Origin: the human T2T-CHM13v2.0 reference genome, Homo sapiens
Length of the DNA: 64,000 bases
Strand: one strand, 5' to 3'
NCBI RefSeq assembly: GCF_009914755.1
Contig: NC_060935.1
In this document: one piece after another, positions 1 to 64,000 of the stretch
How positions within the stretch are numbered: position 1 is the first letter of the stretch
How the letters are laid out: each line of letters opens with the position of its first letter
The notes under the pieces: generated by a model
The model's input: only the letters and a program-made list of their open reading frames with translations
Databases searched by the model: none
Told to the model about the DNA's origin: nothing
Translations under genes and position numbers: made by a program

Positions 1-64
1 ATCTACCTCCCACCCCTGTATACATCCATATAGAAGAGAACTCAGGGTTCAATCAGGGGACCTA

Positions 65-480
<416 letters not shown>

Positions 481-549
481 AGGTGGTGGAGGCAGGTAAA
501 TTGGGTCAGAGTCATGCTCCCTTGCTCCCCTCCAAGCAGTAGAAATTGC

Positions 550-760
550 TAATAAAATGCTTAAAACAAGGATCATGATGTGCCAGACACTAGGAGAAGC
601 CCTTTGCATGTAGTACCTCATCTGATCCCTGAGGAGCAGGTACTATTAGCCTGTATGAGGAAGCTGATGCCCAGAGAGGTTTAGGCGATTAGGCTAAAGT
701 GGTAGATTCGGAATTTGAACCCAGGCCCACATGGCTCCAGAGCCCAAGCTTTGGTGCACA
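550..760. mobile_element. MIR fragment
   Basis: MIR core 'gaggaagctga..cccagagaggtt...atttgaacccagg'. More MIRs at ~3230-3420, ~10650-10990, ~19560-19710 and ~46040-46190. Confidence 0.65.
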
Positions 761-782
761 AAGCAATGAGTCTGCCTAGCAG

Positions 783-1402
783 CGTCAGAGATGTTTGAAC
801 CCGAGCAACTCCATCTTGAATAGAGGCTGGGTAAAATGAGGCTGAGACCCACTGGGCTTCATTCCCAGGAGGTGAGGCATTCTTAGTCACAGGATGAGCT
901 AGGTCGGCACACGGTACAGGTCACAAAGACCTTGCTGATAAAACAAGAGGCAGTACAGAAGCCAGCCAAATCCCACCAAAACCAAGATGGCGACGAAAGT
1001 GACCTCTGGTCAGCCTCACTGCTCACTATATGCTAATTATAATGCATTAGCATACTAAAAGACACTCCTACCAGCGCCATCACAATTTACAAATGCCATG
1101 GCAACATTAGGAATTTACCCTATATGGTCTAAAAGTGGGAGGAACCCTCAGTTCCAGGAATTGCCCACCCCTTTCTGGGAAAACTCATGAATAACTCACT
1201 GCTTGTTTAGCATATAAGCAAGAAATAACCAAAACACTAGCCAACCAGCAGCCCTCTGCCTATGGAGTAACCATTCTTTATTTGTTTACTTTCTTAATAA
1301 ACTTGCCTTTACTTTACTGTATGGACTCACCCCGAGTCCTTTCTTGCATGAGGCCGAAAAAGCCTCTCTTGAGGTCTGGATCAGGACCCCTTTCCAGTAA
1401 CA
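783..1402 (+). mobile_element. MER41B solo LTR (ERV1)
   Basis: MER41 termini (GTCAGAG..TTTGAACC..CTCCATCTTG ... TTTCCAGTAACA). Retains the segment with two TTCnnnGAA motifs (1152-1160, 1173-1181). Confidence 0.9.
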
Positions 1403-1769
1403 ATGGGGCAGCCCATGACTTACTAAGCAAATGCACTCACCTCTCTGGGCCTTGGGGTCCTCCCCATTCAGGTCAGATATTTAGTTTAGTTTTATTTGTT
1501 TTATTGTTTTTGTTTTAAGACCATGTGGGGGCTAGTTCCCAGCTCTGGATGCCCATTGGATTCATTAAGTTTCCTTGGTCTGGGTGCATCCTGGACACTG
1601 GGATTTTTTTAAGCTTCCCAGGTGATTCTAATGAGCAGCAAGGTTTGCAAAGGGCCTCACAGGCTATGGTACAGAGATTAAACTTTATTCTGCTAGGTGA
1701 CAAACCAGTGGTGGCTCCTCATGTCCCCCCAGCCCTAGGTCTACTCAGTTGCCTTTTGCTATTTATTAG

Positions 1770-2500
<731 letters not shown>

Positions 2501-2819
2501 GATAGATGGCTTTAAGGCTCTGGCATTCTCTTAGACAAGAGAAGCGACCGAGTTAACACAGGTGGTAGGGCTGAGAGAGGCATCAGAAAGCCCAGACCCT
2601 GCCTCTCGAGCCTGCAGGAAGGAAAATCCAGAGGAGAAGGGATGTAGAAACCAACTCCAGGGAGTTCCAAAGGAGCACAACAAGGTAGACCCTGAGCAGC
2701 CATGAGGGATGGGCCACACTTGTCCCCTCACCTCCCTCAGCAAAGGTAAACCAGGGATCTGGATAAAGCTATATCCACCAAGCTGCATCATCGAAGTAGT
2801 GCCGAAAACACAGAAATAA

Positions 2820-3313
<494 letters not shown>

Positions 3314-3918
3314 TGATCCTCATTTCACAAAGAGGAAATCGAAGCCGGGAATACTTACATAATTTGCCCAACATTGCACAGACAGACAGCAATAGAGCCG
3401 AGATTTGAACCAGGGTCCATTTGCTTAATTAATATCTCTGTTCCGTCCTGTCTCTGAAGGTATAATAAAAAAATATTTACTGACATGAGACAACACTGTT
3501 CACAAAATATTGGTGGAGTGAATAAATCGGGTTCTGGAACAGTATGCAGGGTATGAATCAAGACTTGAGGGAAATACGCCAGATTGCAAATCTGGGAGGT
3601 CTCCGCACATTCTGATTCTGAGTAATTTTTACTTCCTGCTCTGTGATTGTATTTCCCAGTCCTCCATGAAGACTATGTTTTTGTTTTCAATAAGAAAAGT
3701 ATTTTATTTGATTCCCTTAAAAAAAATAAACCTTCGTATGTTGCTGGTGGGGATTCAATGTGTTATATTCCCTATGGAGGGCAATTCTGCAATATTTATC
3801 AAAGTTGTAAATGTGTTTGCCCTCTGAGTCAGCAGTCCTGAGTCTACATTTTATTCTTATAGGTAGAGCCTAGCAAGGATGATGTACCAGGTTATTCACG
3901 GCAGCATGGCTTCTACTA

Positions 3919-4194
<276 letters not shown>

Positions 4195-4719
4195 TCAAAA
4201 AAAAAAAAAAAGAAAAGAAAAGATTGGAGCCGGGTGCAGGCACTTTGGGAGGCTGAGGCAGAATGATTGCTTGAGCCCAGGAGTTCGAGACCAACCTGGG
4301 AAACATAGTGAGACCCCATCTCTATGAAAAACAAAAAGAAATTAGCCGGGCATGGTGGCGCATGCCTGTTGTCCCAGCTACTCGGGAGGCTGAGGTGGGA
4401 GGATTGCTTGAGCCTGGGAGGTCGAGGTTGCAACAAGCCATGGTTGTACCACTGCTCTAGACTGCGTGGGTGTCAGAGTGAGAACTTGTCTCAGAAAAAA
4501 AAAAGAAAAAAAAAGATTGGAAACAATATAAGTGTGCATTTTATCACGGTCTGATTAAACAAAGTATGGAAGGAATACTATTCAACAACAATAACAAAAA
4601 AGAACAAACAAGCTTCTTATACAGAGAGGGAAAGACCCCTGGGATAGTTTAATTAAAAAGGCCAGATACAGAACAGAGTGTTTATAATGTTACTACTTCT
4701 GTGTGAGAAAGAAGGGCAT

Positions 4720-5075
4720 TATCTTAGTCAGTTTGAGATGTTATAACAGAATACTATCAACTGGGTGGCTTGGAAACTATAGAAATGTAGTTCTCAAAGT
4801 TCTGGAAGCTGGAAGTTCAAGACCAGGTGCCAGCATGGTTGGGTCTGGTGAGGGCCCCTTCTGGGTTGCAGACTGCCAACTTGCCACTGTGTCCTCACAT
4901 GGCAGGAAGAGGACCAGAGAGCTCTCTGGGGTCCCTTTTATAAGGACACTGATCTCATTCATGAGGGCTACACGCTCATGACCCACTTACCTCCCAGAGT
5001 CCCCTCCTCCCAATACCATCACATTGAGGGTGGAGATTACACCATAGGAATTTGGGGGGTAGGAACGTAGGCATG
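4720..5075 (-). mobile_element. MLT1A-type MaLR LTR
   Basis: 'cttagtcagttt...actgggtggctt...ttctggaagctggaagttcaaga...gtcctcacatggcag...ataccatcacattg' MaLR signature. Confidence 0.75.
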
Positions 5076-5186
5076 TGGGGGACAGAGGAGACATAAACAT
5101 CCAGCCCATGGCAGGAGGCAAGGAAAAAATCTATTTTTGCATCTCCTTGTTCTTTGTCTCAGAGACGCGGGAAGGCAGGGTGATAA

Positions 5187-5597
<411 letters not shown>

Positions 5598-6569
5598 TGA
5601 CCCACCCGCCTTGGCCTCCCAAAGTGCTGGGATTACAGGCATGAGACACCACGCCTGGCCCAGCCCCTGCTTTTTTATCCTGTTTTGATGTTTGGACCAT
5701 GGGACTGTATTGCCTGGTGCAAAAATCATCATTCTTTTAAAAAGCACTGCACGTGGAAGAGTAGCTTTCCTTCCCTGTTCCCCACATCATGGAGGCATGG
5801 GGAGGCCTTGGAAGAGGAGAAGGTTTGGTGGACAGCAGTGAGCTCTGTGTGTTCCTGTAACACCTCGGCTACGTCTGTCAGTCTGTCTGTCCGGTGCTCC
5901 AGCTCAGGGGTGAAGCCTCGGACCTTCTCTGGGGGAGTTGCCCTCCATTATATTAGCTGAGGTATATAGAAGATGACACAGGGTAAGAGACAGGGTGCTT
6001 CTCCCCTCCTCAAAGACTCCTCAAGCTTTCTATTGGGGGCAAAGACCCTGGAGCTTCCTCAGCTGCCTTAGTGCAATGTCCAGCACGTAGTAGGCACTTA
6101 GTAAGCCTTCATTTAATTAACTGCTCCCCTGCCTGCCTGGTTGTTTCACCCTTTGGGTGGTAAGCCTCTTACTCACACAAATCTGCCCCTGTGGTTTAAG
6201 CCTCAGCTTTGCTGGTACAAGGGACCATATTATTATAATCAGATCATCAGATTACTTCCTCTTTGCATCTGGCAGAGATCAGTGCACTGAGCAAAGGGAA
6301 ATGAAAGCACAAAGCATCCATCCCATTGGGCAGAAATTTATTAAGTACCCACTAAAAAATAAATGTATCAAGAACCTAAGCCTTGGGTCTAGGTTCTGCA
6401 ACGCAGCATGCCTTGGACTACCTGTGCCAGGGCACTCCCTTTGCTCTGTGCACTCCCTCTGTGGGGGTGACAAGTGGCAGCTAACACTTACGGAGCACTC
6501 ACAAGTGCCAGGCCCTGTGCCGAGCACTCCGTACACAATGTCTCACTCAATCCTCACAAGTGCTTTCGT

Positions 6570-7125
<556 letters not shown>

Positions 7126-7330
7126 TAGCCAGGATGCTCTCGATCTCCTGACCTTGTGATCCGCCTGCCTGGGCCTCCCAAAGTGCTGGGATTACAGGCG
7201 TGAGCCACCGCGCCCGGACTCCATTAATTCTTAACCCTGACTGCTCATCAGAATTCACAGGAAGTTTTTGAAAAAATATTGATGCCTAGGCACCACCGTG
7301 GCCCTATCAAATCAGAAACTTTGTGGGTGA

Positions 7331-7918
<588 letters not shown>

Positions 7919-8077
7919 TAAAAGCATTAATTTGTTAAATGTAAACATCTAAAACATGCCACAATCATCGTAAGCCGTATTAGCATGTCTTGATTTTTTT
8001 AAAAAACCAGGAGTGGCCGGGTGCGGTGGCTCACGCCTGTAATCCCAGCACTTTTGGAGGCCGAGGCGGGCGGATCA

Positions 8078-8374
<297 letters not shown>

Positions 8375-8479
8375 CTAGAGAGTTCCCACCCTGATATCTG
8401 GCCACAGGCTGGGTTGCCCAGCCCTGGGCCCTTCCCTTCTGTGAAAGTTTGAGTTCTTGATCCCAATTCTTCATTACCC

Positions 8480-9640
<1,161 letters not shown>

Positions 9641-9798
9641 CTTCTCAAACTGTGCTGTGCACAGACATATCAGCCCTTTGACCTCAGAGAACTTAAGGAG
9701 CCTAGCACAGTGGAGGAGAGTGAGTGGACAGGGAACATTTCCCTTCTGGAACCCGATGTTAGCATCTAGCCTTTACAAGGGTTATGGCCAGGCCATAG

Positions 9799-10357
<559 letters not shown>

Positions 10358-10990
10358 TGATCATAGCTCATTGCAGCCTTGGGCTCCTGGGCTCAAGGGA
10401 TCCTCCCACCTCAGCCCCCTGATTAGCTGGGATTGCAGGTGTGTGCCACCGAGCCTAGCTAATCTTTAAATTTTTTGTAGAGACAAGGTGTTGCTGTGTT
10501 GCCCAGGCTGGTCTCAAATTTCAGCCCTCAAGTGATCCTCCTGCCTCAGCCTCCCAAAGCACTGGGATTACATGCATAAGCCACCATGCCTGGGCCCACA
10601 AACATTACTTTCTTTTGAAACCAGACTTCCTGCCGAATTTGAAGCCCAGCTGCACCACTTACATGTTGTGTGAACTTGGACAGGTTGCTTAACTTCTCCG
10701 GGTCTCAGGATCCTAATCTGTAAAATGAGAATGAAAATAATAGTACCTACCTCTGTTGTACAGATTGAATAAATCTTTGTGTAATGCATAGAACAGTGCC
10801 TGGCACATGGTAAGCATCATATAAGCAAGAGCTTCGGTTATTAAGTACTCTACATGTATTTACCTCTCTCAACAAACCAACCAGCAAATTTTATCACTAT
10901 TTTTGGATAATGGAACTGAGATTAAGAGAGGTCAAATGACTTGTCCAAGGTCACAAAATATGTGAGTCACTGAGCCAAGTATGAAAATAA

Positions 10991-11231
<241 letters not shown>

Positions 11232-11489
11232 TGAACTCCTGACCTCGTGAATCCGCCCACCTCAGCCTCCCAAAGTCCTGGGATTAGACAGACATGAGCC
11301 ACTGTGCCCGGCTGTATATCCCCCACATTTAGTGGGAGCTTGGCCCACATTGGGCAGCAATGAATGTCAATGAATGCCTGTGTGAACAGGCCTGGCTAGG
11401 TGGAAGGCAGGCTGGGTTGTGATTGGAGTTCACCCGGTGCCCTCTTTACTTCACCTGGCTTCTTTTTTATTTTTATTTTTATTTTTTGA

Positions 11490-11633
<144 letters not shown>

Positions 11634-12127
11634 TAATTTTTTTTTTTTTTTTTTTGTATTTTTAGTAGAGACAGGGTTTCTCCATGTTGGTCAGGCTGGT
11701 CTCGAACTCCTGACCTTAGGTGATCCACCCGCCTCCACCTCCCAAAGCGCTGGGATTACAGGCGTGAGCCACTGCGCCTGGCCCTACTTCACCTGGCTTC
11801 TTAATGGGCTGGGGACTGGTTGGCCAGAGGGGACCTCCCCCAGGTTGGTTTGCCGGGCAGGGGCGCAATGGAAGCTGCCCTGGGTTGCGATGTGAAGTCA
11901 AGCCATATGGCTTGGGCACAACCAGCTCTGCTATATCTGGCTGTGTGTCCAGGGCCAGTTGCTTTCCAGGCTCTCTGAGACTCAGTTTACTCCTGAGTCA
12001 GGAAGCAGAACCAGGGAGCAGCAGGACAGACAAAGCCGGGGGCCACCTTCAGAGCCCCAGAGCCTCCCACTGTGTCCTCTGCTGCCTGCAAAAAGGCCAC
12101 CTCCCTCTCACAGGGAAACCTGAGACC

Positions 12128-12140
12128 TGCTGAGTCAGCA
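12128..12140. promoter_or_regulatory. Perfect T-MARE (Maf recognition element / double ARE)
   Basis: TGCTGAGTCAGCA is an exact 13-bp match in non-repeat DNA; function not shown. Confidence 0.55.
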
Positions 12141-12447
12141 GATTTGTGGGCCCAGACAGCTGTGTCCCCTCCCCGCCCCCAGCCCAGAGAGAAGGCCCGT
12201 CCCTCTGAAAGGCAAGGACAGGTGCTGGGCTTCCCTGGAGCCAGAGCACGCCCTGATAACCCAAGAGCCAGATACACGAGGCCTCTCCTGCTGCAGAAGG
12301 TCAGGCAGAACCCCGGGGCCTGGCACAGAGGAAACGGAGAGCATGTCCCAGCTGTGGTCACTTCACCCTTGGAGTGTCAGTTTCCTTAACACAGAAATCA
12401 AAACTCCGCCAGGCGCAGTGGCTCACGCCTATAATCCCAACACTTTA

Positions 12448-12717
<270 letters not shown>

Positions 12718-13764
12718 TCAAAACTGAATCTTGGGCCTGTGGAGAAGCCCCTGCAGGTTCAAGAAGACCCTCTATAAACTGCAAAGGCTTGTGCTCCAGG
12801 AGGCTGCTCTCAGGTCCTCCGTTTCCATGTCTGTAAAATAAGAGCAAGGAGCTTGCAAGGGCCTTCTAGCCAGGAAGGCCTCCAATCCAGTCCTTCAGGA
12901 AACCATCCCCCTAGCTCAGTATCACTCATGATGTGAAGGTGCTTCTGCTGTCATGCTGCGTGGCATACCACCATCACCCATGATGTCTTTTTGCCCAAAA
13001 TGCCTAACTTGGGTCCAATAATTTCCAGTTTACCAGAAATACAGGAGACTAAGGAAGAAATGAAACAAGAGAAAAACAACACAATAAACCCTGAAGGTGG
13101 GGCATTTTGCAAACAACAAGTCCAGTTTTATGACATGTCATTGTCATAAAAAAGGACTTGCCAGACTAAAAGAGACTTAAGGGCATCCAACCACAGGCGT
13201 TGCAGGGTCCTTGACTGCACTCCCATTTTCAGGTGCCAGCATAAAGGACATTTTAGGAGCAATGAGAGAATTTGAATGTGGGCTGAGCATTAGATAAGAT
13301 GGAGATGTATTGACAGGGAGAGGCTGAGATAACTGACAAGGACAGCATGATCTCATTTTGATTTTTAAAATTACATATGCCTAGGCACAGTGGCTCATGC
13401 CTGTAATCCCAGCACTCTGGGAGGCTGAGGCAAGTGGATCTCTTGAGGTCAGGAGTTCAAGACCATCCTGGCCAACACAGTAAAACCCCGTCTCTGCTAA
13501 AATACAAAAATTAGCCGGGCATGGTGGCAAGGGCCTGTAGTCCCAGCTACTAGGGAGGCTGAGGCAGGAGGATCACTGGAACCTGGGAAGTGGAGGTTTC
13601 AGTGAGCCAAGATCGCACCACTGTACTGTAGCCTGGGCAATAGAGCGAGACTCTGTCTCAGAAAAACAAACAAACAAAACACAAAAATATTACATATGCA
13701 GGGCTGGGCGCTGAGGCTCATGCCTGTAATCCCAACACTTTGGGAAGCTGAGGCAAGCAGCTCA

Positions 13765-14214
<450 letters not shown>

Positions 14215-14297
14215 CTAGATGGTAGGAATAGAGTGGTTTTGTTTTCTTATTTTTGCTCATCTGTAACTTCCAGCTTTCTCTAATGTACGTGCACAGC

Positions 14298-15277
<980 letters not shown>

Positions 15278-15874
15278 TAGTCCCGGGCTCTGACAGCTTC
15301 CTGTGGCCTCAGCTTCCTCTTTCAGCTCCTGCCCCATCCAGGACTTGCCAAGAACATTAACCAGGCAATGGCACCTCGGGTCACAGCTTTCCTCCCCTCT
15401 GAGCACCGCCCTTCCTTCCTCCCCTCCCTCCCCGACATCATGGTGCTTCCATGGGGAAGTGTCCATTGAATTACAGCAACGCCATGTGTTCACTCCCTCC
15501 TTCTCCCCTGCAGAGAAGTGACTTACCTGATGGCCAAGCGTGGGAGGAGCTCCTGGGCATGCCCAGCCCAGCGCACCATCTCTTTTGGAAGCCTTTATTG
15601 GTCTGTTGCTGCCTGGCAGTTAGCAGCCTCTGGTATCCCCACTGAGCCAGGGACTGGGCATTTTCAGTGGGTGAATGTCAAGTTCAAGGGTAGGATAGCA
15701 GGAAGCCAGCTTGGCCATTGCTCTTAAGTCACAGGAAAATATTTTGATCTCTCTCTGTCTGACTGTTGTGTGTCTCTCTCAGTCGCTTTCAAACTTGGAT
15801 GGAGAAGAGTAGCATCCTTTACCGGATCCTCTAAAATCCAACATCTGTCTCTTCCCTGCCCCAGTGGCCCCTTC

Positions 15875-16838
15875 TGTAGGGGTGGGTTGCCCCTCCACAC
15901 CTGTGGGTGTTTCTCATAAGGTGGAACGAGAGACTTGGAAAAGAAAAAGACACAGAGACAAAGTATAGAGAAAGAAATAAGGGGGCCCGGGGAACCAGCG
16001 TCCAGCATATGGAGGATCCCGCCAGCCTCTGAGTTCCCTTAGTATTGATCATTCGTGGGTGTTTCTCCGAGAGGGGGATGTGTCAGGGTCACAAGACAAT
16101 TGTGGAGAGAGGGTCAGCAGAGAAACATGTGAACAAAGGTCTTTGCATCATAGACAAGGTAAAGGATTAAGTGCTGTGCTTTTAGGTATGCATTCACATA
16201 AACATCTCAATGCTTTACAAAGCAGTATTGCTGCCCGCATGTCCCACCTCCAGCCCTAAGGCGGTTTTTCCCTATCTCAGTAGATAGAACGTACAATCGG
16301 GTTTTATACCGAGACATTCCATTGCCCAGGGACAGGCAGGAGACAGATGCCTTCCTCTTGTCTCAACTGCAAGAGGTGTTCCTTCCTCTTATACTAATCC
16401 TCCTCAGCACAGACCCTTTACGGGTGTCGGGCTGGGGGACGGTCAGGTCTCTCCCTTCCCACGAGGCCATATTTCAGACTATCACATGGGGAGAAACCTT
16501 GGACAATACCTGGCTTTCCTAGGCAGAGGTCCCTGCGGCCTTCCGCAGTTTTTGTGTCCCTGGGTACTTGAGATTAGGGAGTGGTGATGACTCTTAAGGA
16601 ACGTGCTGCCTTCAAGCATCTGTTTAACAAAGCACATCTTGCACCGCCCTTAATCCATTTAACTCTGAGTTGACACAGCACATGTTTCAGAGAGCACGGG
16701 GTTGGGGGTAAGGTTATAGATTAACAGAGTCTCAAGGCAGAAGAATTTTTCTTAGTACATAACAAAATGGAGTCTCCTATGTCTACTTCTTTCTACACAG
16801 ACACAGTAACAATCTGATCTCTCTTGCTTTTCCCCACA
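15875..16838 (-). mobile_element. LTR5_Hs solo LTR (HERV-K HML-2), 964 bp
   Basis: Minus strand begins TGTGGGGAAAAGCAAGAGAGATCAGATTGTTACTGTGTC and ends ...GCAACCCACCCCTACA. Perfect 6-bp TSD CCCTTC at 15869-15874 and 16839-16844. Very close to the recalled consensus. Confidence 0.96.
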
Positions 16839-16879
16839 CCCTTCTCCCCTGCCCAACTCCACGCTCAGGTGGAAGCTGA

Positions 16880-19462
<2,583 letters not shown>

Positions 19463-20642
19463 AGTCAGTTACACACTATAGTGCTTGGAGGGGGATCAAT
19501 AAAAATGATGGCTCATATTCCCTAACTAACTTGCTGATGCTTTACTCACACTAACTCATGTGACCTGCAGCAAGGCCTAAGAGGTAGGGGCCACACTTAC
19601 CCCCAGTTTATAATGAGAAAACCAAAGCCTAGAGAGATGGAGACCATTGCCCAAGGCCAATCAGCTCATCAGTTGCAGAGCAAGACTTTGAACCCAGGCA
19701 GTCTGGCTCCTGTGGCCCCTGTTTGATCACCCCACTAGCAAGGGCCAGACCTGTGCTCTAGTGAAGCATTGCGAAGGGAAATCGCAGCAGTATGGAGGGA
19801 GCTGGGGCGGGGTTGAAGAAATCTGGGCTAAGAGGTAACAGGAGATCATAGGCATTCACTGGAGATTCTCAAAAACATTGAGAAGGATGCTAGCCTTCCC
19901 TGGTATGAAGGACAGAGACAGCCATTTTCACTGGATCTTACAAGGAAGGGTGACTCCAGGGAGGTGGAAGATCAGAAGCATCCTGTCCCAATGGAAACTC
20001 CAAAATGGCCATGTTGGTTTACATCCAGGGCCCATCTGAACTCTGTTTGTTTCTGAACTCTTAAATTTCAACAGCTTCACCTATTTCCATCCCATTTGTT
20101 AATAGCTGTATTTTAATGTATTCATTGGCTGAGAAAATACAGCACAAAAGACTACTTTGAATTCAGAAATGCTTTCAGTGAATTTGAATGTTATTAATCA
20201 CAGTGGCATCCACATTCATTTGAAAAACATTACATCTGTAGAAGCCAAATGCTTTCCAGCGACAGTGCTTGGGGCACTTATGGCCAATGCTGAGTAAAAG
20301 GCATAGGTGGAAACTAGGAAGAGGCAAGAAAGAAGTGACTGATGCACCAGCGCCAGAATCCCCCAGGACCCAGCTCAACCCCCTGGGGTGGCTCAGGGTC
20401 ACTACCACAGTCCTGATCCATGTCACCTACTCCCTGCTGGTATATGTGCTGAGAAAAGGCTTTGATTGGGCCATCCTAGTGCCACTCATTATGGAGCAAC
20501 TCCATGGGGCAGAGCTTAGGCCAGCCCCCACCAAGAGGCTAGCTGACCTCCTGTCCAGCCCAAATGGAGGCGCTGGACAATTGCAGGTCAGTCCAGGGCA
20601 ATCACCTGTTCCCAGTGGGGCCGTTGCGAGGGATGGATGAAG

Positions 20643-21755
<1,113 letters not shown>

Positions 21756-21881
21756 AAAGGAGCAGGTTGGGGCTACAGTCTTCAAAAGGTGGCTGGAAAA
21801 TTGGCAAAATTGAAAGGAATGACAATACCAACTGTTGGCAAGGATGTACAGCAACTGAAACCCTCACACATGGTTGGGGAG

Positions 21882-22565
<684 letters not shown>

Positions 22566-22874
22566 CTTTTTTTTTTTTTTTTTGAGATGGAGTCTGGCTC
22601 TGTTGCCCATGCTGGAGTGTAGTGGCCGTGATCTTGGCTCACTGCAACCTCTACCTCCTGGGTTCAAGCGATTCTCCTGCCTCAGTCTCTGGAGTAGCTT
22701 GGATTACAGGCATGTGCCACCACACCGGGCTAATTTTTGTATTTTTAGTAGAGATGGGGGTTTCACTATGTTGGCCAGGCTGGTCTCGAACTCATCTCAT
22801 GACCTTGGGTGATCCACACGCCTTGGCCTCCCAGAGTGCTGGGATTACAGGCGTGAGCCACTCCACCTGGCCGC

Positions 22875-23460
22875 CTTTTCTCTTATTAATCAGCTTTTTG
22901 TCAGTTGATTTTTCAGCAAACCTTCAGTGGGTGAAGGGGAACTTTTCCCATGGCTCCTACAAAAGGCCAAAAGGACAGGATTTCGGACAGTTGAACACCT
23001 GGAGTTTCCTGTAGAGTGGCGCCTAGGGGAAAGCGTGGAAGCTCAGAGCCCATACCTCATCCAATGCATCCCTTTATCTGTGTCCTTTGTAATCCTCTAT
23101 AATAAACTGGTTAACGTAAGTTTCCCTGAGTTCTGCGAGCCGCTGTAGCAAATTAATCGAGGAGGTCGGGGAACCCCAACTTGAAACCAGTCGGTCAGAA
23201 GTTCTGGAGGCTTGGACTTGCAGGTGTCTGAAGTGGGGACAGTCTGATGGGACTGAGTTCTAACCCTGTGGGATGTGATGCTATCTCCAGGTAAACAGCA
23301 CCAGAATTGAACTGAATGAGAGGACACCCAGCCAGTGTCTGCTGCTTGGTGTGTGGGGGAAAAAACCCACGCATTTGGTCACGGAAGTATTCTGTGGTGT
23401 TGATTGTGGTTGTGTTGAGAGGGCAGAAAAACACTTGTGTGTGTGTTTCCTGAGAAATAC
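22875..23460 (+). mobile_element. MER21-like LTR fragment, preceded by the 3' end of another LTR
   Basis: Characteristic 'aataaactggttaacgtaagtttccctgagttctg', 'gtcggtcagaagttctggagg' and 'gggatgtgatgctatctccagg' stretches. Confidence 0.7.
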
Positions 23461-23531
23461 CTGGTGTGGCCGGGCACGGTGGCTCACGCCTGTAATCCCA
23501 GCACTTTTGGGAGGCCGAGGTGGGCAGATCA

Positions 23532-24231
<700 letters not shown>

Positions 24232-24289
24232 TCAAGCCCTTCACTTAGGATTAGTGTGTAACTTTAATAAAAAAGAAAAAATCTTTCTT

Positions 24290-27179
<2,890 letters not shown>

Positions 27180-27222
27180 TGAGTAGCTGGGATTACAGGC
27201 ACCTGCCACCACGCCCGGCTAA

Positions 27223-27369
<147 letters not shown>

Positions 27370-28293
27370 TAAAGCTACTAAGAAAAAAAAGGTTCTGAGA
27401 GCTCAGGCTTCCCTGAGATTTCCTGGATTTCCCCCTCCTCCTCTAGCCGGTCCTGTTCTTTGAGACCCCATCACAAACCTGCCTTCAGCACCCTGGAGTT
27501 CAAGGGCTTGCAGATCCTTCTTGACATCAGCTTCCCAAGGCAGAAAAGTATCTGAAAGGAGCTTTGGCTCCTTTGGGGGCCCATTAGGAAGCCATCATCA
27601 TTCATGAATTTACCAAAAAGGCCACCTTCTGGCTGACACCTCAGGAGAGGATGGGATGACATCAGTTTGCCCAATCAAGGGATCAGCCTTGAGTTTCTGC
27701 TAGCTGCTCAAGCTCAGCTTTGAATGTCGCCAGTACCCCAGGGCAAAAGCTCAGGGAAAGCACCTCGACTGAGCACCTACCGTGCACCAAGCACCACACC
27801 TAGAATCCTTAACAGCACCCAAAGAGGACATTATTGAACACATTTCCCTGATTAGGAAACTGAGCCTCATAAAGAGTCCCACAACTAGAAAATGAGGGAT
27901 TCACACTTCAGAGCCAGCTCTAAATCCCAGTTAGGGACCTTCCAGACTCATGGCTGGCCTTGTGGGGTGCAGCAGGCTCTCTGAGCTTAGAGGCAACAGC
28001 AGCCCTTTCTCAGAGATAAGAGGCAGGAGAGAGAGGGCAAAGTCCACTCTCAGCCCCCTCTGTGAGGCCTATCAAAATAGAAGCCCTGGCTCCCTGCATA
28101 TCTGGCAGGGTCTCTTCACCCAGGAATCTTTCAGGTAGAGGAGGCTTCTGGCTAGAGGGACTTCTGTGTCTCCCACAGAATACAGTTCTCCTCCCCTTTT
28201 TGCCTACCTCCTTGCCAACAGCCAGGGTCACGCTGATCCTTTACAGACAGGGAAGCCTTGGGAAGAGAGAATGTACGTGTGTTGGGGTGGTGA

Positions 28294-28632
<339 letters not shown>

Positions 28633-29463
28633 TGATGGCTCAGAACTGGGTGAGAGGGATGGGGAGGGTGGGCATAGGAGTCAGGGCGCTCCTAGTGCTC
28701 TTGAGTGGAAAGAGCCCTGGAGTGGGAATCAGAGCCGTGAGTTTTATTCCTAACTCAACCCCCACCATGCTGTGCAACCTGAGGCAGGTCCTGTCCCTTC
28801 TCAGTGTCTCTGTTTTCTTATCTGTACAACAGTAGGATTGGAGTTCATGGTTGCTAAGGGTTCATGTACTGGTTACACAAATATTGATTAAGCCCCTACT
28901 TCAGCCAGCAGCCAAGCTCTGGGGATACAGTTGGGAGCAAGACTGACCTGTCCCTTGTTCCAGAAGTTGATTCTAGTAGGGAAGACAGATACTGGCAAGT
29001 AATCACAAGGACACTGCACTCTGGAGAGCAGTCTAGGGCACTGCAGGGGCCCACAGCTGACAGATCCAACCCAGCCTTAGGCATTGGGCTTAGAACAAAG
29101 CAGCAGCTCAGAGAACAACTCAGCTTTTGCCTGGGCTTTGCCTTGGAGCCCCACGTAGCTCTTTGTTCCCCAATGCTCCAGATCCCCACTACCTGGGGTC
29201 AGTACATCAGGGGCTCAGATCCTGAGTGGGGTGCTCCCACCCCTGCTTTCCCGATGAGTCTGAAGGTAGACATAAACTGTCATCCTCAGAACTGGAAACT
29301 CCTTGAATCAACCAGAAAGGGATGAGAAGGTCAAAGGCAGAAGGGTCCATCCCAGGGAGGTTTGCAAATGGGAGAGCTGGGATAGACTGCGGAGCTTCCT
29401 GAGGCTCCTCCAACAGGCAAAGGCGGAGCCCATTCCACATTAACAGCGGAGAAGCAAGTCTTC

Positions 29464-30327
<864 letters not shown>

Positions 30328-30667
30328 CTTCCAGCACAGTGGTTTTCAACCTCAGCTGTATGCTGGAATCAGGAGTTTTAAAACTCCTGATGTCTAACCC
30401 CCAGAGTTTCTGAGGTAATTGGCCTTGGGTGCAGCCAGGGCAGGGGATTCTAATGTGTTAAGTTGGGAACAGTGGCCTGCTGCCTGAAGGCTGGAGTATC
30501 CTCAGAGGCCAACAGGGAAGGAGGCCAAACAGGTCAGAGAGTGTCCAGCTCCGTCCAGGGAACAAACAGGCTGTGTTGTGGGTAGCATGGGCAGGGTCCC
30601 TAGAAAGGACTGCTTGGTAGTGTAGCAAGGATTATCCCCACCACCACCCTGAAGCCCTACCCCGACC

Positions 30668-30850
30668 CCAGATAAAATACAGAATGCCCAGGGAAACTTG
30701 AATATCGGATGGACAGGTAAATTTTTAGTATGAGTATGTCTCTTGCAATCTTTAGGGGTAGACTTATACTAAACAATTATTTGTTGTTTATCTGAAATTC
30801 AAATTTAATTGTGTGTCCTGTTTTTTGATTTGCTGAATCTGGCAACCCTA
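30668..30850. mobile_element. MER53-like hAT MITE
   Basis: Quasi-palindromic element ending 'tttgctgaatctggcaacccta'. Confidence 0.7.
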
Positions 30851-31243
30851 CCTCACCCCATCCCTGAGCGGGGAGTCAAGAGTTCCAGTTGCGGGTCCCA
30901 GCCCTCTGATTCCAACATGTTGGTGACCTTGGGCAACTCACTGCCCCTCTCTGAATCTTGGTCACCTCACCTACTTATGATGTCCCTCCTGCCTGAGGGA
31001 CAGGGCCAGCTGTTCCGAAGGGCAGTAAGCATGGATCACAAGATCCCTGGAAAGGCATCGAGTTGTCTATAAAGGAATACAGGGCCTTTCTCCCTAAGAA
31101 ATCAGCATTTTCCTTCTGTGGTTTGATCCCATCTGTCCATCCATCCATCCATCCACCCACCCACTCAAGATTCTTGAATGGTTTTCAAGAATCTTCTTGT
31201 CCTGGAGATGCTGACCTGAGACTAAAGCTGAGGGCAGAGGTGA

Positions 31244-31462
<219 letters not shown>

Positions 31463-31485
31463 TAGCCAGGATGGTCTCAATCTCA

Positions 31486-31620
<135 letters not shown>

Positions 31621-32179
31621 CTATTCTCATGCTCTCTGACATCCTCATGCATCCAGTTGACAACTCCCCCTCCCTACCAAACAGAAAGAGTTCACCTTAC
31701 ATTGAGCAAGTGGCTGTGGTGGGCCTACTATGTGCCAGGCACACAGCCTACTAAGTGCTGAGGATACCATGGTGGCTCAGTCCCTGCCCACATGAAGCTT
31801 CTAGTCTGAGGGTGGAGTGTGAAGGGACAAAGTTAAATAATCACTGAAGTGAAGATGGCATGGCAAACCTTGGCAAGTGCCCTGAAGGAAAAGAACAGAG
31901 CACTGAGAGAGTACAAAACAGAGAACCTGGCCTTGATCCCTTGAGGGAATATCCTTTGAACTGATAACTGAAGGGCAGGAAGGGGAAAAGGCACCTCAGC
32001 AGATGGCACTCACATGCAAAGGAGACCTTTGAGGAATGGCGAGAAGGCTGGCATGGTGGGAGTGCGGAGGGTGGGGCAGAGAGTGGCACGAGATAGGGTG
32101 GACGTGTTGGCAGGGCTGGCTGTGCTGGGTGGTGGAGACCATGCAAAGAATTAGGGTTTTGGCCAGATGCTGTGGCTCA

Positions 32180-32488
<309 letters not shown>

Positions 32489-32504
32489 CTACTCCTAGGC
32501 TTCT

Positions 32505-33930
<1,426 letters not shown>

Positions 33931-34350
33931 AAGCTTTATTCATAAGAGCCCCAAACTGGAAAAAGCTCCAAAATCCACCAACAGCAGAATAGATTATCAA
34001 ATTATAGTATATTCATCTCATGAAATATTACACGGCAATAAAAAAGAATGTACTACTGATACATACAATAACATGGATGAATCTCACAGACATAATGTTG
34101 AGCTATAGAAGCTAGACACAAAAGACTGCATACTAGATGATGCCATTTATAAGAAGTTCAGGAACAGCAAAGCCAATGCATAGCACAGAAATCCAAATAG
34201 TGGTTACTACTTGGGGGTGGAAATTGACTCTGAAGGGCACAAAGGGCTGGAAATGATCTGCATTTTCATCTGGGTGTGGTCACAGGTATGCACATATATA
34301 GAAGTTTGTCATGCTGCATGCTTTACTGTCAGTGAGTTATAACTAAGAAA
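33931..34350 (+). mobile_element. Old L1ME/L1MC 3' fragment
   Basis: 'acatggatgaatctcacagacataatgttgag...agacacaaaagactgcatac' L1M 3'UTR motif. Confidence 0.75.
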
Positions 34351-34754
34351 AATTGAAGTCTGTATTTCTTTTTTTAGTAGAGATGGGGTTTCACCATGTT
34401 GGCCAGGATAGTCTTGATCTCCTGACCTCATGATCCACCTGCCTCGGCCTCCCAAAGTGCTGGGATTATAGGTGTGAGCCACTGCGCCTGGTTGAAGTCT
34501 GTATTTCAAAACAATGGGAGATCACAGCAGGGTTTCAAGCAGTGACGTGACATAATCTGGTGTTCACTTATAAAAGGTCACTCTCTCTGTTGGGTAGAAA
34601 ACAGATGAGAAGTGAGAGCAGCTGCTGTTGCCCTGAAGACAAAGGTGCCCTTGGCTTAGGAGGTACTGAGGGAAATGGACAGAAGTTGGTGGTTTCAAAT
34701 ATATTTAGGAGGAAGAATCAATAGGACGTGATTTAGGAGATACAGTAGTTGAAT

Positions 34755-35487
34755 AGATGGATGGACGGGTTGAGAGGTGGGTGGATGGATGGATGGATGG
34801 ATGGATGGATGGATGGATAGGTGAATGGATGGATGGATGGGTGGATGGGTGGATGGATGGATGGATGGATGGATGGATGGATGGATAGGTGAATGGATGG
34901 ATTGAAGGATGGATGGATGGATGGATAGATGGATGGATGGATAGGTGGATGGATGGATGGATGGATGGATGGATGGATAGGTGGATGGATGGATGGATGA
35001 ATGGATGCATGGATGGATGGATAAATGGATGGATGGATAAATGGATGGATGGATAAATGGATGGATAGATGGATAGGTGAGTGAATGGATGGATAGGCGG
35101 ATGGATGGATGGATAGGTGAATGGATGGATGGATGGATGGATGGATGAATGGATGGATGGATAAATGGATGGATGGATAGGTGAGTGGATGGATGCATAG
35201 GCGAGTGGATGGATGGATGGATGGATGAGTGCATGGATGGATAAGTGGATGGATGGATGGATGGATGGATGGATGGATGGATGGATGAATGAATAGATGG
35301 ACAGATGGATGGATGGGTGAATGAGTGGATGGGTAGGTGCATGGGTGAATGAACAGACTGAGTGGATGAATAGGTGAGTGGATGGTTGGGTGGGCAGATG
35401 GGTAGGTGGGTGTGCAGGTGTGTAGATGGGTAGATGGGTGAAAAGGTAGGGGGAAGAATGAGTGTGTGGGTGAATGGGTGGATGGAA
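34755..35487 (+). repeat. (TGGA)n compound simple repeat, ~730 bp
   Basis: Long interrupted GGAT runs with periodic TAGG/TAAA/TGAA variants, degenerating towards the 3' end. Confidence 0.97.
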
Positions 35488-38400
35488 CACCTTCAAGAGG
35501 ACAGACTCTCTCCTCTGGTTGTTGGTGTCCAGAAAGTGCAGATGAATCACACTAGTCAGTAAATACCCGTTTTCCTTTGAGACATCTGTGTTTACTCTCC
35601 CATAGCTCCCCAGTGCCCCAAGGAGAAAAACTATTTGCTACCATACCCATCAGCGAGCAAACACAAATAGGCTGCTTAATGAGATGCAAGGATCTCCCAA
35701 TCCGCTGGGCATTTCAGGGGAAGTGCTGGTGATACCCAAACTAATGGGGATTAGGCAGAGGTGGAAAAAACTCCCAGAGCTTCCCCTAGGAAGCTGTCAG
35801 TCCTTGTTCTCCTCCCTCTTGTCATGACCACCAAACTGCCATCACTGTCACCACCTCCAGCATCTCCTCTGTCACCACCCCCATTACAACCACTACCACA
35901 CAGATTTTTGAGATTCTGACTGAAAATTGTGTTTACCAAGTAAAAGATAGGGGCTTGTAGGCGCCCCTCTGGCAAGAGAGAACAACTCGTCTCTTGGTGG
36001 TGGGTAACATTTTAACCCCTGGGTTACCAGCAAAGCCTTGTGGTCCAGCTCCCACTTCTAGCCTGTTTGGTCCTGTGATCCATTCATGTTACCTTATAGC
36101 AGGAGGGACAAGGAAGGCAGGGAGAGAAAAGTTCTGGCAGTGCAGGGAAAGTCGCTGTTTTCAGAAGCAAGAAGGTCTGAAATCCTACTAGGAGAAGCCC
36201 TGGTGATCCAGAGCTGACTCCAGGTGTCCTGAGGTCCATTTCACATGGATTTGCTAGACCTTGCAACTGGCTAATTTCTCCCTCTGTGACAGTCTGCAGC
36301 CTAGCCTCCAGAGCTTTTCTCTGGCCTCCCCAGACAGGCTGAGATTGTGCTATTTGGGTAAACAACATTCCCCGCGGTTGTCAGAGACAGACTTATTTAC
36401 CTGGTAGCAGCAGTTCCTTCCTACCCACCTCGTCAGATGCATCAGGACTCAGGGTGGGAACCAGCACTCATCACATTCAAGGGTGGAAGACCCAGCATCG
36501 GAGGGGTGGGCAACAGACCTCACACATACTACGGGATCCAGGGCTGTGTATTGCAAAGTCACATTCACTGTTTAGCTCGGAGGCCTCTCTGGACTTTCTA
36601 CATCTGGGAATAAGCTAGGCTAAAGCTATCATGCCCCAGAGCTGTGATTTCATCCAGTTATCCTATACCCTGCAGCCAAGCTAAAATATAGTCACTATAT
36701 CTCCCTCGGCCATGAGCAGATACTTTATACTTTAAAACCCTGCATGCTTTGAATTCCCCTGACTGCTTAGCCAAGGTGTCATATTGGCTCCCACTATCTC
36801 AGGCAGTGAGGAAAGGTGGTCACTCAATCCCTGCCTCCACAGGGCAATACAGTCAGGGGATGGTGCTCAGCTTAGGAATTCTGCAGTTGTCTTTCTGCAG
36901 GCAGCTCTACCCTACTGCAGTTACTGACCAAGCCATCCCATCCTGCAGCTGCTGGGAGCTGAGTTGGGGCAGGGTACAGCTGTGCCAGCTGTCGGAGATA
37001 GATTACACTATGAAGCTCGGCTGTGACTCACATTCCAGCACAGGGGAAATGCGCAAAAGTTCTATGCTGTCTTTGGGGTGCTAAAAATCATCCTGGCTTT
37101 GTCTTGCAAGATGTTCGGCTTGCGGAGCATGGGGCAGATGGAGGACCCTTCCATCTGGGTCCTCCATGGGGAGGAGGCAGGGGGCAGATCTGTCTCCAGC
37201 CAACTGCCTGTCACACAACTGCCACAGCTACTAATAACAACACTCAGCATTTAATCAGCCCCTTTGTGGATGCAGACGCTGTCACACTCATTAATTAGTT
37301 AATCTGCACAGCCCCGCAGGAGGAAGAGTCATGTTATTATCCCCACTGGGACTCAGAAGGAAACTGAGGCCAGAGTGGGAACTTGGCACAGAGCGGAGGG
37401 AGCACAGCCTGACAGCTGGACTGGGACCAGTCTACGACTTGTCTGTTCTGGTGCCCTCGCTCTTGTCCTCCTCCCCAGCTCCTGTCTGCTCACAGTGCTG
37501 GTGACTATCTCCAAAGACACCTGGCCAAATGCTGTCAGAACTGGGCCTGAAGGTGCTCAGAGAGAAGGCCAGGCATGGCTTTGGCGTGGAGAGGATGCAC
37601 CTCTGGTAGCTGGACCAGGTCAGGTCTGTGGGGAGTGTGTGCTCTGGAACAGCCACCCTTTCTGATATGTTTCTTCCAAAGCGTCTTGGAACTAGAAATA
37701 GAAGTGATGAGGGTGCCCCTCTCTCTCATCAAAATGCCTGTTTCCTGTGCAGGCGGCTCTGGGTTTTGATTGTGTGTCTGGTGGTTTTAGAATGGAAGGG
37801 AGGAGCAAATCCATCAGGAGGCACCATTGTGGTTCCACTGGAAACTGGGACTGGCCATCTGGGGATCTTTGACACACGCAGACACACACACACACACCAT
37901 GGGTAGAACCCACACCCCCGTGAAGGACCTCTTACATCATTGTACCCAGTGGTCGATGTTGCTGGAAGCCTGCTGAGATGCCTTACAGCCATGGCTCAGC
38001 CCTCAAGAAGAAGGCTTAGGTCAGTCTGTCAGGCAAAGAATCCTGACTGAATAAGAATCGGGCAGGAGACCTGCAGAACACAGAAATAAGGCGTTAGAGG
38101 ATGGAATTCGCTAGTACCTTCTAGGAGTTTGTGACCAATTGCAAAAATAAAGACTGCAGTCCCTCCCTGTCTTTCCTTGCTTGTTACTAGAGTTGTTGAA
38201 GATTAAATAGTTGACCATTTCCCCCTTTAAGAAAATATGAATCACAATTTGAAAATGTTTTTGTTATCTTTCCTTTTCCTTTCACCTAACATTTATGTGT
38301 GTATGTATTTTTTTGAGAGGGAGTCTTGCTCTGTCGCTGGAGTGTAGTGGCGTGATCTCGGCTCACTGCAACCTCCGCATTCCAGGTTCAAGCGCTTCTC

Positions 38401-38528
38401 CTGCCTCAGCCTCCTGAGTAGCTTGGATTATAGGCGCGCGCCACCATACCCAGCTAATTTTTATATTTTTAGTAGAGACGGGGTTTCACCATGTTGGTCA
38501 GGCTGGCCTTGAACTCCTGACCTTGTGA

Positions 38529-38999
<471 letters not shown>

Positions 39000-39136
39000 T
39001 AAGCTTCTGGGTGGTGCCAATGTCTCACTCTGAGTAGCAAGAGTTCAAAGGATTTGGTGATGGTAAAAGTAACCCTTTAATTCAGTTAAATGACCAGATG
39101 GGATCAATCACCTTGAAGATCTTGAAATAATAGTAG

Positions 39137-39723
<587 letters not shown>

Positions 39724-40354
39724 TGACCGTGGCCTGATCTGGACTAATAAGATTCTTTTTTTCTGGGAATCGGGAACTTTGAACCAAGAGACATCCAGTC
39801 TGGCAGTTTTGATTCTGATTAATGGCAATGATCTAGAAAGAAGATCCCTAAACTGATACTGCTACAGTTGGCCCTTAAAGCCTCCCCTGATCTCTGCCCT
39901 TCCTGAGCCTTGAGGAATTCAACTCCTCCTTGAATCCCCTGAGGTGCCCCACTGGGTATATGCGCCCACTCCTCATTTTCCTTGTTACCTACGTGAGTTT
40001 GCTTTCTAAATAATCACAGGTAACACAGAACTCCTTCCAGAAGTGGCTCCATCTGCTTCAATAAAAGGCAGTCCTGGCCTCACAGTCTCATTTCCAACCC
40101 AAATGTCCACGTAATTTTCAGACCGAGGCTTCTGCTCAAGCCGGGCACCCCACTACCCACACCTCCTTGTTCACCTATGGCTCCCACTTCTACTGAACTG
40201 CGCGATCACTGTGATTTTGGGGGTGGCAACAGGGCCTAGGAAACATTTTAGAGGCACTTCTCTTGCCTGAAAGAAAACGTTCTTCCCCTTTTTGTCTCTG
40301 ATGAATCTTTACTGGATCTTTGGGACCCAGCTGAGTCATCCCGACCTGCAGACT

Positions 40355-40443
40355 GGACTCCCATCCCCAGGCTTAAATTCCTTTCCAAGGGCTCTGTCTG
40401 TCCTCTCGGCTTAGCTTCTGTGTTAAAACCCCCTCCATCTGCG
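40355..40443 (+). repeat. Direct repeat copy 1 (89 bp)
   Basis: ggactcccatccccaggcttaaattcc...ccatctgcg recurs at 42624-42711 with 4 substitutions and 1 indel. Confidence 0.96.
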
Positions 40444-40739
40444 TCTCCTCCCCAGCAGAATGAGCTCCTTGAAGTCAGGGCCCGCCTTCTGCTCCTCTCT
40501 GTGCTCCACTCCCCCAGTTCAGCACAGTGCTCCCAGGGAGGTGTAAGCGACTTACGGTGAATGAAAGGGCGTGAAGGGGAACAGGAGGGGCGGTTTTCTT
40601 CATTTACCAGAAATTCAAAATTGACCAAGTAAACCCCTTTGGAGACCAGGCACGATGCTGGGCACTGGGAACGGGGGTAGGGGTGGGGGGTGGGGGGGTG
40701 GTAGGGAGGAGGGGGTACCCAGGGTACCCACGGGCTCTG

Positions 40740-40888
40740 TCGCCCGTGGGGAAGGATGGGCATTTACCTTTCCCATTCATCAGGATGGGAGGGCCACGGA
40801 CACCCCCCACGGCAGTGCCGGGTAGACCCCTGCACCACACCGTGCCAAGGCCCTTTCTCACAGTCACGCCAGGAACTCTAGCCATGCT
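40740..40888 (+). repeat. Inverted repeat, left arm (149 bp)
   Basis: Reverse complement of 41935-42083 with 7 substitutions and no indels by manual alignment. Confidence 0.97.
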
Positions 40889-41039
40889 CTGACTTCTCAA
40901 GCAGAGTTCAGTCACCCCGAGGAGGTGGGACCCGTCTCTCTCCTCCCCACAAATGAACCAGTTCTCCAGTGATCCTACTTCCTTTTTTCCCTCTCCCACG
41001 CTAAAACTGGTCACGAGGGACCTAAAGGAGGGGCAGGCA

Positions 41040-41700
41040 CCCAGGCGGCTCCCTTCCCCGCACGCATCGCGGCCAGTCCAGCCCCTCCCGGCCGCCCACG
41101 GGACCCCAGCCGAGCCTGAGCCAGGCGCCCACCGCCCCCACGCGCAGGGCCGGCGCCCGCGGAAGACTCGGCTCTCCCTGGCCTCGACGCCGCTCCCCTC
41201 CCTGGCGCCAGGGGGCGCTGCCTCCCCACGACCGTCGCCATGGTCACCGCTGGCGGCGGAGAGGGGTTTACGTAAAGGACGCAGCGTCCCCCGGGGGGCG
41301 GAGGCGGCCTTCGCGCCGGCGCCGGCGCCCTGCGGAAGCGGCGTTAGTGAATCGGGGCCTTGGGGAGCCCAGGATGGAGGTGGCGGTCGCGGCGGCGGGC
41401 CGAGCCCTGCGGCGGGCGGGAGGTAAGGGGGGCCTCCGGCGCGGCGGGCCGGTCCTGGGCGCGGGCGCGGTGCGAGCGGCGCGGCGGGCTGGGCAGTGTC
41501 CAGGGCGCGCGGTGGCCGGCCCGACGGGTCGGCGGGCGGAGTTGCAGCTGCCACGCGCGCCCGTGGCAGGTGTGAGGTCTGTGGAGCCCCTGGCACCAGC
41601 GTGGGGATGGTGACACGCGTGGCACGGGCGTGGGCAACGTGGGTCCGGCACAGGCGGCGTGGTTTTCCTGGAACGGGTCTCAGAAGACTCGCCTCCACCT
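41040..41700. promoter_or_regulatory. CpG island promoter
   Basis: Very high GC and CpG density compared with CpG-depleted flanks. GC box GGGGCGGAG at 41295-41303, palindrome TTTACGTAAA at 41267-41276, CTCF-like TGGCGCCAGGGGGCGCTG at 41203-41220. Confidence 0.93.
41309..41422 (+). other. DAGLA: First (5'UTR) exon, most likely of diacylglycerol lipase alpha; 5' end approximate
   Basis: Lies in the only CpG island and ends at a consensus donor GGGAG|GTAAGG (intron starts 41423). The sequence AGTGAATCGGGGCCTTGGGGAGCCCAGGATGGAGG...GGGCGGGAG matches my recollection of the DAGLA mRNA 5' end. No coding exon is in the window to confirm the name. Confidence 0.72.
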
Positions 41701-41934
41701 TGGTGCGGTGGTGGCCACGCAGGTGTGAGGTGGTGCAGCTGTCTGCACAGGTAGGTGATGGGCACGGCCTTCGGACTGGTTATGGGATAGGTGGCCAGCT
41801 CGTGCCGGCATGGTGGTGCCGCTAGCATGGGTGTGAGGAAGTGCTGCCATTGCTTGGGTGTTGGGATGGTTCTGGCCTTGGGCTTGACATGATCTGGGGT
41901 GATAGCACTGGGGGCTTGAAGAATTGGTGTTCTC

Positions 41935-42083
41935 AGCATGGCTAGAGTTCCTGGCATGACTGTGAGAAAGGGCCTTGGCACGGTGTGGTGCGGGGGGCTA
42001 CCCGGCACTGCCGCGGGGGGAGTCCGTGGCCCTCCCATCCTGATGAATGGGAAGGGTAAATGCCCATCCTTCCTCACGGGCGA
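41935..42083 (-). repeat. Inverted repeat, right arm (149 bp)
   Basis: Reverse complement of 40740-40888. The ORF track shows the shared peptide KDGHLPFPFIRMGGPRTPP on opposite strands. Confidence 0.97.
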
Positions 42084-42623
42084 TGAAGGGGACACTGCCT
42101 CTGTCATGGGGGTCCAGTTTTAATGCCTGTTGGGTACACTGGACTGAGGAGGGCAGAAGGCTGGGAGAAGGTTGGTGTCCTTTATAATGGGCATAAACAA
42201 GAGATGCCAGGAGAAGCTTCTACCACAAGGGCCCTGATGGTAACCCAGATAGAGACCTTCCAGGCACTACCGTTGTCCTGGGCTAAGGTAGAGAGAACCA
42301 TTCATCTAGCTTTTCATCTAGCTTTGGGAATGAAGGGAGGGGTGGATGATTTTCAGTGGTGATCGGTGTCCCAGAATATGTCCTGAGAAGCAAGCAGGAC
42401 CAAGAGGTAACCCGGGTCAGCGAGTGAGGGAGTGGTATGGCGCACCATCTATCTGTAGTCACGGGGTCCTGCCTTCTCCCTGGGTTGATGGGTTCACTCC
42501 AGGGTATCTGGGAGTTGCCTCTCTTCTTTGATGCTGGGGAGCCTTTGGGTCCAGAGGATTGGATCGATTGGGGTATGCTTGAAAGATGATTCTGCAGCCA
42601 CTGGGAATCTGCTGGGGCCACCG

Positions 42624-42711
42624 GGACTCCCACCCCCAGGCTTAAATTCCTTTCCAAGGGCTCTGTCTGTCCTCTCTGCTTAGCTCCTATGTTAAAACCC
42701 CTCCATCTGCG
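42624..42711 (+). repeat. Direct repeat copy 2 (88 bp)
   Basis: Same-orientation copy of 40355-40443. Confidence 0.96.
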
Positions 42712-45700
42712 CTGAGATTGTGTTTGCTCTCACCAGTCCTTTGGGAAGCTTTGGGTGAAGGTCTCACTCAGCATCACCTAGTGCCTTACTTTACAGAGAA
42801 GCAATTTGCAGCTCCTCCTAGAGAAGTCTTACAGTGTAGGGGAAATCTTCAGTTCTTTGTGGATCTCTTGGGGGAGTGGGATCAGTGGTAGAAGAATCAC
42901 AGGGTTGAGCTTGTGCTGGGGAAGGCACTTATGAGTCCAAAAAGATGATGTTGAGGGTAGGGTGGCAGGTGGTCGCCAAATTGCCAAGGTGGGTGCTTGG
43001 AGATGCTGATGAGTTCCCTATAACCGGAGCACTGTCCGATGCCTTTGGAGCCATATCACTTTAATTCCAGTGTTGGCTGTGTGACCTTCAGCAGGTGACT
43101 TCACCAATCAAGGCATGTCACATGGTGGTCTGGTAGTAAAGAATGAAAGGAAATGGTGCACGTGGAAACACTTTGCAAACAGCGAAAGACTGTACAAAGG
43201 TCAGAGAGTCTCATCAAGTAAAGAGACCAGGGCTGGAGGCAGGAGCCATAGGAAATGGTGGCACGGGATGTGATTGGGAGGAAGGGAGCCGGAAGGTTGA
43301 GGGCCTGTCATAGGGAATTAGAGGCCCTGAGCGCACATGCTCCCGGTGGGGGCAAGTGGGATCTGTTGACACTGTGAGTCAGCTGCTGAGCTGGAACCAG
43401 GCCCCCGGTCTCCAGAGGACAGTCCTGAGCATGGCCCCGGCAGCTGTGAAGTCCTGCAGGAGTGGCCCAAGCAGGAGGAAGCACTTTGCTTGGGCAGCAG
43501 ACGTGCCTCATTGCCAGGGTAGGTCTGGGAGGTGTCTGTGGCTGACAGATCTAGGGTACCTGTGTGGGAGGAAGACTTGGGAGGTGTGTGTGTTTTCTCT
43601 GGAGAATTTCCTTTGGCTCTGGGTTCTGAGAACGGGGGTGGGGAGCAGTCACATCAGCGTCTTTTGGGCTGTGGCCTGAAGGAAATGAAGTGGGTCAGAG
43701 CATCCACAGATCGATGTGGCTCAGGTCTGGATGGTTCTGCAGGAGGTTGAGGCTGGATGGCAGGGGGACGGGGGGGGGAGGTGTGGAGGATGCCCTCAGA
43801 CACATAGGGGAAAGGAAAGGGGGCTACAGGCACCTCTGAGGGCAGACAGGTGTGGCACCTCTCCCAATGTGGCCCCACTTCTGGCTGAAGTGCCTTCCCA
43901 GGTGGGGAGGATGAGGGTGGCTGCACAGTGCTTTGCTCTCTGCCACCAGGAGCCTAATTCCCGACAACAAGCTGCAGAGCCTGAGTTGCAGACCCTGCCC
44001 CATGGCGCTGGAAGTCCTGTTTTTCTCTCACCCAGGCCGTTTCTTCAGCATTCCATGCGGGTGTCTGCCTTAGCCAGCAACCTGTTTCACATCCTTGCTC
44101 CCCGAGGAAAGTTTTTGCCCTGTGCCCAGGCTGCAGTGTCAAGCCATGTGGGTGGAAGGAGGACACGGCCCTCCCAGACCCAGGGTTGTGAGCTGACTTT
44201 TCCATGCTATGGACTCGCCCTGTCCCCGTAGCTGCCACGCAGACACTGTCCAGCATTGCAGGTGCTTCCCTGGTCATTCCCATGTTGGTCTGAGGGGTAT
44301 CCATGGCCTGTCTCACCCGCTCCCTGCAGTGCTTCATACCTCCCCCGAGGAGTTGCTGGGCACTTCAGCTCATGTCTGGAAAGCTCTCTTAAGTGCAGAG
44401 TCCATTAAGGAGGAAGCCTACAGCCTCCCTGTTGTGAATATTCAGTATTCAAGTCTCCTCAGCTCACCCTCCACACCTCCTCCTGTTTGTTCTGATTTGT
44501 GGCTCAGCCTTATGGTTTGGGGCTCCAGGAGCCCTTTTCAGCCACCCTTTGCCTTCTGCTTGGGATGCTGGGACTGCCCACCAGAGCTGAGTGGCAGGCA
44601 GGGCAGATCTGAAGACACTGAGAGGAGGAGTTGGCCTCTGTTCCCCAAAAGGAGAGCTGAGCTTTCTTCCCAGTCCTGGGGTTTTGGGGTAGCAGGGAGC
44701 CCAGCCAGGTTAGCACCCTTGTCATTGTGCACAGATGCTGATTTCGAGTAAGTTCCAGCTGAGGCAGGGGGCCAGTCACTTAGGAGTGGACCTCGAGGGC
44801 AAGCAGCTCCCTGGAGCTACAATATTTCAACTCTGGTCCCCAGTCATATTCCCATTTTCCTTGTCCATGTTTCTCTAAAAGTTGCTTTCCTCAGCTCCTG
44901 GCAATTCCTCAGCTGCCCCATAAATCACAGTGCCTGGCTGCTGTGCTTTAGGGGTGCCGGGGAGCCAGGCATCTGTGGCCAGAGGATGCTGGAGCAGAGC
45001 TGACAGCAGCGGGCCAGAAGGCTGCAGCTGAAGGCACAGCTTGTCACTGGAAGCCACTCCTCCCCCAGTCCCTCTCCTCGAGACCAGAGGGGAACCTCAG
45101 TGTTTAATCACCTGTTGGCCCATCACTCTGTGATTTCAATTTCTCACCGGAATAGCTTTACATTACACTCCAGTGGACTGGGCAAGTAGCGCTGGGGGAA
45201 ATATCAATGAGCATGTGGTCAGAGGAAGATAAATCTTTTAGAACCGCGGAGCCCAGGACATTGCAGGATGCGGTTACCTCCCCAGCGGATAGGGCTGAAA
45301 ATGGTTTATTTTGATTTTCTTTTTTTGTTTCTGATACTGACTTGGGCTGGGCGTGGTCTTTCTGGGTTGGATGGGAAGCGTGAGTGTGGGTGTGGACGTG
45401 GGTTGTGTGTGTGGGCAGGAAAGACCCAGGAAACTGCCTTATCTGTGAGGACCTCTTTGCTGCTGAGGAAGGAGTCCAGGGAGATGCCGTGGAGGGGATT
45501 GGTGTGACCACGGGTAAGGGTGTTTTCATGGGGTGTTTGGCAGGAACGCCTAAGTCCTCTAGATGGGGATGGGGCTGTTATTACCGCGGGGCTGCCCGGG
45601 GAGTGCACGTGTGTAAAGTTGCTTGTGCCCATAAGTGTTTCTGTGGGAAGTGAGGGCGGAGGGGGTGTGGAGCGCCTGGTGGTGTGGGAGCGCGCAGGCT

Positions 45701-48700
45701 CCCGTGTCTGGCTGGCCTGGTGTTGGTGGGTGTGCGGAGCTGGGGGTTGCCGGGCTCTTCACAGCAGGAGGGAACAGTGGGAGTCGGAGGAGGCTGCCTT
45801 CAGGCTGTGGGAGGGCAGAGGGTGGGTTTCATACCTCATGTTATGACTCTTTACATGAGGAGCCGAGTGCTTTCTCAGTATTCCTTAGAAGGAAGCTGGG
45901 CTGCAGGCGGGGCTCTCACACACCCTTCTGTGTGCTACCTGGGGGCGTCTCACACGCCTGCTTCCATGCTCCTCCTTGAACCACCTGGAAGTCAGCTGGG
46001 GACAGTCCCCTCCCCCCCATGACAGAAGATAGCATTGTAGCCCATGGGTAGTTATGACTTCAGACTCTGGAACCTCACGGACCCAGATTGGATGCTGGCA
46101 CACCTCAGTTTCCTAATCTGTAAGATGGGGACAGTAAAACCTCCGAGAGCCGAATGGCAAGAATTCTCCCAGGTAATGCCTGGTGCGTAGAGAGATCCTG
46201 ATGAAAACACGCACTGAAAAAATGTTTTTGCTCTTGCGGCCGGAATCCTTTCCATAGAGAAGTGGTTATGTCGTGATCTGCATATATTAGCAGTAGGGAA
46301 GATGTAATGGGTCTCATTACTTGATAAGAAGTTAGCTCCCCACATCCTTGGGATAGACAGAATCTTGCATATCTGTTAGCAGTGTCATCAGCAAGAGTAT
46401 ATCTTAGCCTTGAGGAATGTTTCCACTTGGACATAGTCGATAGTTATTTCTTGAGCGCCTGCTGTGAGTTGGGGGTTAGTGAGGGCATGCAGATGAGGTG
46501 GTCATACCAGAGCCTATAAGGTGTAGATTCTGACCTCAAGTTGCTTAAAATCTGTTGAGAAGATATAGTTAATTTCTAGAAATGAGTGATGCCAGAGGTC
46601 AAAGGAGGGAGAGTGACTCGAGCCAGGGAGGTTGGGGAGACTCGGGTGGCCACGGCCTTTTTATGTGGGCCATGGGTACCGGTGGGAGTGAACAAAGGAA
46701 GGTGCTTGTAGAGGAACTGGCAGCAACGGGGGCGGGTTGGCGGGGTGACTGGTGGCTGGGAGGGGAAACTGCTGCCCGTCTGTTGTGTGCTGTAGGGCGC
46801 ATACAACAGAAGTGGTGAAAGCTAAGATTGGAAAAATGAGCTGGAGCTGGGTCCCCAGGAGCCATGATGGCAGGGCTGAAGGTTTGGTTTCCAATCTGTG
46901 AACGCATGGGCATTCACTGAAGTGTTCTGAGCAAGGGTTTGGAGGCTGGTGCCACCCACCAGGAAGAGTGGTATGGCAGCAGGGTACTGAGGGACAAGAG
47001 TAGGGGGTGCCCAGGTACAGAGGGCTTGAACCAGGGCAGTGGCCACTCTGCAGGGGAAAGGGGAGAGACAAAGCCTGGTTGATTATGGAAGGGAGACAGA
47101 AATCATGAGATTGGTCAGTGTGGTCACTAGGAGGGGAAGGGGTGGGAAGTGGGGCCAGGAAGCTGAGCTGGGCCTCGGAATCGCTGCCTAGAATGTGTTG
47201 CCCACACTTGACTTTCAGCGGGTCTGACTCCCGTCAGTGCTGGGCGGGAGTGTGAACGGCAGGCTTTCAGGGCTGCCCTCGAGGCCGTTCCCATCCCTGA
47301 GGACCCACTGAGGGGGTTCCAGTGTTCACAGCACTTATTTCCAGGCATTTGATCATTTTCTCACCAAATTACCCCTTGAAATTTCGCCTGCCTGAGTTCA
47401 GCCCAGGAGGTTACTATTCTGGGAAGTTTCATCAAAACCTTTTCAGTGTTTGGGAGTTCTCTGAGCCTGGAGGAGGATGGAGGAGAACAGGGCTTGCCCT
47501 CACCTGTGTTTGGGGGCTGCTCCTGCAAACCAGTCCTACACCTGGAGACGGTCCTGGCCAGGGAGCCTGCGGCTCTGGGGTGGAGGTCGGGACGGTGGCC
47601 CTCCGCTGTGTAAGGTGAGACAGGATGCTGCCTCGAATTCATCCTGAATGGGCCCCTCGTCATTGTCTCTCCTGGAGCCATTTAATTAATTGATGATTGA
47701 TGTTCCTGGACTTCCTTGAGGTTAATCTATTATTGATGTCCCTTCGTTTATATAACATATGCTGCACCTCCCAGCCCCTGGCTGCTCCTGATGGGCAGGC
47801 CACACCGTGGAGTGGGCTCCCTGGGGCTGCACCTCTGTCTCCTGGGGACAGGGCCCTGCACTTAGCTTTCTCAAAGCCTTTCAGGTTTGGGGTCAGGGAG
47901 GGCACCAGGGCGTGTCTTTAGGAGGCTTTGCTCAGCCACAAAATAATACTAGTAACAATAACTTCCATTTTCTGAATGTGGATGAACTGAACCCAGGAGA
48001 GTGTATAGAGGATGTCATTTACTCCTTGCAACAGCAACCCCCTGCACGCTCCCATCCCTCCAACCTCCATCTTACGGGCGGCTTAGGGAGCTTGCATCAC
48101 CTGCTCAGGGACACTCAGAGAGGCAGGGAGCCAGGGTTTGAACCCAGGATGGGTTCTTTTTGGTGTCCCTGTCCATACGCCACCTCTCCCTCAGGTCCCA
48201 CACAATCCCACCTCCTCCATGAGGCCATTCTCCATGCTCCACTGACTCTAGCACTCTTTTTTTTTTTTGAGACGGAGTCTCGCTCTGTCACTCAGGCTGG
48301 AGTGCAGTGGTGTGATCTCAGCTCACTGCAACCTCCGCCTCCTGGTTCAAGTGATTCTCATGCCTCAGCCTCCCTAGTAGCTAGGATTACAGGCACGTGC
48401 CACCACGTCCGGCTGATTTTTGTTTTAGTACAGATGGGGTTTCACCATGTTGGCCAGGCTGGTCTTGAACTCCTGACCTCAGGTGATCCACCCGCCTCGC
48501 TCGGCCTCCCAAAGTGTTGGGCTTACAGGCATGAGCCACCGCGCCTGGCCAAACAAAGGCATCTTGTAGCACTCTCATCTGAATAGCGCTGGCGCCCCTC
48601 AGAGAGAGCATGTGTGTTCCCCTCACTGATCTGTGTCCTCACTGAAGCATAACAATCATGGCGAAATAACATTTAGGGAGCACAGGTGCCAGGCACCAAG

Positions 48701-49013
48701 CTCAGTACTTTTTGTATCTTCTCTCATTTAATCCTCATGACCATAACAAGGAGCATGGGACTGCTGGGCCTGGAGTGTTCCTGGCTCTGCTGGGCAGCTG
48801 TGAACAAGTCACTTTTCTTTTGTTAGCCTCAGTTGCCCTGTCTGTATAATAGCAGCAATGATATTTGTCCTGTCTCCCTCACTGTTCAAAGGTGACACTG
48901 GATGGGAAAGGCCTTTGGGAAAGACATTGTACTAACAAAGGATTAGGGATGGCTGGGTGCGGTGGCTCACACCTGTAATCCCAGCACTTTGGGAGACCGA
49001 GGCGGGCGGGTCA

Positions 49014-49274
<261 letters not shown>

Positions 49275-50406
49275 TCAAGAGCTGGCATGAAGGCTGGGAA
49301 TACTTAAGGCTGGGCACATAAACCCAAGCCAAGGCATCTGCACCCACCCTCTAAGCCACCCCAGCCCGGCAGATGAATTCTGCAGCTTGCCAGCTGCCAA
49401 GAACTTGCTTGAGGAACCTGTGTGGCCAGGAGTGGGGCGGGAGATCCTTAGAGTGGCTGCCAGGCCCTGGTCTGTTGTCCTGGCTGGATGAGCAGTGCCT
49501 GGGTCCTTGGAGGCGGTCCCTCCCACTCTGGGCGCCTGGATTTTGTGGAAGTGCAGGGGGCCCGTGGGGGGTTCTGGGCCCTGCTTCCTCTCCCATCTCC
49601 CACATGCAGCCTAACTAGGTCAGTTCAGGCTGGGTGTGGGGAGGAAGGAGGATAGCTCGCCAGGCAGCCACCCAGACCTCCCCTCACCCCTCAACACATG
49701 CGGAAAGCCTTGTGAGGAGGTGAGCCCTGTGTCTGTTCCGGAAAGCGACGGGGCCACCAGCCTCACAGTGGCAAGGCTCCCGGGGCACTGGCTGGGAATC
49801 CTCTGCTTTCTCATCAGCTTTACTCGGAGCGCATTTCAGTGCTGGGCTGGGGCTGGGGAAGATGACACATGCTGCCAGGGCCTGAAGAAAAGGGCAGAGC
49901 CCTTGGACTTGTGGGTGGGGGCAAGGCATGCCTGCCATCGCTCATTGGAAATTGTGGCCAGGCTACTGTTAGGGGATGTTTTGTTTCACTTCCCAAGTTT
50001 CCGCCTTCTGCGGGCCGGGATTACATCAGGCTCCCCTGGCACGCCCTTTAGCCAACTCCCACTTCATCCAAGCTCCTCCACTGCCCTGGGACAGCTGCCC
50101 CGCTGCAGTTTTGGGGCAGGCTGCAGAATCACTGCGCAGCCCTAGGCCCAGTGGCTAAGGGGACTGTCCTGGCCTTTTCAGCCTCATCTGCAGAGGCTGG
50201 GAACTCCCAGTGCCCTGCCTCCCAGTTAGCACCTGCCCACTTCACCCACTCGAGTCTGCCTGGTCTCCAAGATTATCCACTTCTGATTCATTCTCTCTCC
50301 CTCTTTAAATTCAGCATAGCACAGGCCTTCAGACATGGGCTTTAGCATAAAGACAGAGCTTTATATGAGACCACTACTACTTGTGCAAGTCACTTGACCT
50401 GTTTGA

Positions 50407-50625
<219 letters not shown>

Positions 50626-52889
50626 TAGCCAGGATGGTCTCGATCTCCTGACCTCGTGATCCATCCACCTCGGCCTCCCAAAGTGCTGGGTTTACAGGAG
50701 TGAGCCACTGTGCCTGGCCTCTTTTGGTACTGCTTCTATCCACTGCCTTTTCTTTGTCTAACTTTTCCTCTCTGAGGCCTTTAGGGGAAGCCAGTTTCTT
50801 CCTCAGATTCTCTGAGTCTCCCCGCACAAAGCCCCTCAGCCCTTTCAGCTGCCCTCCTAAGAGTTGGGGGATCATGACTTGGCCTCACAGAATTCCATGC
50901 CATCCTCTCTGGTCTGGGCAGCCTCTCCAGGGCAATGGGAGTGCAGCCCACCGGGTCTGCAGAGCCCCAGCTGAGGCCTGAGCTTCCAGGCACCGCAAAC
51001 TCTCCTGGGCTGCAGGGCCAGAGTCAGCCCCAGTGCACCCCCAGGGCCAGAACACCAGCCGTATCCAAGTCTCTTTCCCCCTAGGAACTTAAGGAATTTT
51101 TCTTAAGGGTTGTTTCAGTTTCATACCTTTGAAAAGAACTTGCTTCTCCTTTGACACCTTCGCTGGGACTGGGGCCAGACCGTGGAGCAGATAATAGTTT
51201 TGCCACGTGTAGTCTCCCATCTCCCCATTTATTCAAGGACATTTATTGAGCACCTACTTGCCAAGCCTTGTGCCTGGAGCTGGGAATAATGGTATCACTT
51301 TGTCCTGAGGGAGTTCCTGGGTTGGCATAAGCGGACACTACCACTCTACCAGCAGCCACAATGGCAAAAGCTATGTGGTGAGTCCTCTCTGCTACACAGT
51401 GCTTTATGTGTAGGGACACATTTAATGCAATGAACAGTGATGGCTTCCATTTTCTAGACACTCACCCCTCTAGGCTCTGTGCTCAGGACAGTCCCATGGC
51501 ACCCATGGAGGAAGCACTCGTTTCACAGCAGGGGTCCAAGTCTAGGACCTCAGCTTCCTTGGGGAATTGAGGGAATCTGTTAGAGGCTGCGTGTTTGTAG
51601 CTGGGACTCAGGTTCCGTCTGTCTGGCCCCTGCTCTCAGGGTGTGCACATTCCCCTCACCTGGCATGGGGTTTGGGGATTCTGTGAGCCACGGGAGGAAC
51701 AGCCGCCCACAAAAGGAAGGCCCCCTTTGGCTATCCTCTTGCTGCGAAGGCCAGGCCCCGCTCCCAGGAAGCCCTCGCCGCTCCCCACATGTAGACCCAT
51801 CTGTGGCTTGCACCACCTTGTTACTCCCACTGTTGTCCAACCGACCTTCACCGACCCTGTACCTCGCCGGCCGTGGCAGGCGGCTTTCAGGCTCGCACAG
51901 CATGGCTCCTCTCACCCCACACGCCCCTGCCAGTGCCACTCCAGATTGTTCTCTTTGCTGCCTGCCTGCTACACCATGCAGTTTAGAACACAGCCTAATG
52001 GAGGGCTCGGGGCACCTGAGCAGCTGCCTGCTCCATTTCTTCACCCCTTTAATCCCTCCCTTCCCCAGGTGAACCCTATTCAGCAGGCTTCCGGCAGCAA
52101 TAACAAAGCTGGGCACCCAGCCCACCAGCTGCTCAGTGCTTTATAAAAGTTTAACCTTAATGGTGTAATGAACTCCCATCATAAAGCAGCTGGAGCAGTG
52201 CATCCTGGGATGTATAAATTATAGGAACCCTCTGAAATTGTAATTGGAAATGGCAACAACAAGAAGGTTGAAAGTGGCTGGCCTCATTGGGCTGAGCACA
52301 GCTATTCTCTGTCTCCTTTCAAAAGGCACACAAAACTGAGTCTGGCTGTGAAGAAAGAATATCCTCAGCCCAAATCGAGCTCCTGGTTCTTCCGCCCGAG
52401 TTCCCACTTCCTGCCTCCAACTGTGTCTGCAGAGCCTGCAGCCTTTGGAGGTGGGACCCCCCCCAACCCAACCTGGCCCTGTGCTCTGGCTCTGTGCCCG
52501 CAGACAGAGTGGGCTGAGAGGGAACAAACACAGCCACAGGGGCAGGCTCCACCATGCTCCAGGGAGCGCTTTGGAGCAGTTGATTTGACCTCCTCGAGTC
52601 TCCATAAAGTGGAGTGAACCCACCTTGGAGTGCTGGTGGTGATTGAATGGGAAACCGCAGGGGGTGTTGGGATGTAGGGTTGAGAACTCAGGCCAGACGG
52701 TCTGGCTGCCTGTTGCAGCTCCTGCTGGGGGTAGTCTTGAGTCCTTAACCAGGTCCTTTCACCTCTCAGCTGCAGTTTCCACCTGTAAAATCAGGGAATA
52801 ATTGGCCTCTGAGGAGTGTTAGGAGGTGACATGAGATGATGCTGGCTTGTGACAGACTCAGCATCGTGCTTCTTTGATGGGCACACAGA

Positions 52890-53450
52890 TCACTGGGGAG
52901 CTTGCCAACGCAGATTCCAGTTTAGGCTGGCTGGGCCCAGATGTGCATTTCTAACAACTCCCAATAATGCTGCTGCTGCAGGCCCTGGAGCACACCTCAC
53001 CTTGAGTCTGGAGGGCAGTGTTTGACCCATAGTCAGTGCATTAGAGCCTGCTGTGATCGTACGTCCAGGCAGAACCCAGGGCCTGCACAGGTGCCCACGT
53101 GGCCCATGAGCCGGCAGCTTCAGCATCACCTGGGACCAGGTTAGAAATGCAGCATCTCAGCATCCCTTCACCACCACCCTCCTCCACATCAGAATCGCTG
53201 GGAGGGGAGCCTGCAGCCAGCTCTGGAAGTTCTGCTTATGCACACTTGAGCAGTCCTGGCCAGGACTCATCCTTCAGAGCAGGATTTCTGAGTGTAGATT
53301 GGTTAACTCCAGCCTCAGAGTCTCCTGGGGTTGGCCATGGTAGAACTTGGAACCTAAAAATATAGGTTCCTGAGCCCTGCCTTGGGCTTACTGATTCAGA
53401 ATTGCTGGGCGGGGCCTGGGAGTCTGCATAAGTTTGAGAGTTACTGGCGA
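52890..53450. mobile_element. Cluster of MER5-type (hAT-Charlie) fragments
   Basis: Repeated 'tgcatttctaacaa', 'cagcatcacctggga..gttagaaatgca', 'tcagaat' motifs. Similar fragments at ~1540-1650, ~7225-7360, ~30335-30470 and ~38905-39030. Confidence 0.65.
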
Positions 53451-54208
53451 CCACTCATTGCCTGAGAGATGGGAAGAAGGGCAGAATCCCCGCTCCCCAC
53501 TCCCACCCTTTATGCATAAACCTTTGCATCTGCCAGGGGGAGAAGGAACACCAGGCTGGGGTCAGGAGTTCCGGGTTCCTGCAGGATCCTGTCACCAAAG
53601 CCCAGGACCCCAGAGCCACTCTGCCTGGGGCCCAGCTGTGGGGTTTTCTCACACCGAGAAGAGGGAAACAACCCAACATCCCCGAGTAGAGAGTTGGTTG
53701 AATGAACTTCCGTACATCTTGTATGTGGACTACTCCACAATAATGAGGAAAGATGGCGGTAGGAAAATGTTTAAGGAGAAGTGCTCACCTTTTAGTTCAG
53801 TAAAAAAAAAATGGTAGATGCCGAATGGTCCCACAATTAGATGGAGGAAAAAAAAGACTAGAAGGATGTTAATAGTTGATAGTTTTCCTAGAGGGATCAT
53901 GGGTGATTTATATTTTCTTCTTTTTGGTTTCTATTTTTTTTTTTTTTGGTGAGATTGAGTCTCACTCTGTTGCCCAGGCTGGAGTGCAGTGGTGCGGTCT
54001 GCCTTCTCAGTTCAAGCCATTCTCCTGCCTTAGCCTCGCAAATATCTGGGACTGTAGGTGCCCGCCACCACATCTGGCTAATTTTTGTATTTTTAGTACA
54101 GACGGGGTTTCACCATGTTGGCCAGGCTGGTCTCGAACTCCTGGACCTCAGGTGATCCAGCCTCCCAAAGTACTGGGATTACAGATATGAGCCACTGCAC
54201 CCAGCTAG

Positions 54209-54589
<381 letters not shown>

Positions 54590-56376
54590 TAAGTCAGCGT
54601 GTCTGGTCTGGGGTCCCCGGTCACAGTGCACCTGCCCTGCCTGAGGTGAGGCTCCTGCAGCCAGGGGCAGCCCAGACTCCCCCACTGGGGTGACTTTCAC
54701 CATCGCCTCCCTCACCTCCAGGGTATGGCTGATGATCCCCAGGGCTTCACACCGCTTCTCCCGCTTTCTTACTTCCTCTCTGCTTTGAGTCTTCCCTGAT
54801 GATGCCCAGCACTCCTCCCATTTTACATAAGAGGAGAGGGTGGGGAGGGGACAGCTGAGAGGTGGGAAGCCCCCAGCTTGCAAACCTCTGAGGCCAAGTT
54901 TAGTTTGGCATCACCTAGGTGACTAAATCTAAATTCCAGAGTCTAGGCACATAGGATATGCTCGGAGAGTAATGGCTGCATGAATGAGGCTGGGAAGGCA
55001 GCCAAGGATGGGGCAGAGGCCCAAAGCTGTGTGACCTTGGCACGTCAGCATTCCTCTATGAGCTTAGGGTACTCATCTGTAGGATTCGGGGAATCAGGGA
55101 GGCGTGGCATCTGAGTTCCCTGGGCCTCTCCAGCTCTGAACTTCTGGGGACTGTCACATGTCTTCAGTCCTGCTTCCTTGCCTGTTTTTTTCTAAGCAAT
55201 TTTTGCTGCCCAAGAAGACCTCACCTGTGTGTTCCAGCTACCCAGTGAGTTTGCGCGTAAATGGCTGCTCAGGGCAGGGCTCTCCAGTCAAGGGCTTGAG
55301 CAAGGCCACTGCTGTCCCCACAGCCAGGCTTCCATGCTGTGGCAGGAGGAAGGGAGACCAATGCTGGGACATGAGAGCGATCCACCACCCATAGCAGAGG
55401 GCCGGGGTGCCTGGGTGTGCTTGGACCTGACATTGGCCTCACGTGCACCCTTTGTGCCTCTGCGCCGGCTGCCTGTCAGTTGTCAGGTGTCTGCCTTTCA
55501 TCCTTTCCTGGCCAAAGCTGCCTTTATTCAAGTGCCCCCTGCCAGGCTTTGTGTCTGATACCCCATTTCCGGCAGCCCTGAATCTGTGGCCCTTTGAGCT
55601 GCTGTTTTCCATCGAGTGGCTCCGTGGGGAGGAAGGGTGGGAGAAATCCATTCAAGTCATTTGTTTTAAAGACATTGAAGTAAACCCATGGGATTCATGC
55701 GGTCACATGTTTTCAGTCTTCTTTCAAAGTAATAGTTGGGTTTCTGGATCGCTCGCATTACCCACTTCCCTGCCTGGGAAGAGCGAGAGGCCTGGTCTTC
55801 AGGAAGAACCATGGAGAGGGGAAGCCTGGAAGATAAAAGCTGGGGGCCTGGCAAAACCCAAACATGTGCACGTCTCCCCGCCAGTGGAGGGGCTCTGCCT
55901 GGGGAGCACCAAGCACCTGTGTTCTGGTGATTCCAGGAAGCAGCCCCACGGGCCCTCTCTGTGTACTCGCAAGCGTGTTTTTCCTAGCCCAGGGAGCCTG
56001 CAGAAACTACCTTTGCCAGCAACTGAGAGGCAGGGTTGGGAGCTAAAGTGGTGCCCAGCCTCCCTGCTGGCTGGAATCTGGCCCTGCACAAGGTGCATCT
56101 GCCCACAGGCTCTGGGGAACCGGGTGGGAGGAGGGGCAAGAGGAGGGGAGCCAGCTTTGCTTTCCCCGCTCTTTCTGTTCAACCATCAGGCACCTCTAGG
56201 AAGCTTTCTCTGCCTGGGGCTGAGCAGTGGTCCAGGCATCAGTGTCGGAGCTCTGTGCTCACTGACCCGCCCCGGTTTCCTTGTTATTCTGCACTGTGAG
56301 CTACTTGAGGATAGGGCTTGGCATCCTCGAGTTCATGTCCCCAGAAGCTCCTGCCTAAGGGCCTGCTGAGTCCAAC

Positions 56377-57360
56377 CCACTCCCACTTCCCAGCGGGGAG
56401 GAGCAGTGGGAGCTTCTTGTCTGGGAGCTTTCAGGTCCTAGGTCCACTCTCTGGCCCTGGTCTGAGCCTCCCACCCCGCTCCAGCCAACTGGTCTGGCGA
56501 GTTTGTGGGGACCTGGCCACAGGCGCTTCTCCAGGGACAGAATGTCCTGCTGTAAGGAGGCTTTGTGCCTGGCTTTCTGTTCTTCTTGGCTCCTCTTTGC
56601 TCCTCCTCTCTCTCTTTCATCCCAGGGAGGGTACTGACTTCTGGCTTAAGTCTGCTCTCTATCTTGCCTTTTTGGGGTCCAGGACAGCATATAGTGGGGG
56701 TGCTGGGCTCAGGCAGAGCAGTGGCCTTGCCTGGAAGGAGGGCAGGGGCAGGGCCCTTCAGGAATGAGGTAGGGTGTGCATCCCTGCGTGCCCCGGTGAG
56801 ACCCTGGAAAGCCAGATACCCAGAGTGTGGGTGACAGGCTCCGGGCCAGAGCCCAGGGGCTGTGGTGACCGTTCTCCCACCTCCTTCCCCGCTGATGTTC
56901 AAGGGTGAGGGACCAGAGGCCCAAAGACGGCAGCCTGCGGAGGCCTCGCTCCAGGACTCCGCCCCCACTGAGACTCCTCCCTGTCCCCACCACCAGGCTT
57001 GCTCTCAGGGAGCAGGAAATGAGAGTGGGGGAGCCTGGGTGTTCCTCTCACCCTCTGCGGGAGGGGCTGGGCACCCCGTTCCGTAGGTGTCAGCGGAACC
57101 GTCACCAGCGGTGGGCGCCAGTGCCGGGATTTCCCTGGCTGACTCACCCTCGGCCTGGCTGTGCCTCAGCCTAGGCATGAGTTCTCTGTGAAGGTGTCTG
57201 GATAGTGACAGTGATTCCCATGGAGTCCTGGGAGCGGGAGAGTGGGGGTGGAGGTGCCCACTACCCTGGCTGCCTGCCTTCCACTCCCAGTGGACCTGAC
57301 GCCCAGCCGTCCGTCCGTCAAGGACACCACCCCCACTTCCCAGCGGGGAGGAGCAGTGGG
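56377..57360 (+). repeat. 34-bp direct repeat pair (56377-56410 and 57327-57360)
   Basis: CCAC(T/C)CCCACTTCCCAGCGGGGAGGAGCAGTGGG, 33/34 identical, copies 950 bp apart. Confidence 0.9.
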
Positions 57361-60300
57361 GCCGGGGCGCTCCCTGAAAGATCCCTCCAGGGGCCACATG
57401 CCTCCCCTCCCCTTCCCCTGTGGGAGAGGCAGGAGAATAGGGAAGCCATTGATTCCCTCCATCCCTCCCAGAGTAAGAGGCATTTCACAGACTGGGCGAC
57501 CCGGGGTTGGGGGTGGGGTGGGGTGGGGTGGGGAGCTGTGAGAGGCAGGAAGTGGGGTCAGCACCCGGATCCAAAGACCCCTTGGAGAAAAGGGGAAAAC
57601 TGTAGTCCCTTCCCCTAGCAAGGTTTGCGTGAAGCACATCTTTGGGCCATCCCAGCCTCCTTGGCAGCGAGCAGGCAGCGGCAGGCACTGTCAGTGGGGT
57701 GGAGGTGTTGCAATTACGGTGTGTAGGGGGCTGGGGGAGGACTGAGCAGACAGAAATGTGGAGTGTGCGGCTTGTGAGCTGGCCTGTGGGGGCAGTGGCA
57801 GCAGAGCTGCGTGGGGTGGGATGGGAGGTGTGGATCTGGGTGGTTTGCCCCAAGATCCTCACCTTCCTATCGCCAAGGAGAGGGAGGTCACCCATGACCT
57901 CCCTGGGATGGCATAGCAGGGGATGGTAGCCTCTGGGGACTGGCCTGCCAGGGCTGAGGGCACAGGGTGACATTCAGGACCCTGGCATGGTTCGGTCTTG
58001 GCAGGCAGACTTCTCAGCCCCCTACCTGCTCACCTGGCCAGTGAGAAATGAAGCGGTTTCTGTGCCCCAGTGCCATGGACAGCTCCAGTGACTCTGATGA
58101 GGCTGTTGGCTGTGCAAATTCCTTTGTGGGTAGCCCCAGGGTAAGGTGGCCCTGGAAAGGAATGTGGTTGGTAGGCCCAACCCTACCCAGCCTCCTGAGC
58201 TTGGCCCGCTGCTGTGGTCAGGAGCATAGAAGCCGGGCCAGGGCGAGGGAAGGCCTGGCCTAAACTGAGATGGGCCCTCCAGGCAAGGCCAGCATTACCT
58301 CAGTCCTCGGAAATGCATCGCTCTGCTTGGGGGAATGGCCACACGTGGCTGAGCCCCAGGTGGTGCCAAGGACAGGAGGACAGCAGCCATTCCTGCGCAG
58401 GAGCACACCAAGGCCCCAGGAGCCTGGGCTGTGGGGCAGGGTTCCAGGTTCTGCTCCCAGCCCGCTGCTGACCTCGATGTGGCCTGGGGCAGCTGTCTAC
58501 ATCCTTCCTCACCTTCCTCCCTCAAATGAGCATTTGTGACTCAGTGGCTCAGAGGTTCCTTCCCACTCAGATATTCTCCTGTTTTTTTTTATTTTTATTA
58601 TTTTTTTATTTTTTAGACAGGGTCTTGCTCTGTCACCCAGCCTGGAGTGCCGTGGTACAATCATAGCTCAGTGCACTCACTGCAGCCTCGAATTCCTGGG
58701 CTCAAGTGATCCTCCCATCTCAGCCTCCCAAGCAGCTGGGACTACAGGCATGCCCTGCCATGCCCAGCTAATTTCCTCCTGTGATGGCCCTGGGTAGCCA
58801 GGTGTCTCTGCAGTGAGGAGCAGTGCCAGGGCCCTTTCTTGGACCCTCCATTTCCTCCTCCCCTGGGAGTCATGGGGCAAAGTGAGATAATGACTGGAAG
58901 TTCCCAGTACCAGGTCTTCTGGCAGCTAGTTGGGCTCTCAGTGAGCAATGGCTGGTACTACTGCCCTTATCACCCTTATGTTTACATTATCATCAGCCTT
59001 ATTGTGGAGTTGCCTTCTCAGAGCCTGTTGGGGGCTCCCTGGAAAAGGCAGTGTGACTCTTGTCCTGGGCTGGCATCCTGGCCCCCAGTCTGCTCAAGAA
59101 TCAGAAGGTCAGACTGGGCCAGCCAGAGGGTCAGGGCAGGCAGGCAGGGTCCCTGACATCTCTCCTGTGGTGCCTCTGCAGCTTGGCTGAGCTGCAGGCT
59201 CCCATCTGCAGAGGGGCGGCCCAGCTCTCTGCAAGTTGGCTGGGAGACCTCAGAATGAGGAGCGCATGTTCTCCAAACATCTTGCTCACAGCAGATGGCA
59301 GCCACAACTGCCTTTCTCTCTGCAGTTCCGGTGCACTTCCCTTTCCTTTGCTCACCCCCCTGCTAACTTTGGTTTCTGCTTTTGGAGATGGGGAGGCAGC
59401 CTGCAAGCCTCCAGAGCCACTTCTGATAGTGGGTGAAGCTTGGTGCACGTAGCACGGACAGTTTCCAAAGGAAAGGAAACCTCGTACCCCACCTGCTTCC
59501 CTGGGGAAGCTCACTCTTACCCTGCTTCCCACATGCCATCTCTGAGTCTCTTTGGCCAAATGTGCCGGCAGCATGATCTGAGAGGAGCAAGGGAGCTGGC
59601 CCGGGGGCCTTGTCTGACATTTCTTGAGCAGCTGCTAGGCACCAGGCGTGGTGCTGGGTGCCAAGGACACAGAGATGCAGAGTGTAGCCCTGCCCTCCTG
59701 GAGCTCCCATCCCAGTGGGGAGCCCGGAATGGAGGGGGCACTGATTAGGTCTGCCCTTGGGGGTTGGCGGGCCCTGGCAGCTTCACAGAGGAGGTTGTGT
59801 TTAGGCTGAGCTTTGGAACACTGAGGAGTTCCCAGGGGAGCAGGATTGGAAAAGGCCTTTTGGGCAAAGAGAACAGACTGTGCAAGGGCACAGAGGCATG
59901 CAGACCGCCTGCAGAGCACGCTCAACTGTGGTGCACAGCAGAGCAGAGAAAGCAGGACATGCTATGCACCCTCAGAAAGACAGGGCCTCCTCTGGCTGCG
60001 TATGGGTGGGGGCCAGCCTGAAGCTGAAGCCCTGGATGGGAGCCATTGGGGGAACAGGCCTTTCTCAGTTGGGGGGAATTCTGCCCTGAGTTTGGGGCCA
60101 GTAGACGCAGCAGCCCCTGCTGGTAGAATAGAACTGGACCATCCTTCCCTCCTGGCTGGCCCTGCAGCCACAGGCCAGAAGTCTGGTGTTGGCCTTACTG
60201 CCCTGGAGCTAAGGCCAGGGGGTCACAGATCAGCCAGGTGAGCATGCCCTGGGAGAGTGTGTGGGCCAGACCTCCATGGCACTGCCTCTCCTACTGCGAC

Positions 60301-63300
60301 CTGCCCTGGCTCCACCCCACACCCACAGGTGGCACTAAGCTGAGCACCCACATATCCAGACCCTCTTCTGTGCCAAATCCTTTCTCAGTGGTCCCACATG
60401 GGCCTCATCCCATTTAACCTTCACAAAGGCCATGTGCGGTGGGCATCCCTGGCCCTGAGGTCCTTTGACTTGCTCCAAGTCACCCAGCCAAGGCGTGGCC
60501 CAGCAGAGACTCCAGGCCTAGGTCCGCCTCACCCTTTGCAGACTCATGCCTTGCCTGTTCTTCCCTGCGCTGCTTCTGTCACCTCACAGTCAGGCCCCTC
60601 CGGGGAGTACAGTGGAGGGAAGGCCAAAGCATTCATCCTGGAAGACCCTCCAAATACTGTAGGCAGAGTGCTGGGGACACCAATGGCAGCTGTGGGCAGG
60701 GCCACCCGAATGCCACCCCATAGGGCAGCGGGCCCACAGCATGGAGGCCCTCCGTGTTTGCTTTTCCCAGCCCTGCATTAGCTGTGCTGCTCACACCTGG
60801 CTGACTGTTTGCCCAAGGATTTCTCCCCTGGAAGGAGGGTGGGGCTGGGGAGGGTGGCAGGCAGGTGGCCGGCTGCCTCTGGGCACTCCGTTTTTCTGCA
60901 GACCCACACTGCCTGCGAATGCCACACCACCCTGCATCCCCAAGGCTGCCCCAGCAGTGCCCGGCCTCGCCCGCGCAGAGCATGTGACTTGGCAGTGCCT
61001 GGGCCTGGCATGCCTGGCGTGCCAGGGCAGCGGCAGCAGCAGCCGGACTGTCAGTAAGGAGCTGGAGAGGCCCCCAGAGCCCTCCTGTTGGGGCACTGGT
61101 CCTGGGTTGTGGGGGTGACGGGATGCATCAGTGAGACTTTTGTATGGCAGGAGGCAGAGGAGCACATAACTGAATCTGGGAGTATTTATGGACACGTCTG
61201 CGCCTTCCTTTTCTGCAGCAGCCTGTCTGCAGGCCCTCCTGCAAGGAGAGCCTGTCTTGATTCAACCAGTCCCTGCCCTGACCTTCTCTTCACCCTCTTT
61301 CTGATGAGTCAGCCCCAGGAACTTGAACTTGGACTTCTCCAGCCTCTGGGCCAGCCCTGGAGGCGGAAGCCCTGGACCTGCCTCCCCAACACCTGCCCTC
61401 CTGAGGGTGTGGCCTGCAAGCGTCCTTTTCTGTCAGATTCAGCTCATGGCCAGTGACTCCTTGAGCCTGTGATCGTGGTCCTCAGGCCAAGGGGAACAGA
61501 TTAGATAATTAGCTGCTGATGGATCTGGCATCCTAGGGAAGAGGGAGCCCTTTCTCTCCCACAGCTGGGACCCCAAAGAGAGGCTTGCATTAGCCAGGCA
61601 AGGAGCCGGGTGCCTCCCTCCCTGCAGTCCTGCACAGCCCCTTCCTTCTCTTGCTGCTGTGGGTATCTGCCTAAGGAGAGCTGGCCCAGCATACCCACCT
61701 GGGACACACCCAGAGAGTGCCAGCCTGAACGGCACTGCCAATAGCCCGATCCTCAGGCCTTTCACCCTGCACCTCCCTGCTCCTCCAGCAACGAGACCCC
61801 CTGCATGTCACTCACATGTGGCCCCGGGCCAGGCACTTGGCCACCTCACAGTGAGCGATGCTGGGAGGCTGGTGTTCTTGCAATCCCACTGACAGGTGAG
61901 GAAATCTGATTTGTGTCATGCTTTCTCCAGCATCGCTCAGATGTTGTTCATCCCCTTTTTCCCGGAACCGGGGCCCAAAGAGGTTGTGACTTGCCCACAC
62001 CTCTTGAATGGCCAGGCCCCATGTCCAGCCTGGATTCTCTGACACCAAGCCCCATGTGTTTTCCACTGTGCCCTGCAGTAAACAGAAGTGCTAATAAAGA
62101 AGCGTGCTAATACATAATTAATCCCACCTCCATCCCTTGGGCCTTTTCTCTCTCAGACGCCCTGAGCACCGCCCAGACGTGATCTCATGTGTCCTACCAA
62201 GGCCCCAGAAGAGCAGAGAGGAGGCTGGGCTCTGAGGGGCCATGGGGACTAGGAGCCAGCCTCTCCGCTGCCAGGCCCAGCCCTACTGCATGCCTGCTGC
62301 CCGCCTCTCCCTCTGCTCTAGGTAGGGAAGCTGCCGAGGCTCGGGCATGTCTCAGGCACCTGCTGTCTTCCTCTGGTCTCGTGGATTGTACGAACCTGGA
62401 GGAGGAAAGCAGCCGGGATTCGATGAGCCCCCATGTGGTGGGGATGTGTGCGCGCAGGGGCCCAAGGCTCTGCTTAAAGGGAAGGAGTATTGCTGAGGCT
62501 TGTTCTAGTGCCTTCCTCTAAGGAACCCTCAGTATATCTTGTTTGTTCTCACATTCGAGGGAAGTTGGCAAAGGGCAGTTCTGTGTCACAGGGAAGGGGG
62601 TGGATGAGGACCCCGAAAACCTGCCCTTTACCGAGTCTCACCCCCGAGCCTGCTGAGGTCACACAGCGGCAGTCAGTGGGGGGTTAGGTTTTCTTGTTTT
62701 GTTTTTAGAGACAGGGTTTTGCTCTGTCACCCAGGCTTCAATGTAGTTTTGCAATCACAGCTCACAGCAGCCTGGAACTCCCCAGCTCAAGTGATCCTCC
62801 TGCTTCAGCCTCCTGAGTAGCTAGGACTACAGGCATGTGCCACCATGCCCAGATAAATTTTTTTTTTTTTAATAAAGACAGGTTCCCCGTATGTTGCCCA
62901 AACTATTCTCAAACTTCTGGCCTCAAGTAATTCTCCTGCGTCAGCAGCCTGAGTAGCTGGGACTATAAGCATGCACCACCACATCTGGCTAAATTAAAAA
63001 AAATTTTTTTTGTAAAAATGGGTTCTTACTAGTTTCGAACTCCTGGCCTCAGTGATCCTCCAGCCTCGGCCTCCCAAAGCATTGGGATTACAGGTGTGAG
63101 CCCCCACAGCTAGCCCATGTTAGGTTCTCTCTCTCTTTCTCTCTCTCTCTGTCTTTAACTCTGATAATTACAAGCTGAACATGTTAGGTTTCGAACTTAG
63201 TTCTGACAGATTTCAAAAGTGGGGATCATCAAAGCACTGGGCCATGGTGTGCAAATTCCTGGCCTCTCTACCTCCAGGACAATGTTGGGGCCCAGAAGAA

Positions 63301-64000
63301 AGTGGGTGAGAAAGATGATAGCACCTTAAGGCTCCGAGTCTTCTGTGGGATTATATTCCTGAGCCAGAGGCTGCAGACCCTTATAAACTGAGCATTGGGG
63401 GATGGGGGTAAAAGTGGATCCTAGGGAAATTAGAGATCATCTGGTCAACCCCCTCATCCTCCAGATGAAGACACTGAGTCTCTTAGAAGAGAAGTCATTT
63501 CCCCAGGTCCTTCCCCTTCTCACTTATAGCCAGGCCATGGCTGAGGTGCCCTCCGGGCCCCCGGTTGGGAGAGGGCTTCAGTCTCCTGGCTGCATCCTGA
63601 GAACGTAGCTTTCTGTGCTCTTTCCTGGAGGTGCGCCCTCCCTCCCACAGGATGCTGTACAGAGGTGGACGCAAGTCACACGGCCCCAGATGCATAGGGA
63701 GGTAGAGGGAAGCCAGGCTTGTCAATGCTAGGGAGCCCTCCAGTAGCAGGACCACTCACTGCATTACCACAGGCAAATCACCCACAGCCCCTTCCTGCCA
63801 CAGTTGCCTCATCAGTAAAATGAAGATGCCACATTTCCTCCCTGCCTCGCCCACAGCGTGGTCGTTGGTAGCCAGTGAAGTTGCATATGTGGGCAGTTCA
63901 GGATAGGGCTTTGGATCCCAGGCATGGCCAGCAGATGGTGTGGAAAGAGGCCAGGGCTGGGAGTCAGGAGCCCTGGGTTCTGGGTGCAGCTCTGCTGTGG

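What the first reader, a model, noticed from the sequence alone, without database searches (positions are those of the whole stretch)
40740..42083. 149-bp inverted repeat brackets exactly the CpG-island promoter and exon 1
Seen: two arms (40740-40888, 41935-42083) with 142/149 identity and no indels enclose a 1,046-bp spacer holding the promoter, TSS region and exon 1. The arms match no repeat family I recognise, and each carries an RBPJ-type TGTGAGAAA and an NFI half-site TTGGCA. The geometry means the pre-mRNA and any divergent upstream transcript would carry the same 149-nt sequence. Inference: this could be a symmetric regulatory element on both island shores, a substrate for inversion that would flip the promoter and exon 1 away from the gene body, a fold-back substrate on unwound DNA, or arms homogenised by gene conversion. 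The arms are short for efficient NAHR, so inversion would probably be rare.
Basis: partly seen in the sequence, partly recalled or inferred. Interest (0 to 1): 0.85.

Follow-up and report, generated by a model that had tools for sequence, protein, structure and literature searches.

The report
Inverted duplication flanking DAGLA promoter
A 149-base stretch occurs twice, in opposite orientations, on either side of the DAGLA gene's promoter and first exon; it is real and found nowhere else in the genome, but it looks like a harmless leftover of an old local copying error rather than a working switch.

Summary
Arms 40740-40888 and 41935-42083 are 142/149 complementary, without indels, 1,046 bp apart. 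They enclose the CpG island (about 41000-41700) and DAGLA exon 1. The arm has only these two copies in the 3.1-Gb assembly, so it is not a dispersed repeat.

Both pairs have razor-sharp edges and the same divergence, 4.7% and 4.5%.

The longest perfect tract between the arms is 35 bp. Rfam finds nothing, and the arms fold no better than shuffles. The named motifs are present but not enriched. A random 200-kb genome sample held one similar locus-unique inverted repeat.

Best reading: a neutral relic of one complex replication template-switch event, probably primate-lineage, that pasted two short upstream copies into intron 1. Promoter inversion, a symmetric regulatory role and gene conversion are unsupported but not excluded. 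Orthologue and population data were not available.

The parts
40740..40888 (+). Left arm (B_L) of the inverted repeat, 421-569 bp upstream of the annotated DAGLA TSS; probably the source copy
   Evidence: 142/149 to the reverse complement of 41935-42083; only 2 genomic copies.
41935..42083 (-). Right arm (B_R), in DAGLA intron 1 (inside the alternative exon 41781-43518); probably the derived, pasted-in copy
   Evidence: The polarity is inferred only by association with the direct-repeat copy A_R and from the structures at the far end of B_L.
40355..40443 (+). Left copy (A_L) of an 89-bp direct repeat lying outside the inverted repeat; probably the source copy
   Evidence: 94% to 42624-42711; only 2 genomic copies. 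GC skew of -0.33 fits its C-rich left flank (-0.22).
42624..42711 (+). Right copy (A_R) of the direct repeat, in intron 1; a compositional outlier, so probably an inserted copy
   Evidence: GC skew of -0.40 against +0.19 in both 400-bp flanks. No same-length flank window is as low as the block (fraction 0.0; the lowest is -0.13).
40889..41934 (+). 1,046-bp spacer: CpG island (about 41000-41700), TSS, exon 1 (41309-41422) and the start of intron 1. GC skew flips sign near 41225.
   Evidence: composition; hub annotation for the exons.
40660..40750 (+). G-quadruplex-type G-run cluster (40660-40715) and a 9-bp-stem hairpin (40727-40735 / 42-50) abutting or straddling the outer edge of B_L; a possible stop for a polymerase copying B_L
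   Evidence: 3 G4 motifs in 39500-43500, two of them here; 4 distinct palindromes with stem >=8 in 2,700 bp, one straddling 40740. Suggestive only.

Best explanation
The inverted repeat is one half of a small, complex, locus-specific duplication. It is not a repeat family and probably not a functional device.

Proposed origin: one replication-based template-switch event, of the FoSTeS/MMBIR or long-range 'four-point' kind, in the primate lineage. My rough estimate is 10-45 million years ago. That event pasted two short copies of upstream sequence into DAGLA intron 1. One is a 149-bp copy of 40740-40888 in reverse orientation (now 41935-42083). The other is an 89-bp copy of 40355-40443 in direct orientation (now 42624-42711).

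On this reading the promoter and exon 1 were never rearranged; intron 1 simply gained 238 bp. Since then the copies have drifted apart neutrally, to about 4.6%.

Shown: existence, uniqueness, sharp edges, equal divergence, no RNA family match, and no long identity tract. Inferred: the mechanism, a single event, the left-to-right polarity, the age and neutrality.
For: Copy number:
- Both repeats have exactly 2 copies in the 3.1-Gb assembly.
- The 3.1-kb region is otherwise unique.

Shape of the duplication:
- Sensitive blastn (word size 7) between the two flanks finds only these two blocks.
- Identity drops to background at every edge. This is what copy-paste of discrete segments predicts, not a decayed larger duplication.
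- Divergences match: 7/149 for the inverted pair and 4/88 plus one 1-bp indel for the direct pair. That fits one event.
- Background density of such low-copy local repeats is about 1 per 200 kb, so two independent events inside 2.4 kb would be unlikely.

Substitution pattern:
- 3 of 7 arm differences are CpG transitions, losses occur in both copies, and the differences are evenly spread. This is the neutral pattern.

Polarity:
- A_R has GC skew -0.40 in a +0.19 context, with no flank window as low. A_L fits its flank.
- A G4 cluster and a 9-bp hairpin sit where copying of B_L would have ended.

Literature:
- Template switching is documented to create new inverted repeats in human DNA (PMC5453318, passages read).
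- FoSTeS/MMBIR is invoked for complex small human rearrangements (PMC6748972, passages).

No sign of a product:
- No Rfam match.
- Arm folds are no better than shuffles, z from -1.74 to +0.25.
Against: - No outgroup sequence could be examined. The derived state, the age, a single event and the polarity are all inferred from one genome.
- Documented short-range template switches involve tens of bases over tens of bases. Here 149 and 89 bases were copied over 1.2-2.3 kb, and the two inserts are 540 bp apart rather than at one junction. That needs four switches.
- No convincing junction microhomology was found: the best is 6 bp at B_L, and 9.9% of 5,000 random placements do as well.
- The G4 and hairpin adjacency is post hoc. 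By my estimate, chance alone gives some boundary inside a palindrome about 20% of the time.
- Neutrality is not shown. The position on both shores of a CpG island is at least curious, and constraint cannot be measured from two copies.
- The genome search uses a loose first pass and could miss copies much below about 80% identity (tool text).
Confidence: 0.55

Rival explanations
1. Two independent small duplications, one inverted and one direct, happened at different times at a locus prone to replication trouble (GC-skewed CpG island, G4 cluster). They are otherwise neutral.
For: The two inserted copies are 540 bp apart, not at one junction. The locus has G4 motifs and strong GC skew. With 7 and 4 substitutions, equal divergence is only weakly informative.
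Against: Low-copy local repeats are sparse: 1 in 200 kb of random sample. Two unrelated events with the same divergence, nested around one centre within 2.4 kb, is therefore a coincidence of about 1% by my estimate.
Confidence: 0.15
2. The arms are a symmetric cis-regulatory or RNA-level element kept on both shores of the island. Examples: paired factor sites, or a shared sequence in the sense pre-mRNA and the upstream antisense RNA that affects early termination or U1 recognition.
For: Both arms lie at comparable distances outside the CpG block. Both keep TGTGAGAAA and TTGGCA within the longest undisturbed tract, 35 bp. By geometry both divergent transcripts would carry the same strand of the arm.
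Against: The motif is not enriched: 6 matches to the degenerate form against 3.96 expected, and 18 of 100 shuffles reach 6. A difference-free 25-bp stretch is expected about 28% of the time (my estimate). There is no poly(A) signal in the transcribed orientation, only a weak 5' splice-site-like GGTAAA (read). No structured RNA. 3 of 7 differences are CpG decay, as in unconstrained DNA. The accompanying direct repeat has no place in a symmetry model.
Confidence: 0.1
3. The arms are the footprint of an evolutionary micro-inversion of the 1,046-bp spacer. A staggered break around the arm, filled in and rejoined after the segment flipped, leaves the arm duplicated in inverted orientation at both ends of the inverted piece.
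For: The geometry is exactly what that model gives: a unique sequence duplicated in inverted orientation, bracketing a segment, with sharp edges. In Drosophila, 17 of 29 fixed inversions carry such duplications, 46 bp to about 1.9 kb long (PMC1885836, abstract and passages read). The four-point template-switch model also has a class that makes an inverted repeat with an inverted spacer (PMC5453318).
Against: The spacer holds the oriented TSS, exon 1 and its splice donor for a conserved gene. Flipping it would have had to create or destroy the working first exon, which is unlikely to be fixed. The model does not explain the direct repeat outside. No outgroup was available to test orientation.
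Confidence: 0.07
4. The arms are older than they look and are kept alike by gene conversion (concerted evolution).
For: Block sizes of 149 and 89 bp are in the range I recall for human conversion tracts.
Against: There is no flanking homology to start conversion. The differences are evenly spread with no long identical tract, the maximum being 35 bp. Both copies have lost CpGs independently.
Confidence: 0.04
5. The arms act today as an inversion substrate, so that some human haplotypes carry the promoter and exon 1 flipped: a segregating loss-of-function 'promoter switch'.
For: The inverted geometry permits it. As single-stranded DNA the two arms pair in the minimum-energy fold.
Against: The longest perfect identity is 35 bp. 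NAHR inversions in the 45-inversion survey used repeats of 654 bp to 24.2 kb (PMC6748972). The 1,046-nt loop makes cruciform or fold-back formation kinetically unlikely (established knowledge, recalled). Three full-text searches found no paper on a DAGLA promoter inversion.
Confidence: 0.03

Closest known systems
Replication template-switch mutations: the four-point model of Loytynoja and Goldman 2017, and the FoSTeS/MMBIR complex rearrangements it generalises
   Same: [quoted passage not shown] One event can involve several switches and can mix direct and inverted copies (PMC5453318).
   Different: Documented short-range events involve tens of bases within one fork. Here 149 and 89 bases were copied from 1.2-2.3 kb away into two sites 540 bp apart. 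No junction microhomology could be demonstrated.
Inverted duplications generated with inversions by staggered breaks (Ranz et al. 2007, Drosophila)
   Same: Ancestrally unique, non-repetitive sequence is duplicated in inverted orientation at both ends of a segment. Sizes are 46 bp to 1.9 kb (PMC1885836).
   Different: Those bracket chromosomal inversions of many kilobases to megabases. Here the bracketed piece is 1 kb and holds an oriented promoter and exon. Inversion of the spacer is untested, and the extra direct repeat is not predicted.
Inverted repeats that mediate recurrent human polymorphic inversions by NAHR
   Same: A pair of >90% identical inverted copies flanking a unique segment.
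   Different: The arms are 149 bp with at most 35 bp of perfect identity, against 654 bp to 24.2 kb in the surveyed inversions (PMC6748972).
Terminal inverted repeats of DNA transposons and other dispersed repeat families
   Same: Inverted terminal copies enclosing about 1 kb.
   Different: Only two copies exist in the genome, both here. There is no convincing target-site duplication. The interior is the gene's own CpG-island promoter.
Bacterial invertible promoters (invertons, e.g. the fim switch; recalled, not searched)
   Same: A promoter bracketed by inverted repeats.
   Different: Those have short repeats recognised by a dedicated site-specific recombinase. No such enzyme or evidence of flipping exists here.

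Membership tests
Dispersed repeat / transposable-element family | Many copies scattered through the genome | tested here: not met
   The 149-bp arm has 2 matches genome-wide at E<=0.001 and at E<=10, both at this locus. The 89-bp repeat has 2 matches. The 3.1-kb region matches only itself and its own arms. Caveat: strongly diverged copies could be missed by the first-pass filter.
DNA transposon with terminal inverted repeats | Target-site duplication directly outside the two arms | tested here: not met
   The flanks outside 40740 and 42083 share no direct repeat. The junction-repeat scan gives at most 6 bp, and 9.9% of 5,000 random placements reach that.
NAHR-competent inverted repeat (human polymorphic inversions) | >90% identity between arms | tested here: met
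   95.3%.
NAHR-competent inverted repeat (human polymorphic inversions) | Arm length and uninterrupted identity sufficient for homologous exchange (observed range 654 bp to 24.2 kb) | tested here: not met
   The arms are 149 bp and the longest perfect tract is 35 bp. The range comes from PMC6748972.
NAHR-competent inverted repeat (human polymorphic inversions) | Both orientations of the spacer found among haplotypes or species | not testable with these tools
   No other human haplotype or primate genome is held (text: no relatives). One scan of genome contigs found nothing.
Template-switch / MMBIR templated insertion | The insert is an exact (at origin) copy of nearby unique sequence, direct or reverse-complement, with abrupt ends | tested here: met
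   two blocks only, sharp edges, sources 1.2-2.3 kb away, one inverted and one direct.
Template-switch / MMBIR templated insertion | Microhomology at the switch points | tested here: inconclusive
   Any microhomology is hidden inside the ends of the homologous blocks. The junction scan was not significant.
Template-switch / MMBIR templated insertion | The insert is absent from the ancestral (outgroup) sequence | not testable with these tools
   No outgroup genome. The only indirect hint is that A_R is a GC-skew outlier in its surroundings.
Staggered-break inversion with inverted duplication | Unique sequence duplicated in inverted orientation at both ends of a segment | tested here: met
Staggered-break inversion with inverted duplication | The bracketed segment is inverted relative to the ancestral order | not testable with these tools
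   No outgroup genome. GC skew is symmetric about the TSS and gives no orientation signal.
Known structured RNA family (including miRNA precursors) | Match to a covariance model, or a fold more stable than shuffles | tested here: not met
   0 Rfam matches at E<=1 over 39800-43200. Arm folds have z between -1.74 and +0.25 on the four strands and copies.

The most novel reading that the evidence does not exclude
The 149-bp arms mark a micro-inversion of a whole CpG-island promoter plus first exon, either in the primate lineage or as a flip still segregating at low frequency. A bidirectional island would then have been turned round with respect to its gene and re-used. That would make it a vertebrate counterpart of an invertible promoter, and it would show that island promoters tolerate inversion in place.
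Probability: 0.06. Interest if true: 0.75.

Novelty: new member of a known kind. Interest (0 to 1): 0.25.

Why it matters
As it stands, this is a clean, datable example of a small complex duplication next to a GC-skewed, G4-flanked CpG-island promoter. It is useful as a case for how template switching shapes promoter-proximal sequence. It is also a caution: symmetric-looking repeats around promoters can be mutational debris.

It would matter more under two conditions. If primate alignments showed the spacer had been inverted, or if long-read data showed inverted alleles, the promoter and exon 1 of DAGLA (the enzyme that makes the endocannabinoid 2-AG) could be uncoupled from the gene by a balanced change that short reads cannot see.

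For read mapping and assay design, the two arms and the two direct copies are near-identical local paralogues. They can misplace short reads, primers and guide RNAs in the DAGLA promoter region.

Tried and rejected
- Rfam scan of 39800-43200 at E<=1: no match.
- RNA folds of each arm on each strand: not better than shuffles.
- Search for further, weaker homology between the two flanks in either orientation: nothing beyond the two blocks.
- Target-site duplication or junction microhomology: at most 6 bp, not significant.
- Palindromes at block edges: one 9-bp-stem hairpin straddles 40740. With 4 such palindromes in 2.7 kb and 8 edges, this is not significant on its own.
- Motif enrichment for TGTGAGAAA / YGTGRGAAM: not above chance once the duplicated site is counted once.
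- A scan of the bacterial and archaeal genome collection for stray copies of a 24-base arm stretch, as a long shot at host contamination from other primates: 0 matches.
- Papers: three searches found nothing on an inverted repeat or inversion at the DAGLA promoter. They were DAGLA + promoter + inverted repeat; diacylglycerol lipase + DAGLA + core promoter + Sp1; and DAGLA + inversion + structural variant (listings only). The library lacks most subscription journals.
- The single-strand DNA fold of the whole 1,364-nt unit pairs the arms, as it must. That shows no more than the complementarity itself.

Full report
**1. Observation**

- The repeat finder reports arms 40740-40888 and 41935-42083, 149 nt, 95% complementary, 1,046 nt apart.
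- A blastn self-comparison gives 95.3% over 149 bases with E=1.6e-63.
- A base-by-base alignment gives 142/149 with no indel.
- The seven differences are 5 transitions and 2 transversions. Three are at CpG sites, two decayed in the left arm and one in the right.
- Forty bases beyond either end of the arms the two sequences are unrelated, so the edges are abrupt.

By the hub annotation, DAGLA exon 1 (41309-41422) and the alternative exon 41729-41750 lie in the spacer. The alternative exon 41781-43518 runs through the right arm.

The CpG-rich block (GC 0.7-0.85, CpG observed/expected about 0.66-1.23) spans about 41000-41700. The arms therefore sit about 110 and about 235 bp outside it. They bracket the island, but not 'exactly'.

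**2. Not a repeat family**

- The arm has two matches in the 3.1-Gb assembly, both here, at E<=0.001 and at E<=10.
- The whole 3.1-kb region 39900-43000 matches only itself and its own arms.
- The tool warns that its first pass is loose and that counts are lower bounds. Copies far below about 80% identity could be missed. Two independent old copies of a family would not be 95% alike, though.
- No RepeatMasker or Dfam annotation was available, and window.fa is not soft-masked.

**3.

An 89-bp direct repeat lies outside the arms: 40355-40443 and 42624-42711, with 4 substitutions plus one 1-bp indel. It also has exactly two copies genome-wide and abrupt edges.

The layout is A - 296 bp - B - [1,046 bp: island, TSS, exon 1] - B(inverted) - 540 bp - A.

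A sensitive comparison of 39600-41300 with 41400-43600 found no other shared block. It used word size 7, relaxed scores and E up to 10, in both orientations. All remaining hits are 14-67 bases long with E>=0.03.

Substitution divergences are the same: 7/149 = 4.7% (Jukes-Cantor 0.0485) and 4/88 = 4.5%.

**4. Background control**

I fetched 20 random 10-kb stretches of the same genome.

I searched these 200 kb plus the window against themselves. I kept same-sequence pairs of at least 60 aligned bases and at least 88% identity whose median hit depth in the 264-kb set was at most 1.

Three pairs passed:
- the two at DAGLA;
- one inverted pair of 72-75 bp at 88% with a 272-bp spacer in L016.

The L016 pair also has just two copies genome-wide. 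Small locus-unique inverted repeats are therefore an ordinary, if sparse, class. The rate is roughly one per 200 kb, with a very wide interval because it rests on one event.

Two such pairs nested within 2.4 kb are not expected by chance. That argues for a common origin or a locus-specific propensity.

**5. Tests of a functional product or signal**

- Rfam gives no match at E<=1.
- Each arm, on each strand, folds no better than dinucleotide shuffles: z = -1.25, +0.25, -0.10 and -1.74.
- TGTGAGAAA occurs 4 times in the window, two of them in the arms.
- The degenerate form YGTGRGAAM (a consensus I recalled) occurs 6 times against 3.96 expected, and 18 of 100 shuffles reach 6.
- The two arm sites are one duplicated site, about 1.1 kb apart.
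- Both named motifs lie in the longest difference-free tract (35 bp). With 7 differences in 149 bases, a given 25-bp stretch escapes about 28% of the time (my estimate).
- Read in the transcribed orientation, the arm has no AATAAA or ATTAAA and only a weak 5' splice-site-like GGTAAA.

**6. Recombination potential**

Perfect-identity tracts between the arms are 9, 19, 32, 6, 16, 4, 35 and 21 bases. In a survey of 45 human inversions, the 24 attributed to NAHR had inverted repeats of 654 bp to 24.2 kb at >90% identity (PMC6748972, passages read).

The even spread of differences shows no recent conversion tract. As single-stranded DNA the 1,364-nt unit does pair its arms in the minimum-energy fold. 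That merely restates the complementarity, and a 1-kb loop makes extrusion unlikely (recalled knowledge).

**7. Origin**

Two documented processes give unique sequence duplicated in inverted orientation with sharp edges.

(a) Template switching during replication. It creates new inverted repeats in human DNA. In its four-point form it can also give an inverted spacer or direct repeats (PMC5453318, abstract and passages). Its larger-scale relatives FoSTeS/MMBIR are invoked for complex small human rearrangements (PMC6748972).

(b) Inversions formed by staggered breaks. These leave inverted duplications of 46 bp to about 1.9 kb at their ends; 17 of 29 Drosophila inversions carry them (PMC1885836, abstract and passages).

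Model (b) reproduces B - S - B(inverted) exactly. But it requires that the oriented TSS, exon 1 and its splice donor were flipped, and it does not explain the direct repeat.

Model (a) explains both blocks with one excursion-prone replication pass: normal copying to 41934, reverse-complement copying of 40888 down to 40740, return, 540 bases of normal copying, re-copying of 40355-40443, return.

Two weak pointers fit that polarity:
- A_R has GC skew -0.40 where both 400-bp flanks have +0.19, and no same-length flank window is as low. A_L (-0.33) fits its C-rich left flank.
- The point where copying of B_L would have stopped abuts a 9-bp-stem hairpin (40727-40750). It also lies 25 bp from the G-quadruplex-type cluster on the + strand (40660-40715), two of only three such motifs in 39500-43500.

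Neither pointer is statistically strong, and junction microhomology could not be shown. If the polarity is right, the promoter itself was never touched and intron 1 simply gained 238 bp. That is also the outcome most likely to be tolerated.

**8. Age**

Pooled over both repeats, 11 substitutions in 237 aligned bases give 4.6%. The Poisson 95% range is about 2.3-8.3% by my calculation.

For comparison I recall genome-wide divergences of about 3% for human-orangutan, 6-6.5% for human-macaque and 11% for human-marmoset. These suggest an event in the ape or catarrhine stem, roughly 10-45 million years ago if the copies drift freely. This rests on recalled rates and on a single genome.

**9. Comparison, novelty and verdict**

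The feature works like, and is best filed as, a templated local duplication, a known kind of mutation. It fails the tests for a dispersed repeat, a transposon, an NAHR-competent repeat and a structured RNA.

Three full-text searches found nothing in print on this particular repeat or on a DAGLA promoter inversion (listings only). The library lacks most subscription journals.

It is a new, tidy instance of a known kind, probably neutral. The bolder readings cannot be excluded without orthologue and population data, which these tools do not hold. Those readings are a past micro-inversion of an island promoter, a segregating promoter flip, and a symmetric shore element. I give them about 7%, 3% and 10% respectively.

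Noticed in passing
window 40660-40715 (+): Dense G-run cluster (two adjoining G-quadruplex-type motifs, including GGGGGGTGGGGGGG) about 600 bp upstream of the DAGLA TSS. These are two of only three such motifs in 39500-43500, and the whole window has 25.
   Followed up: partly
window 41000-42300: GC skew is negative upstream (about -0.2 to -0.35 over 41000-41200) and positive downstream (about +0.15 to +0.46 over 41250-42000), flipping near 41225. This is the pattern of a divergently transcribed, R-loop-prone CpG-island promoter.
   Followed up: partly
window 41385-41540: Four degenerate copies (67-100%) of a 36-nt GC-rich unit (GGCGGG-type) across the end of exon 1 and the start of intron 1; low-complexity island sequence.
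   Followed up: no
L016:1163-1234 and 1507-1581 (G000:C2:7027890-7028308): In the random control sample, a locus-unique inverted repeat of 72-75 bp at 88% identity with a 272-bp spacer, also with only two copies genome-wide. It shows that such small inverted duplications occur elsewhere.
   Followed up: partly
window 38291-38892 and 39300-39606: Three Alu-like elements just upstream of the locus, each with dozens of 75-90% matches across the window. The duplicated blocks at DAGLA are unrelated to them.
   Followed up: no
window 40713-40729: Tandem GGGTACCC-A-GGGTACCC, which is also palindromic, immediately left of the hairpin at the outer edge of the left arm.
   Followed up: no
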